From: an uncultured Chthonomonadaceae bacterium
GTDB taxonomy: Bacteria; Armatimonadota; Chthonomonadetes; Chthonomonadales; Chthonomonadaceae
Length of the DNA: 64,000 bases
Direction: 5' to 3'
Assembly: GCA_963817895.1 (NCBI GenBank)
Contig: CAWFQB010000006.1
Coordinates: 192,001-256,000, forward strand
The notes beneath the pieces are model-generated. The model did no database searches and had not been told where the DNA came from. It saw only the letters and a program-made list of their open reading frames with translations. This document shows, piece by piece, positions 1-64,000 of the stretch (the first letter of the stretch is position 1; each line of letters opens with the position of its first letter). Both the position numbers and the translations under genes were made by a program.

Positions 1-1385
1 TGCGACTCGACGTAACCGATATGCTTTTCCCCGCGCCGCCGATCCAGCAGCCGGGCGTATATTTCGCCTAACTGCCACTGTTCTTCCGGTTTGTCCTCAA
101 TCAGTTCGATCCAGTAATCGGGAATACCCATTGCCAGCCGATAGTCGAAGCCGATGCCGCCTTCAGCAACGGGGCGGGCCAGTCCGGGCATTCCCGAAAC
201 GTCTTCCGCAACGGAAACCGAATTCGGGTCAAGCGTATGAATCAGTTCATTGGCGAGCATCAGGTAGGTGAGCGCGTCCTTATCTACGTTGTCGCTGTAA
301 TAGTCGTCGTAGCTACGGAACACGCGGGCGATGCCGTGATCTTTGTACAGCATACTGGTCACGCCATCGAAGCGGAAGCCATCGAAACGGTACTCCTCTA
401 TCCAAAAGCGCAGATTGGACATCAAAAATCGCTGCACTTCCCATTTGCCGTAATCGAAGAGGAGCGAGTCCCACAGCGGATGCAGGCCCCGTTCGCCGGG
501 ATAAAAATACTGATTGTCCGTGCCGTCGAAGCGGTTCAGTCCCTCGTCTATGTTCTGCACAGCATGGGAATGAACCATGTCCATGATGATGCGCAGCCCC
601 AAACTATGCGCCGTATCCACCAGTTCTTTGAGTTCTTCGGGCGTTCCGAACCGCGACGACACTGCGAAAAAGTTGCTGACGTGGTAGCCGAACGAGCCAT
701 AATAGGGATGTTCCATGACCGCCATGAGTTGTACGGCGTTGTATCCGAGGGCGGCGATGCGCGGCAGAATGTTTCGGGTGAATTCCGCGAACGTGCCGAC
801 TCGCTCGGCCTCCTGCGCCATGCCGACATGCGCCTCATAAATGCGCAGGCCGCCGGATTGTTCCGAAAGGGCCGGGGGCGTTGTGTGTTTCCACACATAC
901 GGAACGGGCGGCTGCCAGTATTGCGCGAGGAAGTGGGGCGAATCGGGTTCCTGAACCACGCGCCGAATGTACGCGGGCAGGCGATCCCTCGCGCCGAATT
1001 CCGGGTTGTAAACGTGGACTTTCAGCAAACTCTCATGCGTTAGGCGATTGGCATAAACGGCGTCGGGCAGAAAACACGACCACACGCCCCACTCATCCCG
1101 CGCCAACGGATTCGCGCCCCGGTCCCAATTGTTAAAGTCGCCGATCAGCGCGATATACTGCGCCCCCGGCGCCCATTCCCGATACCATACGCCCGCTTCG
1201 CCGCTCTGCTGTCCCCGGTTCAGGCCAAAATAGTGGTGCGATTGGCTGATGTCGCCCATCAACCCGCCTGCCTGTTCAATCAGAGCCTTGCGTCCCTGAT
1301 AATGGGCGAACCGCTCCCGCAGAATTCCGGCGTAGGGCGCAAGCCACGGGTCGAGCGCAATCAGTTGCGTACCATCGGCAGGCAT
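1..1385 (-). CDS. glgB: 1,4-alpha-glucan branching enzyme (GH13, eukaryote-like subfamily 8 type); 3' end runs off the window
   Basis: Manual translation from ATG 1385: MPADGTQLIALDPWLAPY...YREWAPGA...GDFNNW...FDYGKWEVQRFLMSNLRFWIEEYRFDGFRFDGVTSMLY...AEDVSGMPG...GFDYRLAMGIPDYWI. Absent from the ORF track because the stop lies outside the window. Confidence 0.93.
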   Translation of the reverse strand, partial: MPADGTQLIALDPWLAPYAGILRERFAHYQGRKALIEQAGGLMGDISQSHHYFGLNRGQQSGEAGVWYREWAPGAQYIALIGDFNNWDRGANPLARDEWGVWSCFLPDAVYANRLTHESLLKVHVYNPEFGARDRLPAYIRRVVQEPDSPHFLAQYWQPPVPYVWKHTTPPALSEQSGGLRIYEAHVGMAQEAERVGTFAEFTRNILPRIAALGYNAVQLMAVMEHPYYGSFGYHVSNFFAVSSRFGTPEELKELVDTAHSLGLRIIMDMVHSHAVQNIDEGLNRFDGTDNQYFYPGERGLHPLWDSLLFDYGKWEVQRFLMSNLRFWIEEYRFDGFRFDGVTSMLYKDHGIARVFRSYDDYYSDNVDKDALTYLMLANELIHTLDPNSVSVAEDVSGMPGLARPVAEGGIGFDYRLAMGIPDYWIELIEDKPEEQWQLGEIYARLLDRRRGEKHIGYVES

Positions 1386-1500
1386 AAAGGTCACTTCCTT
1401 GTTCAAAACATTTATTTCCGCGTAAGCGGGCGTTGCCGTATAGATTCGCCAAAAAAAGACAGCCTCCTGCGCGATTACACAAGGTTTTTAAAGGAAGCAG

Positions 1501-2259
1501 TTATTTCAGGCCGCCGTTGGCGATGAGGGTTTGGCCGGTAATCCAGCGGGCTTCTTCGGAACACAGAAAGGCGACCACGTCGGCAATATCATCGGGCTTG
1601 CCCAATCTGCGCAGGGCGGTGGCGTTCGCCATCTGTTGCTGTACGTCGGGGGAAATCACCTGTTGAAGCATTTCGGTTTCCGTCACGCCCGGCGCGACGG
1701 CGTTGACCGTGATACCGCGCGGGCCGAGTTCCATAGCGACGCAGGCCGTCATCATTTCCAATGCGGCTTTGCTGGCGGCATACACGGCCCATTGCGCGGT
1801 GGGGGAACGGGTGATGCTGGACGAGATGTTGACGATGCGCCCACCCTCCGCGCCAAAATGCCGCGCCGCAAGCCGCATGGCAAGCAATGGCCCGCGCACA
1901 TTGACGCCGAACATCTCCTCGTAAAAAGCGGCATCCGTCGCTTCCAGTTCCCGGAGGCCGGAAATGCCCGCGTTGTTGACCAGAATATCCAGACGGCCAT
2001 ACGTTTCCAGCGTCCGGGCAAACAGGCGTTCCAGTTGCGTTTCGTCGCTCACATCCGCCTGCACCGCAATCGCCTGCCCGCCCGCCTGCGTCAGTTCCGC
2101 TATGTGCCGCTGCGCCTGTTCCTCATTGCGGCTGTAACCGATGACAAGTTTTGCCCCGTCACGGCTTAACCTGCGCGTAATCGCCGCCCCGATACCCCGC
2201 GCCCCGCCCGTGACAATCGCCACCCGTCCCGCCAATCCCGTCATACTCGTCACCTTCAC
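1501..2259 (-). CDS. SDR family oxidoreductase (FabG-like)
   Basis: TGGARGIG, NNAG and YAASK motifs. Confidence 0.92.
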   Translation of the reverse strand: MKVTSMTGLAGRVAIVTGGARGIGAAITRRLSRDGAKLVIGYSRNEEQAQRHIAELTQAGGQAIAVQADVSDETQLERLFARTLETYGRLDILVNNAGISGLRELEATDAAFYEEMFGVNVRGPLLAMRLAARHFGAEGGRIVNISSSITRSPTAQWAVYAASKAALEMMTACVAMELGPRGITVNAVAPGVTETEMLQQVISPDVQQQMANATALRRLGKPDDIADVVAFLCSEEARWITGQTLIANGGLK

Positions 2260-2448
2260 GCTTATAATCTATTCCCTTGAGGTGAGTGCCAGTTCCTCAA
2301 CAGTCTGCAAATCTCCTGCCGGAAAATGTACGCGGTTAGGAATACGCGCCATTGAGGTACAATAAAGGTGTAACGCCGTGTTGATGAAGTGGGAGTCCTG
2401 TCGCTCCGCAAGGCATCTGTTGGCTTGCCGGAGGATTGATAGGAACCC

Positions 2449-4008
2449 ATGTCTGACGCTAATGTGACCCTTTCCACGTTTGATGAATTGGCGCAAACAG
2501 CCTTGCCCGCCCTGCGCGCCGAAGAGCGGTTGGCGCGGCTGCAAAATCTCGCGCTCGCGCTGACGAGCGTGGACACCATCGAGCAGGCCGCTGATGTGGT
2601 TCGCGGGGAGGGATTTACAGCGCATTATGCCCCAACGGGTGAGGTTGAACTGCGCCGTCCGCAGGAACCCGACGTGGATGCCGAGGCTCGCGCATTTATG
2701 GGGATTGTGGCGCAAATGTGCGCCCATGCTCTTGAACGCGCCCGTTTGTATGAGGCGGAACGAGCGGCGCGGCGGCTGGCGGAACAGGCGACGGAGCGGA
2801 CAACACGGCTGCAAACCGTGACCGCGCGGCTGGCGCAGGCCGTTACTCTCGCGCAGGTCGGCGAGATTATCATCAGCGAGGGAACCTCCGCTCTCGACGC
2901 GCACCGGGGCGTTCTGGCCTTGCTCAATGCCGAAGCCGATCATCTTGAAGTGGCGCAGGCGTGGGGCTATTCGCCCGACAATGCCCGCGTGTGGCAGCGT
3001 TTCCCGTTGGATGCGCCCATTCCCCTTTCGGACGTGGTTCGCAGCCGGGAACCCGTGTGGCTGCACGACCTGAACGAACGCGATTCCCGCTACCCTCAAC
3101 TCGCGCAGATACAAACCACGTCGCAGGCGTATGCGGTTCTGCCGCTTGCTCGTGGAAGATCGCGTTTTGGGCGGCATCAATTTCGGCTTCGACCATCCCC
3201 GCCGTTTCGATCCCGCCGAACGCGCGTTTATTACCGCTCTCGCGCAGCAATGCGCGCAGGCGTTGGAACGCGCCCGCCTGACCGATGTGGCCGCGTCCCG
3301 GCTGTCGGAAATCGAACAACTCAACGCGCGCTTGAAGCAGGCATTAGCGGAAACCCACCACCGCGTCAAGAACAATCTGCAGGTGATTTCCGCGCTCGTG
3401 GAACTGCAAACCGATGTTGCCGAGGCGATGGTTCCCGCCGAGGCGTTGCGGCGGGTGGGGGGCCACGCCCGCGCCCTTGCCACGCTGCACGACCTGCTGA
3501 CCGATCAGGCCAAATCCTCCTATGATATGTCCACGGTTTCCACCCGCGCCCTGTTCGGCAAAATGCTGCCCCTGCTGCAATCTACAATGGGAGAACGCGC
3601 CCTCCATTCCGAGATTGAGGAGGTTCGCTTCCGGTTCGTATCGGCGCGTCCCTGTGCCTGCTCGCCAACGAACTGGTCAGCAATGCCGTCAAGCATGGCG
3701 GGAAGAACATCGTTTTTTCACTCCAATCGGAACCGAATCGGCGCGACAACCAGCAAGAAATCAGCCGACAAAATGGACGCGAACGCCGCCAAAACGCCGA
3801 GGGCGAACCTGTTGCCGCCATTCTGCATCTGATTGTGGCAGATGACGGGCCGGGATTCCCGCCCGATTTCAACCCGCAAACCGCTGCGCATACCGGGCTT
3901 GATCTGGTTTCCAATCTCAGCCGTCTGGATTTGGGCGGCAGTGTCACGTATGCCAACAACCCGCAGGGCGGCGCGCGTGTCACCATTACCTTTCCCCTGC
4001 CGGAGTAA
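2449..4008 (+). CDS. GAF-domain sensor histidine kinase, HisKA_2/HWE-type (frameshifted near 3150 and 3630)
   Basis: GAF segments ending AHALERARL and AQALERARL; H-box HHRVKNNLQVISAL; N-box NELVSNAVKHG; G-box VADDGPGFP; pieces lie in three frames. Confidence 0.88.
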
Positions 4009-4145
4009 GAAGATGAGTGTTCTGTATGGGAATTTGTATCAAGAACTGAGGAACATACAGGAAACAGGCCGACTTGTGGCGAAATGAACCACAAATACAT
4101 ACGATAGGCCGGATTGCCAATGTCAATGCGGCGGGGAACAGGCGA

Positions 4146-4955
4146 ATGGGCAAATTGACGGGCAAGGTGGCTCTGGTAACGGGAGCAGGGCGGGGATTAG
4201 GACGGGCGTACGCGCTGCATCTGGCCGCTTTGGGCGCGGATGTGGTCATCAACGACCTGACGCTGGATTCGGCGCGGGAGTTTGACGAGGAGCTTACGGC
4301 GGATACGGTAATGGCGGAGTGTGAGAGGTTGGGCGTCCGTTCCCTCGGTATCGCCGCCGACGTGACCAAACGCGACAAAGTGGACGGCATGATCGAGCAA
4401 ACCCTGTCCACATTCGGGCGGCTGGATATTCTGGTCAACAACGCGGGCGGGATGCTGCGCGACGCCACCAAAAGCTACGCCGCAACCGTGTCGGAAGAGG
4501 ACTGGCGCTTTATTCTGGATGTGAACTTGACGCAGACCGTGTTTTGCTGTCAGGCCGCCGCTGTCCCGATGAAGGCGCAAAAGGGCGGCAAGATCATCAA
4601 CGTCAGTTCGCAGGCGGGCAGTCAGGGCAATCTGGAAGGCTATTTCGCGCACTACGGCGTCGCCAAAGCGGGTATCGCGCACTACACGCGCCTGCTTGCC
4701 GGGGAACTCGGTCCCTTTAACATCAACGTAAACTGTATTGCGCCCGGCATCATCCTCACATCGCGCGCCAACAAGCAGTTCAACCGCAATTCTCCGGAAA
4801 ACATCGCCAAATTTGAACCCAAAATCGCCCTGCGTCGGGTTGGCGAACCGGAAGACTGCGCCAAAGTCGTGGAATTCCTCGCCACCGACCTTTCCGATTA
4901 CGTGACCGGGCAGGTGATCGCCATTGACGGCGGCATCGTGCTATCCCCGAACTAA
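4146..4955 (+). CDS. SDR family oxidoreductase
   Basis: TGAGRGLG, NNAG and YGVAK motifs; ATG 4146. Confidence 0.92.
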   Translation: MGKLTGKVALVTGAGRGLGRAYALHLAALGADVVINDLTLDSAREFDEELTADTVMAECERLGVRSLGIAADVTKRDKVDGMIEQTLSTFGRLDILVNNAGGMLRDATKSYAATVSEEDWRFILDVNLTQTVFCCQAAAVPMKAQKGGKIINVSSQAGSQGNLEGYFAHYGVAKAGIAHYTRLLAGELGPFNINVNCIAPGIILTSRANKQFNRNSPENIAKFEPKIALRRVGEPEDCAKVVEFLATDLSDYVTGQVIAIDGGIVLSPN

Positions 4956-4961
4956 GAAGAT

Positions 4962-5083
4962 TTAGCCGCAAATACACGCGAATACACGCAAATGCAATGC
5001 TGCGATGAAACAGTCAGGCGGAACGCGATTACATAGCAATTAAGTGTCTTTATTTGCGTCCATTCGCGTGTATTTGCGGCTAA
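4962..5083. repeat. Intergenic inverted repeat with 9-bp periodic arms (32-bp arms, 2 mismatches)
   Basis: ttagccgcaaatacacgcgaatacacgcaaat (4962-4993) and atttgcgtccattcgcgtgtatttgcggctaa (5052-5083). Confidence 0.9.
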
Positions 5084-5094
5084 CTGAGGTTTTT

Positions 5095-6129
5095 ATGACT
5101 ACTGACACTGTTTTGCCTTTGTGCCTGACCGCCTATGGCCTGCCGCATACGATGGGCTATGTGAAAACGCGCGACGATGCGCCCAACGCGACGCCCCTGA
5201 CGCCGCTCGGCCTTGCGGATTTGGCGCGGGAATTGGGACTGGCGGGCGTGGAATTGCCCCTGACCGCCCGTATTCCCTCGTTCAACGGCCAGATTGTGGA
5301 AGCGGCGGGCGTGCCGGAGAATTTCCCTGCCGAACTCGCCAGCCGGAATTTGAAACTGGTGGCCGACTATGGCGCGCTGCTGGATTACGACGCGCAGCAT
5401 ACCCGCGCGTATCTGGACAAGGCCGCGCAGACGGGTACGAAAGTGGTTCGCGCGATTTTGAGTCATCTGCTGTGCGGCGACCGGCGCAAAATGGCGGGGG
5501 GCTGGAACCTGCACCGGGACGCGATTGCCGCCCGCCTGCGCGAACTGCTGCCCTACGCGGAAGATAAGGGCATTACGCTTGCCCTCGAAAACCATCAGGA
5601 CGCCACAACGGAAGATTTCTGGTGGCTGTACGAGCAGACGGGGCAAAGCGCGGCATTCGGGGTTACGCTGGATACGGGCAACCCGCTTTCCGTCGGGCAA
5701 GACCCCGTGGAAGCCGCGCGACAGTTGACCCCGCTGATACGACACGTCCATCTGAAAGACTACACCATGCACTTTGCGCCGGAAGGGTTTCGACTTGTTC
5801 GTTGCGCGGCGGGGGATGGCGTAATTGACTTTCCGGCGATACTGCAAGCCGTGAAAAGCAATGGACACGACATACTGCCCGGAATCGAAATCGCCGCGCA
5901 GCAAACGCGAACCGTCCCATTGCTCGAACCGGACTGGTGGGAACACTATCCCTCGCGCCCCGCGCAATCCCTGCTTCCCGTCCTGCAAACCCTGTGGACA
6001 AAAGGACGGGCGCAGAATGAGTTGTATTCCAGCGCGTGGGAGCGGGGCGAAGGTTCTGAAACCGTGAAGCAGGAAGAGTTGGCAGTTGTCCGGCGCAGCG
6101 TGGACTATTTCCGTTCGCTGGCAACATAA
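5095..6129 (+). CDS. Sugar phosphate isomerase/epimerase (xylose-isomerase-like TIM barrel)
   Basis: LALENHQD, LDTGN, HVHLKD, GDGVIDF and IEI metal-binding motifs. Confidence 0.88.
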   Translation: MTTDTVLPLCLTAYGLPHTMGYVKTRDDAPNATPLTPLGLADLARELGLAGVELPLTARIPSFNGQIVEAAGVPENFPAELASRNLKLVADYGALLDYDAQHTRAYLDKAAQTGTKVVRAILSHLLCGDRRKMAGGWNLHRDAIAARLRELLPYAEDKGITLALENHQDATTEDFWWLYEQTGQSAAFGVTLDTGNPLSVGQDPVEAARQLTPLIRHVHLKDYTMHFAPEGFRLVRCAAGDGVIDFPAILQAVKSNGHDILPGIEIAAQQTRTVPLLEPDWWEHYPSRPAQSLLPVLQTLWTKGRAQNELYSSAWERGEGSETVKQEELAVVRRSVDYFRSLAT

Positions 6130-6242
6130 GGAGTTAGATTTGTAGTAAAGATTGCCGAGAACGGTTAGTGTATAATCAAAGGAAGCGCGAACAATATGCG
6201 CTTCCTTTGTTTTTGTTGAAGAGAATTCTGAGGAGTATGCAC

Positions 6243-6467
6243 ATGGATGAAACCGTTGGCACAAAACGCAAACCCAAAATCGCCGACTACAAAGCCGCGC
6301 TTGAACAGATATTTCAGGCAATAGACCGTTCCAACCAGAACATGGAAGAGAATCGTGTCGTCATTGATCGTTTGAAGGTGGAAACGCAAATTCTCAAAGC
6401 CGAAAGCGACATTATCAAAGCGCAGACACAAGAGCGTCTTGATGCGCTAAGGGCGGCGGTGAAATAG
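6243..6467 (+). CDS. Small coiled-coil hypothetical protein
   Basis: GAGGAG RBS at 6230-6235; heptad-rich ORF; TATAAT at 6171. Confidence 0.65.
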   Translation: MDETVGTKRKPKIADYKAALEQIFQAIDRSNQNMEENRVVIDRLKVETQILKAESDIIKAQTQERLDALRAAVK

Positions 6468-6471
6468 ACCA

Positions 6472-6776
6472 ATGTGGAAACAACTCGTCGAACTTGGCAA
6501 CAAAGTCTTCGCGCTGATACGGAAAACGGAGCAGCATGATGCGGATGTTAAAGAACTGCGCGAGGATGTGAAGGCAATCCAACAGGACATCAAGGAGATA
6601 AGGCAGGAATTGCGCATGATTGCTCAAACCCTGCAAGAAGTCCGCTTCGAGCAGCAACGCGAGAAAGAAAACGCGAAACTCAGCGTGAGATGCAGCGTCT
6701 GCGCCTCGAAAATATCTTGTATCGCTTCGAGCGCAGACTGCCTCCCGGCAATTCACAAGAGGATACGCAAGAATAA
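6472..6776 (+). CDS. Small coiled-coil hypothetical protein (probable 1-nt frameshift near 6675)
   Basis: MWKQLVELGNKVFAL...; the alternative frame continues TQREMQRLRLENILYRFERRLPPG to TAA 6776. Confidence 0.6.
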
Positions 6777-6798
6777 AATCAAGGACGCGCAGCAAGGC

Positions 6799-6885
6799 GG
6801 CGAAGGTTCCGAAACCGTGAAGCCGGAAGAATTGGCGGTAGTCCGGCGTAACGTGGACTATTTCCGTTTACTGACGACAACATAA
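6799..6885 (+). repeat. Diverged direct copy of the 3' end (6046-6129) of the epimerase gene
   Basis: GEGSETVKPEELAVVRRNVDYFRLLTTT* versus GEGSETVKQEELAVVRRSVDYFRSLAT*. Confidence 0.92.
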
Positions 6886-6894
6886 ACTGTTCCT

Positions 6895-8117
6895 TTAAGA
6901 CAGTGGGCAGGTAAACGGCAACGCCTGACGGTCACGTTCCGCTTGTATTAACGCCGTTGTCCTGTCAGTTGGTTGGATGTGAAGGGGAGCCTCGCGTTCG
7001 CGCAATGCGCCGCCCATGCGCCCACTTGCAACGGCTTGCAGTTCGGCAAGAATGGAAAGCGCGATTTCGTCCGGGTTGTCGGCCCCGATGTCCAGACCAA
7101 CCGGGCCATGCAGCCGAGCTAATTGCGCTTCCGAGGCCGCGATTCCCTCTTCTTCAACATGTTCCAGCAGGCGATGCAGGCGTTTTTTAGGTCCCAACAC
7201 GCCGATGTAACGGGCGGGGGAAACCATCAATTGCGCCAGCAAATCCGCGTCATGCAGAAAGTTGTGGGTCATCAGCAGGGTGAAGGTGTCGGGCGTGATT
7301 TCCAGTTTGTGGCGCAGGGTATCCGGGGTGCAGCCAAGAACCGCGTCCGCTTCAGCGAACCGCTCTGCGGAACTGCGGGTACAGCGCGGATCAACAACCG
7401 TGACATGCCAGCCCATCTGTTTCGCCAGCCGAACAACGGGCAGCGCATCCTGACCCGCCCCAAAAATCACAAGTGGGCGCGGCGGCAATATCGTTTCAAG
7501 ACTAATTTCGAGTCGTCCGCCATTTTGCTCGTATTGCCGGACTTCCGTTTTGCCTGATTGAAAAACCCCGTTCATATCGGCAAGTAAATCCTGCCCCACT
7601 CCGCTGTTCCGCAGACTGCCCTCACAACTTCCATCCTCATGCAGCAACAGGCGATTTCCAGCTTTAACCGTCTCGGCTTCCCCGTTCCCATTTTCCACGC
7701 GCAACACGGTGGCGATCACGCCCGGTTTGCGCCGCTCTAAACACGTTTGCAGAAATGCCAGTACCGCATTACCCTCATTCTGCGCGTCTGCCAGAGACAA
7801 ACGTTCCAGCAGCACATGAACAACGCCATTACAGCCCAACCCGAACCCCCATACAATATCCTCATTGGCGGTCGAGTCGTAAGTGACGAGAACCGGGCCG
7901 TGTTCGGTTCTGGTCCCACGCGGTTTGCAGCATATCCGCTTCCAGACACCCGCCGCTGATAGACCCCGCCACCCACCCGTTACGAGTGAACAGCATCCGC
8001 GCGCCCGGACGCCGATACGTGGAGCCTTCCGTTTGCACAACGGTTGCCAGAAACGCGGTTTCTCCCGTCATCTTGTATTCGCCGCCACGCTTCCACAATG
8101 GCCTGTGTTTCGTTCAT
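6895..8117 (-). CDS. XdhC/PaoD-family molybdoenzyme maturation factor (frameshifted at the 5' end)
   Basis: ATVVQTEGSTYRRPGARM, GSISGGCLE, GLGCNG, VIFGAGQDA, GLDIGADNPDEIALSI. Confidence 0.9.
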
Positions 8118-8135
8118 GGTCACTCCGAGGAAGAT

Positions 8136-8247
8136 AGGAAGATAGGAGATACGAGATACGCGTTGGCAGACAGTTTACAGCAATTTCCGTCTTGAAAACG
8201 AATTTGAGTTCAAGTTACCACTCGTATCTCGTATCTCCTATCTTCCT
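8136..8247. repeat. Inverted repeat with 7-bp periodic arms (GAGATAG/GAGATAC), perfect 25-bp arms
   Basis: aggaagataggagatacgagatacg (8136-8160) and its reverse complement (8223-8247); overlaps the stop codon of the Mo subunit. Confidence 0.9.
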
Positions 8248-10546
8248 AAAGCAGCTTATCCGGCGTAATCGGCAGGTCGCGGATGCGCTTGCCGGTCGCG
8301 TGGAAAATGGCGTTGGCAATGGCGGCGGGCGCCGCCTGTAATGCCGATTTCGCCGATGCCTTTCACGCCGATAGGGTTGACATGCGGATCGTTTTCCTGC
8401 CACGAAAAAGGCGTCTATTTGCGGCACGTCGGCGTTGACGGGAACATGGTACTCGGCGAGATCGCGGTTCATCACGCGGCCCATACGCGGGTCCATAACG
8501 GCTGCCTCCTGCAGCGCCATGCCGATAGCCCATACCATGCCGCCCATGATTTGCGAATGCGCGGTTTTGGCGTTTAAGAATGCGTCCGGCGGCAAACGCG
8601 CCCACCATGCGGGCAATACGCGCTTCCCCGGAACTGGGATTTACATGCACTTCCGCAAACTGCGCCCCGAACGCATGGGAAGAATACTCTTTCTTCTCTT
8701 CGCCGGGTTTCGCGCTGCTTTCCGCCGTCAGCATCTCTCTGTTATTACGTTTCAGCAGGTCGGCGTAGGTTTCGCCCTGCGCAGGCGCGTTTTTGCGGAA
8801 CAAGCGTCCGTTTTCGCTGCCAATCTGATCTTCGGTCAGGCCGTGCAGGGGCGAGGCCGCGTCCGCCAGTCGCCAGTTGAATGGCCTGTTTGCGGGCTTC
8901 CATCGCCGCCGCTTTCACTGCCGAACCGACGCTTGCCGCCGTTTGCGAACCGCCCGAAACCGGAGCCTGCGGCAACCGCGTGTCGCCCAATTCAAAGTGG
9001 ACTTTCTCCACAGGGATACCTAATACCTCTGCGGCCACCTGCGTCATGACCGTGTACGTGCCCGTTCCCAAATCCTGCGTGCCGCTGAAGGCCCGCGCCC
9101 GTCCGTCCGCCATAATTTCTATGCGAACATGCGCTTCGCCCCGGTTGGCGGGATACGTGGCGGTCGCCATGCCGTAGCCGATAAGCCAGCCGTCCTCGGT
9201 TTTCATGGAGCCGATTTTCGGATCGCGCTTGCTCCAGCCGAAACGCTCCGCGCCCTGCCGGTAACACTCGCGCAGTTCCTTGCTCGACCAGGGCAGATTT
9301 GGTGCGGGTCCGTTTCGGCATAGTTGCGCAGGCGCAGTTCCAGCGGGTCCATATTGAGCGCGTACGCCAGTTCGTCCATCGCGGATTCCAGCGCGAAGCA
9401 TCCGGGCGCTTCTCCCGGGGCGCGCGGTACTCGTCGGCGTCCCTTTGTTGATGCGAACCAGTTTGTGCGTTGCCTGCACATTGGGGCAGGCGTACAGATA
9501 TGGGCGCGACAACGCCGCATTTTTCCGTGAACTCATCATACGGCGACGTGTTGTTGGTGGTGGTATGAATGATGCTTTGCAGCCTGCCATCTCGATCGGC
9601 GCCAATCGCCACGCGCTGCAAGGTCTGCGCCCGATACCCCACCGATGGTAAACATCTGCTGCCGCGTCAGTTCCAGCTTGACCGGGCGGCCCACTTTGCG
9701 CGCGGCAATCGCGGACAAAATAACGTGCGGCCATGTAAACCCCTTGCAGCCAAACCCGCCGCCCACGAAATAGCAGACGGTTCGCACATTCTCTTTCGGG
9801 ATGCCCAGAATCTTCGCCGTCACGTTCGCCGCGCCCGACACCCACTGCGTGGCGTCGTAAAGGGTCAGTTTGTCGCCCTCCCATACCGCGATGGTAGCCG
9901 AGGGTTCTATGGGGTTGTGGTTTTCAACTGGCGTTCGGTACAGTTTGTCCACCTTCACCGGGGACAGCGCGAGTGCCACTTCCGCGTCGCCGCGCTTGCT
10001 GTCGTTGGGTTCGCGGCCCGCATCCTGGGGCGCTTTAATGGCCTCGTGCAGATGCCGCTCCATCTCCGTCTTTGGCGGCTCCTGCTGATATTGCACCTTC
10101 ACCCGACTGGCCGCGTACCGGGCCTGCTCGTACGTTTCCGCCACCACAACGCCGATATGCTGGCCGCTGTAGTAGATGGTGGCGTCCTGCAAGGGCAGCA
10201 GTTTTTGACCGGGCTTGCCGGGGTTTTCCTGCCCCTGCTGCTGCTGCGCGTCTTCAGGCTTGCTTTTCGGGTCGGGAGAGGGGAACTGATTCAGTTTGGG
10301 CGCGTTCAAATGCGTAATAATGCTCAGGACGCCGGGCAGCCGTTCCGCCTCACCGGTATCAATGCTGACGATACTGCCCCGCGCAATCGTACTCTCAATG
10401 ATAACCGCGCGCGCCAGATTGGGCAGGTCGAATTCCGCCGCATAGGGCGCGGTTCCCGTGACTTTCTGCCGCCCGTCAATGCGGTTGAGCGGCTTGCCCA
10501 CGATTTGCTCACCCAGGCTGTTGTTTTCTATTGTATCAAGTTTCAT
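8246..10546 (-). CDS. Xanthine dehydrogenase family molybdopterin-binding subunit (YagR/PaoC-like), several frameshifts
   Basis: RIDGRQKVTGTAPYAAE, VGGGFGCKG, APGEAPGCFALESAMDELA, QDLGTGTYT, VSGGSQTAASVG, QIMGGMVWAIGMAL. Confidence 0.92.
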
Positions 10547-10626
10547 AGATCGAAACTCCTGTGTTCAATTCGGAATGTTGCCGCCGCAACGTAAAGTTAG
10601 CAGCGATGTTTCGCGGCGAATCGTTT

Positions 10627-11613
10627 CTATACCATGTCGGCGACTGCCGTAATGGTTCGCGTGATGGTACGGCGGGCGAGTTCCACTTTGAAACCGTTGT
10701 ACTTGTATTTTTTCGCGCCATGCAGGGCCATATCCGCCGCCATCTTATATGAGGCTTCGTTCGCGGGCTTGCCAATCAGAGCCTTTTCCGCGTCTACTGC
10801 CCGCCAGGGCTTGTGCGCCACGCCGCCCATAACAAGGCGGCAATGCTGAATTTTGCCGTTTTGGACATCGAGAGCCGCCGCGACGGATACGAGCGCGAAC
10901 GCGTAACTGGCTCGGTCACGAACCTTGATATAGCGTGAATGGGCAGCCCAGGGCATAACCGGAAGTTCGACATGCGTAATCAGTTCGCCGTGTTCCAGCA
11001 AAGTTTCAATGTGGGGCGTGTCACCCGGCAGCAGATGAAACTCGCTGACGGGGATACGCCGAACCCCCTTTGGCCCCTGCGTCACGACTACGGCATCCAG
11101 CGCGTACATGGCAACCGCCATATCGGAGGGGTGGGTTGCGATACACTTGTTGCTCGTTCCCAAAATGGCGTGAATACGGTTATAACCTTCGAGGGCGGAG
11201 CAGCCGGAGCCGGGTTCGCGCTTGTTGCAGGGCGTGGCGGTATCGCGGAAATAGTAGCAGCGCGTTCGCTGCAACAGATTGCCGCCCGTTGTCGCCATGT
11301 TGCGCAATTGCGCCGACGCGCCCGCGAGGATGGCTTCCGAAAGCACGGGATAGTTTTTAAGAATGATTGGGTCATGCGCGAGGTCGGAGTTTCGAACCAG
11401 GGTTCCGATGCGGACGCCCCCATCCGGCAATGTTTCAATCCGGTTGAGCGCAAGCCCGTTGACATCCACCATTCGCAGGGGAGTCTGCACGTTCAGTTTA
11501 TAGTTGTCAAGCAGGTTGGTTCCGCCCGCCAGAAACTCTGCCTGAGGGTTGCCGGAAACTTCCGCTACCGCGCCCTCAGCGTCCGTCGGACGGATGTAGG
11601 AAAATGGCTGCAT
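10627..11613 (-). CDS. Xanthine dehydrogenase family FAD-binding subunit (YagS/PaoB-like)
   Basis: LAGGTNLLD, QLRNMATTGGNLLQRTRCYYF, CNKR...C 4Fe-4S insert, KVRDRASYAFALVS. Confidence 0.95.
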   Translation of the reverse strand: MQPFSYIRPTDAEGAVAEVSGNPQAEFLAGGTNLLDNYKLNVQTPLRMVDVNGLALNRIETLPDGGVRIGTLVRNSDLAHDPIILKNYPVLSEAILAGASAQLRNMATTGGNLLQRTRCYYFRDTATPCNKREPGSGCSALEGYNRIHAILGTSNKCIATHPSDMAVAMYALDAVVVTQGPKGVRRIPVSEFHLLPGDTPHIETLLEHGELITHVELPVMPWAAHSRYIKVRDRASYAFALVSVAAALDVQNGKIQHCRLVMGGVAHKPWRAVDAEKALIGKPANEASYKMAADMALHGAKKYKYNGFKVELARRTITRTITAVADMV

Positions 11614-11615
11614 GG

Positions 11616-12464
11616 CTAAAGTTTTCCTTCCTGAGCAGCGTGCTGAATGTAATTCTGAGCGGAAGCGGCGACGCTCTGCGCCGTTTCGACCCCGGCAGGA
11701 CGAGCGCGGTTGGCCTGTTTGTTCTTCTCGTCCATCACGCTTTTAATGGCGGCCACGATGTTGATATACGCGCCGCAGCGACAGATATTGCCGCTCATCT
11801 GTTCCCGAATGTCGGCATCCGTTTTGGCGCGTCCCTCGTTGACAACCGCAACGGCGGACATAATCTGGCCGGGAGTACAATAGCCGCACTGAAAACCGTC
11901 ATGGGCGATAAACGCGGACTGCATGGGGTGCAGGTTCTCGCCCTCCGCCAACCCCTCAATCGTGGTAATCTTCTGGTTTTGGTGCATGATGGCGAGCGTC
12001 AGGCAACTGTTGACGCGCCTGCCGTCAATGTGAACGGTACACGCGCCGCACTGTCCGTGATCGCATCCTTTTTTCGTGCCGGTCATGCGCAGGCGTTCGC
12101 GCAGGGCGTCCAGCAGGGTGACGCGCGGCTCGACGGATAGCATCTGTTCCTTTCCATTGATGTTGAGCGTGATATTGACCGGGGGTACGGCAGGGGCGAG
12201 TTCGCGAACGGGCGCGGTTGTGATAGCGGCCCCGGCTTCGGTTTCCAGCAGCAGAGGCGCGACTGCCAGCGCTGCGCTGACACCCGCCGTGCCTGCGATA
12301 AATTCGCGGCGCGAGGGCGCAGAGGCAGAAGTTGTATTCGCGTCCGGCTTCAAATCCAGAATGTGGGGGCGCGCGTTCGCGTATTCCGCTGCCGTCGTAT
12401 CTAACGGCAATTCTGTCGTGTTTTCTTTGGGTTCTTTCAAGAGAAACCTCCGCGTTGGCTGCAA
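11616..12464 (-). CDS. 2Fe-2S subunit with Tat signal (YagT/PaoA-like); start uncertain
   Basis: SRREFIAG twin-arginine motif plus hydrophobic stretch; GTKKGCDHGQCGACT, FQCGYCTPG, GNICRCGAY. Confidence 0.93.
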   Translation of the reverse strand: MQPTRRFLLKEPKENTTELPLDTTAAEYANARPHILDLKPDANTTSASAPSRREFIAGTAGVSAALAVAPLLLETEAGAAITTAPVRELAPAVPPVNITLNINGKEQMLSVEPRVTLLDALRERLRMTGTKKGCDHGQCGACTVHIDGRRVNSCLTLAIMHQNQKITTIEGLAEGENLHPMQSAFIAHDGFQCGYCTPGQIMSAVAVVNEGRAKTDADIREQMSGNICRCGAYINIVAAIKSVMDEKNKQANRARPAGVETAQSVAASAQNYIQHAAQEGKL

Positions 12465-12670
12465 AAAGCCGTAATGCTAAAATCGTTGAAATTTAGTGCG
12501 CAGTGGGTTCAGAGGAGTAGGTTCTGCGTCAGGATAATGCCTGTTTTCAGACTTACGCATGGTAAAAGAGTTTGGTTCATCAGCGGCGACGCATATATGC
12601 GGAAATACGCCGCAAGGCAGAGGCGCGATTTCTGCTCACACTGTCAGGCGCAAAAATGATATAATAGACT

Positions 12671-13666
12671 ATGAGGCGATTATTTTTTATCTGGCGTTGC
12701 GTACTGGCGATTCCCGGCATAGCCCTGTTGCTGACAAGCGCGTTCCTGCTGGGAACCGGCGTTTTCGGAACGTGGCGGTTTATTCTGGGGTTGGTGTTTC
12801 ATCTTGTCGGGCAGGCTTGCTGTATCGGGTCATTGTGCCTGCCCGTCTGGTGGCAGGCCAGGCGTATTCGGCAGGAATCGTGGGCTTCGGGGCTATCGGC
12901 TTTTCAGTCCAACGCCATCCGGTCGGCGCGTTTTCGTCCCGAAGCGCAGATCGTTCGCCTGCTGTGCGGGGCGGCATTTTGCATCCTGATGGCGATCTGG
13001 CTGGCAGCCGGGGCATGGGGCCTGCGGAACCTGTTGCGCCTGCGAACCGGGGGCGTTATCACCAACGCGGCGATTACCGGCACGTCGTTCCGCGAGGCGG
13101 GCGCGATGCTGACCGTGACGTATGCGTTTCCGGTTCCCGGCAGTCTGCCCGTGACGGACACGTTTCGCGCGCCCCGCAATCTGTTGCCGACTTTGCGCAC
13201 AGGCAATCTGCTGCCCGTCACGTATCTGCCTGCCGACCCGTCCGTACACGCCTGGCAGCGCGTGGACAATGCGTTTGTCGCGCGACATTGTCTATCGGGC
13301 ATGGCGGTCTTTGCCGCGCTTGTGGCGTATGCGGGTGTGCCACTGTTATGGGCTGAAAGGCGTATGCGCCGCCAACTCCGTTTGGCGCGGGTGGGCGTGG
13401 GCGTCACGGGAGCGATTGTGGTTTGCAGGCCGCTGTTGTGGCGCAAAATTCGGCGCGGTTATCTGCTGACCTACTCCTTTGCCACTCCCGACCGCCGCGT
13501 GTTTTTCGGACGGGCTTTAGTTCCGTACCTTGCCGACGAGCCGACTCTGCCCGGTTTTCCCCTGACCGTGCTTTACGACCCTGTTTATCCCGGCATCAGC
13601 CTGCCTCTGGCCGCGTTTCATGTGGTGGAGATAGCAAACGCGCGCAAAATGGTTTTAGCGGCGTAA
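12671..13666 (+). CDS. Membrane protein with two DUF3592-like domains
   Basis: Several TM helices; two V/LTY(A/S)F...V(T/L)Y(L/D)PxxP segments. Confidence 0.65.
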   Translation: MRRLFFIWRCVLAIPGIALLLTSAFLLGTGVFGTWRFILGLVFHLVGQACCIGSLCLPVWWQARRIRQESWASGLSAFQSNAIRSARFRPEAQIVRLLCGAAFCILMAIWLAAGAWGLRNLLRLRTGGVITNAAITGTSFREAGAMLTVTYAFPVPGSLPVTDTFRAPRNLLPTLRTGNLLPVTYLPADPSVHAWQRVDNAFVARHCLSGMAVFAALVAYAGVPLLWAERRMRRQLRLARVGVGVTGAIVVCRPLLWRKIRRGYLLTYSFATPDRRVFFGRALVPYLADEPTLPGFPLTVLYDPVYPGISLPLAAFHVVEIANARKMVLAA

Positions 13667-13668
13667 TA

Positions 13669-13714
13669 GCCCTCAACCCCTGCGCCTTCTCCCAAAAAAG
13701 CCTGGGAGAAGGGG
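13669..13714. repeat. CCCTC...CTTCTCCC-loop-GGGAGAAGGGG palindromic repeat, copy 1
   Basis: gccctcaacccctgcgccttctcccaaaaaagcctgggagaagggg; near-identical copies at 37892 and 38097. Confidence 0.85.
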
Positions 13715-13830
13715 AACCTGTTAAGCAGGAACAACGGCCTCAACGATAGAAACAAAGGGCAACACTCTTATAGAAGATTGCCCTTTGTTTTCGTTTGGCT
13801 GGTTATCTTGCTATTCAGGAGGAGTTTACA

Positions 13831-14385
13831 ATGTTGAAGGGCGAACGTTTGATTTTGCGGGCGTGGGAACGGGACGATTTGCCGCGCATGCATGAGTTTT
13901 CCAACGATCTGGAAGTGGAATTGTTGGGCGGAGGCGATGCGCCGAAACCCCGTTCTCGCGAACAGATAACCGCCCGGTTTGAAGAGATGATGAAAGGGGA
14001 TAAATCCCATCATCGCGAACTTGGGGATTTCATTATTGAGGCGGATGGCAAAGTGATCGGCCATTGCGGATTGTGGCGTTTTGACGCGACGGCTGCCACC
14101 TGCGCGCTGGGCATCGGTATCGGCGACCGGGAATATTGGAGCAAACACTACGGGCGCGAAGCCATCGGCCTGCTGCTGGATTACGCTTTCCGGGTTCACA
14201 ATCTGCGCCGCGTCTGGCTGGACACGTCGAGCGCGAACGAACGCGCCCTGAAATGCTATCTCGCCTGTGGCTTCGTGGAGGAGGGGCGTTTGCGCCGGCA
14301 CGACTGGAACAACGGGCAGTACGTAGACCGGGTGTACATGGGCATTATGCGCGAGGAGTACCTCAACCCCGACCCGTCGTTGTAA
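13831..14385 (+). CDS. GNAT N-acetyltransferase, RimJ/RimL family
   Basis: AGGAGG RBS; MLKGERLILR, IGIGDREYWSKHYGREA, NERALKCYLACGFVEEGRLR. Confidence 0.92.
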   Translation: MLKGERLILRAWERDDLPRMHEFSNDLEVELLGGGDAPKPRSREQITARFEEMMKGDKSHHRELGDFIIEADGKVIGHCGLWRFDATAATCALGIGIGDREYWSKHYGREAIGLLLDYAFRVHNLRRVWLDTSSANERALKCYLACGFVEEGRLRRHDWNNGQYVDRVYMGIMREEYLNPDPSL

Positions 14386-15148
14386 TACTACTGATAGCCG
14401 TGACCGCTTTGCCGATGAACATATCTACATCATGCAGAAGACCGTTGGTTTGCTTCAGAGACACCGGCCCGTATAGCTGTCCACTCACAACAGTATCTAC
14501 AGGAATAGAGTAGAAACACGCGACAAATTCTGTATAATCTATGGCATTGGTTTGAACATATTTTGGATTTGCCTTTGCCGTATCGAATTCATGTACGATG
14601 AAGACGGCAAGGGGCGCGTTGTCTTCGGCTGCCTGTAATGTCGTTCCCGCCATTCCGGTCAGCAGTTGATACCGCAGACTGCTCCAGGGTAATTGATCCG
14701 GCTTCGCGCTTGCGCCGAACACGATTTTCAGCAAAGCATCAATTCTTTCGGGAACTTTGCTATTGGGTGAACTCGCTATACCTTTCTTCAAACGAGCTTC
14801 AATTGTGTCGCCGAACGGCTCGTCTACTTTGGCTTCCACGCACACAACGGTTGCCTCATTGCTGACCTGCCCTTTGAGCATTAAGTCGTGGTTGCGGCCC
14901 TCCCCGCGTTGTGGCAACTTTGTTACGCGCTCAGGATAGCCTTCGCTGAACGCCATGCCTGATGTTCGCGCATGTGTCGCCAGCAGTGCCTCCACTTCTT
15001 TGGGGATATTGGGCGTGGAGGAAGTAAACCACGCCCGCGCCAGTTCCATCGCGCTACGTCCCGCTTTCCAGTGTTCCGGCTTTTTGGGCCGCGTCCAGTC
15101 ATCCATACTGTTGATAACTTGCTTCGTATTGAAGTTTTTCAGCATCAT
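14363..15148 (-). CDS. DUF6946-like protein, putative PD-(D/E)XK nuclease fold
   Basis: HWKAGRSAMELARAW, GRNHDLML...VCVEAKVDEPF, LRYQLLT; family assigned from recalled motifs. Confidence 0.7.
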   Translation of the reverse strand: MMLKNFNTKQVINSMDDWTRPKKPEHWKAGRSAMELARAWFTSSTPNIPKEVEALLATHARTSGMAFSEGYPERVTKLPQRGEGRNHDLMLKGQVSNEATVVCVEAKVDEPFGDTIEARLKKGIASSPNSKVPERIDALLKIVFGASAKPDQLPWSSLRYQLLTGMAGTTLQAAEDNAPLAVFIVHEFDTAKANPKYVQTNAIDYTEFVACFYSIPVDTVVSGQLYGPVSLKQTNGLLHDVDMFIGKAVTAISSITTTGRG

Positions 15149-15178
15149 TGGCGTTCTCCTGAACTTGTGGTGGGGATT

Positions 15179-15637
15179 TCAAAAGCTGCTATGGGGATGC
15201 GTCAACAACTGGATTTCTGCGCCGGTCACGCCCTGAGTCTGTACATGCGTTTCAATCAGGTTCCAGATGTCGCCGGGAAGGGAACTGCTGCTGATCGCCT
15301 CGGAAAGCGGCCACAACAGCATGAACAGCGCCCAGGGCGTGACCAGCAGGCTGATCAAACCCCAAAAGGCGGCATGTTTGGCCTCATCCGAACTGATCCA
15401 CTGGCGCTGTCCCATTGTGACCACAACTCCCGGCTCTCCCTCTTTGGTTCGGGCGATGCCGACTGTGACCGCGTGACGAATTTTGGCGGGCGTGTTGCCC
15501 TCTCCGATCTGCACCAGAACCGTATCGCCCTGCCCAATCTGTTGTGCCTGCAAATCCGGTTGCGGGTCGTAGGTGGCGATTAGAGTGGCGGCCAGTTCTT
15601 CGGGAGAAACGGAGCCGCGATAGATGCGCTGTTCCAT
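15179..15637 (-). CDS. Hypothetical membrane protein
   Basis: 152-aa ORF, AAGGA RBS, one hydrophobic segment. Confidence 0.7.
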   Translation of the reverse strand: MEQRIYRGSVSPEELAATLIATYDPQPDLQAQQIGQGDTVLVQIGEGNTPAKIRHAVTVGIARTKEGEPGVVVTMGQRQWISSDEAKHAAFWGLISLLVTPWALFMLLWPLSEAISSSSLPGDIWNLIETHVQTQGVTGAEIQLLTHPHSSF

Positions 15638-15739
15638 AATATCCTTTCAGGAGAGGAAAACAGAATTTGAGACACTGCAAGGGATATTCGCTATTCCGTC
15701 TCTATCTTCCTGCCAACACCAGACGCGCATTTCGATTAG

Positions 15740-15830
15740 CTACTTGCAGCGCATGGTGACGGCCTGATCCGCGTTCATGGCATAGCCCTGCGCCCACGCC
15801 TGCTCGTACTCCTGATCGCCTGATTCCGCC
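15740..15830 (-). pseudogene. Short remnant resembling the C-terminus of ATPase/TPR regulators
   Basis: Minus strand reads GDQEYEQAWAQGYAMNADQAVTM, similar to the AWAEGRAMxxEQAV tail; no start or upstream ORF. Confidence 0.4.
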
Positions 15831-16044
15831 GCGCAGTTCGGCCAGTTGCTACCCATGCGTTTCCCGTATGGGTGTCGCTGATCCGCAGATACGAGATGCC
15901 TTTTTACCTGTTGAGGAACTGAAAAAGAAGTAGCCTGCCCGATGTGTTCAACTACTTCTGCGCCGCCTGTTCGTCACGCGCAGCGCGTTCGCATATAATA
16001 TCAGCCACAATCCTGCCCATACGGATTGTGGCTGTTTGCTGCGT

Positions 16045-16180
16045 TAGACAACGGAATGAATTCCTTTGCTACGGGCGTTCCGCCAATTGTCCTTCGGACA
16101 AAACTCTCTTGTGGTAGACTCTCGTGTCCGCAGGACACTTAGCCGCAGGCTCATAGCAACGGAATGAATTCCGTTGCTAT
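16045..16180. repeat. REP-like palindrome doublet
   Basis: tagacaacggaatgaattcctttgctac (16045-16072) and atagcaacggaatgaattccgttgctat (16153-16180). Confidence 0.8.
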
Positions 16181-16228
16181 CCAAAGGGACAACACGATTA
16201 CTCTGTTAAATCTGCCAGGGCAGTAGGC

Positions 16229-16567
16229 TCAGGCGACGGCGTATCCGGTATGCGGACGCACATCTACGGGGTGAAAGGCCGGTACAATGTCCGATTTCGG
16301 GACGCCCGCCGCTTCAATCGTATAGCCCACGCCGTCTTCGGTATTGTCGCGTTGAATCCAAATCTTTTCGTTGAGGATATCTATGTGCGCGAGGCAAAAG
16401 TGGACGCGGCGAACCTGCGTTTCCCATCCAACCGTCATTACGAGGTAGCGGTCATTCGTCTCATCGAAGACAGCCTCATGCTTCATTTCCGGGTTGGAAT
16501 ATTTGAAGTCGGCAATTTCCGTCAGGACTTCACGGACAATGCGACGATAGCGTTCTAATTTCTCCAT
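16229..16567 (-). CDS. xisI: XisI-family protein
   Basis: MEKLERYRRIV...FDETNDRYLVMTVGWE...HIDILNEKIWIQRDNTEDGV...GVPKSDIV.AFHP...TGYAVA. Confidence 0.9.
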   Translation of the reverse strand: MEKLERYRRIVREVLTEIADFKYSNPEMKHEAVFDETNDRYLVMTVGWETQVRRVHFCLAHIDILNEKIWIQRDNTEDGVGYTIEAAGVPKSDIVPAFHPVDVRPHTGYAVA

Positions 16568-16584
16568 TGGATAGTTTTCTCTTC

Positions 16585-17181
16585 TCAGCGCAGCATAGAG
16601 CAGATGATGCCGACGATCTTTTCCGGGTACGCCAGATAGTACAGGTCGCCGTCAATCGTTGCTTCAGTTCCCTGAAGGCGCAGGAATTTCCAGTCCGTGC
16701 CGGTTGTTACACATCCGTACAGCGTGTTTATCGGTTTCCCCGCCCTGTCGTTGAAAATCTGCGCGGCGATGAGTTCGGCAAGGCACTGCGGAATGCCTTT
16801 GAGAATATCTTCCTTCTTCGCTTCCACCACGGAAACTACCGGAGCCTCTATCTCTATCGTGAGCGGCGAAAGGCTGAACAGGAAATCGCAATAACCAATC
16901 AGCCCTTTGTTTTGGTCTACGTTGAATTCCGTGCCGGAAAAGAGATTGGCGCGTTCGCGCGTTTGCTGATAAACCTCGGCGAGAATGGGCGCGATGAGAT
17001 ACTCGGAACGCGCCTTTTCCGAATTGCCGCGCAGGGCAAGCCCGGAGTTTTGCGCCAGTGTTTGCCGCAGCAGGTCGGAAATGGGAGAGGACGGCGCATC
17101 GGCGAAAAGTCCGGCCTGTTCGGTGACTTGCAGGCCAAAGCGCGTTTTCAACTGAACGGTTGTGAACTTGTTGTAGGCCAT
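16585..17181 (-). CDS. Restriction-endonuclease-like PD-(D/E)XK protein, paralog 1
   Basis: SEKARSE..IAPIL, GYCDF...VVEAKKED, QCLAELIAAQIFN, YGCVTTGTDWKFL. Confidence 0.8.
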   Translation of the reverse strand: MAYNKFTTVQLKTRFGLQVTEQAGLFADAPSSPISDLLRQTLAQNSGLALRGNSEKARSEYLIAPILAEVYQQTRERANLFSGTEFNVDQNKGLIGYCDFLFSLSPLTIEIEAPVVSVVEAKKEDILKGIPQCLAELIAAQIFNDRAGKPINTLYGCVTTGTDWKFLRLQGTEATIDGDLYYLAYPEKIVGIICSMLR

Positions 17182-17264
17182 ACAGCGCGTTTCTCCGTAC
17201 GGTGGGGAATGGAGTATTTCAGTCGTCCTTTAGGGTTGTAAAAATACAGGTTCCCGAACGGCGC

Positions 17265-17289
17265 GTAGGGGCAAACCCTGTGTTTGCCC
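17265..17289 (+). repeat. GTAG-type REP element
   Basis: GTAG followed by the palindrome GGGCAAAC-cctgt-GTTTGCCC. Confidence 0.8.
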
Positions 17290-17293
17290 GAAC

Positions 17294-17890
17294 TTAGCGC
17301 AGCATTGCGAGAACGATGCCGACAATCTTTTCTACGTTGTCGAGGTAGTACAGGTCGGTATCAATCGTTGCTTCAGTTCCCTGAAGGCGCAGGAATTTCC
17401 AGTCCGTGCCGGTTGTTACACATCCGTACAGCGTGTCTATTGGTTTTCCCGCCCTGTCGTTGAAAATCTGCGCGGCGATGAGTTCGGCAAGGCATTGTGG
17501 GACTCCCGCAGGTATATCTTCCTTTTTCGCTTCGACAACGGAGATGATAGGAGCCTGTACCGTTGTTTTGCGCGGCGCGAGAGTAAACAGAAAATCGCAG
17601 AAACCGGCAAGTCCGCGCTTTTTATCCACGTCGAACTGAATACCGGAGAAAAAATTGGCGCGGTCACGGGACTGCTCATAAACCTCGATAAGAATGGGCG
17701 TAATGAGGAGTTCGGAACGGGCCTTTTCCGAGCCGCTACGCAGAGCCACCTCGGTTTGTTTTGCCAGTGTTTGACGAAGCCAATCGGAAACCGCTGCGGG
17801 GGGCGCGTCAGCAAAAAGTCCGGCCTGCTCCGTATCTTCTATTTGGTACTCCTCTTGCAACTGAACCGTAGTGAACTTGTTGTAGGCCAT
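17294..17890 (-). CDS. Restriction-endonuclease-like PD-(D/E)XK protein, paralog 2
   Basis: Same motifs as 16585-17181; identical MAYNKFTTVQL start. Confidence 0.8.
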   Translation of the reverse strand: MAYNKFTTVQLQEEYQIEDTEQAGLFADAPPAAVSDWLRQTLAKQTEVALRSGSEKARSELLITPILIEVYEQSRDRANFFSGIQFDVDKKRGLAGFCDFLFTLAPRKTTVQAPIISVVEAKKEDIPAGVPQCLAELIAAQIFNDRAGKPIDTLYGCVTTGTDWKFLRLQGTEATIDTDLYYLDNVEKIVGIVLAMLR

Positions 17891-18088
17891 AATGCGTGTT
17901 CCCCCGTCAAGCGGAAAGTAAAGCATTTTAGTATACCCCACAAGCGGAATGACAAACTTGCAGGTATCTTCATTGATTTTCCTGATCCGCCTTACGGGGC
18001 AGGAAGAAAGCTGTTTTGCGCAGAACCATACGAACGTACTCTGAAATTGCTTTGATATGGAAAGTTTGCATTGGAAAGGAACCGTTCG

Positions 18089-19841
18089 ATGCCGAGCCAG
18101 TTCACGCCTGCCGGGGGCGCGTTTTTAATAGAAACTACGGATGCCGAGCAGGTCTTTATTCCCGAACACTTTACTGCGGAAGACCTGCTCATCGGCAAGA
18201 CGGCGGAGGAGTTTCTGAACAACGAAGTTCAGCCGCATGTCGAGAACGAATTGAGAGTGGCGACCACGACCTGATGCGCGACCTGATGCGCAAAGCGGGC
18301 GAATTGGGATTGCTGGGCGCGGATGTGCCGGAAGCGTATGGCGGATTGGGACTGCCGCAAACAACGTGCGCCCTGATTGCCGAAAAATTGAACCCGCAGC
18401 AGTCGTTCGCGCTCACGCACGAGGCGCATACCGTCATCGCCACTCTGCCGCTGCTGTTCTTCGGCAGCCATGAACAGAAACAAAAGTATCTGCCCAAACT
18501 GGCAAGCGGGGAATGGGTAGGCAGTTTCGCGCTGAGTGAGGCCAATTCCGGTTCGGACGCGCTGGCGATGCAGACGCGGGCGACCCTTGCGCCGGACGGC
18601 AGCCACTACGCGCTCAACGGCGAAAAAATGTGGATTACCAATTCGGCCTTTGCCGGCCTGTTTACCGTATTTGCCCGCGTGAAGGTCAATGCGGAGGATA
18701 AAATCGGCGTGTTTCTGGTGGAGCGGGATACGCTGGGATTGGGTTTCGGCAAGGAAGAACATAAATTGGGGATGCACGGCACCTCCACGCGCCGGGTGAT
18801 TCTCAACGACGTTCAGGTTCCCGCCGCAAACGCTTTTGGCATCGGGCAGGGGCATTACGCCGCGTTTTGCGCCCTCAACATGGGTCGCTTCAAATTGGAA
18901 GCGGGCGCGGTCGGTGGCTTGAAATATTTGCTTTCTATCTGCGCGAAATACGCCGCGCAGCGCAAAACGTTTGGACGCCCGATTGCCGAATATGGCCTGA
19001 TACAGCATAAACTGGCGGAAATGGCCGCCCGAACGTTCGCGCTGGAAAGCATGGTGTACCGTCTTGCCGGGGATATGGAACGCGCATTCGCCCCGATTGT
19101 TCCCGACGCGCCCGACGCTTCGCTTCAGTACCATCGCGCTTCGGAAGAGTACGCAATTGAGTGCAGCATTGTGAAAGTGATCGGTTCGGAAACCTATTCC
19201 AGCATGGCGGACGAGGCCATTCAGATACACGGCGGGTATGGCTACACGGAGGAATTCCCGGTCGCCCGCGCCTGGCGCGATCAGCGTTTGTTGCGCATCG
19301 GAGAGGGCGCGAACGAGATCGTCCGTCTGGCGATTGTCAACACCCTCCTGCGCCGCGACAAAGCCGGTCGCCTGCCGATTTTGACTGCCACTCCAACCGG
19401 GCAAGCGCAGACTGCCGCCGCTTCCGAACCTTTACAGGGCTTGTGGCGGGCGGCGGAGTATTTCAAACTGTTGGGCGTTACCATGCTGCAAACCGCGCAA
19501 AGCGACATGGGAAGCGAGTTAGCCGAAGCGCAGGAAATATCGGCTGCGATTGCGGATGTGGTTTGTTCCGCGTATGCGCTGGAAAGCATTGCCCTGCGCT
19601 GTACTCTGCTGCAAACCGCCAATCATGTTCATTACGACGCCGCGCTTGCCGCCGCGCAGGTCGCGCGTATAACTACACCAATGAAGCGATCCATGCCGCG
19701 CAATATTTTGCGGACAGCGCATCCGCCTCACCTCATGTATTTAGTCACCAGCCGGGAGAAGTAATGAAGTTCGGCAATCCCATGCAGTAGCGGCGTGACC
19801 TTGCGGCGCGTGTACTGGAAGCGGGCGGCTATCCGGTCTGA
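18089..19841 (+). CDS. Acyl-CoA dehydrogenase (long FadE type), frameshifted near both ends
   Basis: GGAFLIE...FIPEHF, FALSEANSGSDA, LNGEKMWITN, EHKLGMHGTST, IQIHGGYGY, RIGEGANEI; tail RRDLAARVLEAGGYPV*. Confidence 0.9.
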
Positions 19842-20020
19842 AAGGCGGCAATTTCCGATACCGAACGCAAATACCGTAATTTTTCGGAAATACAGCGAAC
19901 AACCCGCCGTTTGTGCCACAATAGAGGAAGATGTTGTAGGTTAACCAAAATGGAAGGTCGGCCCATGCTCTGTTGTGGCCCAATTCCATTGCGGAATGAA
20001 AGCGGAAGGAAACAGGAAGC

Positions 20021-21094
20021 GTGACGGCAACACTGGAAGTTGAGGGACGCGCCGTGACGGCGGAGCAGCCGGGGGCGATCCATGCGGACCCTCTCTGCGG
20101 CGATCCCGAAGAAATTTTTGATATAACCATTATCGGCGGCGGCCCGGTCGGGCTGTTCGGCGCGTTTTATGCGGGCATGCGCAGCATGACCTGCAAAATC
20201 ATGGACAGCTTGCCCGATTTAGGGGGGCAACTGGCCGCGCTGTACCCGGAAAAATATATCTACGATATGCCGGGTTTTCCCAAAGTGCTTGCCAAAGACC
20301 TTGTGCGCGATATGATCGCGCAGGCCATGCGCTACTCGCCCGCTATCTGTCTGGGCGAAATGGTCGTGCAGCTACAGCACGAGGCCGATGGAACCATTAC
20401 CATCAGCACCCAAAAGGGATCGCACCGCACCCGTACCGTGATTATCGCATCCGGCGCGGGCGCGTTCTCGCCCAAAAAACTCGTTGCGCCCGGACTTGCC
20501 GAGTTCGAGGAACGCGGCGTCCACTACTTTGTGAAAGACAAAAGCCACTTTCACGGCCACAATCTGCTGATCGTCGGCGGCGGCAACTCCGCGCTGGATT
20601 GGGCCATGAATCTGGAAGAGCATGCCGACAAAATCACCCTGATTCACCGCCGGGATGTGTTCAAAGCGCATGAGGACAGCGTGGATTGGCTGCTGAACCG
20701 CTCCAATGTGGAAACGCTGCTATTCCATGAAATGGCGCGGGTCGAGGGCGATGACGCGGTACGCCGCGCCGTGATCTACGACAACCGCACCAAAGAAGAG
20801 AAAGTTCTGGAAATTGACGGCGTGTTGGTGAATTTGGGCTTTAATACCGACATCGGCCCGATCCGCGAATGGGGCATTACGCTGGAGGGCAAGGATATTG
20901 TCGTCAACCAGTACATGCAAACCAACCTGCCGGGCGTGTACGCTTCCGGCGACATCACCTCCTACCCCGGCAAATTGAAACTGATCGCGACGGGCGTGGG
21001 CGAAATCTGTACCGCCGTGTATCACGCCAAAACCGTGATTGATCCCAACATCAAGTTCAAGCAGGTCCATAGCAGTAATATGGAGATGAAGTAG
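20021..21094 (+). CDS. Ferredoxin--NADP+ reductase, thioredoxin-reductase-like (YumC type)
   Basis: IIGGGPVG, GGQLAALYPEKYIYDMPGF, VGGGNSALD, HRRD.F, GDITSYPGKLKLI; no CxxC. Confidence 0.92.
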   Translation: MTATLEVEGRAVTAEQPGAIHADPLCGDPEEIFDITIIGGGPVGLFGAFYAGMRSMTCKIMDSLPDLGGQLAALYPEKYIYDMPGFPKVLAKDLVRDMIAQAMRYSPAICLGEMVVQLQHEADGTITISTQKGSHRTRTVIIASGAGAFSPKKLVAPGLAEFEERGVHYFVKDKSHFHGHNLLIVGGGNSALDWAMNLEEHADKITLIHRRDVFKAHEDSVDWLLNRSNVETLLFHEMARVEGDDAVRRAVIYDNRTKEEKVLEIDGVLVNLGFNTDIGPIREWGITLEGKDIVVNQYMQTNLPGVYASGDITSYPGKLKLIATGVGEICTAVYHAKTVIDPNIKFKQVHSSNMEMK

Positions 21095-21371
21095 GCAAAA
21101 ATTCTTTTTTCTTTTTTCTGCAAACAGGCAGGAATATCGTCGTTCGATACGCAATAATAGTCCCGGTTGGATTGCGCCTGCAAGAATACCGGCGCAGATG
21201 GTCGCCTTCCCCTCAAAATGGCGCGGCAGCGGCCTACAGCTGTCAAGGGTAGTGTTTCCGTTCCACATAGGTTTGTTTTAACTGAGGAAACAAAGGGTTG
21301 CCGCAATTCTCCCGATACCGCGCGGCAATTCTGCACTTTTAACCGCCTCCATGATCTCAAGAGAGGAGAAG

Positions 21372-24369
21372 ATGTCCGTTATGCCACGCACTCATGCCGG
21401 TTCACAATCGAAACCGGAAACATCACGCGCCCCGAAACGCAGCCTGCTGCTGCCGGGACTGGCCGCATGCTCATTGTTGAGCGTGTTCGCGCTGTCACAG
21501 GTGGCCGCTCAGGTTGTCAAGCAGGGGACTGCAAAAGGAGCCGCAATCGCGCCTCCCGGCTCTATACCTGTTATTGGCACACCGATTATCATTGGGGGCG
21601 GCAATGTGCCGCTGCCTGCCGGCCTGAAAGTCACTACCGAACGCTACAGCAATGCGCGCGCCGGCACCAACAATCAGGAAACCGCGCTCGCGCCCAATAA
21701 TCTGGTTGTGGGCGGCGCCAATAAAACTCAGGCGTTCGCCAAACTGTTCACGTATACGGTGGATGGCCTGATTTACGGCGAACCGCTGTATGTGCAGAAC
21801 CTGCCCGTTACCAACAACATTGGGATCACCACCACGCACAACACGGTTTTCGTTGCCACCAACAACAACAGCGTGTATGCCTTTGACGCCGATTCCATTA
21901 CCAGCAATAACGGCGGCCCGCTGTGGCATACCAGCTTCAACGTGCCGGGAGCAGGCTCGACCCCGACCAACGGCAACGACGTGACAACCATATTCGGCTT
22001 CCCGCAGGCCGACATACAGCCGCTCATCGGCATCGTCGGCACACCCGTTATTGACGAAAACAGCGGCACTATGTATGTGGTGGCGCGCACGACGGAGGGC
22101 ACGAACTATGTCCACCGCCTTCATGCCATTGATGTACGCACCGGGCAAGAGCATCTGAACAGCCCCGCGCTTGTCGGACAGTTTCAGGACCCGTTCAGCG
22201 GAGCCATATCGCCCATCACTGTACCCGGAACCGGCGACGGCTTTGATGGCAATGGCAATATCGCGTTCGACACGCTGGAGCAAAATCAGCGCGCCGCGCT
22301 GACGCTGGTAAACGGCGTGGTGTATGTGGCTTACGGCTCCTTCGACAACTCGCCGCCCTATCATGGATGGGTATTCGGCTATAATACGGCCAGCCTGCTG
22401 TCAAGGCCCTCCGTGTTCTGTACCACGCCCAACAACGTAACCAGCAACGGCTTCTTTCCCCAGCCAACGGGCGGCGGCATTGACATGGCCGGAGTGGGCA
22501 TGGCGACCGATGGCACCAGCCTGTATTTCACAACCGGGTTGGGCGCGTCCGGCAATCGCCCGGTCGCCCCCGGCGAACATGTGCAAAGCATCCTGAAACT
22601 CCCGTTCACGCTCACCGATACGGACCCGAACTTCGGCTTTTTCCAGCCGAACAATTATGTCAGCCTCAGCACGGCGGGGCAGGATTTGGGAACCGGCGGC
22701 GTCGCGCTGCTGGACACCGTCATTCCCGGCCACCCCAACGCGATGATTACGGCAGGGCAGGAGGGTAAAATCTACCTGCTGGATCGCAGCAATCCGGGTG
22801 GGAATTTACCCCAGGACATGGGCGCAATCCTGACCCTGCCCAATATCGCCAACCCCGCGCCTGCTTTGCTGGGACCAAGTTACGGAGCGCCGACGGTCTA
22901 CACCGACAACACCGGCCAAACTCCAGTTACCAGAGTGTTCTTCCATGCGGCCGGCGACGTAGTTCGCGGCTTCACCCTGGATCCCACCGCCGTTGCGCCA
23001 ACGCCCTTTTTGCGGCTCGACGCGCGAGGCACGGATGCCAACGGGCAGTTCCTGCTGTATGATTTCCCAGGCGCGCAGTCGTCCATTTCGTCCACGCCAA
23101 ACGGCGCGAACGCGCTGCTGTGGGAACTCCAGCCCATTCCGGCTTCCAATCCCGATCCTACACAGGGCAATCTGAACCAGGAGCGATACGCGCTGCTTCG
23201 AGCGTACAAAGTCGGCAGAAACACGGACGCGGATACGCTGAATGAGGTGTATAACAGCAACCTGAAGGGCGGCGGAGCGGACAACATCGGCGACTACGTG
23301 AAATTCACGCAGCCTATGGTTGCCAATGGCAAAGTCTACGTTACGGCAGCCGCGCCGACAAAGTTCGATCCGGGCGGCTCCACCGCCTTCCCACAGGGCC
23401 GTCTGGTCGTCTTCGGTCTGACGAAGGTGCAGTCGGGAACGCCGATTCTGGGGCAGGGACTGCATTACCAGCTTTCCGGGCCTGTGGGCTGGACGGCGTT
23501 CAGCTCCAACAACCGCATTCCCACTCCTGTCGGACCGGGGATCGCCATTTTTGGCGCGCCGGGACTCGGCACTGTTGAAATCAACCGCGCCTACTCCTAC
23601 AGCCTGACCGCGCTGGACGGCAACAACCAGCCCCAGGCGATTACGGGCAGCGTGAACCTGGTGCTGACAGACCAGTTTACGGGGAGCAAACTATCCCTGG
23701 GATCGGCGTCGTTCAACAACCAGTCCTACATCACATTCAGCAAAACCATCACCACGTCGAGCATCTTCACGATGCAGGCGCTGGACTCCAAAGGCAACAC
23801 GTCGCAAAACTACCCGAACCTTGGGGACATTCCTTACATCCAGGTCGTGGGGGCAATCACCACGGGATTCTGATCGGTTCAACCTGCGAATGCCGACTTC
23901 GGCGCGCGCCGGACAGTTGACAAATGTGACGGTAACGCCGGTTACCTACAGTGGACTCCCAACATTCACCCGAACCACTGTGGTTATCTATGATACGGTA
24001 CCAAATGGCGCGCAAGACTTCTCGCTGCCTTCTGATCTTGATCCAACGGATGGCTTCGGCTTCCCGAACACGCCGCCCTACGAGCCGATCCTGCCAAGCC
24101 CGCCGTATCCGACGCCACACTCGCAGGCGCCTTTGAGCGATCTTCATTTCGCTTACGAACTGCAGTATGGCATCGCGGATTTCGCGACAACGCCCGGCTT
24201 GCCCATCGGTATCTTCGACAATGGCGGCATTTTGGGCACGAATTACCCGAATATCAACGGTTCAGGAACGTACCCCTGCGTCTTCAACGGCGTCGGCCAG
24301 CACGTTGTCATTGTCTACGACGGGGTATCCGGGCAGATGACCACAGGCGTTATCAATATCACGCCGTAG
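21372..24369 (+). CDS. Large secreted PQQ-like beta-propeller protein with Ig-like C-terminal region (frameshift near 23870)
   Basis: Signal peptide; VTTERYSNARAG, NSVYAFDAD, GIVGTPVID, QNQRAALTL, YHGWVFGY, KFTQPMVANGKVYV. Confidence 0.8.
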
Positions 24370-24388
24370 TGCGAGCAACCACACTCCA

Positions 24389-24430
24389 ACCCCTCTCCTG
24401 TCGCGTTTCGCGGCGGGAGAGGGGGTTTTT
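24389..24430 (+). terminator. Probable rho-independent terminator between convergent genes
   Basis: acccctctcctgtcgcg-ttt-cgcggcgggagagggggt followed by a T run. Confidence 0.7.
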
Positions 24431-26704
24431 ATGTCGGGCAGTTGCGGCGTTCGTCAGGGTGGATACGGTCTATGGCAAATGTAGAACCGGGCTGCGATTT
24501 CACCTGCCGAAGCAGGGTTTCGCGCCTCGTCCAGCATGGGCGCGAGGCAGGCAAAGCGGCGCGAACGGTTGGTGACGACGGCGATACGGCAGGCGAGCAG
24601 GGGAACATGGCGCGTGTTGCCGCTGCGCTCCGTCACCATCATGCTGCCGCTTCGCGCCTGTTCCGGCGAATAAAACAGGGGCAGGCTGGCAGGCAAACTC
24701 CCGCAAAACCGTTTCACACGCGGCTGCCGCTTTGTCGGGCGGCATCAGCATCACGAAATCGTCCCCGCCCAGGTGCGCCAGAAACGTTTCCGATTCTTCC
24801 GCCGCGCCGTCAGAGGACTGTTCGCCGGGCGCGGATTGTAACAGGGACGCCAGCGAACGAATCACGCTGTCGCCATGCGGCAGGCCATAAGCGCGATTGT
24901 ACAATTCCAGACCTGTTAAATCAATACGCGACAAGCGCGAGGGGACGCGCGACTCCAAACGTTCCCCTATCGTCTGCTCCAGCACGACCCGACTCGGCAG
25001 GCCGGTAAGCGGATCGGCATACAGGCTGCGGTTAGTCTGTATAGTGGTTACGGCTTCCATCAGGACGCGCATGGGCAGAACGCCCGCGCACAGGCCCGCG
25101 CTGTCCACAACTACAATGTCGGTGTCCAGGCTTAACTCGCTGCGGGTTGTCGCCTGCCGCGCCACGTCCACCGCCGCTTCTTCTTCCCCCGCGCATAGCA
25201 TGTGGTCTGCATCCACTGCGCCACCGTTTCGTCGGGAATCAGATCGTCCATACGCGCCGAGCGCGCCAGCTCCAGAATGTGTTCCAGGCTCTGGCGCATC
25301 AGCAGGCCGCGCGCCAAACCCTCCTCCACAACCACAACGCTCGTCAAACTGGCATTCTTATAAAAGGCCGTCGCCGCTTCCGCCAGGGGAGTGGAGGGGA
25401 GCATGGTTTTCGCGGTTCGCGCCAGCGCGCCCACTGTCACGCCCCGCCCCGCCTCCATCTGTACGCGCTGCCGATGCCGCGCCTGAATAAATTCGCGCGT
25501 TTCCCGCGTCACGCCGCGGAAATTATCGGCAGGCTTGCCCATCAGATAGCCCTGCCCATACGTTACGCCCATGTCAATCAGCGTCGCCAGTTCCTCGCGG
25601 GTTTCCGAACCCTCCGCCAGAACATGCGTTCCGATGTTGCGCGCATAGCCGAACAAGCGCGGATAGAAGAGCGCGGTGCGCCCCGTTGACATCCAGATTG
25701 CGCACAAGGGCGCGGTCTATCTTGACGAAATCGGGGCGCAGTTCCGCAATGGCATGCAGGCTGTTGTAGCCCGCGCCCGCGTCGTCTATGGCGATTTTGA
25801 ATCCCTGCTCCCGCAGCTTTTCCAGCGAGTGCATCAGGCGCGGAAAATCGTCTACGGCCTGCCGCTCCGTAATTTCAACCACGATGCTTGCCGGGTTCAG
25901 CCCGCACTCGCGGGCGCGGGCGGCCAGCGGACGCTCATGCATGTCCATAAAGGCCAGCCCCTCCGCCTCCATGTTGATAAACAGATGATGCCGCAATCCC
26001 TGCTGCGCGGCGCGGGCGAAGCACTGCTCCTGGCAGGCCAGATCGAACCACGACACCATACGCGCCTTTTCCGCCGCGCGATACAACGCGCCGGGACGCC
26101 GCAACATCCCCCCTTTCGGCCCGCGTATCAGCGCCTCATACCCGAAAATCTGCCCATCGCGCAAAGTGACAATGGGCTGAAACTGCGCGTGAAGCTGCTT
26201 GTTGACGATGATATGGAGCAGGGCGTTGAGTTCCGAAATGTTGTCTTCCATATCGGTCATTGCCTGTAAGGGAGCAATAGGCGTCAGCGTGAACAGGGGA
26301 AGTGGAGGGGCGGTGGAGAGTGGCGGCAAATCAAAGCCATTGTCCGCGCGCCAGCCGGCATTCCAGACGTTCGGCAAACGCGCGCCGCAGGGAGTGGACG
26401 CGCAGAGATTGCCCCGGCTGATCGGCGTTCGCGTCCATATCCAGCGCAACCGCCCATGTGTTGTCCAGCAGGGGCCAGATTTGCGCCTGCGCGGATTCCA
26501 TCAGGGATTGATGCAGATATTTATCCAGGCGCGCGGCGTTGAGCCAGCCGGCAGTGTTTGCTTCCGCCCGGCAGACAAAAACAACGTTGTTCAGCCGGAG
26601 CGCGTCCAGCAGGCGTTCCATCGGCTCCGCATGAGCGGCGGGAACAGGAAACGTTTGCGCAAAAGCAGGAAGCAAATGCGACCTCAAGTATCGTAAGCAG
26701 TCAC
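24429..26704 (-). CDS. EAL-CBS-GGDEF c-di-GMP protein (several frameshifts; start uncertain)
   Basis: FQPIV...GYEALIRG, VEITE, IAIDDAGAGY, VKIDR, AEGSET, GQGYL; CBS-like middle; ADPLTGLP, LGGDDF. Confidence 0.88.
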
Positions 26705-26723
26705 AGCGATAACATCCTTGATA

Positions 26724-26880
26724 GAAGATAGGAGATAGGAGATAGGAGATACGAGATACAAGTGCGGGTGATTATCGGCTAGTTCCTAATCGGTGATTAG
26801 TGGTGTACTGTAGTCCCTGTAACCCGTAACGACGGCACATCCCTATGCATCGCATCTTGATATCCAATATCTCCTATCTC
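26724..26880. repeat. Degenerate inverted repeat with GAGATAG heptamer arms
   Basis: gaagataggagataggagataggagatacgagata (26724-26758); degenerate complementary arm ending tatctcctatctc (to 26880). Confidence 0.7.
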
Positions 26881-26883
26881 CCC

Positions 26884-26914
26884 CTTGACAATGGTACACT
26901 CAAATAGGTATACT
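26884..26914 (+). promoter_or_regulatory. sigma70 promoter of dnaK overlapped by a HAIR (HspR operator)
   Basis: TTGACA(26885)-18 bp-TATACT(26909); CTTGACA-N7-ACTCAAA matches the CTTGAGT-N7-ACTCAAG consensus at 11/14. Confidence 0.8.
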
Positions 26915-26991
26915 AATCTTGAAGTAAGGTAACACACACACTATTCGACAATAAGATACGAACAACATTGAGGACGGGCGCGAAACCATAA

Positions 26992-28910
<1,919 letters not shown>

Positions 28911-28915
28911 AGGGG

Positions 28916-29028
28916 CGAGATACGAGCATACGAGATACGAGGAGACATTGCTGACTGGCTTGTTCCTGTTAGGGAATAAAGGCAAGCATTGCAGTTCCTT
29001 GTATCTCGTATCTCGTATCACGTATCTC
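28916..29028. repeat. Inverted repeat with GAGATAC heptamer arms between dnaK and dnaJ
   Basis: cgagatacgagcatacgagatacgag and gtatctcgtatctcgtatcacgtatctc. Confidence 0.85.
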
Positions 29029-29038
29029 CGGGGGAAGC

Positions 29039-30127
29039 ATGAGCAAAGACTATTATAAAACGCTCGGCGTGGCGAAAACGGCCTCGGCGGAAGAGATCAA
29101 AAAAGCGCACCGCAAGCTCGCCCGGAAGTTTCACCCCGATTTGAATCCGGGCGACAAAAAAGCGGAAGACAAGTTCAAGGAGATTCAGGAAGCCTACGAC
29201 GTGCTTTCCGACGAAGACAAACGCGGCAAGTACGATCAGTATGGCGATCAGTGGGAACAGGTCGGGCAGGGGTTTCCGCCCGGCGGAACCGCTACGGGGC
29301 GGCGGTTTTGACGGCGGTCAGCCCTTTGGCGGCGGCAATGTGGGCGAAAGCGGCGTCAATTTCCAGGACATTTTTGAACACATGTTCGGGGGCGGGCGCG
29401 CGACAGTCGCCGCGAGATGCGTTTAGTTCGCGCGCTGCCAGTCCAGCCCGCGCGACTTCTTTTCGCCGTCCCTCCGCCGCGCCCGCCGAAGACATTGATT
29501 TCGGGCTGGATATTACGCTGGAAGAGGCGTACAGCGGCGTCACGAAACGCATCAACGTCACGGTGGAGGATGTATGCCCGGAGTGCGAGGGGTTGGGACA
29601 GAAACGCAACAGCAAAGGCCAGATTGACCTGAGCAATGCAGCGGCTTGTCCGCGCTGTCGGGGAAGCGGGCGCGTGGCCTCGCCGCGCAGCAGCTCAGAT
29701 CAACATTCCTGCCGGGGCGTGGGACGGCATGCGCTCCAAAATGGCGGGTATGGGTGCCGCGGATGCGCGCGGACGGCGGGGCGACCTGTACGTGCAATTG
29801 CACGTTCTGCCGAATGCGAAATTCGAGCGCGACGGCCAGAACCTGCTGTTCGACGTTACCGTACCCTACACGGTTGCCGCGCTGGGCGGCGAAATAGATG
29901 TGCAAACACTGGACGGACAAACGCGGCAGTTGGTGGTTCCGGCCGGAATACAAACAGGCCAGAAGATGCGCTTGAGCGGCAAGGGGATGCCGGCCCTGCG
30001 CGACCGCAAGACCGGCGATGCGTTTGCCCGCGTCAAGATCGCCGTGCCCCGCGACCTGACCGACCAGGAACGCGACCTGCTGACGCAACTCGCCCGCCTG
30101 CGCAACGATCCGGTGAGAAGCAAATAG
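29039..30127 (+). CDS. dnaJ: DnaJ-class co-chaperone (frameshifted)
   Basis: J-domain with HPD, G/F region, CPECEGLG and CPRCRGSG, C-terminal GDLYV...ALGG...LSGKGMP. Confidence 0.9.
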
Positions 30128-30132
30128 GCAGT

Positions 30133-30252
30133 GTGTCAGGTGTCAGGTGTCAGGTGTCAGGAAGAGTTGCTGCCTGCCTCAAATTGATACCTTGCATGGA
30201 GGGCGCGGAAGTGGTTCTTTTCTGACACCTGACACCTGACACCTGACACCTG
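30133..30252. repeat. Inverted repeat with (GTGTCAG)4 / (CTGACAC)4 arms between dnaJ and hspR
   Basis: 30133-30161 and 30222-30252. Confidence 0.92.
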
Positions 30253-30269
30253 CTCCGAAGGAGCCTATT

Positions 30270-30618
30270 ATGTCGGCGCACCACAACACAGAACCGGTAT
30301 ATATGATTGGCGTTGTGGCTTCTTTGACCCAGATGCATGCGCAGACCATTCGCCTGTATGAAAAAAAGGGACTGGTGATGCCACAGCGCAAAAACAAAAA
30401 TCGGCTGTACTCCGAGTCGGACGTGGAACGGCTGCGGCAGATTCGGCGGCTGACGCAGGAGATGGAAGTGAATCTGGCAGGCGTGGAGATCATCCTCGAT
30501 CTGCTGGAACCGCATGGAAACCCTGCGCGCCGAGCGCGATGAACTTGCGGATCGCAGCCAGCAGATCGAAACGCGCATCCGCGAGTACCTGGCGCAGCAC
30601 GGCGGCAAATTCCCGTGA
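30270..30618 (+). CDS. hspR: MerR-family heat-shock repressor HspR (frameshift near 30510; end approximate)
   Basis: PVYMIGVVASLTQMHAQTIRLYEKKGLV.PQR...RLYSE.DVERLRQIRRLTQEMEVNLAGVEIILDL; last gene of the dnaK operon. Confidence 0.88.
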
Positions 30619-31090
30619 CTGGAGCAGATGCCGCCCCTGCCCCCCGGACACCCGGAACGCGACCTGCTGCCGCCCGCCCTGCGCATCCCGAAAGCAGATC
30701 GGCCCCGCGCCCATCATCCTGCCGCCGCACCGCGCGAAGAAAAAAGAACCACGAGAGGAGACGAGGAGAAGACGGAGAAGAGGCAGAAGTGAACCGCGAG
30801 GGACGCACGAGTGAACGAAGTAAGGAAGAAACAGAGGATACAGGCAAACTGGACGAAGCTTCTGGTGGCCATAACTTGCCCTTGCCTCCTTCAGTTCCAG
30901 TGCTCTCTTTCGTTTCTTTCGTGTGTTTCGCGCTTTCTACCTCCTCTTCTCCTTTTCTCCTGTTCCCCGTTTTCTCCGTGTTTCTATTTTCTTCCTCATG
31001 TAACCTTTTCGCCGGAGGGCGCGTCAAATGCGCGGAGTGGTTGCTGCGTTGCTTTTCGGCAGGGAATGAGGCTTTGGATGGTGAGCCAGG

Positions 31091-31816
31091 ATGTCTGCGC
31101 GCGAACGTGGAAAACGGGCTGGGGAAGCCGGGAGAACGGGGAACAGCGCCCTGACAACGGATGATGACGGAGAACTCGTCGCCCGCTTTTTGCGCGGCGA
31201 AACGGCTGCGTTCGATAGCCTGTTTGCGAAATATCAGGACTATGTGTATCATATCGTCTTCGGCATTGTGGGCAGCGCGGAAGAGTCGCGGGATTTGACG
31301 CAGGAGGTGTTCGTGCAGGTGTACCGCTCGCTGCCGCAGTTTCGGGGCGGGGCGCGGTTCGCGACGTGGCTGTACCGTATTGCGGCCAATCGGGCGGTGG
31401 ACGCGGCGCGGGGTTCGCGGCGATGGCGCTTTTTGCCCCTGCTGGACGCGCCCGGACTTGCGGAACGCCGGGCCGATGCCGATCAGGAGCCGGAAGCGCA
31501 GTTCGAGCAGCGCATGGAGCGCGAAGATATTCAGCAGATTTTGATGCAGTGCCCGCTCGGACACAGACAAATATTAGCCCTGCGCTACTATCAGGATTTG
31601 TCGCTGGAAGAGATCGCGGACGTGCTGGAATGTTCGCTGTCCGCCGCCAAAGTGCGCCTGCATCGGGCGCGAATTGTATTCAAGAATTGTTATGTGGCGG
31701 CAAAGGGCGAATCTGCCCTTTGCGCGCAAAGCGGCTCCCCTGTCGGAAGTGGAACAGCGGCGGCGCGGGCACAAAGAGGGGAATGGAGGGCGATGATGCG
31801 AACCACGCGGCACTGA
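31091..31816 (+). CDS. ECF RNA polymerase sigma factor
   Basis: DLTQEVFVQVYRSL..FRG.ARFATWLYRIAANRAVD; region 4 LSLEEIADVLECSLSAAKVRLHRAR; start uncertain. Confidence 0.92.
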   Translation: MSARERGKRAGEAGRTGNSALTTDDDGELVARFLRGETAAFDSLFAKYQDYVYHIVFGIVGSAEESRDLTQEVFVQVYRSLPQFRGGARFATWLYRIAANRAVDAARGSRRWRFLPLLDAPGLAERRADADQEPEAQFEQRMEREDIQQILMQCPLGHRQILALRYYQDLSLEEIADVLECSLSAAKVRLHRARIVFKNCYVAAKGESALCAQSGSPVGSGTAAARAQRGEWRAMMRTTRH

Positions 31817-33105
31817 CAACAATCAATCGAGCGGCAAACCCTCGCCTGCCTGCCGGCACATTCAGCGGAAGTTGCCGCTGTTTCTGGACGGGGAATTGTC
31901 CACGCGGGAAGCGCGGGAGCGTTACGCGCCACTTGTTGACTGCCCGTTATGTCAGCGCGAAAGGGAACAATGGCGGCAGTCGGAGCAGGCGCTTGCCGGG
32001 GCGCGGCAACACATTCCTGCGGCAGGCGACCTGCGAACGGGATTTTACGCGCGTCTTGTCGAAACTCCGGTTTCTCGTCGTCGCGTTTCCGCGCATTGAC
32101 TGGCGCGTGGCCGTGCCTGCCCTTGCCGCGTGTGGCCTCGCGTTCGGCTGGCTGACGTGCAAGAATTCCGCTGCGCCTGCCATGAACGCGAGCGCGACTT
32201 TCGCATCTTCGCCCGTTCCACATTCGCAAATAGCGCAGGCGAGTAATCCGACTCCTAACGCGGTTACTGCAAACAAGCCTGCCGGAAGCGCGTTTCCAGA
32301 CTTCGGCTTTATGGGTGGCAATCCCGCTCATATCCCCCTGTTCGATACTTCTAAAGCGGTCGCCCTCAGTAGGAATAAGAGGGCGGAGCAGGAATTGAGA
32401 AAGCGCATGGGGCAGCAGGTCGCGTTGTTCGCCCCGCATCACCAACGGGCCGAACGTGGAAATGTGTTAAAATCGCGCCGTCTCGCCGCCGTTGAGCCGT
32501 TCGCATTGTATTACAAAATGACCAAACCAGCTGACGTTTCTGCCGGACTTTTAGCAGAAAAGAATACTGGCCGTACCCGTCGGCAGAATAGTTATTCGTT
32601 CGGCGAGTTTCACCCCGAAGCCAACTGGCAACTCTCGCTGCAAAGAAGCAAGTCTACGGCGCAAAGGAATACAGATACGCTGGCAAAGACAACGAACCTC
32701 GATACCGTCAGTAAAATGAGCGACAATAATTTCCGTTACCTTGCGTCTGCGGCAAAGTCAAAGCAGAAAGAGGAGTTGAAGGAACCATTTTTGTTGCCCT
32801 CCGGCGCGCGGGATACTCCTGCCGACGCCAATGGATTTCATGAGTTCGCGCTCGGCCTGAACGACTCCACGCGCCGTAGTTTTCGGGGCGATAATCGTGG
32901 ATTGGCATGGGGGGCTGCTCTTGGTGAAAACGAAGATATGTATTTGGAGGTCGAGGATACAAAGCGCGGATTTACCAGCCGCACACGCTTTGCCAGCCGG
33001 GTTCAGGAGCAAAACGGCCAGCGCGTGTTGATTATCGAGGCCGAAGACGCCGCGCCGAGCGCCACCGGCGAGCCGCAATCCCTACCCGTTTCGGAGCCAA
33101 AATGA
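31793..33105 (+). CDS. Putative zf-HC2 anti-sigma factor (frameshifted; start approximate)
   Basis: C..IQRKLPLFLDGELS...CPLC zinc-finger-like N-terminus, one TM helix, directly after the ECF sigma. Confidence 0.7.
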
Positions 33106-34557
33106 GATTGAATGTCGCATTGATACAAATAACAGGAACGCTGTTGCTATTGGGAATGTTGCATACGTCCTCGTTCGCCGCGCCGGAAGCGTTGAATACC
33201 ATCGCGCTTGCCATGCCGGGTGCAACGGAAAAGCAGGCCGGGGCGGAAAACCAGAATGTTACGCCGCCCGCGACCGTGAGCGTGTTGCAGGTCACAGGCA
33301 CGACCAACGTTTTCACCATTTCCGCGCAGCATGCCGATGTTCTCAGCCTGCTGAAACTGGTTTTCGATCAGTCGCATCGGCAGTTTGTACCCGATGCGAG
33401 CGTAACCGGGGACGTGACATTCGCGCTGTCGGGGCAACGCTTCGATACGGTTCTGGCGTCCATTTGCAGGCAGACATTTTTACGGTACGAGGTGGACAAA
33501 CAGGGCATTTACCAGTTCCGCCGCGATGAGGAGGGGCTGCGCAATCTGCTGCTGAAAACGCAGGCCATCAACAACGTGCTGTCGGAACAACTGCGGCGCA
33601 TGGGGTACGCGGTTCCGTCTGTTCAGTTCGGCGCGAATGAAGCAAGCCGGGGCCGCGCCCTGAGCAGTTCGCAGGCCGCGCCGGGAGCGGCAGCCAACAG
33701 TGGAACTGGCGCGGGACAGCGTGGCGGGTTTGGCGGGGGCGGTGGTTTTGGCAGAAACGATTCGGGCTACGCGGGCGGGCAGGGGGCGAATACTCCGGGT
33801 TCGTCTCAATCTTCTGGTGATATCATTGCCGGCAGGCGCAGCGCCGACATCGGCAAGGATGAGCGGGGCGACAATGCGAACGCCAAAATTATGGCGCGTC
33901 GCAAGCCTGACGATCAGAGCGGCGTGGAGGGTTCGCAAAAACCTTCGCCGGTGAATGGCGCGGGCGCGGAACCCGGCCCCTCCGGTTCAGCCGGACAATC
34001 TACCGCGCCGGGAACGAACCGGCAGGCGGCAGGAATTTATCAGGACGGGCAGGCAGGCGTACGCGGCCCCGCGCCATCTGATCTCGAATTCGCGACTACC
34101 GGGCAGTACCAGACGTTTATGAAGCAGAACAATCTCGTCGCCATCAACACGCGGGGCGAAAAAGTGCCGGTGCTGCAAGTTTTGGCCGATCTGAGTCGGC
34201 AAGCGAATGTTCCAATACTCGTAGACCCGGACGTGCCAAAAGGCAAAGAGTTTGTCGTCAGCGCGTCGATTCCTGCCTGCCCCCTGAATGTGATGCTGAA
34301 CTATCTGGGGTAATGGCCTGCGTTTGGAGTGGCGCTGGGTGAATAACCGTATCTACATCACAACCACGCCGGAACTTCAGCCGTACCTGCGTGGCATCCC
34401 GCTTCCCGCTCCCGGCAACGGCGGCAATATCGGGAACGGCATCACCATTCTGCCCCGACGCTCGGCGTCGCCGCAAAATCAGGTGCCGCAAAAGAAGTCC
34501 GAAGACACCGAAAAGGGCAAAGAGGATAAAAAGGACAGCAAAGGCGCAGGCGGCTAA
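33102..34557 (+). CDS. Secreted protein with two STN/secretin-N-like domains and a Gly-rich linker (frameshift near 34310)
   Basis: Signal peptide; ADVLSLLKLVF...VTGDVTFAL...FDTVLASI and VLQVLADLSRQANVPILVDPDV...LEWRWVNNRIYI; ATGA overlap with the previous gene. Confidence 0.6.
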
Positions 34558-34640
34558 AAAAAGTATAGACTATTTCCTGCGCATAGATTGTTTTCTGCTT
34601 GAAAATGTGCTATACTACATTCAAATAGGGTAACGCTTTT

Positions 34641-34679
34641 GGGCCGATGGAGATTCGATCACTCCATCGGCTCTTTTTT
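34641..34679 (+). terminator. Rho-independent terminator
   Basis: gggccgatggag-loop-ctccatcggctc followed by T6. Confidence 0.85.
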
Positions 34680-34687
34680 GTGTCAGA

Positions 34688-35824
34688 TTAGGCGGTATGG
34701 CGCAAGCCAAACCGAATTTCTCCGCGCCATGTTTCGCCGGGGGGCAGGGCAATCAATCCGGCGTCTATCCCCTGCGCCTGTAGGTTGACCGCATTGGTAG
34801 GACAGGTGTAGGGTTCCAGCGCGATAATGGGCGAATCTAAGGGCGCGTACAAAACCCATTCGCGGAACGACTTATCGGCGGCAAGGACCATTTCCAGCCC
34901 GCTTTCCGGGTCGCGCAGGCCGCCCTCGCTCCAGCCGTCACCTCCGTGCTGCACACCCGTAAACACGTCGTCGAAGAAATGACCGGACAGGGGCGCGAAT
35001 TGGCGCAGGTCGAACTGTTCCCCGGCCTGCGACACGGGCAGAATATTGCCGGTCGGCATCAGTTTGTCCAGTTCCCAGATAGCTTCGGCGGGAACGTGTA
35101 CCAGAGATTTGGCGCGTTGTTCCATCGTGACATCGGCAAGGCCGGCAGGCAGGGTTACGCCCGGACGCAGGCTTGTGGGAAACCAGGGATGAATTCCAAA
35201 GCCCATCGGCATGGTTTTCTGCCCTTCAGTTCCGTCATTAGTGACGGCAATCTGCATGATGAGTACGCCATTTTGAAGCAGGTATCGGACTTCCAGGGTA
35301 CAGGGGAACGGGTACTGTTCCACAATGTCAGGAAAATCATGCAGCTGAATGGCGCAGCGCAGGTTCGCGCCCATTTGCAGTTTACCGTCGTCCTCGTCCC
35401 GCACCGTCGCTTCCGTGACGCCCCAGGGCTTGTCGCCGACAAGTCCGTGAAGCGCCTGCCCCGCGCCCTTATCCCAATTCCGCGCCATCAGACTGTCCAT
35501 GCGGTACGTCTGATTCTCAAACGTGTATACGCCGTCGCGCACCCGGTTGGGAAACGGGAACAGAATGGGATTGCCGCCCGTAAACGGCACTTGCTTCAAC
35601 CCCGGAATGTCGGCGGGGGGAACAAACACGTCTACGACATCGGAAGCGTTGCGGTCTTTTCCGCTTTGCTCTGTCTCATCATTTTCATCAGGCGTGGTTC
35701 GGAACTCTACGCAATTGCAGCCCAATTCCGGGTAAATCACGGCCTCGGCCAGCCGCTCGTTGTCGCGCAGGATATACGCCTGAAGGCCGTTGCGCGTCTC
35801 CTGATTCCATTCATAACGGGACAT
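34688..35824 (-). CDS. Aldose 1-epimerase family protein
   Basis: GNPILFPFPNRVRDG, LHGLV, PMGFGIHPWF, FDDVF, IALEPYT. Confidence 0.9.
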   Translation of the reverse strand: MSRYEWNQETRNGLQAYILRDNERLAEAVIYPELGCNCVEFRTTPDENDETEQSGKDRNASDVVDVFVPPADIPGLKQVPFTGGNPILFPFPNRVRDGVYTFENQTYRMDSLMARNWDKGAGQALHGLVGDKPWGVTEATVRDEDDGKLQMGANLRCAIQLHDFPDIVEQYPFPCTLEVRYLLQNGVLIMQIAVTNDGTEGQKTMPMGFGIHPWFPTSLRPGVTLPAGLADVTMEQRAKSLVHVPAEAIWELDKLMPTGNILPVSQAGEQFDLRQFAPLSGHFFDDVFTGVQHGGDGWSEGGLRDPESGLEMVLAADKSFREWVLYAPLDSPIIALEPYTCPTNAVNLQAQGIDAGLIALPPGETWRGEIRFGLRHTA

Positions 35825-35836
35825 AGTTGCTCCAAG

Positions 35837-35938
35837 TTGATAGGTGATAGTTGATAGTTCCTGACTGTCAGACTTGCCTGTTAAAATACAGCAAGGTGCG
35901 CAGGCGAGTGCATTGGCTTATCAACTATCAACTATCAA
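35837..35938. repeat. Inverted repeat with TTGATAG / CTATCAA heptamer arms
   Basis: 35837-35859 and 35919-35938; contains the stop codon of the Gfo/Idh/MocA gene. Confidence 0.85.
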
Positions 35939-36914
35939 TTTCCTCTACCCCCCCCGACTGCATGGAGCGCCGGATGGCGTCCAGGGCGCGTTGCTGTTTT
36001 ACGGCGTCGTCCACATCGTAGTCGGGGGGCGTGTTGTCGAGAATACTCTGCGAAAGGTGTTCAAATTCCAGCGTCCATTGATTGACGGGCGGAAAGGTTT
36101 CGCGCTCCTGTCGGCCCTCGATTTCGATGCGCAATTCGCCCTCCTGTCCGGGCAGAAACGCGGCGGGCGCGACAATTTTGCCTTTGGTTCCCACAACCTC
36201 ATAGTCGTTGCGGAAGGGCAGGGCAAAGCCGGTATCGAACAATACGCGGGCATGAGGAAATTCCAGCATCCCGCTTGCCAGCATATCTACGTTAAACTGC
36301 GGGTCGAAATCTCCCGCCGCGTATACGCGGGTCGGTTCGCCGTCCAGCAGAAAACGGGCGGCGGACAGGCAGTAGCAGCCGACATCCATCATGCCGCCGC
36401 CTGCCAGTTGCGGGTCCAGCCGCACATTCTCCTGACGGGCCAATATAAAGGTAAATGACGTTCGTATCAACTTTACCTCGCCCAAAATTCCGTCGCGTAT
36501 CAGTTGGCGGGCGCGGCGGTGCATGGGATGAAAGCGCCACATAAACGCTTCCATGATTTTCACGCCGTGCTGTTTGGCCGCATCCGCAACCTGTATCGCC
36601 TCCGCAAGCGTGTTCGCGAACGGCTTTTCCACAATGCTGTGCTTGCCCGCCTGGGCGCACTTGATAGCCCATTCCGGGTGTAGGCCGTTGGGGAGAGGAT
36701 TATACACGGCTTCGATGTTCGGGTCCGCCAGCAATGCCTCATAGGAGTCGTAGGCGCGCGGGATGCCGAACTCTTCGGAAAAAGCCTGCGCTCTTGACAG
36801 CGTTCGACTGGCAATGCCCGCCAGTTCCACATTGTCGGCCAGCAGCATGGCGGGAATGGCCGTGCTGCGCGCGAACGCCGAGCCGCCCAATACGCCCCAT
36901 TTTACTTTGCGCAT
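35928..36914 (-). CDS. Gfo/Idh/MocA oxidoreductase (xylose dehydrogenase-like)
   Basis: VKWGVLG, AVYNPLPNGLHPEW, GKHSIVEKP, MEAFMWRFHP, GGGMMDVGCY. Confidence 0.92.
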   Translation of the reverse strand: MRKVKWGVLGGSAFARSTAIPAMLLADNVELAGIASRTLSRAQAFSEEFGIPRAYDSYEALLADPNIEAVYNPLPNGLHPEWAIKCAQAGKHSIVEKPFANTLAEAIQVADAAKQHGVKIMEAFMWRFHPMHRRARQLIRDGILGEVKLIRTSFTFILARQENVRLDPQLAGGGMMDVGCYCLSAARFLLDGEPTRVYAAGDFDPQFNVDMLASGMLEFPHARVLFDTGFALPFRNDYEVVGTKGKIVAPAAFLPGQEGELRIEIEGRQERETFPPVNQWTLEFEHLSQSILDNTPPDYDVDDAVKQQRALDAIRRSMQSGGVEEIDS

Positions 36915-36928
36915 TTGTATCTCCGTAG

Positions 36929-37014
36929 GGTTTCAGGGTTTCAGGGTTGTATGTTTTCAGGTGGTTAGGTCATTAACCCTAAAACCATAGAACCCTATTC
37001 ACCTAAAACCCTGA
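36929..37014. repeat. Degenerate inverted repeat with 8-bp periodic arms (GGTTTCAG)
   Basis: gggtttcagggtttcagggtt... and accctaaaaccatagaaccc...cctaaaaccctgac. Confidence 0.6.
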
Positions 37015-37030
37015 CATTTTCCTGCCCAAT

Positions 37031-37865
37031 TTATTTCGCGCCTGCCGCTTTCAGTAACGCGATAATCTTCGGCAGATATTGCCGGGATCGGGCGGGTAGG
37101 CGCGGGTTAGGATGCTGCGCGTACCAGAGGGCGGTTCTGCGTTTTCCGTCTCTAGCGTTCGCATTTATATGGTGATCCAGCAACAACTGAACGGCTTCGT
37201 ATTGCCGGGGGTATAAGACGATGTGAATGAGCGCAGTTTCTCCGGTGCCGTCCGTCGCATTCACATCCGCGCCGTGATCCAGCAGATAGCGCATCATTTT
37301 GGTATCTCCCATCCTTGCGGCCTCTATCAAAGGCAGCCCCCAATTATGCGGTTCGTTTAAGTTGGCCCCGCGCTTCGCCAACAAATCTACAACTGCGACA
37401 TCGCCCGACTTTACCGCAAACACCAGCGGGGGAGCCTGTGTCTCATCTGTAGCGCGAATATCCGCGCCATGCTCGATCAGAGCGCGAATAATGGCAATGT
37501 TGGGGTGGCGATTCACCTGAGCGTTGGCGGAATTCGGCACGGGATGCTCCATGGTGTACAGGGCGGCGAGGAGAGGCGTGGGAGAGCTTTGGTTTGCCCA
37601 AGAGGTTTCCGAGGTAAACCGATGATTCATGTAATCCTCGAATCTGGCGGGCAGGCGGAACCTCGCGCCCGTTGGCATCCGTCCCAGCGCGCAAAAAGGC
37701 GTTGACACGATCCGCGTCGTTGCGCCGAATCGCGTCAAAGATCGTATCGTGATGCAGGGTGGCGATGATGTGGAGGCCCGTTAAAATCGCCACAACAAGG
37801 GCCATGAGAAGAAAGGGACTGAGCAGGGACAGCGTTCCAGAGGAACGGCGTTTGCGCATGGGCAT
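37031..37865 (-). CDS. Ankyrin-repeat protein with N-terminal membrane anchor (frameshift near 37680)
   Basis: LIEHGADI, PPLVFAV, LLDHGADVNATDGTGETAL, LLKAAGAK. Confidence 0.85.
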
Positions 37866-37891
37866 AGCAAAGGCTCCCGATAACTATTCAG

Positions 37892-38143
37892 GCCCTCACC
37901 CCAACCCCTCTCCCAAAAAGGCTTGGGAGAGGGGCTAATTCAAATTGCGAGAAGGGACTGAATATAATAAAAAGAGTGTGGTACGGGAAGGTTCCTGGAA
38001 GGCAAGCCTTGACATTCGGCTTACAACGGTCTACAATCTGAAAAGGTTTACGTTTTTAAGGCAAGCGAGGTTACAATGTTTTCTTCTCTAAAAATAGCCC
38101 TCAACCCCCAACCCCTTCTCCCAAAAAAGCCTGGGAGAAGGGG
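37892..38143. repeat. Two further copies of the CCCTC...CTCCC/GGGAGA palindrome (37892-37935, 38097-38143)
   Basis: gccctcaccccaacccctctcccaaaaaggcttgggagagggg and gccctcaaccccaaccccttctcccaaaaaagcctgggagaagggg. Confidence 0.85.
38009..38037 (+). promoter_or_regulatory. sigma70-like promoter
   Basis: TTGACA-17 bp-TACAAT upstream of the beta-helix gene. Confidence 0.7.
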
Positions 38144-38180
38144 AGTCATCTGTTTTCATGCTTTAAGGCGAACAGAGTAT

Positions 38181-41024
38181 ATGAGGGTTCTCCTGAAATG
38201 GGTGTTGGGTGTTGGGTGTTCGGTGTTGGGGCAGTGCCGCCGGTTGTTGATGGGCTTTCGCGTTGTGATACTTCTGGCCGCGTTGGTGGCGTTGCCGGGA
38301 ATGGCAATGCAGGCAGGCGCGCAGAAGGCCGCGCTGCCGATTACCGACTTTTATGTGGCTCCCGGTGGGGATGATACCTGGTCGGGTACGCTCAACGCGC
38401 CCAATGCCGCTAAATCCGATGGGCCGTTCGCGACGGTTGATCGGGCGCGGCAGGCCGTGCAGCGGTTGAGGCGTTCGGGCGGGCATGTCGGCGCGTTTAC
38501 GGTCGTTATCCGGGGCGGAACCTACTTCCTGCGTCAACCCCTGCTGTTCACGGCAGAGGATACGGGGATGCAGGACAGTCCCGTTGTGTATCAGGCCGCG
38601 CCGGGGGAACAGGTGACGCTCAGTGGCGGCGTTCGGGTCGATGGCTGGAAGCAAAACACAAAAGGCGCGTGGACGACAACGGTTGCCGATGTGCAGCGTG
38701 GGCAATGGGCGTTTACGCAACTGTGGGCGAACGATGCGCGGCGGATGCGCCCCCGCCTGCCCAAAAATACCTACTATTCCATTGACGGCTCGCTGTCGCC
38801 CTCGCCACGCGCCGAAGGCAAGGGTTTTGACCGTTTCAAATTCAAGCCGGGTGAGATCAAGTCAACATGGAGTAATCTGCGTGACGTGGAGGCCCTGTGC
38901 TTTCAAACGTGGACGATGGCGCGACTGCGGCTTGACGGCGTGGACGAGGCAAAGAATATCGTCACCCTGCTGGACAACACGCGGGGATTGGAAGCCTATT
39001 CCGGTCTTCCTAAAGGCAACCGCTACATTCTGGAAAACGTAAAGGAAGCCTTGACCGAACCCGGCGAATGGTATCTGGATCGTCCGACCGGCGTGTTGAC
39101 GTATCTGCCCCTTCCGGGTGAAACGCCGGATAAAACAATCCTGATTGCGCCGCAACTCAGTCAACTGGTTCAGATTGTGGGCAACAAGGATAGTTTTGTT
39201 CAGTATGTGACGTTCCGCAACATCGGTTTCGCGCACACGAATTGGAACCTGCCCCCGGATGGCAAAGGATTCGCGCAGGCCGAAGTGAACGTTGACGCGG
39301 CTGTTTCGCTGATTGGAGCGCGGAACTGCGCGTTTGAAAACTGCCGCGTGGAGCATACGGGCAATTATGCGTTCGAGTTGGGCAAGGGCTGCAAGTACAA
39401 TCGTATCGAGAACTGCATCCTGTCCGATCTGGGCGCGGGCGGCGTGAAAATCGGCGAACAGGGCATTGAGCGCGACATCAACCTGCTCACTTCCGACAAT
39501 ATTGTCCGCAACTGCCTGATCGCGCAGGGCGGGCGCGTCCATCCCGCAGCGGTGGGCGTGTGGATCGGACATTCGCCGTTCAATCAAATCGAACACAACG
39601 CGATTGTGGATTTCTATTATACGGCAATTTCGCTCGGCTGGTCGTGGGGGTACGGGCCAAGCGCGTGTCACGACAACCACATCAGCGACAACCGTATCGC
39701 GCAAATCGGGCAGGGCGTCCTTTCCGACATGGGCGGTATCTACACGCTGGGCCTGAATTCCGGCACGGTTCTGGAGCGCAACGTTATCAGCGACGTTCAA
39801 TCGTTCGATTACGGCGGCTGGGGAATCTATTTCGATGAGGGTACGTCCGACATTACCGCCCGCGACAACATCGTATATCGGACCAAAACGGGCGGGCTGC
39901 ATCAGCACTACGGGCAGAACAACCACGTCATCAACAACATATTCGCCTTTTCCGATCAAGCGCAACTGATACGGTCGCGCCCGGAAGACCATCTTTCGTT
40001 CACGATTGAACACAACATCATCTACGACAATCAGCCGTCCGTACTCGGTTCCAACTGGTCGAGCAACGGCAAGAACTTTGCGCTGGATTACAACGATTAC
40101 TGGAATACGGGTGGCGGCACTCCCGTTTTTGCGGGCAAAACATTTGCCGAGTGGCAGCAGTCGGGGCAGGATGTTCATTCGCAGGTTGCCGACCCGCAGT
40201 TTGTCAGTCCTGAAACGGGCGACTTCCGCCTGAAACCCGGTACCCCGGCGGAAAAAATCGGTTTCAAGCCGATTGACGTGTCGCAGGTCGGCCCGCAGCC
40301 GGAAATCAACCCGGCAGGAACATCAGACGGCGGCAACAATGCGGTCGTCATACAGGCGCGGCAGGCCGTTCAGCAGGCGCAGGGGCCGGTTCCCGCTGCT
40401 CTGCGCGCGTTTCCACCGCCCCCACCGCCCGCGCCGCCTTCTCCCATTGCGGACGGTTTCGAGGAGGGCAAACCCGGCGACAAAGCCTCCGACGCGACCA
40501 CAAGCGAGGAGAACGCGACAGCAACCATTCGCGTCACAAACGAAACCGCGCATACCGGCAAGCAGAGTCTCAAATTCGTGGACGCGCCCGGCCAAAAATT
40601 CGGCTACAATCCGCATCTGTTTTACAGCCCGAACTATATGCAGGGAATGACAACGACGTCCTTTGCCCTGCGCATCGAGCCGGGATTTTTGCTCACGCAC
40701 GAGTGGCGCGACAATGCCAACCCGTACCATGTCGGGCCAAGTCTGCGCATTGACGGGCAGGGCAATCTCACGGCAAACGGGCAAAAAGTCGCCACGCTGC
40801 CGCCCGGTCAATGGGTGACTTTCGACATCACCTGTGGACTTGGCGACAAAGCGAACGGCAAGTACGACCTGACCGTTCACCTGCCCAATCAAACCGCGCC
40901 CATTCATCTCGCCAATCTGCCGTGCAGCCCCGAATTCCGAAGTTTAACCTGGTTCGGCTTCAGCGCGGAGGGAACGCAAGCCGCTGTCGGGTATCTGGAT
41001 GATCTGGCGTTGAGCGTCCGGTAG
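38181..41024 (+). CDS. Secreted right-handed parallel beta-helix protein (GH141-like)
   Basis: FYVAPGGDD..SG...DGPFAT, IRGGTYFL, ENVKEALTEPGEWYLD, LSDMGGIYTLG, GWGIYFDEG, DPQFV...GDFRL. Confidence 0.85.
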   Translation: MRVLLKWVLGVGCSVLGQCRRLLMGFRVVILLAALVALPGMAMQAGAQKAALPITDFYVAPGGDDTWSGTLNAPNAAKSDGPFATVDRARQAVQRLRRSGGHVGAFTVVIRGGTYFLRQPLLFTAEDTGMQDSPVVYQAAPGEQVTLSGGVRVDGWKQNTKGAWTTTVADVQRGQWAFTQLWANDARRMRPRLPKNTYYSIDGSLSPSPRAEGKGFDRFKFKPGEIKSTWSNLRDVEALCFQTWTMARLRLDGVDEAKNIVTLLDNTRGLEAYSGLPKGNRYILENVKEALTEPGEWYLDRPTGVLTYLPLPGETPDKTILIAPQLSQLVQIVGNKDSFVQYVTFRNIGFAHTNWNLPPDGKGFAQAEVNVDAAVSLIGARNCAFENCRVEHTGNYAFELGKGCKYNRIENCILSDLGAGGVKIGEQGIERDINLLTSDNIVRNCLIAQGGRVHPAAVGVWIGHSPFNQIEHNAIVDFYYTAISLGWSWGYGPSACHDNHISDNRIAQIGQGVLSDMGGIYTLGLNSGTVLERNVISDVQSFDYGGWGIYFDEGTSDITARDNIVYRTKTGGLHQHYGQNNHVINNIFAFSDQAQLIRSRPEDHLSFTIEHNIIYDNQPSVLGSNWSSNGKNFALDYNDYWNTGGGTPVFAGKTFAEWQQSGQDVHSQVADPQFVSPETGDFRLKPGTPAEKIGFKPIDVSQVGPQPEINPAGTSDGGNNAVVIQARQAVQQAQGPVPAALRAFPPPPPPAPPSPIADGFEEGKPGDKASDATTSEENATATIRVTNETAHTGKQSLKFVDAPGQKFGYNPHLFYSPNYMQGMTTTSFALRIEPGFLLTHEWRDNANPYHVGPSLRIDGQGNLTANGQKVATLPPGQWVTFDITCGLGDKANGKYDLTVHLPNQTAPIHLANLPCSPEFRSLTWFGFSAEGTQAAVGYLDDLALSVR

Positions 41025-41061
41025 TAAAAACTTCTTCAGGCAAATAACGGTGGTGGGAACG

Positions 41062-41627
41062 ATGATGACTTTAGAGGAACTCATTCCGGCTTGGCGGAAA
41101 TGGGGAAGCCGTATGGTTCGCATCCGCAAGAGTGTGCTGAAAAACATCCACCTGCCGGAAAAGACAAAGCAGTTTCTCAATCAGGCGGGACTTCCAAAGT
41201 GATGGGCTACAGCGACACAATGCCCACTCTCCCGCGTTTGACGGAACTCGGCTCCGAAACCGGGCCACTTCCGCCTTCCTTTGCGCGTTATCGCGTCTTT
41301 GTAGAAGACGGATGTCTCATGTACCTTTGTCTTGATGAGGAGGAGAATGGACAGGTGGTTGCGGTCATCGCGAATCCTGAAAGAGAGAAGGAAGTCTTCT
41401 TTTTTCATTCGTCCATCCTACATTTTGCGGAGTGCTGTATCGCGGCGTCGGAGCTATGGGACAGGGAGATGGAGCAAGATTATGCCGGAGATATAAAGGA
41501 GACATGGCGCAATATAATAGCCAAATACGAACAAGTAGGACGTGAGATTGACCCGCCGGCACTGACGAATGACAGGACCTGGTACGCTCGCAAAGTGAGC
41601 AATCTGAAAGAAGAATGGTTAAGCTAA
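41062..41627 (+). CDS. SUKH-4-like immunity protein, paralog 1 (frameshift near 41195)
   Basis: MMTLEELIPAWRKWG...LPEKTKQFLNQAGLP, then LCLDEEENGQVV...FFHSSILHFAEC...EIDPPAL...TWY. Confidence 0.7.
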
Positions 41628-41661
41628 ACCTCGCAAAGCACCATGCCGGAAGGAAACAACC

Positions 41662-42228
41662 ATGACTTTAGAGGAACTCATCCCAGGATGGCGGAAATGG
41701 GGAAAGCAGCAATGGAGCGGCGATTGGATTCGCATCCGCAAGAGTGTACTGGCGAAAACGAACCTGCCGGAAGAAACAAAGCACTTTCTAAATCAGGTGG
41801 GGCTTCCTGATATGATTGCCTACAGCCTGATAAGGCGTACTCTCCCACCTTTGATGGAATTTGTTTCCGAAATAAAACCGCTTCCGGCCTCCTTCGCGCG
41901 CTATCGCGTACTTATGGAAGTAGGCGGTTCCATGTTCTTATGCTTTGACGAGAAAGAAAATGGACAAATGGTTGTGGTCATGGCCGATCCTGAATATGAA
42001 AGCGTCGTGTTCTTTGCCAATTCGTCTATACAGCATTTTGCAGAATGTTGTGTCGCAGTAGACAAAATAGGGGACGAGGAGATAGAACAGAGTCATGCCG
42101 GATACCCGTCTCCTGAATGGGTTGCCAGATATGAGCAGGTGCTTCTTAATATTGATCCGCCTATGTTGGTGGATGACACAACTTGGTCCGCTCGCCGCAT
42201 AAAAAACTTGAAAGAAGGTGTGTGGTAG
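41662..42228 (+). CDS. SUKH-4-like immunity protein, paralog 2
   Basis: LPEETKHFLNQVGLP, LCFDEKENGQM, FANSSIQHFAEC, IDPPML...TW. Confidence 0.75.
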   Translation: MTLEELIPGWRKWGKQQWSGDWIRIRKSVLAKTNLPEETKHFLNQVGLPDMIAYSLIRRTLPPLMEFVSEIKPLPASFARYRVLMEVGGSMFLCFDEKENGQMVVVMADPEYESVVFFANSSIQHFAECCVAVDKIGDEEIEQSHAGYPSPEWVARYEQVLLNIDPPMLVDDTTWSARRIKNLKEGVW

Positions 42229-42229
42229 T

Positions 42230-43291
42230 ATGAAAGAAATGATGCAGGCGGCGGTTTATCGCGGCGTTAATGATATGCGGGTGGAAGCGGTTGCCGTGCC
42301 GGAAATCGGAGCGGGAGAAGTGTTGATTCGGGTCGGCGTGTGCGGCGTGTGCGGCACGGACTTGAAGAAAATCCACTTCGGGCTTGTGCCGCCGCCGCGT
42401 ATTTTTGGACACGAAACGGCGGGAACCATTGCGGCAGTGGGCGCGGGCGTGGCTGATTGGAGGGTGGGGGAACGGGTTGTCGCGCATCACCATGTTCCCT
42501 GCCTGCGCGACGACTGTTTTTACTGTCAGCGGCGCGTATTCGCGCAATGCCCCACTTACAAGCGCACGGGAATCACAGCAGGATTTGAACCCTCCGGCGG
42601 CGGGTTTGCCGAGTATGTTCGCGTGATGGACTGGTGCGCGGCGCGGGGCATGGTACGGATTCCCGATGATGTAACGCTGGAAGAGGCCAGTTTTGTCGAA
42701 CCGCTCAATACGTGCATGAAGGGCGTACAGATGGCGGACATTCGGGCGGGCGATACCGTCTGGATAATAGGGCAGGGGCCGATTGGACTGCTGTTCACGC
42801 AACTGGCGTCACGGGCGGGAGCGCGGGTTTTAGCCACCGATCATTTTCCTTTTAGACGCGACAAAGCGCGGCAAATGGGCGCGACGGCAGCATTGGAACC
42901 GGACAGCAGAGAGATCGAAGCCACAATAAAAGAGCTTTCCGAAGGGCGTGGGGCTGATCTGGTAATCGTAGCCGTGCCGACAACAAAAATTGTACAGCAG
43001 GCATTCGCCCTATTGCGTCCCGGCGGCAAAACCCTGCTGTTCGCGCATACCCGCCTGAACGACCTGATGGAAGTGGACGCGGGCGCGATCTGTATGCAGG
43101 AAAAAACTCTGCTCGGTTCCTACAGCAGCGACATTCTGTTTCAGGACGAGGCCGCAAGATTAATTTTTGAGCGCGAAATCAATGTTCGCGCTTTAATCTC
43201 ACACCGCTTTGCTCTCGACGCGATTAGTGAAGCCATAAACCTTGCTTCTCATCCACAGGAAACTTCATTGAAAGTAATTGTGAACTGCTGA
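42230..43291 (+). CDS. Zn-dependent alcohol/polyol dehydrogenase (MDR)
   Basis: CGVCGTD, GHE, structural-Zn cysteines, EPLNT, GQGPIG. Confidence 0.92.
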   Translation: MKEMMQAAVYRGVNDMRVEAVAVPEIGAGEVLIRVGVCGVCGTDLKKIHFGLVPPPRIFGHETAGTIAAVGAGVADWRVGERVVAHHHVPCLRDDCFYCQRRVFAQCPTYKRTGITAGFEPSGGGFAEYVRVMDWCAARGMVRIPDDVTLEEASFVEPLNTCMKGVQMADIRAGDTVWIIGQGPIGLLFTQLASRAGARVLATDHFPFRRDKARQMGATAALEPDSREIEATIKELSEGRGADLVIVAVPTTKIVQQAFALLRPGGKTLLFAHTRLNDLMEVDAGAICMQEKTLLGSYSSDILFQDEAARLIFEREINVRALISHRFALDAISEAINLASHPQETSLKVIVNC

Positions 43292-43293
43292 AA

Positions 43294-43398
43294 TTGTCTT
43301 GAACCATGATTAGGCATGATTTCGATGATTACCATGATTTCAGCACACGCTCCCTCATGGTAATCAAAATAATCATGTCTAATCATGGTTCAAGACAA
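43294..43398. repeat. Inverted repeat with 44-bp, 9-bp-periodic (CATGATT) arms
   Basis: ttgtcttgaaccatgattaggcatgatt... (43294-43337) and ...aatcatgtctaatcatggttcaagacaa (43355-43398). Confidence 0.9.
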
Positions 43399-43419
43399 AC
43401 ACCAACTATAACATTTACC

Positions 43420-44514
43420 ATGAACTCACAACTGTCAACCACCAATCACCAACCACCAACCACCAACACCATGCTTGCGGGTGTTCTGCACGGCAAGGAA
43501 GACGTTCGGGTTGAGCGGGTTGCGCTACCTGACGTGAAAACCGGGGAAGTTCGGGTACGTATCGGGGCCGCGCTAACGTGCGGCACGGATGTCAAAGTCT
43601 ATCGCCGGGGCTATCATGCCCGCATGATTCAGCCGCCCGCTGTTTTTGGACACGAAATGGCGGGTACGATTGACGCGGTAGGGTCTAATGTGGACGGCTG
43701 GCAGACCGGGCAAAGAGTCGTCATTGCCAATTCCGCGCCGTGCGGCGTCTGCTTCTACTGTCGGCGCGACCATACAGAACTGTGTGAAGATTTGCTGTTC
43801 CTCAACGGCGCGTATGCCGAAAGCCTTGTGGTTCCCGCCCGTGTGGTACAGCAAAACATGCTGCCCTTGCCCCACCACGTTGCTTTTGAAGCCGCCGCCT
43901 TTACGGAACCCCTCGCCTGCGTGGTTCGCGGCATGGAAGAGATGCCTGTAGAAGCCGGAGAAACCGTTGTTGTCTTAGGGCTGGGGCCGATTGGATTGGG
44001 ATTTGTCGCGTTGTGCAAACTGGCGGGCGCGCGGGTTCTGGCGGTCGGGCGGCGGGCGGAACGACTTGGATTGGCGGTGGAATTGGGCGCGGACGAGGTT
44101 TTCGACGAGCGCGAAATGACAAACGTAGTTTCCACAATCCGCGCCCGCACGGAAGAGGGGCAGGGGGCGGACAAAGTGATTGAGGCGGTGGGTAATCCGC
44201 AGGCGTGGGAAACCGCCATCGCGATTGCCCGCAAAGCCGCAACCGTCAGTCTGTTCGGCGGCTGTCCTGCCAATACCAGTATCACCGTGGAAACGCACCG
44301 CATCCACTACGATGAATTGACACTGAAAGGCACGTTCAGCCACACGCCCGCCACATTCCGCAAAGCCCTGCAATTAATTGTGGACGGCAGCGTTCCCGCT
44401 CACAAATTTATACAGCAACGCGCGCCGCTGTCGGAATTGCCCGCCGTTCTCGCCTCCCTCGCCAACGGTTCTAACGGCGCAATTAAAACCTGTATTCTGC
44501 CGCCGCAGCCGTGA
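43420..44514 (+). CDS. Zn-dependent alcohol/polyol dehydrogenase (MDR); start 43420 or 43471
   Basis: TCGTD, GHE, CGVCFYC...C, EPLAC, GLGPIG. Confidence 0.92.
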   Translation: MNSQLSTTNHQPPTTNTMLAGVLHGKEDVRVERVALPDVKTGEVRVRIGAALTCGTDVKVYRRGYHARMIQPPAVFGHEMAGTIDAVGSNVDGWQTGQRVVIANSAPCGVCFYCRRDHTELCEDLLFLNGAYAESLVVPARVVQQNMLPLPHHVAFEAAAFTEPLACVVRGMEEMPVEAGETVVVLGLGPIGLGFVALCKLAGARVLAVGRRAERLGLAVELGADEVFDEREMTNVVSTIRARTEEGQGADKVIEAVGNPQAWETAIAIARKAATVSLFGGCPANTSITVETHRIHYDELTLKGTFSHTPATFRKALQLIVDGSVPAHKFIQQRAPLSELPAVLASLANGSNGAIKTCILPPQP

Positions 44515-44546
44515 AACGCTTCTGTCAGGTAAGACGTACAAAGCGC

Positions 44547-45419
44547 ATGGATAACCAATGGGAACACCGGTTTGTAAATACCAATGGAATTCGGCTGCAT
44601 GTGGCGCAGGCGGGGCCAGAAGAGGGGCCGCTCGTGATTTTGCTGCACGGGTTCCCTGAATTCTGGTACGGGTGGCGGCGTCAGATAGACGCATTGGCGC
44701 AGGCGGGCTATCGCGTGTGGGTTCCCGATCAGCGCGGCTACAATGGCAGCGACAAGCCCAAAGGCATTGGCGCGTATACCATGCCGAAACTTGGCGGCGA
44801 CGTTCTCGGCCTGATGGATGCGGCGGGACAGGAGAAAGCCTGTGTTATTGGACACGATTGGGGCGCGAATGTGGCCTGGTGGCTTGCATTGAACGCGCCA
44901 CAGCGCTTGGAACGGCTGGGCATTTTGAACGTGCCGCACCCATCCGTGTTTCTGCCGCACATTCGGCGCCATCCGCGCCAGATGCTGCGCAGTTGGTACG
45001 TGCTTTTCTTTCAATTGCCCTGGCTGCCGGAATGGTTGTCGCGCCGGGGAAACTGGCAAATGCCGGCCCAATCCATGCTGCGCAGCAGTCGCCCGAATAC
45101 GTTTTCCTCTGCCGATATGAACGCTTACCGGCAGGCATGGTCGCAGCCCGGCGCGTATACCGCCATGCTGAACTGGTATCGCGCCCTGATACAGCGTCCC
45201 ACTCCGCCGCCTGTCAGCCCCCGCGTCACGGTTCCGACCCTGATGCTGTGGGGCGCGAACGATATATTCTTAGACCGGGAACTGGCGCAGGCGAGTATTG
45301 ATTTGTGCGACAATGGCGAACTCGTGTATTTCGAGGAGGCCACGCACTGGCTGCACCACGAGGAGCCGGAGCGCGTCAACTTCCTGCTCGAAACCTTCCT
45401 GAGCCGCAATTTTGAATGA
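44547..45419 (+). CDS. Alpha/beta hydrolase, epoxide-hydrolase-like
   Basis: LHGFPEFWYGW, PDQRGY, GHDWGA, RSWY, THWLHHEEP. Confidence 0.93.
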   Translation: MDNQWEHRFVNTNGIRLHVAQAGPEEGPLVILLHGFPEFWYGWRRQIDALAQAGYRVWVPDQRGYNGSDKPKGIGAYTMPKLGGDVLGLMDAAGQEKACVIGHDWGANVAWWLALNAPQRLERLGILNVPHPSVFLPHIRRHPRQMLRSWYVLFFQLPWLPEWLSRRGNWQMPAQSMLRSSRPNTFSSADMNAYRQAWSQPGAYTAMLNWYRALIQRPTPPPVSPRVTVPTLMLWGANDIFLDRELAQASIDLCDNGELVYFEEATHWLHHEEPERVNFLLETFLSRNFE

Positions 45420-45556
45420 GAAGACAGCCGCGAATGAACGCGAATGAACGCGGATAAATAGACGGCTACATGCGCAAGGATACATCAGGTGTAGCAGACA
45501 CGGACTTCATCAGCCCGAACGCTTGACCGAAGCAAAACCATCACAAAGCAACTAAA

Positions 45557-46027
<471 letters not shown>

Positions 46028-46028
<1 letters not shown>

Positions 46029-46144
46029 AAAAGGAGAAAAGGAGAAGAGGAGAAAAGGAGAGGAATTTTTAATCTCCAGTCCCTTTTCGTTTATTTCGTG
46101 TATTTAGCGGTTCCCATTCTCCTCTTCTCCTTTTCTCCTTTTCT
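46028..46144. repeat. Inverted repeat with 8-bp periodic arms (GGAGAAAA / TTTTCTCC)
   Basis: gaaaaggagaaaaggagaagaggagaa and ttctcctcttctccttttctccttttc. Confidence 0.88.
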
Positions 46145-46154
46145 GTATTGGGGC

Positions 46155-46184
46155 TTGACAGGCGGGCGGGAATCGTGTTAGAGT
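46155..46184 (+). promoter_or_regulatory. Possible sigma70 promoter
   Basis: TTGACA-18 bp-TAGAGT with an extended TG. Confidence 0.45.
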
Positions 46185-46251
46185 CAGGGCGCGATATAAT
46201 TCACTACACGCAGGGAGGAAAGCGTTATGTCACCCCTATATCTATGGAAAT

Positions 46252-47739
46252 GTGTCCCGCAGGTATCCTGTAAAAATTTTGGTCGGTCTGTCGGCGCGCT
46301 GCTGGCCGCTGATGGGCGTTCTCAGCATGGCTTCGGTTGTCGCGGCGCGGGCGCAGGAGGATGCAGACCCAAAAAAGCCGGTTGTATCTCAACAGGACAG
46401 CGCGGACAAGCAGGACAAGGGCGATCCGCTGCTTGCGCCCAATGCGCGGGCTGTCGTATCCGCTGTCAACTTTCACTCGCGCCCCAAAGTGGTGTCGGAA
46501 GCGCAGCGTCCTCGCCGCACGGTGCAGCTAGACGGGAAAATCAGTGAGGGCGAATGGGATTTGTTCTATTCCGTCGCGGAGGGGCCAGTAAAAGGGAGCA
46601 TTTACTGCAACTGGGATGACAACTACCTGTATCTGGCCGCGAAAACGGACGGCCCTGCCACCCTCGTCTTTGATATAGACGCCAGTAATGACGGCTGGCT
46701 GCGCGGCTCGGATAATCTGGAAGTGGTAGTCGGGAGTGTGACGGAGGGCGGGCAGCCGTCCGTTACCGCCCGTCTGCTGGACGCTTCCAACAGCAAGGAA
46801 ACCCCCTCATGGGCAGACCGTTCCGCCGATGCCAAACAGATTCAGGTGGCGAGTAAAATGGAGAATGGCGGGCAGGTCGTGGAGATTGCTATTCCCAAAA
46901 GCATGGGCAGTCTGGTCATGCGTCCCGGCGCGAATATCGGGCTGCGCGGCGAGTTTTTGCCGCCCGGCGACGCGAGCGCGTACATGCCGACCGCGCCGTT
47001 TGAACCGCATCTGCTGCTGGACGCGACCCTAGTGGAAGCGCGTCAACTCTCTGCGTCGGGCATCAACCCCAATCTGACCCTTTCCGATAAAAAGTGCGTC
47101 CCCGGCCAGAAACTGTTCGCCACAATGGAGTTGTACAATCAGACCGATGTTCCCATGCCCATCAAAGCCGTGCAGTGGGGCGGCACAACGGGTTCGGTAA
47201 ATGCCGTCAACAGCGTCCGCCGCGTCGCCGTTCCTCCGGTTGGCCCGATGCGCCGCCTGAGACTGGCCTACGAAACCCTGCTTCCCGCCGACCTGCCGCC
47301 TGGAACGTATACCCTACAGGTAACAGTGGATTTGGACAACGGCAAGCAGATACAGTCTTCCACGTCGTTTACGGTTGTGGAACCCTTGCAGCCGCAAATG
47401 TCCACGCAGCCCGACCCGGTGACAGTCGTTGGCCCCACCACGTTTGCGGTTGTCGTAGACGTGTACAATGCCAACCCCGGCCAGATGAACTGCGAGGTTG
47501 ACCTGCTGACCATTCCGCCCGGTTGGGAACTCGTAGACAACAGGCGCACCAAACTGCCCCTGACCGTCGAGAAAGAGGACGGTCACGCGAGCCGCCAGTT
47601 CGTGTTTAAACTGCCCTCCACCACGCCTGCGGGCGATTACCCGCTGGATGCCACCGTCACCTGGCACAAGCGCGTATGGAAACTGCATACCATTGCCCAC
47701 GTCCTGCGCCCGGAACCGGTAGTTCCGAAGAGTCCATAG
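46252..47739 (+). CDS. Secreted hypothetical protein (CBM9/DOMON-like N-domain plus Ig-like domains)
   Basis: Signal peptide; VQLDGKISEGEW, NWDDNYLYLA, VVEIAIPK; two PxGxY Ig-like strands. Confidence 0.65.
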   Translation: MSRRYPVKILVGLSARCWPLMGVLSMASVVAARAQEDADPKKPVVSQQDSADKQDKGDPLLAPNARAVVSAVNFHSRPKVVSEAQRPRRTVQLDGKISEGEWDLFYSVAEGPVKGSIYCNWDDNYLYLAAKTDGPATLVFDIDASNDGWLRGSDNLEVVVGSVTEGGQPSVTARLLDASNSKETPSWADRSADAKQIQVASKMENGGQVVEIAIPKSMGSLVMRPGANIGLRGEFLPPGDASAYMPTAPFEPHLLLDATLVEARQLSASGINPNLTLSDKKCVPGQKLFATMELYNQTDVPMPIKAVQWGGTTGSVNAVNSVRRVAVPPVGPMRRLRLAYETLLPADLPPGTYTLQVTVDLDNGKQIQSSTSFTVVEPLQPQMSTQPDPVTVVGPTTFAVVVDVYNANPGQMNCEVDLLTIPPGWELVDNRRTKLPLTVEKEDGHASRQFVFKLPSTTPAGDYPLDATVTWHKRVWKLHTIAHVLRPEPVVPKSP

Positions 47740-47834
47740 TTGATAGTTGATAGTTGATAGCACAATGCGTCAGTCTCCTCTGGCAGAAACGTCAGGCAAT
47801 CAACTATCAAGTATCAACTATCAACTATCAACTA
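47736..47834. repeat. Inverted repeat with TTGATAG / CTATCAA heptamer arms spanning stop to start
   Basis: atagttgatagttgatagttgatag (contains the TAG stop) and atcaactatcaagtatcaactatcaactatcaact-ATG. Confidence 0.9.
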
Positions 47835-48790
47835 TGAACCTAGCCATTGAAACCCAGAACCTGAGCAAGACCTACAAACACTTTACCGCCGTGCGGCATC
47901 TTAATTTGGCTGTGCCGCAGGGCGAGGTGTTTGGTTTTCTCGGCCCCAACGGAGCCGGTAAAACCACCACGATTATGATGCTGTTGGGCAACATACGCCC
48001 GACAAACGGCACGGCCATGCTGCTCGGCAAACCGGTCGGGGACGTGCAAACGCGGCGCAAAGTGGGATTTCTGCCCGAAAAATTCCAGTTCCACGAGTTT
48101 CTCACCGCTACGGAGTTTCTGCATCTGCACGGCAAACTTAACGGCATGAGCCGGGAACAGCGCAATCGCCGCATCCCCCTCGTGCTGGCGCGAGTGGGGC
48201 TGGCGGATCGCGCCAACAGCCGGATACGCGAATTTTCTAAGGGGATGCAGCAGCGCGTGGGATTGGCGCAGGCCATTCTGCACGAGCCGGATGTGGTGAT
48301 ACTGGATGAGCCGACAAGCGCGCTCGATCCTATCGGACGGCGGGACGTGCGCGACATCGTTATGGAATTGCGCGGGCAGGGCAAAACGGTCCTGCTCAAC
48401 TCGCATCTGCTGTCGGAAATCGAAATGACGTGCGACCGTGTTGCCATTATCAAGCGGGGCGAGGTGGCGGCGCAGGGGACGATGGACGAACTGCTTGGAT
48501 TCGCGTCCAGCGTCGAGATCGAAGTGCGTGATATGAATGACGCGGCAATGAACGCCGTCCGGCAAATCGCGTCCAAACTGAAGATCGGACGGGTTCCCAT
48601 TACGCGTTTTACCGCATGGGTGCGGGCGGAAGAGGATGTTCCCGAACTGGCCCGCGCCTTAGTGCAAAATGGCGCGAAACTGCTGGCTCTGGTTCCGCAG
48701 CGCGAAACGCTGGAACAACTGTTTGTCCGCATCATCGAAGGCAGCGTAGAACCCGGCGTAGAGGCTGTTCCAGCCATACTTGAGAAATAG
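47834..48790 (+). CDS. ABC transporter ATP-binding protein (ABC-2 type)
   Basis: GPNGAGKTT, FSKGMQQR, ILDEP, NSH. Confidence 0.95.
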   Translation: MNLAIETQNLSKTYKHFTAVRHLNLAVPQGEVFGFLGPNGAGKTTTIMMLLGNIRPTNGTAMLLGKPVGDVQTRRKVGFLPEKFQFHEFLTATEFLHLHGKLNGMSREQRNRRIPLVLARVGLADRANSRIREFSKGMQQRVGLAQAILHEPDVVILDEPTSALDPIGRRDVRDIVMELRGQGKTVLLNSHLLSEIEMTCDRVAIIKRGEVAAQGTMDELLGFASSVEIEVRDMNDAAMNAVRQIASKLKIGRVPITRFTAWVRAEEDVPELARALVQNGAKLLALVPQRETLEQLFVRIIEGSVEPGVEAVPAILEK

Positions 48791-48798
48791 GTAAATCT

Positions 48799-49756
48799 AT
48801 GCGTGTCCCTCATCCGATTCCCTATCAGGGTAGTAAGCGCAATCTGGCGGGAATGATATTGCCGTATGTGCCTGCGGATACGCGACGTATTATCGAACCT
48901 TTTGCAGGTTCGGCGGCGGTTTCGCTGGCCGCCGCGCACAGCAAGCAACCCCCCCGAGTTTCTGCTCAATGACATCAATCAACCCCTCATAGAATTGTGG
49001 AAAGCGATCATCAACGAGCCGGAAACAGTCGCATCGGGGTATGCGCGATTGTGGCAGGAGCAGCAGGGGCAGGAGCGCGATTATTACAATCAGGTACGCG
49101 AACGGTTCAACCGGACGCAGGACGCCTGTTTGTTTTTGTATCTACTGGCGCGTTGCGCCAAAGCCTCCATCCGCTACAACAGCAGTGGCGAGTTCAATCA
49201 GAGTCCCGACAATCGGCGTCAGGGGGCGCATCCCGATGCCATGCGTTCGCGCATTTTGGGCGCGTCCCGCTTGCTGCGCGGCAGAACGGAACTGCGCTGC
49301 ACCACGTTCGCGAATGTCCTGACGAATATAGATGCCAGAGACGTGGTGTACATGGACCCGCCGTATCAGGGCGTGTGTGGCGAACGCGACCGGCGCTATA
49401 AGGGCGGCATTGATGTGGAGGCGTTCGTGGACTCCTTGCGCCTGCTGAACCGCAACGACGTTTCGTATATTTTGAGTTACGATGGACAAACCGGCGGCAA
49501 ATCGTATGGCAAACCTCTGCCTGCCGACTTACGCTTGTACCCTATTCTGTTGGACGCCGGACGCTCTTCACAGGCCACGCTATTAGGACGCGACGAAAAA
49601 ACCTTCGAGTCGCTGTATCTTTCTCCTGCTCTCGTCGCCCGTTTGCCTGAATGCGCTATGCCCGGAGTCCGTGCTATAAATTGCGCGGCTATGTTCTTCC
49701 CAATACCCCATAGCAAAGAAACTCATTTCGTTACTCTCCTCTACGCGCTTCCTTAA
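48799..49756 (+). CDS. DNA adenine methylase (Dam/D12 class), frameshift near 48950
   Basis: MRVPHPIPYQGSKR...IIEPFAGSAAVS (motif I), LNDIN, VVYMDPPY (motif IV). Confidence 0.9.
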
Positions 49757-49858
49757 TATGACTGAAACATCCTTTGCCGCAGGCTGTCGTATAGGATACA
49801 ATAGCGTATTCGAGCCACTAATCGCTATGTCTTTGTTCGTTCTGTTTCACTCTCTGCC

Positions 49859-52422
49859 ATGAACATCAAAAACGTTTTTGCCGCAACAATGATTATATTC
49901 GCCTGCGCCCTGACAGGTTTGAACGCGCACGCCGCGCCGCCACACGTTCAGAAAGCCGCCGCGCCTGCCGCCAAAACCGCCAAAAAGAACAGTGGTAATG
50001 CGCAGGTTGTCGGGCTGACGATTACGCCTGCTGTGGCAAGTTTGAGCGGAACTGAAGCCGCGCAGCATCTGCTGGTAACGGCCACGTTTCGGGATGGCGC
50101 GACGCGGGATGTAACGGATGAAGCCGTATTTGCCACTTCAACGCCGAAACTGCTGACGGTTTCCAAATTCGGGGAAGTGAGCGGGATGGGGGATGGGCAG
50201 GGCGCGGTTGCGGCGAAGTGGGGCGGCAAAACAGCAGTGGCAAAGATTGTGACGAGCGGCATGAAAACGCCCGTAACCGTTTCGTTTGTCAATGACGTGG
50301 TTCCGGTTTTGTCGCGGTTGGGATGCAGCAGCGGGGCGTGTCACGGCGCGGCGCAGGGCAAGGGCGGGTTTCGGCTGAGTCTGCGCGGGTACGCGCCCGA
50401 AATAGATTACGTTTCCATCACGCGGCAACTTGGCGGGCGGCGCATCAGCCGCGAAGCCCCGGAACACAGCCTGTTTCTGCGCAAGCCCCTTGCCGAACTG
50501 CCACACCGGGGCGGCAAACGTCTGGACGTGGATTCCCGCGAATACCGCATCCTGCTCGCCTGGCTCAAACAGGGCGCAGCCGGCGCAACCGGCAAGGAGG
50601 CCGCGCTTGCCAAACTGGAAATTCTGCCCGGCGACCGCCAACTGAAGCCGGGAGAAAAACAACGCCTGCTGGTTCGCGCCACGTTTGCCGATGGGCGCAA
50701 CGAAGACGTGACCGGACGCGCCCTGTACAATTCCAACGATGTCGCGCTCGCCACCGTTACCGAGAGCGGGCTGGCGCAGATGCAGCGCGCGGGCGAAACG
50801 GCGATTACGGCAAAATACATGGACAAACTCGCCGTTGTCCGGGTTATCAGCCCGTTCGCGCAGTCGGTTTCCGAAGCCGCGTACAAACCCCGCAACAACT
50901 TTGTGGATGATCTGGTCAACGCCAAACTCAAGCAACTGCATATCGAGCCGTCCGCGCTTTGTACGGATCAGGAGTTTCTGCGCCGCGCGTATATTGACGC
51001 CATTGGAACCCTGCCCACCGCCGACGAAGCCCGCGCCTTTCTGGACGATCCGAGTCCCAACAAACGCGATAAACTGGTGGATGCGCTCTTGCAGCGGCCC
51101 GAATACGGCATGGTGTGGGCGCTGAAATTCGGCGATTTGTTCGTCCTGCGCCGCGAGTACATGCACCGCAAATACGCCATGCTGATGCAGCAATGGCTCA
51201 TGGAGCAGTTCAATCAGAACCGCCCATGGGATAAAATCACGACTGACATTCTTACGGCAAGCGGTTCGCTGGAACAGAATCAGGGCGGGTATTTCTTCAT
51301 CAGCCGCTCGCCGCAAAAGGAGGGCGAGGGGAGTTGGGTGCGCGCCCCGCAGGTGACAGGAGAAATGACCGCAGCCGTCTTTCTGGGAACGCGGATTCAG
51401 TGCGCCAAATGCCACAACCACCCGACCGAGCGCTACACGCAGGACGACTATTACCACTTCACCGCGCTGTGGCAGCAAGTCACGGGCAAGGGCGGCAACG
51501 ACGATGGCGTACCCGAACTGTTACAGGCGACGGCAAATGGCGAAGTGCGCAACCCGCGCACGGGCGAACTGATGAGCGCGCGCCCCTTAGACCGCGCCGA
51601 CCTGGGCTTTGTCAAAACCGTTAAGGGCAAAGACGGCAAGGAACAGGAAGAAGACCGGCGCGTGAAAGCGGCGGCGTGGATCATGCATCAGGACGATTTT
51701 GCCCGCGCCATTGTCAATCGCTTCTGGGCGCGTTGCTTCGGATCGGGAATCGTGGAACCTGTAGACGACATTCGCAGCACCAACCCGGCCAAAAACGAAC
51801 CGCTCATGCGCGGCGTTGTGCGACGATCTGAAGCGGCACAACTTCGACCTGAAAAATCTGCTCGGCACGATACTGAAATCGCGTACCTACCAGCTGAGTT
51901 CGCTGCCCAACAAAACCAACAAGATTGACTTCAAACTGTTTTCGCATTATCAGCCGCGCCGCCTGCCCGCCGAGGAACTGGCGGATGCCGTGTCGCAGGT
52001 AACGGGCGTGTGGGACAAGTATCAGGGCGTGTCGTTGGGAACCCGCGCCTGTGAACTGGCGGATACAGAAATTCCAAGCATCATGCTGGACACGTTCGGG
52101 CGTCCGCAGCGCGTGCAGCCAAGCGACGCGGAGCGCAATTGCAGTCCCGCCATCAGTCAGGCGCTGGCCCTGCTCAACAGCGAAAACATACAGAACAAGA
52201 TGAAGTCCGGCGATTGCGTACTGAACCCGCTTCTGAAATCCGGCAAATCGGATGCGGACACGCTGGACACGCTGTTCCTGTCCGCCCTTGCCCGTCATCC
52301 CTCGCCGGTCGAGTCAAAAGCCTTGCTTGACACTGATTGCGCAAGCTCCGAAGAAAGAAGAGGGCTTTCAGGACGCGCTCTGGTCCCTGCTCAACAGCAA
52401 AGAGTTTCTGTTTAATCATTAA
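49859..52422 (+). CDS. DUF1549/DUF1553 protein with Ig-like (Big_2) domains, frameshifted near 51815 and 52335
   Basis: SFVNDVVPVLSRLGCSSGACHG, DQEFLRRAYID, QCAKCHNHP, VNRFW...GIVEPVDD, RRLPAE, WSLLNSKEFLFNH*. Confidence 0.9.
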
Positions 52423-52698
52423 CGGCAGGGGTATGATTCCGCCTCTTGCCCCGCCCGTCTGCTGATTTTGGCCCTCAACCTCTGCTCACGCAGGTACTTT
52501 AGCAAGACTCCAATGACGCGGAAGCCCTGAAACTGATGACCCTGCAAGACGAACCCTCCTCGAAAATGAAGCCGACACAGCCACCCCGCGCCACCTCAAA
52601 AACTCCCTGAAACCCCAACCGAAAAACAAAAGCAAAACAACGCCTCACAAGAGCCACCAAACGCAGTATACTATGTTCACGCTTCGGGAGGAAACGTC

Positions 52699-53724
52699 AT
52701 GATTAGTTCCATAGAAATCAAAGGTTTGCGCGGTATTCAGGAGGGAAAGTTGACCGACTTTACCCCTCTCGTTATACTCGTCGGCACAAACGGCTCTGGC
52801 AAAAGCACTGTTCTGGAAGCAATGCTTATGGGCGCAAGTCAGTACCCTGAAAAAGCGATTGGCTATGTTGCAACCAGACGGGCAGGCGTAAAGCAGGGAT
52901 ATGAATGGCTGGTAAGAAGCAACTTTGCTTCCGACTCTTCTGAAAGCAAAGAAATCTACGTTCATGTGACAACGGATGCAAGCTGTGAGCGTACTATTCG
53001 TCTGCATCCGTCAGAAAACATTTTTGGTGATGAGCGGGCAGACTATCTGGGAGAATGGCAAGAAGAATGTGACGGGGAAGAAACCTTAAAAACAAATATC
53101 GGCATTACCTTTCGATATAGCAAACAGGAGCAAACCAGCTATCAAGGCAGGCGTTTGAATGGTGTTGACAACCTGCGTATTCTTGAGTCGGAAATTGGCG
53201 CAGGGGGCAAACCTTTGCACACATTGTACACAGAGGCTGCAAAGGCAGGGCGTCGCGAAGATGTCAATGGTTTGCTCCGTGACATTATTCCTGGATTATC
53301 CCATATAGAAATTCTTACAGAAGAAGATTCTCCGATTATCCATCTGGTCTATAAGGATCGCAGCATCCCTGCGGCTATTGCGGGAAACGGCATTTACACA
53401 TTATTGCGCTTGGCACTGGAACTTGCCGCGACTCCTGATAAAGTAGTTTTGCTGGAAGAACCGGAAGTTTACAAACATCCCGGAGCGCTGCAACAAACCG
53501 CGCGGGCAATATGGGCGGCAATTCGGCGCGGTATTCAGGTGATTATTTCCACGCACAGTTTGGACTTGATAGATTCTCTGATGTTTGAGGTTCAGAATAA
53601 AGAAGAACTTGATCAGATGAGCGTGTACCGACTGTTGCTGGTTGAGGGTTGCCTGCGCTCCTCGCGGACAGCAGGCGAGGAAATCAATTTCGTTCGCGCA
53701 GAAATTGGGGATGACCTGCGGTGA
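52699..53724 (+). CDS. AAA_15/AAA_21-type ABC-ATPase (defence-associated family)
   Basis: IEIKGLRGI, GTNGSGKST, degenerate signature AGNG, LLEEPE..KHP, ISTHS. Confidence 0.88.
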   Translation: MISSIEIKGLRGIQEGKLTDFTPLVILVGTNGSGKSTVLEAMLMGASQYPEKAIGYVATRRAGVKQGYEWLVRSNFASDSSESKEIYVHVTTDASCERTIRLHPSENIFGDERADYLGEWQEECDGEETLKTNIGITFRYSKQEQTSYQGRRLNGVDNLRILESEIGAGGKPLHTLYTEAAKAGRREDVNGLLRDIIPGLSHIEILTEEDSPIIHLVYKDRSIPAAIAGNGIYTLLRLALELAATPDKVVLLEEPEVYKHPGALQQTARAIWAAIRRGIQVIISTHSLDLIDSLMFEVQNKEELDQMSVYRLLLVEGCLRSSRTAGEEINFVRAEIGDDLR

Positions 53725-54497
53725 TAGAATCCATCATCTTGTGTGAAGGCTATCACGACCGAGCATTTTGGTCAGGTTTATTGTTATCCCTGAACTGCAT
53801 TGATAAGGGTATTATTCCCGGCAGCGGCAAGCGTCGTAAGGTAGACGACATTGATGGCGTGAAAGTGGAGGCAGGACAGTTTTACTACTACACGCAAAGT
53901 GGGAACGGAGTAAGAATTGTGCCTTGTCAGGGTAAAGACAGAATTCTTTCAATGTTCGACTCCTACCTGGAGCGGCGCAACACAAAGTCATTCGCGCGTT
54001 TTGTCATCAATGTTGATCCAGACACGGATGCGGCTAATCCGACTGACAAAACGACCGGCCTGCGCGTAGAGGATGTGCTGCGTCGCGTACAACAGCCGCA
54101 ATTTGATCCGTTGGCGCAAGTGGATGGTAACAGCGAGATTGTTATAGATCAAGGCGGCAGCCGAATTGCATTGGTACGGTGGGAAGTGGCGGATGCTTCC
54201 GGCGCGGGAATGCCCAATCAGCAGACGTTGGAACGGCTTGTTTGCGCGGCGATTGTGGCGGCGTATCCGGCGCGAGGGGCGCATGTGCAAAACTGGCTGG
54301 ATACAAGGCCGGGCGCGCCGCCGTTCAGTGTCAAGGAGTTTGCGTGGTCGCACATGGCAGGATGGTATGCCGAACACGGCTGCGACGATTTCTACCGTTG
54401 CCTGTGGGAGGACGTTGCTGTTAAAGCTGAATTGAAAACTCGGCTGCAATCTTCCGGGGCGTGGCAGATTGCGCAAACGCTGGCGAATGAAATATAA
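53721..54497 (+). CDS. DUF3226-like / TOPRIM-like partner of the ATPase
   Basis: IILCEGYHDRAF, VINVDPD (DxD), TLERL; GTGA translational coupling. Confidence 0.7.
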   Translation: MIESIILCEGYHDRAFWSGLLLSLNCIDKGIIPGSGKRRKVDDIDGVKVEAGQFYYYTQSGNGVRIVPCQGKDRILSMFDSYLERRNTKSFARFVINVDPDTDAANPTDKTTGLRVEDVLRRVQQPQFDPLAQVDGNSEIVIDQGGSRIALVRWEVADASGAGMPNQQTLERLVCAAIVAAYPARGAHVQNWLDTRPGAPPFSVKEFAWSHMAGWYAEHGCDDFYRCLWEDVAVKAELKTRLQSSGAWQIAQTLANEI

Positions 54498-54640
54498 TGG
54501 GCCGTTATGAAATGGCAGGCAACCTTTCCGCGATAGCGGCGTACAGATAATAAATTAAAGTGTGGAAGTTGATTGAAAAATCGCAAGAAGTATTTTGCGA
54601 TAATGCTGTTTGTGTCCATACATGGAAAAGGAGCGAAAAC

Positions 54641-55348
54641 ATGGATGCTGTGAAACGAAGTGGGGGTTTATGCCTGCCAATTCTGCTGATGGCCTGGATG
54701 CTGTTGGCGGCAGGACTGACTGCCAGCCGCGCTGACGATGACGTCAAGGTGCCTGCGGACGCGCCGCGCGTGGCTGTGATTCCGTTCGGGAATCAGGATG
54801 GCACGGACGGGGCGCGCGAAAAGTGCGCGTCCGCGCTGCGCATTTTTATTGAAAAGCGGGGCTACCGCGTGGTGGAAGGCGACTCGGTGAAGAAAGCCTA
54901 TGAGGATGCCACCGGCGAAACACCGGGAAGCAAAGACAAAGCGCTAACCCTGCGCGACAAAGACCTGCTGAAAGTGGGCCGCGCCCTGAAAGTGGATTAC
55001 GTGATAGGCGCGAACCTGAAATGGCACACCAAATCCATTTATGTGTTCCCGACCCTGCGCACCAAAGCCGATTGCAGCGTGGACGCGCTTGTCGTCAACG
55101 TAGAAAAGTCCGAAGTGGTTTTGGACAAGCATGATGTGAAGAAGGACTCGGAGAATAAGAATGCGGCGGCGGGCGTCGCCGCCGTTCTGGGCGGGCTGGG
55201 CTACGGCGCGATTTCCGGTGGTCCGAAAACCCCGCCGCAGACCAAAGCCGGAGTTACCGCGTTGTACACTGCGCTGGAAGAATTCGTAGGCACGTCCTCC
55301 GGCCCGCGCAAGATCAACGACAAAGACGAAGGCAAAGGCAAAAAGTAG
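54641..55348 (+). CDS. Secreted hypothetical protein (CsgG/TolB-N-like fold possible)
   Basis: Signal peptide; RVAVIPFGN, KVGRALKVDYVI. Confidence 0.6.
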   Translation: MDAVKRSGGLCLPILLMAWMLLAAGLTASRADDDVKVPADAPRVAVIPFGNQDGTDGAREKCASALRIFIEKRGYRVVEGDSVKKAYEDATGETPGSKDKALTLRDKDLLKVGRALKVDYVIGANLKWHTKSIYVFPTLRTKADCSVDALVVNVEKSEVVLDKHDVKKDSENKNAAAGVAAVLGGLGYGAISGGPKTPPQTKAGVTALYTALEEFVGTSSGPRKINDKDEGKGKK

Positions 55349-55704
55349 CCCATTCTATTTTGCTGCTCAAAAACTTCGTCTGCGCTACCGAAACGCGCCC
55401 TGTACAACGTTGTAACCCATTGTGCAGGGCGCGCGAACATGATGTAATGAGTCAGTCTTGACAGTGGAAGTTCCTATTTTGTATAGAAGTGTGTTGCTGA
55501 AGCGCATACTATGATATGCTGGATTTTAATTGCGCGAATAGGCGCAACATTCTGCTGCCGGGATTGTCTGTAACTGCAAGCGGTTCCCATGCGGAACTAT
55601 AAGTTAAGTTATATCCATCAACCAATTCTGTTATATCTATTTGCGTTCGTTCGCGTGTATTCGCGGCTAACTTTGCATTATTCCGAAGGACGGGGACAAA
55701 ACTC

Positions 55705-57079
55705 ATGCTGGATGTGGATGCGGGACGAGGGCCGATACAGTGCGATGGCATGTCGCGCCGCAACTTTTCTGCGTTTGGGCGCGTTGTCTGTTTTAGGGTT
55801 GACCCTGCCGGATATGCTGCGTCTGGAAGCGGCTAACGCCGCCACGCGCGCAACGGATGCGGCAAGCGCGGTAAGCGCGGCGGGTAAAATGGCGAAGAAA
55901 ACCCGCGCCAAAAACGTCCTGCTGATCTATCTCGGCGGCGGTCTGACGCACCACGACACTTTTGATCCCAAGCCCGACGCTCCGCAGGAAATCCGGGGCA
56001 AGTACGGCACGATTCCGACCGGGCTTGCGGGCATACGCTTTTCCAGCATGATGCCGGAAATGGCGAAAATCACCGACATTTACGCCCTGTGCCGTTCGCA
56101 GGTTACGGGCAGCGACCACCACGAAACTGCCGCGCAGTGGATGCTCACGGGCAACTACGGCGTGATGCAGGGCGGCGATTACCCGTCTATCGGCAGCATC
56201 GTCACGCACGAAACCACGCCGCTCAACACGCTTCCTCCCTATGTCGCCGTGCCGAAAAACCACTCTTTTACGTGGGAATTGGGCAAAGCCGCGTTTCTGG
56301 GCGAACGGTACGAGTCGTTCAAGTCCGGCAATGTGGGCGATAAAAACTGGCAGGTTCCCAACCTCTCCCTGCTTGCCGATGTGCCGCAGGAACGATTAGC
56401 GCGGCGCGAAAACATGCTTCATGCCATTGACAATCTCGCCCGGCGCGTGGAGGGCAGCGACCAGTTGGGCTCGATGGACACGTTTTATCAGCGCGCCACG
56501 CAGATGATTTTGTCTTCGGAAGCCCGCAACGCCTTCGACCTGACCAAAGAGGACGCGAAAACGCAGGAAGCCTACGGTAAGGATTTCTGGGGACGGCAGG
56601 CGTTGCTTTCCCGGCGCTTGATCGAGGGCGGCGTCCGGTTCGTGCTGCTCGGTCAGGGTGGCTGGGACATGCACGGCAAAATTTTCGAGGCGTGCGATAA
56701 CAGCCTGCCCCGCTTCGATAAGTCTATCGCCACCCTGCTGAAAGATATGAAACAGCGCGGGCTGTTGGAAGATACCCTTGTCGCCATGTACGGCGATTTC
56801 GGGCGCACGAGCAAAATCAACAAGGACGCGGGACGCGACCACTGGGGCAATGCGGGCGTGATGCTGTTCGCGGGCGCGGGCGTCAGGGGCGGGCAGGTGA
56901 TCGGCACAACGGATGAGCGCGGCGAATACGTCACGGAACGCCCCATCCGCCCACCAGAAGTAGCCGCGACGATTTACAGCGCGTTGGGCATTGATTACGA
57001 GAAAACCCTGCTCACGCCCCAATCCCGCCCCGTCGCCATTTTGCCGGAATGTGAACCCATCCACGAGTTGTGGAAGTGA
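55705..57079 (+). CDS. DUF1501 protein with Tat-like signal (frameshift near 55770)
   Basis: MLDVD...CDGMSRRNF; YLGGGLTHHDTFDPKP, RRLIEGGVRFV, WDMH, GDFGRT.KIN..GRDHW. Confidence 0.92.
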
Positions 57080-57152
57080 AAAGTTGAACCTCAAAGGGGC
57101 AAAGACCGCAAAGAAAAAGTAAGAACATGATTAGGTAAAAGGAACCCTGCCT

Positions 57153-58292
57153 GTGAGCCGCGTCGAGGAAATAATACAACTTCTGACAAGCGCGGAACCT
57201 CGGCAGGGTTCGCGCGTTGTGGCAGCATCAATAGTGGAGGAGTATCGGCAGCTTTCGATGTTGGAGGGGCGCGAACTGGCCCGTTTCGCGCTGACAATCC
57301 TTGACAGCGCAGGGGAACAGCAGGTCGCGGCAGATTTGGGCGAGAGGATGCTGCTGCATCTGGCGTGTCTGGTTCCCGGCGCGTTGGATGGCCTCCATGC
57401 GAAACTGTTGACGCGTGAAATCGTCTATCCGCCCGAACTGTTCCGGGGCGCAGACGCGCAAACGCGCGATCAACTGCTGGCCTGGCTCAATGGAGACGCC
57501 GAACTCGCCTTCTCTGTTTCCGGCGATCATCTGTTAAAGGCGCTGGCATGTATCGAAGATGAAACCGTACAGGCTGTATTTCGGCAGTGGCAACAAACGC
57601 CGCCGGAATGGCGTTCCGCGCTGTATATTCCGCCGGAAGCCTATGCCCATGAAGCGGGCTGGCATCTCATGGCACAGGGCGAGTATCGCCGCCTGTTTTT
57701 CGACACCTGTTACGAGTTGATGCGGCGCGACCTTACTCAAGACGCGGAATCCGTCAGCCCGGTACGCGCGATTTTGCCGCATGAAGACGTGTGCCTGTGG
57801 TGCGGACTGCATCTGCAAACCCTTTTTAATTTCGATTTGCAAGACCCGCGCCTTGCCTTTCTACATTTATCCGGCGCTCAGTTACGTGTCGCCTTTTGCC
57901 GACGCTGCTCCACGTTCGGATATGTTTTCACTGAAGTGGATATGCAGGGTGGATCGCGCTGGAGCAAACTCAACCACAAGCCTGACTTTATCGGCCACGA
58001 AGACTCGGCGTGGAACCTGCCGCAAGATACGCTTGTCTTGAATCGTTTGCGGCGTTCACCTTACGAAGCCCATCAGTTTGTGATGTACGATGTACCGGGC
58101 GCGTCACAGGTAGGCGGACATCCGATGTGGATACAGGACGCGGAATACCCGGCTTGTCCACGCTGTCAGGAACCGATGCCTTTCTTGGCGCAACTGCAAA
58201 CCGGCGAGATAGATGCAATGGCAGATGGCGTCATGTATGCGTTTCTATGCGTCGCCTGCATGCTTGCCACGACTTCTTATCAGGGTACTTGA
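57153..58292 (+). CDS. Hypothetical protein with DUF1963/YwqG-like C-terminus
   Basis: SQVGGHPMWIQDAEYPACPRC..PMPFLAQL; several CxxC pairs. Confidence 0.65.
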   Translation: MSRVEEIIQLLTSAEPRQGSRVVAASIVEEYRQLSMLEGRELARFALTILDSAGEQQVAADLGERMLLHLACLVPGALDGLHAKLLTREIVYPPELFRGADAQTRDQLLAWLNGDAELAFSVSGDHLLKALACIEDETVQAVFRQWQQTPPEWRSALYIPPEAYAHEAGWHLMAQGEYRRLFFDTCYELMRRDLTQDAESVSPVRAILPHEDVCLWCGLHLQTLFNFDLQDPRLAFLHLSGAQLRVAFCRRCSTFGYVFTEVDMQGGSRWSKLNHKPDFIGHEDSAWNLPQDTLVLNRLRRSPYEAHQFVMYDVPGASQVGGHPMWIQDAEYPACPRCQEPMPFLAQLQTGEIDAMADGVMYAFLCVACMLATTSYQGT

Positions 58293-58295
58293 CCT

Positions 58296-59255
58296 ATGAA
58301 AACATCCTTGTGCATCCCTGCGATTTTGGTTCTGTCCGCCGCTTCTGTGACCGCGCAGCGCGAAACCTATATTCCTGCATTGGGCGTCAACGCCAGTTTG
58401 AATGGTTATCGCCCGTTTCCCGCTTCCGATGCGTGGAATACTCCGATTGACAAAGCGCCGGTTGATCCCAACTCCGACGCGCTGATTGCCAGTATCGGGC
58501 GCGACAAACCTTTGCATCCCGACTTCGGCACAACCTACAACGGAACGCCGAGCGGCATCCCCTACGTTGTCGCATCCGGTAACACGCCCCGCGTTCCCGT
58601 GACTTTCGAGTATAAGGATGAAAGCGACCCCGGCCCGTATCCTGTTCCCGCCAGTGCGCAAATCGAAGGCGGGCCGAACAGCAAGGGCGACCGCCATATT
58701 CTTGTTCTTGACCGCGACAACTGGAAGTTGTACGAACTGTTCAGCGCGTACCCGCAAACCCTCAACGGCAAAACCGGCTGGAAAGCGGGCAGCGGCGCGA
58801 TCTTCGACTTGAAAACCAATGCGCCCCGTCCCGCCGGATGGACGAGCGCGGATGCCGCCGGACTGCCCATCTTTCCCGGCCTTGTACGCTACGATGAAGC
58901 CGTAATACAAAAAGAGATACGCCACGCGCTGCGGTTTACGATTGTGCGCAGCCGCCATGCGTATGTACCGCCCGCCCGCCACTTCGCCAGTTCCAAAACC
59001 GATCCGAACCTGCCGCCCATGGGGATGCGCGTCCGCCTGAGAGCCGATGTGGATATTTCCCGCTTTCCCGTTTGCTGTCAGGTGATTTTGAAATGCCTGC
59101 AAACCTACGGTATGATTGTGGCGGATAACGGCAGCGATTGGTTCATATCCGGCGCTCCCGACTCGCGCTGGAACGACGACGAGTTGGGCGCGTTAAAGCG
59201 TATCAAAGGCAGCGATTTCGAGGTTGTCAAGATGGGGCCGCTTACGATAAGGTGA
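58296..59255 (+). CDS. Conserved secreted hypothetical protein
   Basis: Signal peptide; PFPASDAWNTPI, GDRHILVLD, SADAAGLPIFPGLVRYDE, YGMIVADNG. Confidence 0.75.
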   Translation: MKTSLCIPAILVLSAASVTAQRETYIPALGVNASLNGYRPFPASDAWNTPIDKAPVDPNSDALIASIGRDKPLHPDFGTTYNGTPSGIPYVVASGNTPRVPVTFEYKDESDPGPYPVPASAQIEGGPNSKGDRHILVLDRDNWKLYELFSAYPQTLNGKTGWKAGSGAIFDLKTNAPRPAGWTSADAAGLPIFPGLVRYDEAVIQKEIRHALRFTIVRSRHAYVPPARHFASSKTDPNLPPMGMRVRLRADVDISRFPVCCQVILKCLQTYGMIVADNGSDWFISGAPDSRWNDDELGALKRIKGSDFEVVKMGPLTIR

Positions 59256-59352
59256 AGAAGAGGAGGGTAAAAAAGAGATTAGCCGCGAATGAACGCGAAT
59301 ACACGCGAATGTAGGCAGGAATAGAAGCGAGATGCGTCAGAAATAAACGCGC

Positions 59353-59850
59353 CTATGCTTCGTCCTTATCGTTAAGAAGTTTTTGCAGTTCGAGCAGTTC
59401 CAGAATGTGCGCCTGATCTTTGGGGCGGTTGGCGGCGCGTTTCATGGAAAGCAGGTCAGGAATGGAAGCGACATGAACCGCAATGCTTTCCACTTCCATT
59501 ACGACAGACCGCTCCCATAAACCGTCAAACGATTCTGTCCCGGCGGCTTCGCCAAGTATGTCCACATCGCCAATACTCATTGTGAGCGTGAAGTTCAGCC
59601 CTGACTTGAGCGTTCGCGCATCCCACAAGAATGGCAAATCAGGAGGAACGCCGCGCAATCGTGGCTTGTAAGGCGCGAAAGCGGACGCTAATGTCGTTAA
59701 GTTCGCCGGGTCACGCGCATAACAGATGTCAAGATCGTCCGTAAGGTGGGCGCAGCCGTGCAGACGCATCGCCACGCCGCCAATCAGCACGTACCGAACA
59801 TTTTGCGCGTTGAGTACGTTGAGAATGTGCAGAATCTCATCAAGTTCCAC
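59353..59850 (-). CDS. Nucleotidyltransferase-family protein (DUF6036/AbiEii-like)
   Basis: YVLIGGVAMRLHG...TDDLDI, DLLSMKRAANRPKD. Confidence 0.8.
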   Translation of the reverse strand: MELDEILHILNVLNAQNVRYVLIGGVAMRLHGCAHLTDDLDICYARDPANLTTLASAFAPYKPRLRGVPPDLPFLWDARTLKSGLNFTLTMSIGDVDILGEAAGTESFDGLWERSVVMEVESIAVHVASIPDLLSMKRAANRPKDQAHILELLELQKLLNDKDEA

Positions 59851-60067
59851 TATTCCGTCCTCCTGTTAGAACCGCGCTACGTCGAAACATTTTTCTCAAT
59901 CGTTCTGTTGGCGTGAGTTTCAGATTGGCGCGAAGAAGGGAAATGTCTACGCCGCTTTCGGATTGTTCGCCAAAGCCGCGCGTGAACGCCTGAAACTGCT
60001 CCCACTGCTCCGGCGTCATGCCAAGTCTGTCTTCCGGTTCCTCTACCTCTGTTTGCGAATCGCTCAT
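59840..60067 (-). CDS. Small partner of the nucleotidyltransferase (putative antitoxin)
   Basis: GVDISLLRANLKLTPTERLR; overlaps the start of the NTase gene. Confidence 0.65.
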   Translation of the reverse strand: MSDSQTEVEEPEDRLGMTPEQWEQFQAFTRGFGEQSESGVDISLLRANLKLTPTERLRKMFRRSAVLTGGRNSGT

Positions 60068-60081
60068 GATTGATTTGCCTC

Positions 60082-60525
60082 TTATACCTGCGTGTCCTGA
60101 TTGTAGGCGATGCGAAGGCGCGTGAGGAACAGCGGGTTCAGATGGTCGAAATCCGCGTCCGTTGTCAGCAGCCTGAAATTTGATACGCTGGCGACAGCCG
60201 CAATCCATAAATCATTCTTGCCCATTATGATGCCTCTCCTGTGACTGTACTCATCAATGGATGCGTAGGCCGTGTAAATTTCCGGCGTTTCTATCGAGTA
60301 GGGAATAAAGTAGCTGAGCATAAAGAGCATCTGCTTCACTCTGTCACGCCCCCAATTATTTGTGTTGGCAAATGAACGAATTTCGCCGTTTGTCACCGTA
60401 CAATAGCCGGGTCTAACTTCGGTCATAAATGGGTCAAACTCTGTTTTGATGCGCAGTCCGGTATAATTGCCACGAATCAAATGTACAAAAATGTTTGTGT
60501 CCATTATATCAGCGTTTGGAACCAT
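60082..60525 (-). CDS. PIN-domain (VapC-type) toxin
   Basis: IMDTNIFVH, T.GE, MGKNDLWIAA, LLTTDADFDHL. Confidence 0.88.
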   Translation of the reverse strand: MVPNADIMDTNIFVHLIRGNYTGLRIKTEFDPFMTEVRPGYCTVTNGEIRSFANTNNWGRDRVKQMLFMLSYFIPYSIETPEIYTAYASIDEYSHRRGIIMGKNDLWIAAVASVSNFRLLTTDADFDHLNPLFLTRLRIAYNQDTQV

Positions 60526-60527
60526 CG

Positions 60528-60875
60528 TCAGGACATCTCCTTTAGTATCGCGATGACTTCTTCGTCCGTAAGGTTGTCGCGCAATTTGCCGAAGACCATG
60601 TCGGCCAGTGTTTTACCGGGTGGTAAAGGGCGCGGCGGCGGCGCGGATGCCAGAGCGCGGCAACGCGCTTCAGCAAGTTGCTCCGGGGTTCGGTTCGTGA
60701 GGCGGGCCAACGTTTCTTCGTAGTAGCTCGGCTCCGACCACGCATACAGGTGCAATCTTTCAAGAGTGCCTTCCAGCATATCGTGGGCGCAATCAGCGAC
60801 GCTCAATCCGCTCTCCTGCGCCAACCCCTCCAATTTTCGCTGCATTTCCTCCGAAACGGTAACGGTAATTTCCAT
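60528..60875 (-). CDS. Putative antitoxin (RHH-like N-terminus)
   Basis: MEITVTVSEEMQRKLEGLAQESGLS; directly upstream of the PIN gene. Confidence 0.65.
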   Translation of the reverse strand: MEITVTVSEEMQRKLEGLAQESGLSVADCAHDMLEGTLERLHLYAWSEPSYYEETLARLTNRTPEQLAEARCRALASAPPPRPLPPGKTLADMVFGKLRDNLTDEEVIAILKEMS

Positions 60876-61041
60876 CGGATACCTCCTCATCTCTGCCGAA
60901 CGGTCAGGCAGGGCAATTGTTCGCTGCCGTTGGCGTAAATCACGTTGCTCATGCTTCTATTATACTCCGGTTTATGGGCAGTGTTCCTTTGCGCTGTCAA
61001 CGCGCCTGCAACAAATCCGCTTTCTTGTGTTCCAACAGGGT

Positions 61042-62407
<1,366 letters not shown>

Positions 62408-62409
<2 letters not shown>

Positions 62410-62909
62410 CCACGGGGGACACGGGGAACACGGGGGAGGAAAGGGGAAGAAAATATGGGGAACAACACTGAGAACGAAGAACTGGTGGATTGTGAGAATG
62501 AATTGATTTCCAGAGTGTTGGATGCGGCTACGGTTGTGCATCGGCAACTTGGACCGGGGTTGTTGGAGTCAGTTTATGAATTGGCGCTCATGGTAGAACT
62601 GAAAGCTATGGGGATTGCGGCGCAGAAAGAAGTGGAAGTTCCGGTTTACTATCGCGGGCAGTGCCTCGGCACAGGTTTTCGCGCCGACATCATCGTGGAA
62701 AACTGCCTCTTGCTGGAATTAAAGGCTGTTGACGAGTTGAACGCCGTTCATCAGGCGCAAATCATGACCTACCTCAAACTGCTGAAGTTCAAGCGTGGCT
62801 ACCTGTTAAACTTTAATCGCGTCTTAATGAAGGAGGGCATCAAACGTGTTTCCATCTAATTTTTTATCCCTCCCCTCTCCCCCCCGTGTTCCCCGTGTCC
62901 CCCGTGGTT
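62408..62909. mobile_element. Putative mobile cassette: GxxExxY gene between perfect 29-bp inverted repeats
   Basis: aaccacgggggacacggggaacacggggg (62408-62436) and its exact reverse complement (62881-62909); mobility is inferred. Confidence 0.6.
62455..62859 (+). CDS. GxxExxY protein (PD-(D/E)XK nuclease-like)
   Basis: VHRQLGPGLLESVYE, FRADIIVE..LLLELKAV, AQIMTYLK, GYLLNF. Confidence 0.95.
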   Translation: MGNNTENEELVDCENELISRVLDAATVVHRQLGPGLLESVYELALMVELKAMGIAAQKEVEVPVYYRGQCLGTGFRADIIVENCLLLELKAVDELNAVHQAQIMTYLKLLKFKRGYLLNFNRVLMKEGIKRVSI

Positions 62910-63649
62910 TAATCCTCCTCTGCCTACTATGGTGCGGCGTGGTTGTCCGGGCCGATGTCAAGCCGGAAATAAAATCCCGTTCCGTCCCCTACGTGGTGGT
63001 CGGCAAGCCGGTCACGATTACGTTTTATGGCGAGAATTTGACGCCCAGGGAAGTAAAAGCGAATAAGCCGGGTGTCACCGTAAAATTGGGCGCGATGAAG
63101 GCGACAGAGGGGGACGACAAGAAAAAAGGCCGTCAGAAGGTAGACGTGGAAGTGACAACGATGCTGACATGCCCACCCGAAAACGTAGAATTGACCTTCA
63201 CGCAGCCGGACGGCGGCAAGGTGGCAGCGCAAATTCCACTCGTGGACAGCGCGGCAACCGAAGTAAAAGAGAAAAAGCCGAGCGGCACGTTTGCGCAGGC
63301 AATGCCGTTAATCCTGACATCTGATTCTTCTCTGGCTGTCACCGGGAACGTGGAGAATGACACGCCCTCCACATTCAAGTTCGAGGCGAAGGCGGGCGAG
63401 GTTTGGATGTTTCGCGTGTTTGCGGGGCGGGGCGACTCGACGCTTGATCCCGTCGTCAGAATTCGGGACAGGAGGCATATCTCGCTGACGCTTGCGGTCG
63501 GGGACGCCAAGAAAGACCGCCAAATCGTTTTTACGGTTCCCGGATCAGGAACCTACTATCTGGAAATCATGGATGAGCAGAGTCGCGGCGGCGGCGGTTT
63601 CACGTATCGGCTTACAGTGCAGCAAGGAAAGGCTACGCCAAAGCAGTAA
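62846..63649 (+). CDS. Secreted PPC (pre-peptidase C-terminal) domain protein
   Basis: Hydrophobic signal region; FKFEAKAGE, STLDPVVRI, FTVPGSGTYYLEI, GGGFTYRL. Confidence 0.75.
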   Translation: MFPSNFLSLPSPPRVPRVPRGLILLCLLWCGVVVRADVKPEIKSRSVPYVVVGKPVTITFYGENLTPREVKANKPGVTVKLGAMKATEGDDKKKGRQKVDVEVTTMLTCPPENVELTFTQPDGGKVAAQIPLVDSAATEVKEKKPSGTFAQAMPLILTSDSSLAVTGNVENDTPSTFKFEAKAGEVWMFRVFAGRGDSTLDPVVRIRDRRHISLTLAVGDAKKDRQIVFTVPGSGTYYLEIMDEQSRGGGGFTYRLTVQQGKATPKQ

Positions 63650-63710
63650 TACGCTGTGATGAGCAGAGTATTACTGCCAGCAAACTTTGCTTCGTACAGA
63701 TGCATCCTGC

Positions 63711-63986
63711 TTATGTGAGTTCAGCGATCCGCGCCTTGCCTTCTTCAGTCAGCATGTATTTTCCATGCGCCACTCGTCGAAAGAACTTTTGGTACTTGGG
63801 ATTGACATTCGGTGCCCCACCCGGATGGTCGCATCTCATGCCTTGAAAAATGGCGCACCCGCTCGCCTTCCACGCCGATGGACTCATCTCAGCCTGAACG
63901 CGCACATCTTGTTGAGAAAAGATAATCTTTTCCTGAACAGCCGTTATCAGGGCTACGGATCGGGCAATGCGTTCTGCGTAAGTCAT
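63711..63986 (-). CDS. Small hypothetical protein (winged-helix-like tail)
   Basis: GAGGA RBS; C-terminal FRRVAHGKYMLTEEG. Confidence 0.6.
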   Translation of the reverse strand: MTYAERIARSVALITAVQEKIIFSQQDVRVQAEMSPSAWKASGCAIFQGMRCDHPGGAPNVNPKYQKFFRRVAHGKYMLTEEGKARIAELT

Positions 63987-64000
63987 TTTACATTCCTCCT

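Follow-up and report, generated by a model that had tools for sequence, protein, structure and literature searches.

MITEs and TTAA-targeting transposons have terminal inverted repeats and occur as filled and empty sites, and the REP sequences of E. coli act within 15 nt of stop codons. In the accessible text of its report, a class of G-rich heptamer repeats from Xanthomonas and Nostoc forms convergent, inverted tandem pairs between aligned ORFs, near or overlapping the stop codons (PMC4692102). The available sections on Coxiella burnetii's 23S rRNA intervening sequence (IVS) describe a stem of 28 bp, tandem heptamer repeats, and a small ORF, with RNase III cutting at the first repeat (PMC4990558). 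The PDDEXK_3/GxxExxY proteins are widespread and, in the part of the source at hand, are listed as a family of unknown function (PMC3424549). In the literature searched, which covered few subscription journals, the name GxxExxY occurs in passing among the mentions listed, and no paper turned up that describes repeats next to GxxExxY genes. The nuclease-plus-repeat system described here is real and widespread, and apparently unpublished.

The focal locus lies in a window of 64,000 nt, the whole stretch of DNA that was analysed, and the genome holding it (G000) is an 81%-complete assembly. Here a GxxExxY gene is packaged in a cassette of 502 bp between two 29-nt arms that are exact reverse complements (Table 1). 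Their match does not extend outward, and their complementarity reaches 38 nt inward at 89%. By its sequence, each arm consists of purine-rich 9-mers in tandem, pairs with its partner only, and is not itself palindromic; the purine-rich tail of the left arm runs to 62454. The coordinates confirm two claims of an earlier, sequence-only reading of this DNA, namely that exact 29-bp inverted repeats of ~9-bp units bracket a 134-residue GxxExxY gene and that the left arm overlaps the stop codon of the WD40 gene. That reading also placed the right arm in the frame of a downstream PPC gene; the frame is as described, but the PPC identity is weak (PF04151 E = 0.043, below the cut-off). As RNA, the 531-nt region folds at z = -6.19, with 0 of 100 shuffles as good, and inverted 14-mer seeds at most 800 nt apart number 130 in the window and 0 to 8 in 20 shuffles. 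An Rfam search returned nothing meaningful (a single match, E = 3.1).

Table 1. Features of the focal cassette and its surroundings (window positions).
Feature	Position	Strand	Remarks
Upstream WD40-repeat gene	61042..62409	+	TAA stop (62407-62409) forms the left arm's outer edge
Gene-less sister element	61425..61495	+	Mismatched 7-mer halves (AGGGAAG-type, then CTCAACT-type), in frame within the linker of the WD40 gene
Left arm	62408..62436	+	Three CAC-GGGG units of 9 nt each, fully complementary to the right arm
GxxExxY gene, 134 aa	62455..62859	+	Predicted minimal RecB/Cas4-type PD-(D/E)XK nuclease
Likely restart signal in the last codons of the GxxExxY gene	62830..62848	+	SD-like AAGGAGG 62830-62836, 9 nt, GTG 62846-62848
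Downstream ORF, predicted secreted PPC-like protein	62846..63649	+	LILLCLLWC hydrophobic stretch from 62909, straight after the arm
Right arm	62881..62909	+	PRVPRVPRG in the frame of the downstream ORF

The TTAA noted earlier at the cassette ends is present (62406-62409 and 62909-62912), but neither its conservation nor a role as target duplication held up. It lies within 5 nt of 17 of 54 focal-type arms in G000 and of 7 of 34 in 2 Mb of a relative, G002, and neither end of the orthologous cassette has it in G002 or in G015. A target duplication of TTAA was rejected, since TTAA is unconserved at arms and direct repeats stand at the null level genome-wide. Two other features of the neighborhood may be recorded. 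A 14-bp non-periodic hairpin at 63643-63677 (window 63637-63684) spans the stop codon of the downstream gene and is probably a terminator. Just upstream of the operon, on the minus strand at 59353-60890, lie four small genes that by eye form nucleotidyltransferase / PIN-domain / antitoxin-like pairs.

The protein encoded between the arms is a member of the GxxExxY / PDDEXK_3 family, with 138.6 bits against TIGR04256 (cut-off 35) and 140.8 bits against PF13366 (cut-off 22). A structure model built from a 111-sequence alignment has a pLDDT of 92.7, compared with only 41.8 for a single-sequence prediction. In this alignment D78 is invariant and E38, E88, K90, Q102, and Y106 are at least 90% conserved. 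Together they form a catalytic-type residue set (E38, D78, E88-x-K90, and Q102-xxx-Y106), a pattern which we take to be the RecB-type motif set. The top Foldseek match, and the sole one below E 0.001, is Cas4 SSO0001 (E = 5.7e-4). In VIA-align, SSO0001 and an uncharacterised restriction-fold protein both reach Z 7.4 and Hjc reaches 6.0, with none at Z 8. A search of the PDB by sequence and profile gave no match to the focal protein; the structure model contains no separate DNA-reading domain, and the cassette no DDE, HUH, or recombinase domain. Fold model, residue conservation, and profile scores agree on the PD-(D/E)XK nuclease identity predicted in the sequence-only reading, and from the model the protein is predicted to be a minimal RecB/Cas4-type nuclease.

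The focal protein is under purifying selection (pN 0.10 and pS 0.75 against G002). It is 87% identical in G002, and because this matches the 85-87% identity of its neighbors, the cassette looks like an old resident here. Synonymous divergence of the focal gene from G002 is high (0.52, with 3 of 504 matched windows as high); since that of a second orthologous GxxExxY gene is ordinary (0.29), general hypermutation between arms is not claimed. GxxExxY genes occur in 94 of 251 genomes of a phylum sample. In G001 (C2:2993794-2995406, L227/L233), a GxxExxY gene is split by an apparent IS3-type transposase, identified by eye.

Flanking inverted repeats are strongly enriched at GxxExxY loci of relatives, of a pooled set, and of metagenomes. 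A flanking inverted-repeat score of at least 14 was reached by 21 of the 30 best GxxExxY loci of relatives and by 4 of 300 size-matched control genes, one of these four being itself a GxxExxY gene. After 6 of 113 pooled loci were dropped for short flanks, such repeats were found at 80 of 107, compared with 4 of 200 mismatched flank pairs; in metagenomes (9 of 80 loci dropped) the counts were 47 of 71 and 11 of 200. Arm similarity rises with protein identity (Mantel rho 0.26, 0 of 999 permutations as high; 66 loci scoring at least 17), a trend that co-inheritance alone can yield.

The focal protein belongs to a four-member clade (100% support in a quick tree), one member being from an Acidobacterium, and the loci of this clade have CAC-R-G-R-G arms in common. 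This clade and its arm type precede unrelated genes in other families and phyla. Kin are not independent in these comparisons, the clade being drawn from about six genera or phyla, and many of the surveyed genomes are incomplete. The clade (at least 70% identity) is present in 4 of 61 relatives, with 52 arms in G000, 100 in G002, 119 in G015, and 22 in G056. Just three of the other 57 have at least 5 arms: G001 (29), G023 (17), and G053 (7, of an AGAG variant resembling the arms around its own gene); G001, which is 97% complete, has no clade gene. Within the 251-genome phylum sample, G000 and G074 are the sole genomes with the arm motif and likewise the sole ones with the clade gene. The acidobacterial G061 has a clade gene and 15 arms; arms number 0 in G062-G065, which carry different GxxExxY genes. 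That nuclease clade and arm family are linked is well supported, and because dispersed arms occur mainly in genomes with the clade, the clade gene likely spreads them. This co-occurrence fits an enzyme and a donor template alike, as the cassette could merely seed arms for host enzymes.

Within G000 there are four GxxExxY genes, the other three 36-47% identical to the focal one. All are single-copy, and each lies between its own 9-10-nt-periodic inverted arms. Both four-helix-bundle (TIGR02436) genes of this genome are flanked by 8-mer inverted arms. At these two loci (L061 and L062; G000 C2:440296 and C1:1459269), the arms begin at the stop codons of two convergent neighbors. Two more small genes, at C1:437952-438341 and C5:310805-311194, sit between long non-periodic inverted arms, a possible third pairing of gene and arms; they resemble DUF559/Vsr-like nucleases.

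A de novo scan recovered 474 to 621 periodic-armed inverted pairs, depending on the threshold; 1 Mb of shuffled DNA yielded 0. In G000, gene-less arm pairs that lie directly after stop codons number several hundred. Spacers have a median of 52 nt, and cores most often measure about 50-60 nt. The G-rich strand runs inward in 484 cases vs 28, and most hairpins have 7- or 8-nt periods (495 of 621). Elements lie mainly between co-oriented genes (360 of 474), hairpins occupy roughly one gene junction in ten (389 of 3689), and few elements lie at divergent junctions (8 vs 86 at convergent ones, in G000 and G002). These contexts are approximate because the gene calls come from a home-made codon model. 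Arm families without a stop codon of their own still start within 15 nt after one, in 32 of 49 cases for CACGG and 30 of 42 for CACAGAG. The CACAGAG family has 63 arms in G000, and no cognate gene was found in the 81%-complete assembly. Both 23S rRNA genes of G000 contain a 59-nt heptamer-armed hairpin (L266 and L267; C4:878977-879035 and C14:269489-269547). Besides the sister element in the WD40 gene, the window holds seven gene-less hairpins of other families (4962-5083, 8135-8248, 30133-30249, 35837-35938, 43294-43398, 46027-46144, and 47735-47836), and the site of the last is empty in G002. DGR-like adenine mutagenesis of the cores was not seen, since the motif matrix, judged by eye, varies at C, G, and T as well as A. 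The only RT match in G000 (L063 1288-2718, minus strand, 476 aa) lies beside a SWIM/BRCT-like gene, both labels given by eye; it is about 120 kb from the cassette on the same contig and unlinked.

Comparison of the WD40-PPC junction among relatives revealed the empty sites that the sequence-only reading had suggested looking for. Sixteen loci of relatives strongly match the downstream gene, 15 of them with the WD40 gene upstream, and 12 of these 15 lack the cassette, one of them carrying a gene-less arm pair. The full cassette is found in G002 and G015, where all units of both arms are altered together to CACGGAG or CACAGGG. In G011 the junction holds a gene-less pair of another arm family, read in frame, and the remaining junctions comprise three other longer spacers and nine tight stop/start overlaps. 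The junction of G001, a more distant congener, is tight, and the N-terminus of its downstream protein, MTLRVPHGLLC, looks like one arm unit, so that a cassette may have been lost there. Because empty sites exist and GxxExxY genes are enriched for arms, none of the results that the sequence-only reading had named as contrary to it arose.

The wider turnover of elements was followed between G000 and G002, which are of the same genus (median gene identity 83%, fourfold sites 64.5%; 2 Mb of the 8 Mb of G002 compared). When 133 G000 elements were mapped to G002, 72 sites had another arm family, 16 the same one, 9 were empty, and 36 were uncalled. The reverse mapping of 162 elements gave 73, 16, 32, and 41, respectively, and on inspection most uncalled sites have degenerate or mismatched arms. 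Junction occupancy in the two genomes (59/27/49/302) has an odds ratio of 13.5. Only 1 of 35 orthologous cores scores at least 13, compared with 47% of 49 element-free intergenic stretches; 63%, 20%, and 2% of simulated pairs do so at d = 0.5, 0.7, and 1.0, respectively. As this simulated divergence leaves only a moderate excess over neutral, core replacement is suggestive rather than conclusive. At L035, the G002 orthologue of a second cassette, the left arm is of another family and the right arm and gene are kept. Partner arms average 96.6% identity, a value inflated by the pair-picking procedure, and at least 8 nt of outer flank are in common in 8 of 53 partner arm pairs and 6 of 814 non-partner pairs. 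Stacks of mismatched half-arms were also observed. In 400 kb of the outgroup G001, 9 of 22 elements were mapped and 4 of the 9 are occupied in G000, numbers too small to give events a direction; with a single congener pair compared over 2 of 8 Mb, gains cannot be told from losses. The pattern fits in-place rewriting by conversion better than copy-and-paste, and nested insertion followed by deletion could be an alternative source of part of it.

Transposition of the MITE or REPIN type, in which the protein would excise or copy whole arm-core-arm units into new targets, often existing elements, is improbable on this evidence. It would explain why some orthologous junctions are filled in one genome and empty in the other (9 of 133 and 32 of 162), and the core-length peak and the faint motifs that cores have in common are consistent with it. 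Nesting of elements is known for REPINs, as the available text on them describes (PMC3116915). However, 681 elements give no sign of target duplication (5-mer direct repeats 0.066, null 0.060; k = 4-7 at the null level). None of 248 simple cores in G000 has a neighbor at least 90% identical and only 2 reach 80%; some nested composite elements reach 92% identity. Single-arm swaps, the four single-copy GxxExxY genes, and the lack of DDE, HUH, and recombinase domains also argue against it. The sequence-only reading had proposed a ~500-bp transposase-free mobile unit. The cassette is indeed discrete and transposase-free, and the same clade and arm type stand before unrelated genes elsewhere, but precise excision that restores the downstream gene did not bear scrutiny. 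No excision joints were found in three DNA contig sets with sparse cover.

The gene could instead be conserved cargo, with host slippage, template switching, and ectopic conversion spreading arms for which the cassette is only a source. Template switching is a generic mechanism for arm-to-arm copying, and copying of this kind into unique flank fits it. Arms persist without a clade gene in G001 and G023, and other small genes are also found between inverted arms, including those for the four-helix bundles and the two presumed DUF559-like proteins. Such a passenger role is nevertheless hard to credit, as it leaves unexplained why a catalytically intact nuclease stays between clade-specific arms across phyla. 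The relic MTLRVPHGLLC in G001 likewise suggests a lost cassette and not arms that were always gene-free.

Translation across the cassette bears on whether the arms act in RNA. The GTG of the likely restart signal lies 14 nt ahead of the end of the GxxExxY stop codon (Table 1). In the three filled orthologues (G000, G002, and G015), no ATG occurs between the right arm and the hydrophobic segment, the frame is open back to the GTG, and an SD-like run precedes the GTG by about 9 nt. Joining the flanks had been noted to read like an intact signal-peptide start with no ATG immediately upstream, and it restores an ATG in none of the three. Precise excision, or splicing of an mRNA intervening sequence, that mends the downstream gene is likewise not supported, the conserved SD and GTG within the cassette providing the start instead. 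The signal, with the sequence CGT-GTN, is present at 9 of the 11 clade loci, although among the Arg codons preceding Val in G000 the share of CGT is 6.9% and synonymous sites among clade genes are close to saturation. In G056 the restart ORF crosses the arm and continues into a WD40 gene's signal peptide, and in L165, L174, and L300 into that of alpha-2-macroglobulin-like genes, the one in L174 being frameshifted. In L301 and L302 it ends beside or over the next ATG. The signal is missing in L303 and in G074; in the latter, the following gene is equipped with an SD and an ATG of its own. The restart ORF thus enters three unrelated signal-peptide gene types, as judged by eye and hydropathy, or ends at the next ATG.

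AAGGAGG and GTG are likely a built-in translation restart for the next gene, and the right arm is predicted to supply the downstream signal peptide with its charged n-region. Since the restart frame crosses the right arm into the downstream gene, we infer that ribosomes translate through the arm and that the productive mRNA is uncut. Most downstream genes outside the focal clade retain an ATG of their own. Where elements are gene-less, bridging mini-ORFs do not favor the sense strand (57 vs 55; for SD-less genes, Fisher p = 0.19). A Shine-Dalgarno split across the hairpin (26 of 61, background 18%) was dropped as confounded by G-rich arm starts. At L268 (G056 C15:46500-52000), the reading frame of the next gene runs through a gene-less element of the focal arm family, which separates the start codon from the hydrophobic segment of the predicted signal peptide. 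The internal restart would show how an insertion can seize the start of a secreted-protein gene without killing the gene, and the starts of such genes are prone to mis-annotation.

An RNA-level element, whose transcribed arms pair, whose stem is cut by RNase III, and whose hairpins are kept by hosts for mRNA processing or stability, with the gene as cargo or acting on RNA, is unlikely, if somewhat less so than transposition or a passenger gene. The 29-bp stem folds strongly (z = -6.19) and, by analogy with the Coxiella IVS, which in the accessible description combines tandem heptamers and a small ORF with a 28-bp stem and is cut by RNase III (PMC4990558), it may well be an RNase III substrate. 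The heptamer hairpin in both 23S genes of G000 and the retention of occupied junctions whatever the sequence speak for the same reading. The depletion of divergent junctions and the tie to stop codons, which even stop-less families keep within 15 nt, point to selection on transcripts. Because elements sit after stop codons and in rRNA, transcripts constrain where they survive.

Pairing in RNA, however, should favor G-U on the sense strand, and no excess is seen there (126 vs 136; in a second count, G-U 154 vs A-C 203). Assigning strands by local GC skew also gave no wobble signature (G-T 114 vs A-C 106). Core polarity is 22 sense vs 24 antisense, and core ATGs number 325 vs 325 by strand; all strand tests are symmetric or against RNA pairing. 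Cleavage of the right arm here would part the downstream coding sequence from its sole apparent start, and the tracking of protein clade by arm family would be left unexplained. RNA processing is compatible with the preferred, DNA-level explanation as a consequence of the hairpins rather than as their origin.

That preferred explanation, to which we give about an even chance, is a REP/RAYT-like partnership run by a predicted Cas4/RecB-type nuclease through DNA cut-and-repair of the arms. The mechanism we infer is as follows. The nuclease would act in trans on DNA hairpins formed by the 9-nt arms of its own clade, nicking or resecting the extruded hairpin or cruciform, and would thereby spread and rewrite these arms in the way proposed for RAYT and REPINs. 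Repair would then copy arm and core from another element, and arm from arm, giving conversion-like turnover and occasional new sites. The internal GTG would render an insertion non-polar, and the cassette could therefore persist inside operons. Against a nuclease as the engine, the 7-/8-nt-period arms of G000 flank four-helix-bundle genes, not nucleases. A broader proposal is tentative and on balance doubtful: that GxxExxY proteins are the engines of an unrecognised selfish DNA that rewrites instead of transposing. Its arms would be clade-specific, its hairpins behind stop codons cut and rebuilt from other copies, its junctions cycled through hairpin families, and its cassettes self-neutralised by the restart; a four-helix-bundle version would explain the heptamer hairpins and the 23S IVS.

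With a clade-specific candidate substrate in hand, GxxExxY activity is testable with one 134-residue protein and a 30-bp arm, and a very small sequence-selective hairpin nuclease could serve as a tool. If the nuclease drives the repeats, it would be a second, chemically unrelated route to REP-like genome punctuation, and would tie together heptamer pairs and rRNA IVS, so far described separately.

Among known systems, the accessible accounts of REP/REPIN-RAYT offer the closest parallels: a single-copy nuclease gene flanked by its own repeat family, which is dispersed as inverted doublets, with several gene/repeat families per genome and gene-less doublets that are extragenic and nested (PMC3116915; PMC3733652). 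The cassette enzyme, however, belongs to PF13366 with a PD-(D/E)XK fold, whereas the RAYT is an IS200-like (HUH, Y1) tyrosine transposase. Cassette arms are tandem 9-mers and REPs are internally palindromic; unlike REPINs, the cassette elements have no near-identical cores, undergo single-arm swaps, and carry a translation restart. MITEs and other transposons with terminal inverted repeats differ from the cassette, which has no target duplication, transposase, or near-identical copies.

The cassette protein shares its core fold with Cas4 SSO0001, RecB-type nucleases, and the Hjc resolvase, along with conserved E, D, ExK, and QxxxY residues. Unlike Cas4 SSO0001, the focal protein is of about 120 residues, has no accessory domain in the model, and adjoins no cas operon. 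The similarity to SSO0001 is middling (Z 7.4, rmsd 3.6 A, 99 residues), and fold alone shows no substrate.

The gene-less inverted pairs of tandem repeats at stop codons resemble the heptamer repeats of Xanthomonas and Nostoc, for which the report names no partner gene and its main text contains neither "nuclease" nor "transposase" (PMC4692102). Those repeats, by the same text (PMC4692102), are mostly kept between two species, whereas families are exchanged between G000 and G002. As in the Coxiella IVS, in the sections available, a small ORF lies within a terminal stem of about 28 bp built on tandem short repeats (PMC4990558), and the hairpins in the 23S genes and around both four-helix-bundle genes of G000 extend the likeness. 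Unlike a 23S IVS, the cassette sits in a protein-coding operon rather than an rRNA helix, encodes a predicted nuclease, and has a right arm that is apparently translated. By the features tested, the cassette is a member of neither the REPIN-RAYT, nor the 23S IVS, nor the heptamer-repeat systems, and combines the logic of REPIN-RAYT with the anatomy of the 23S IVS.
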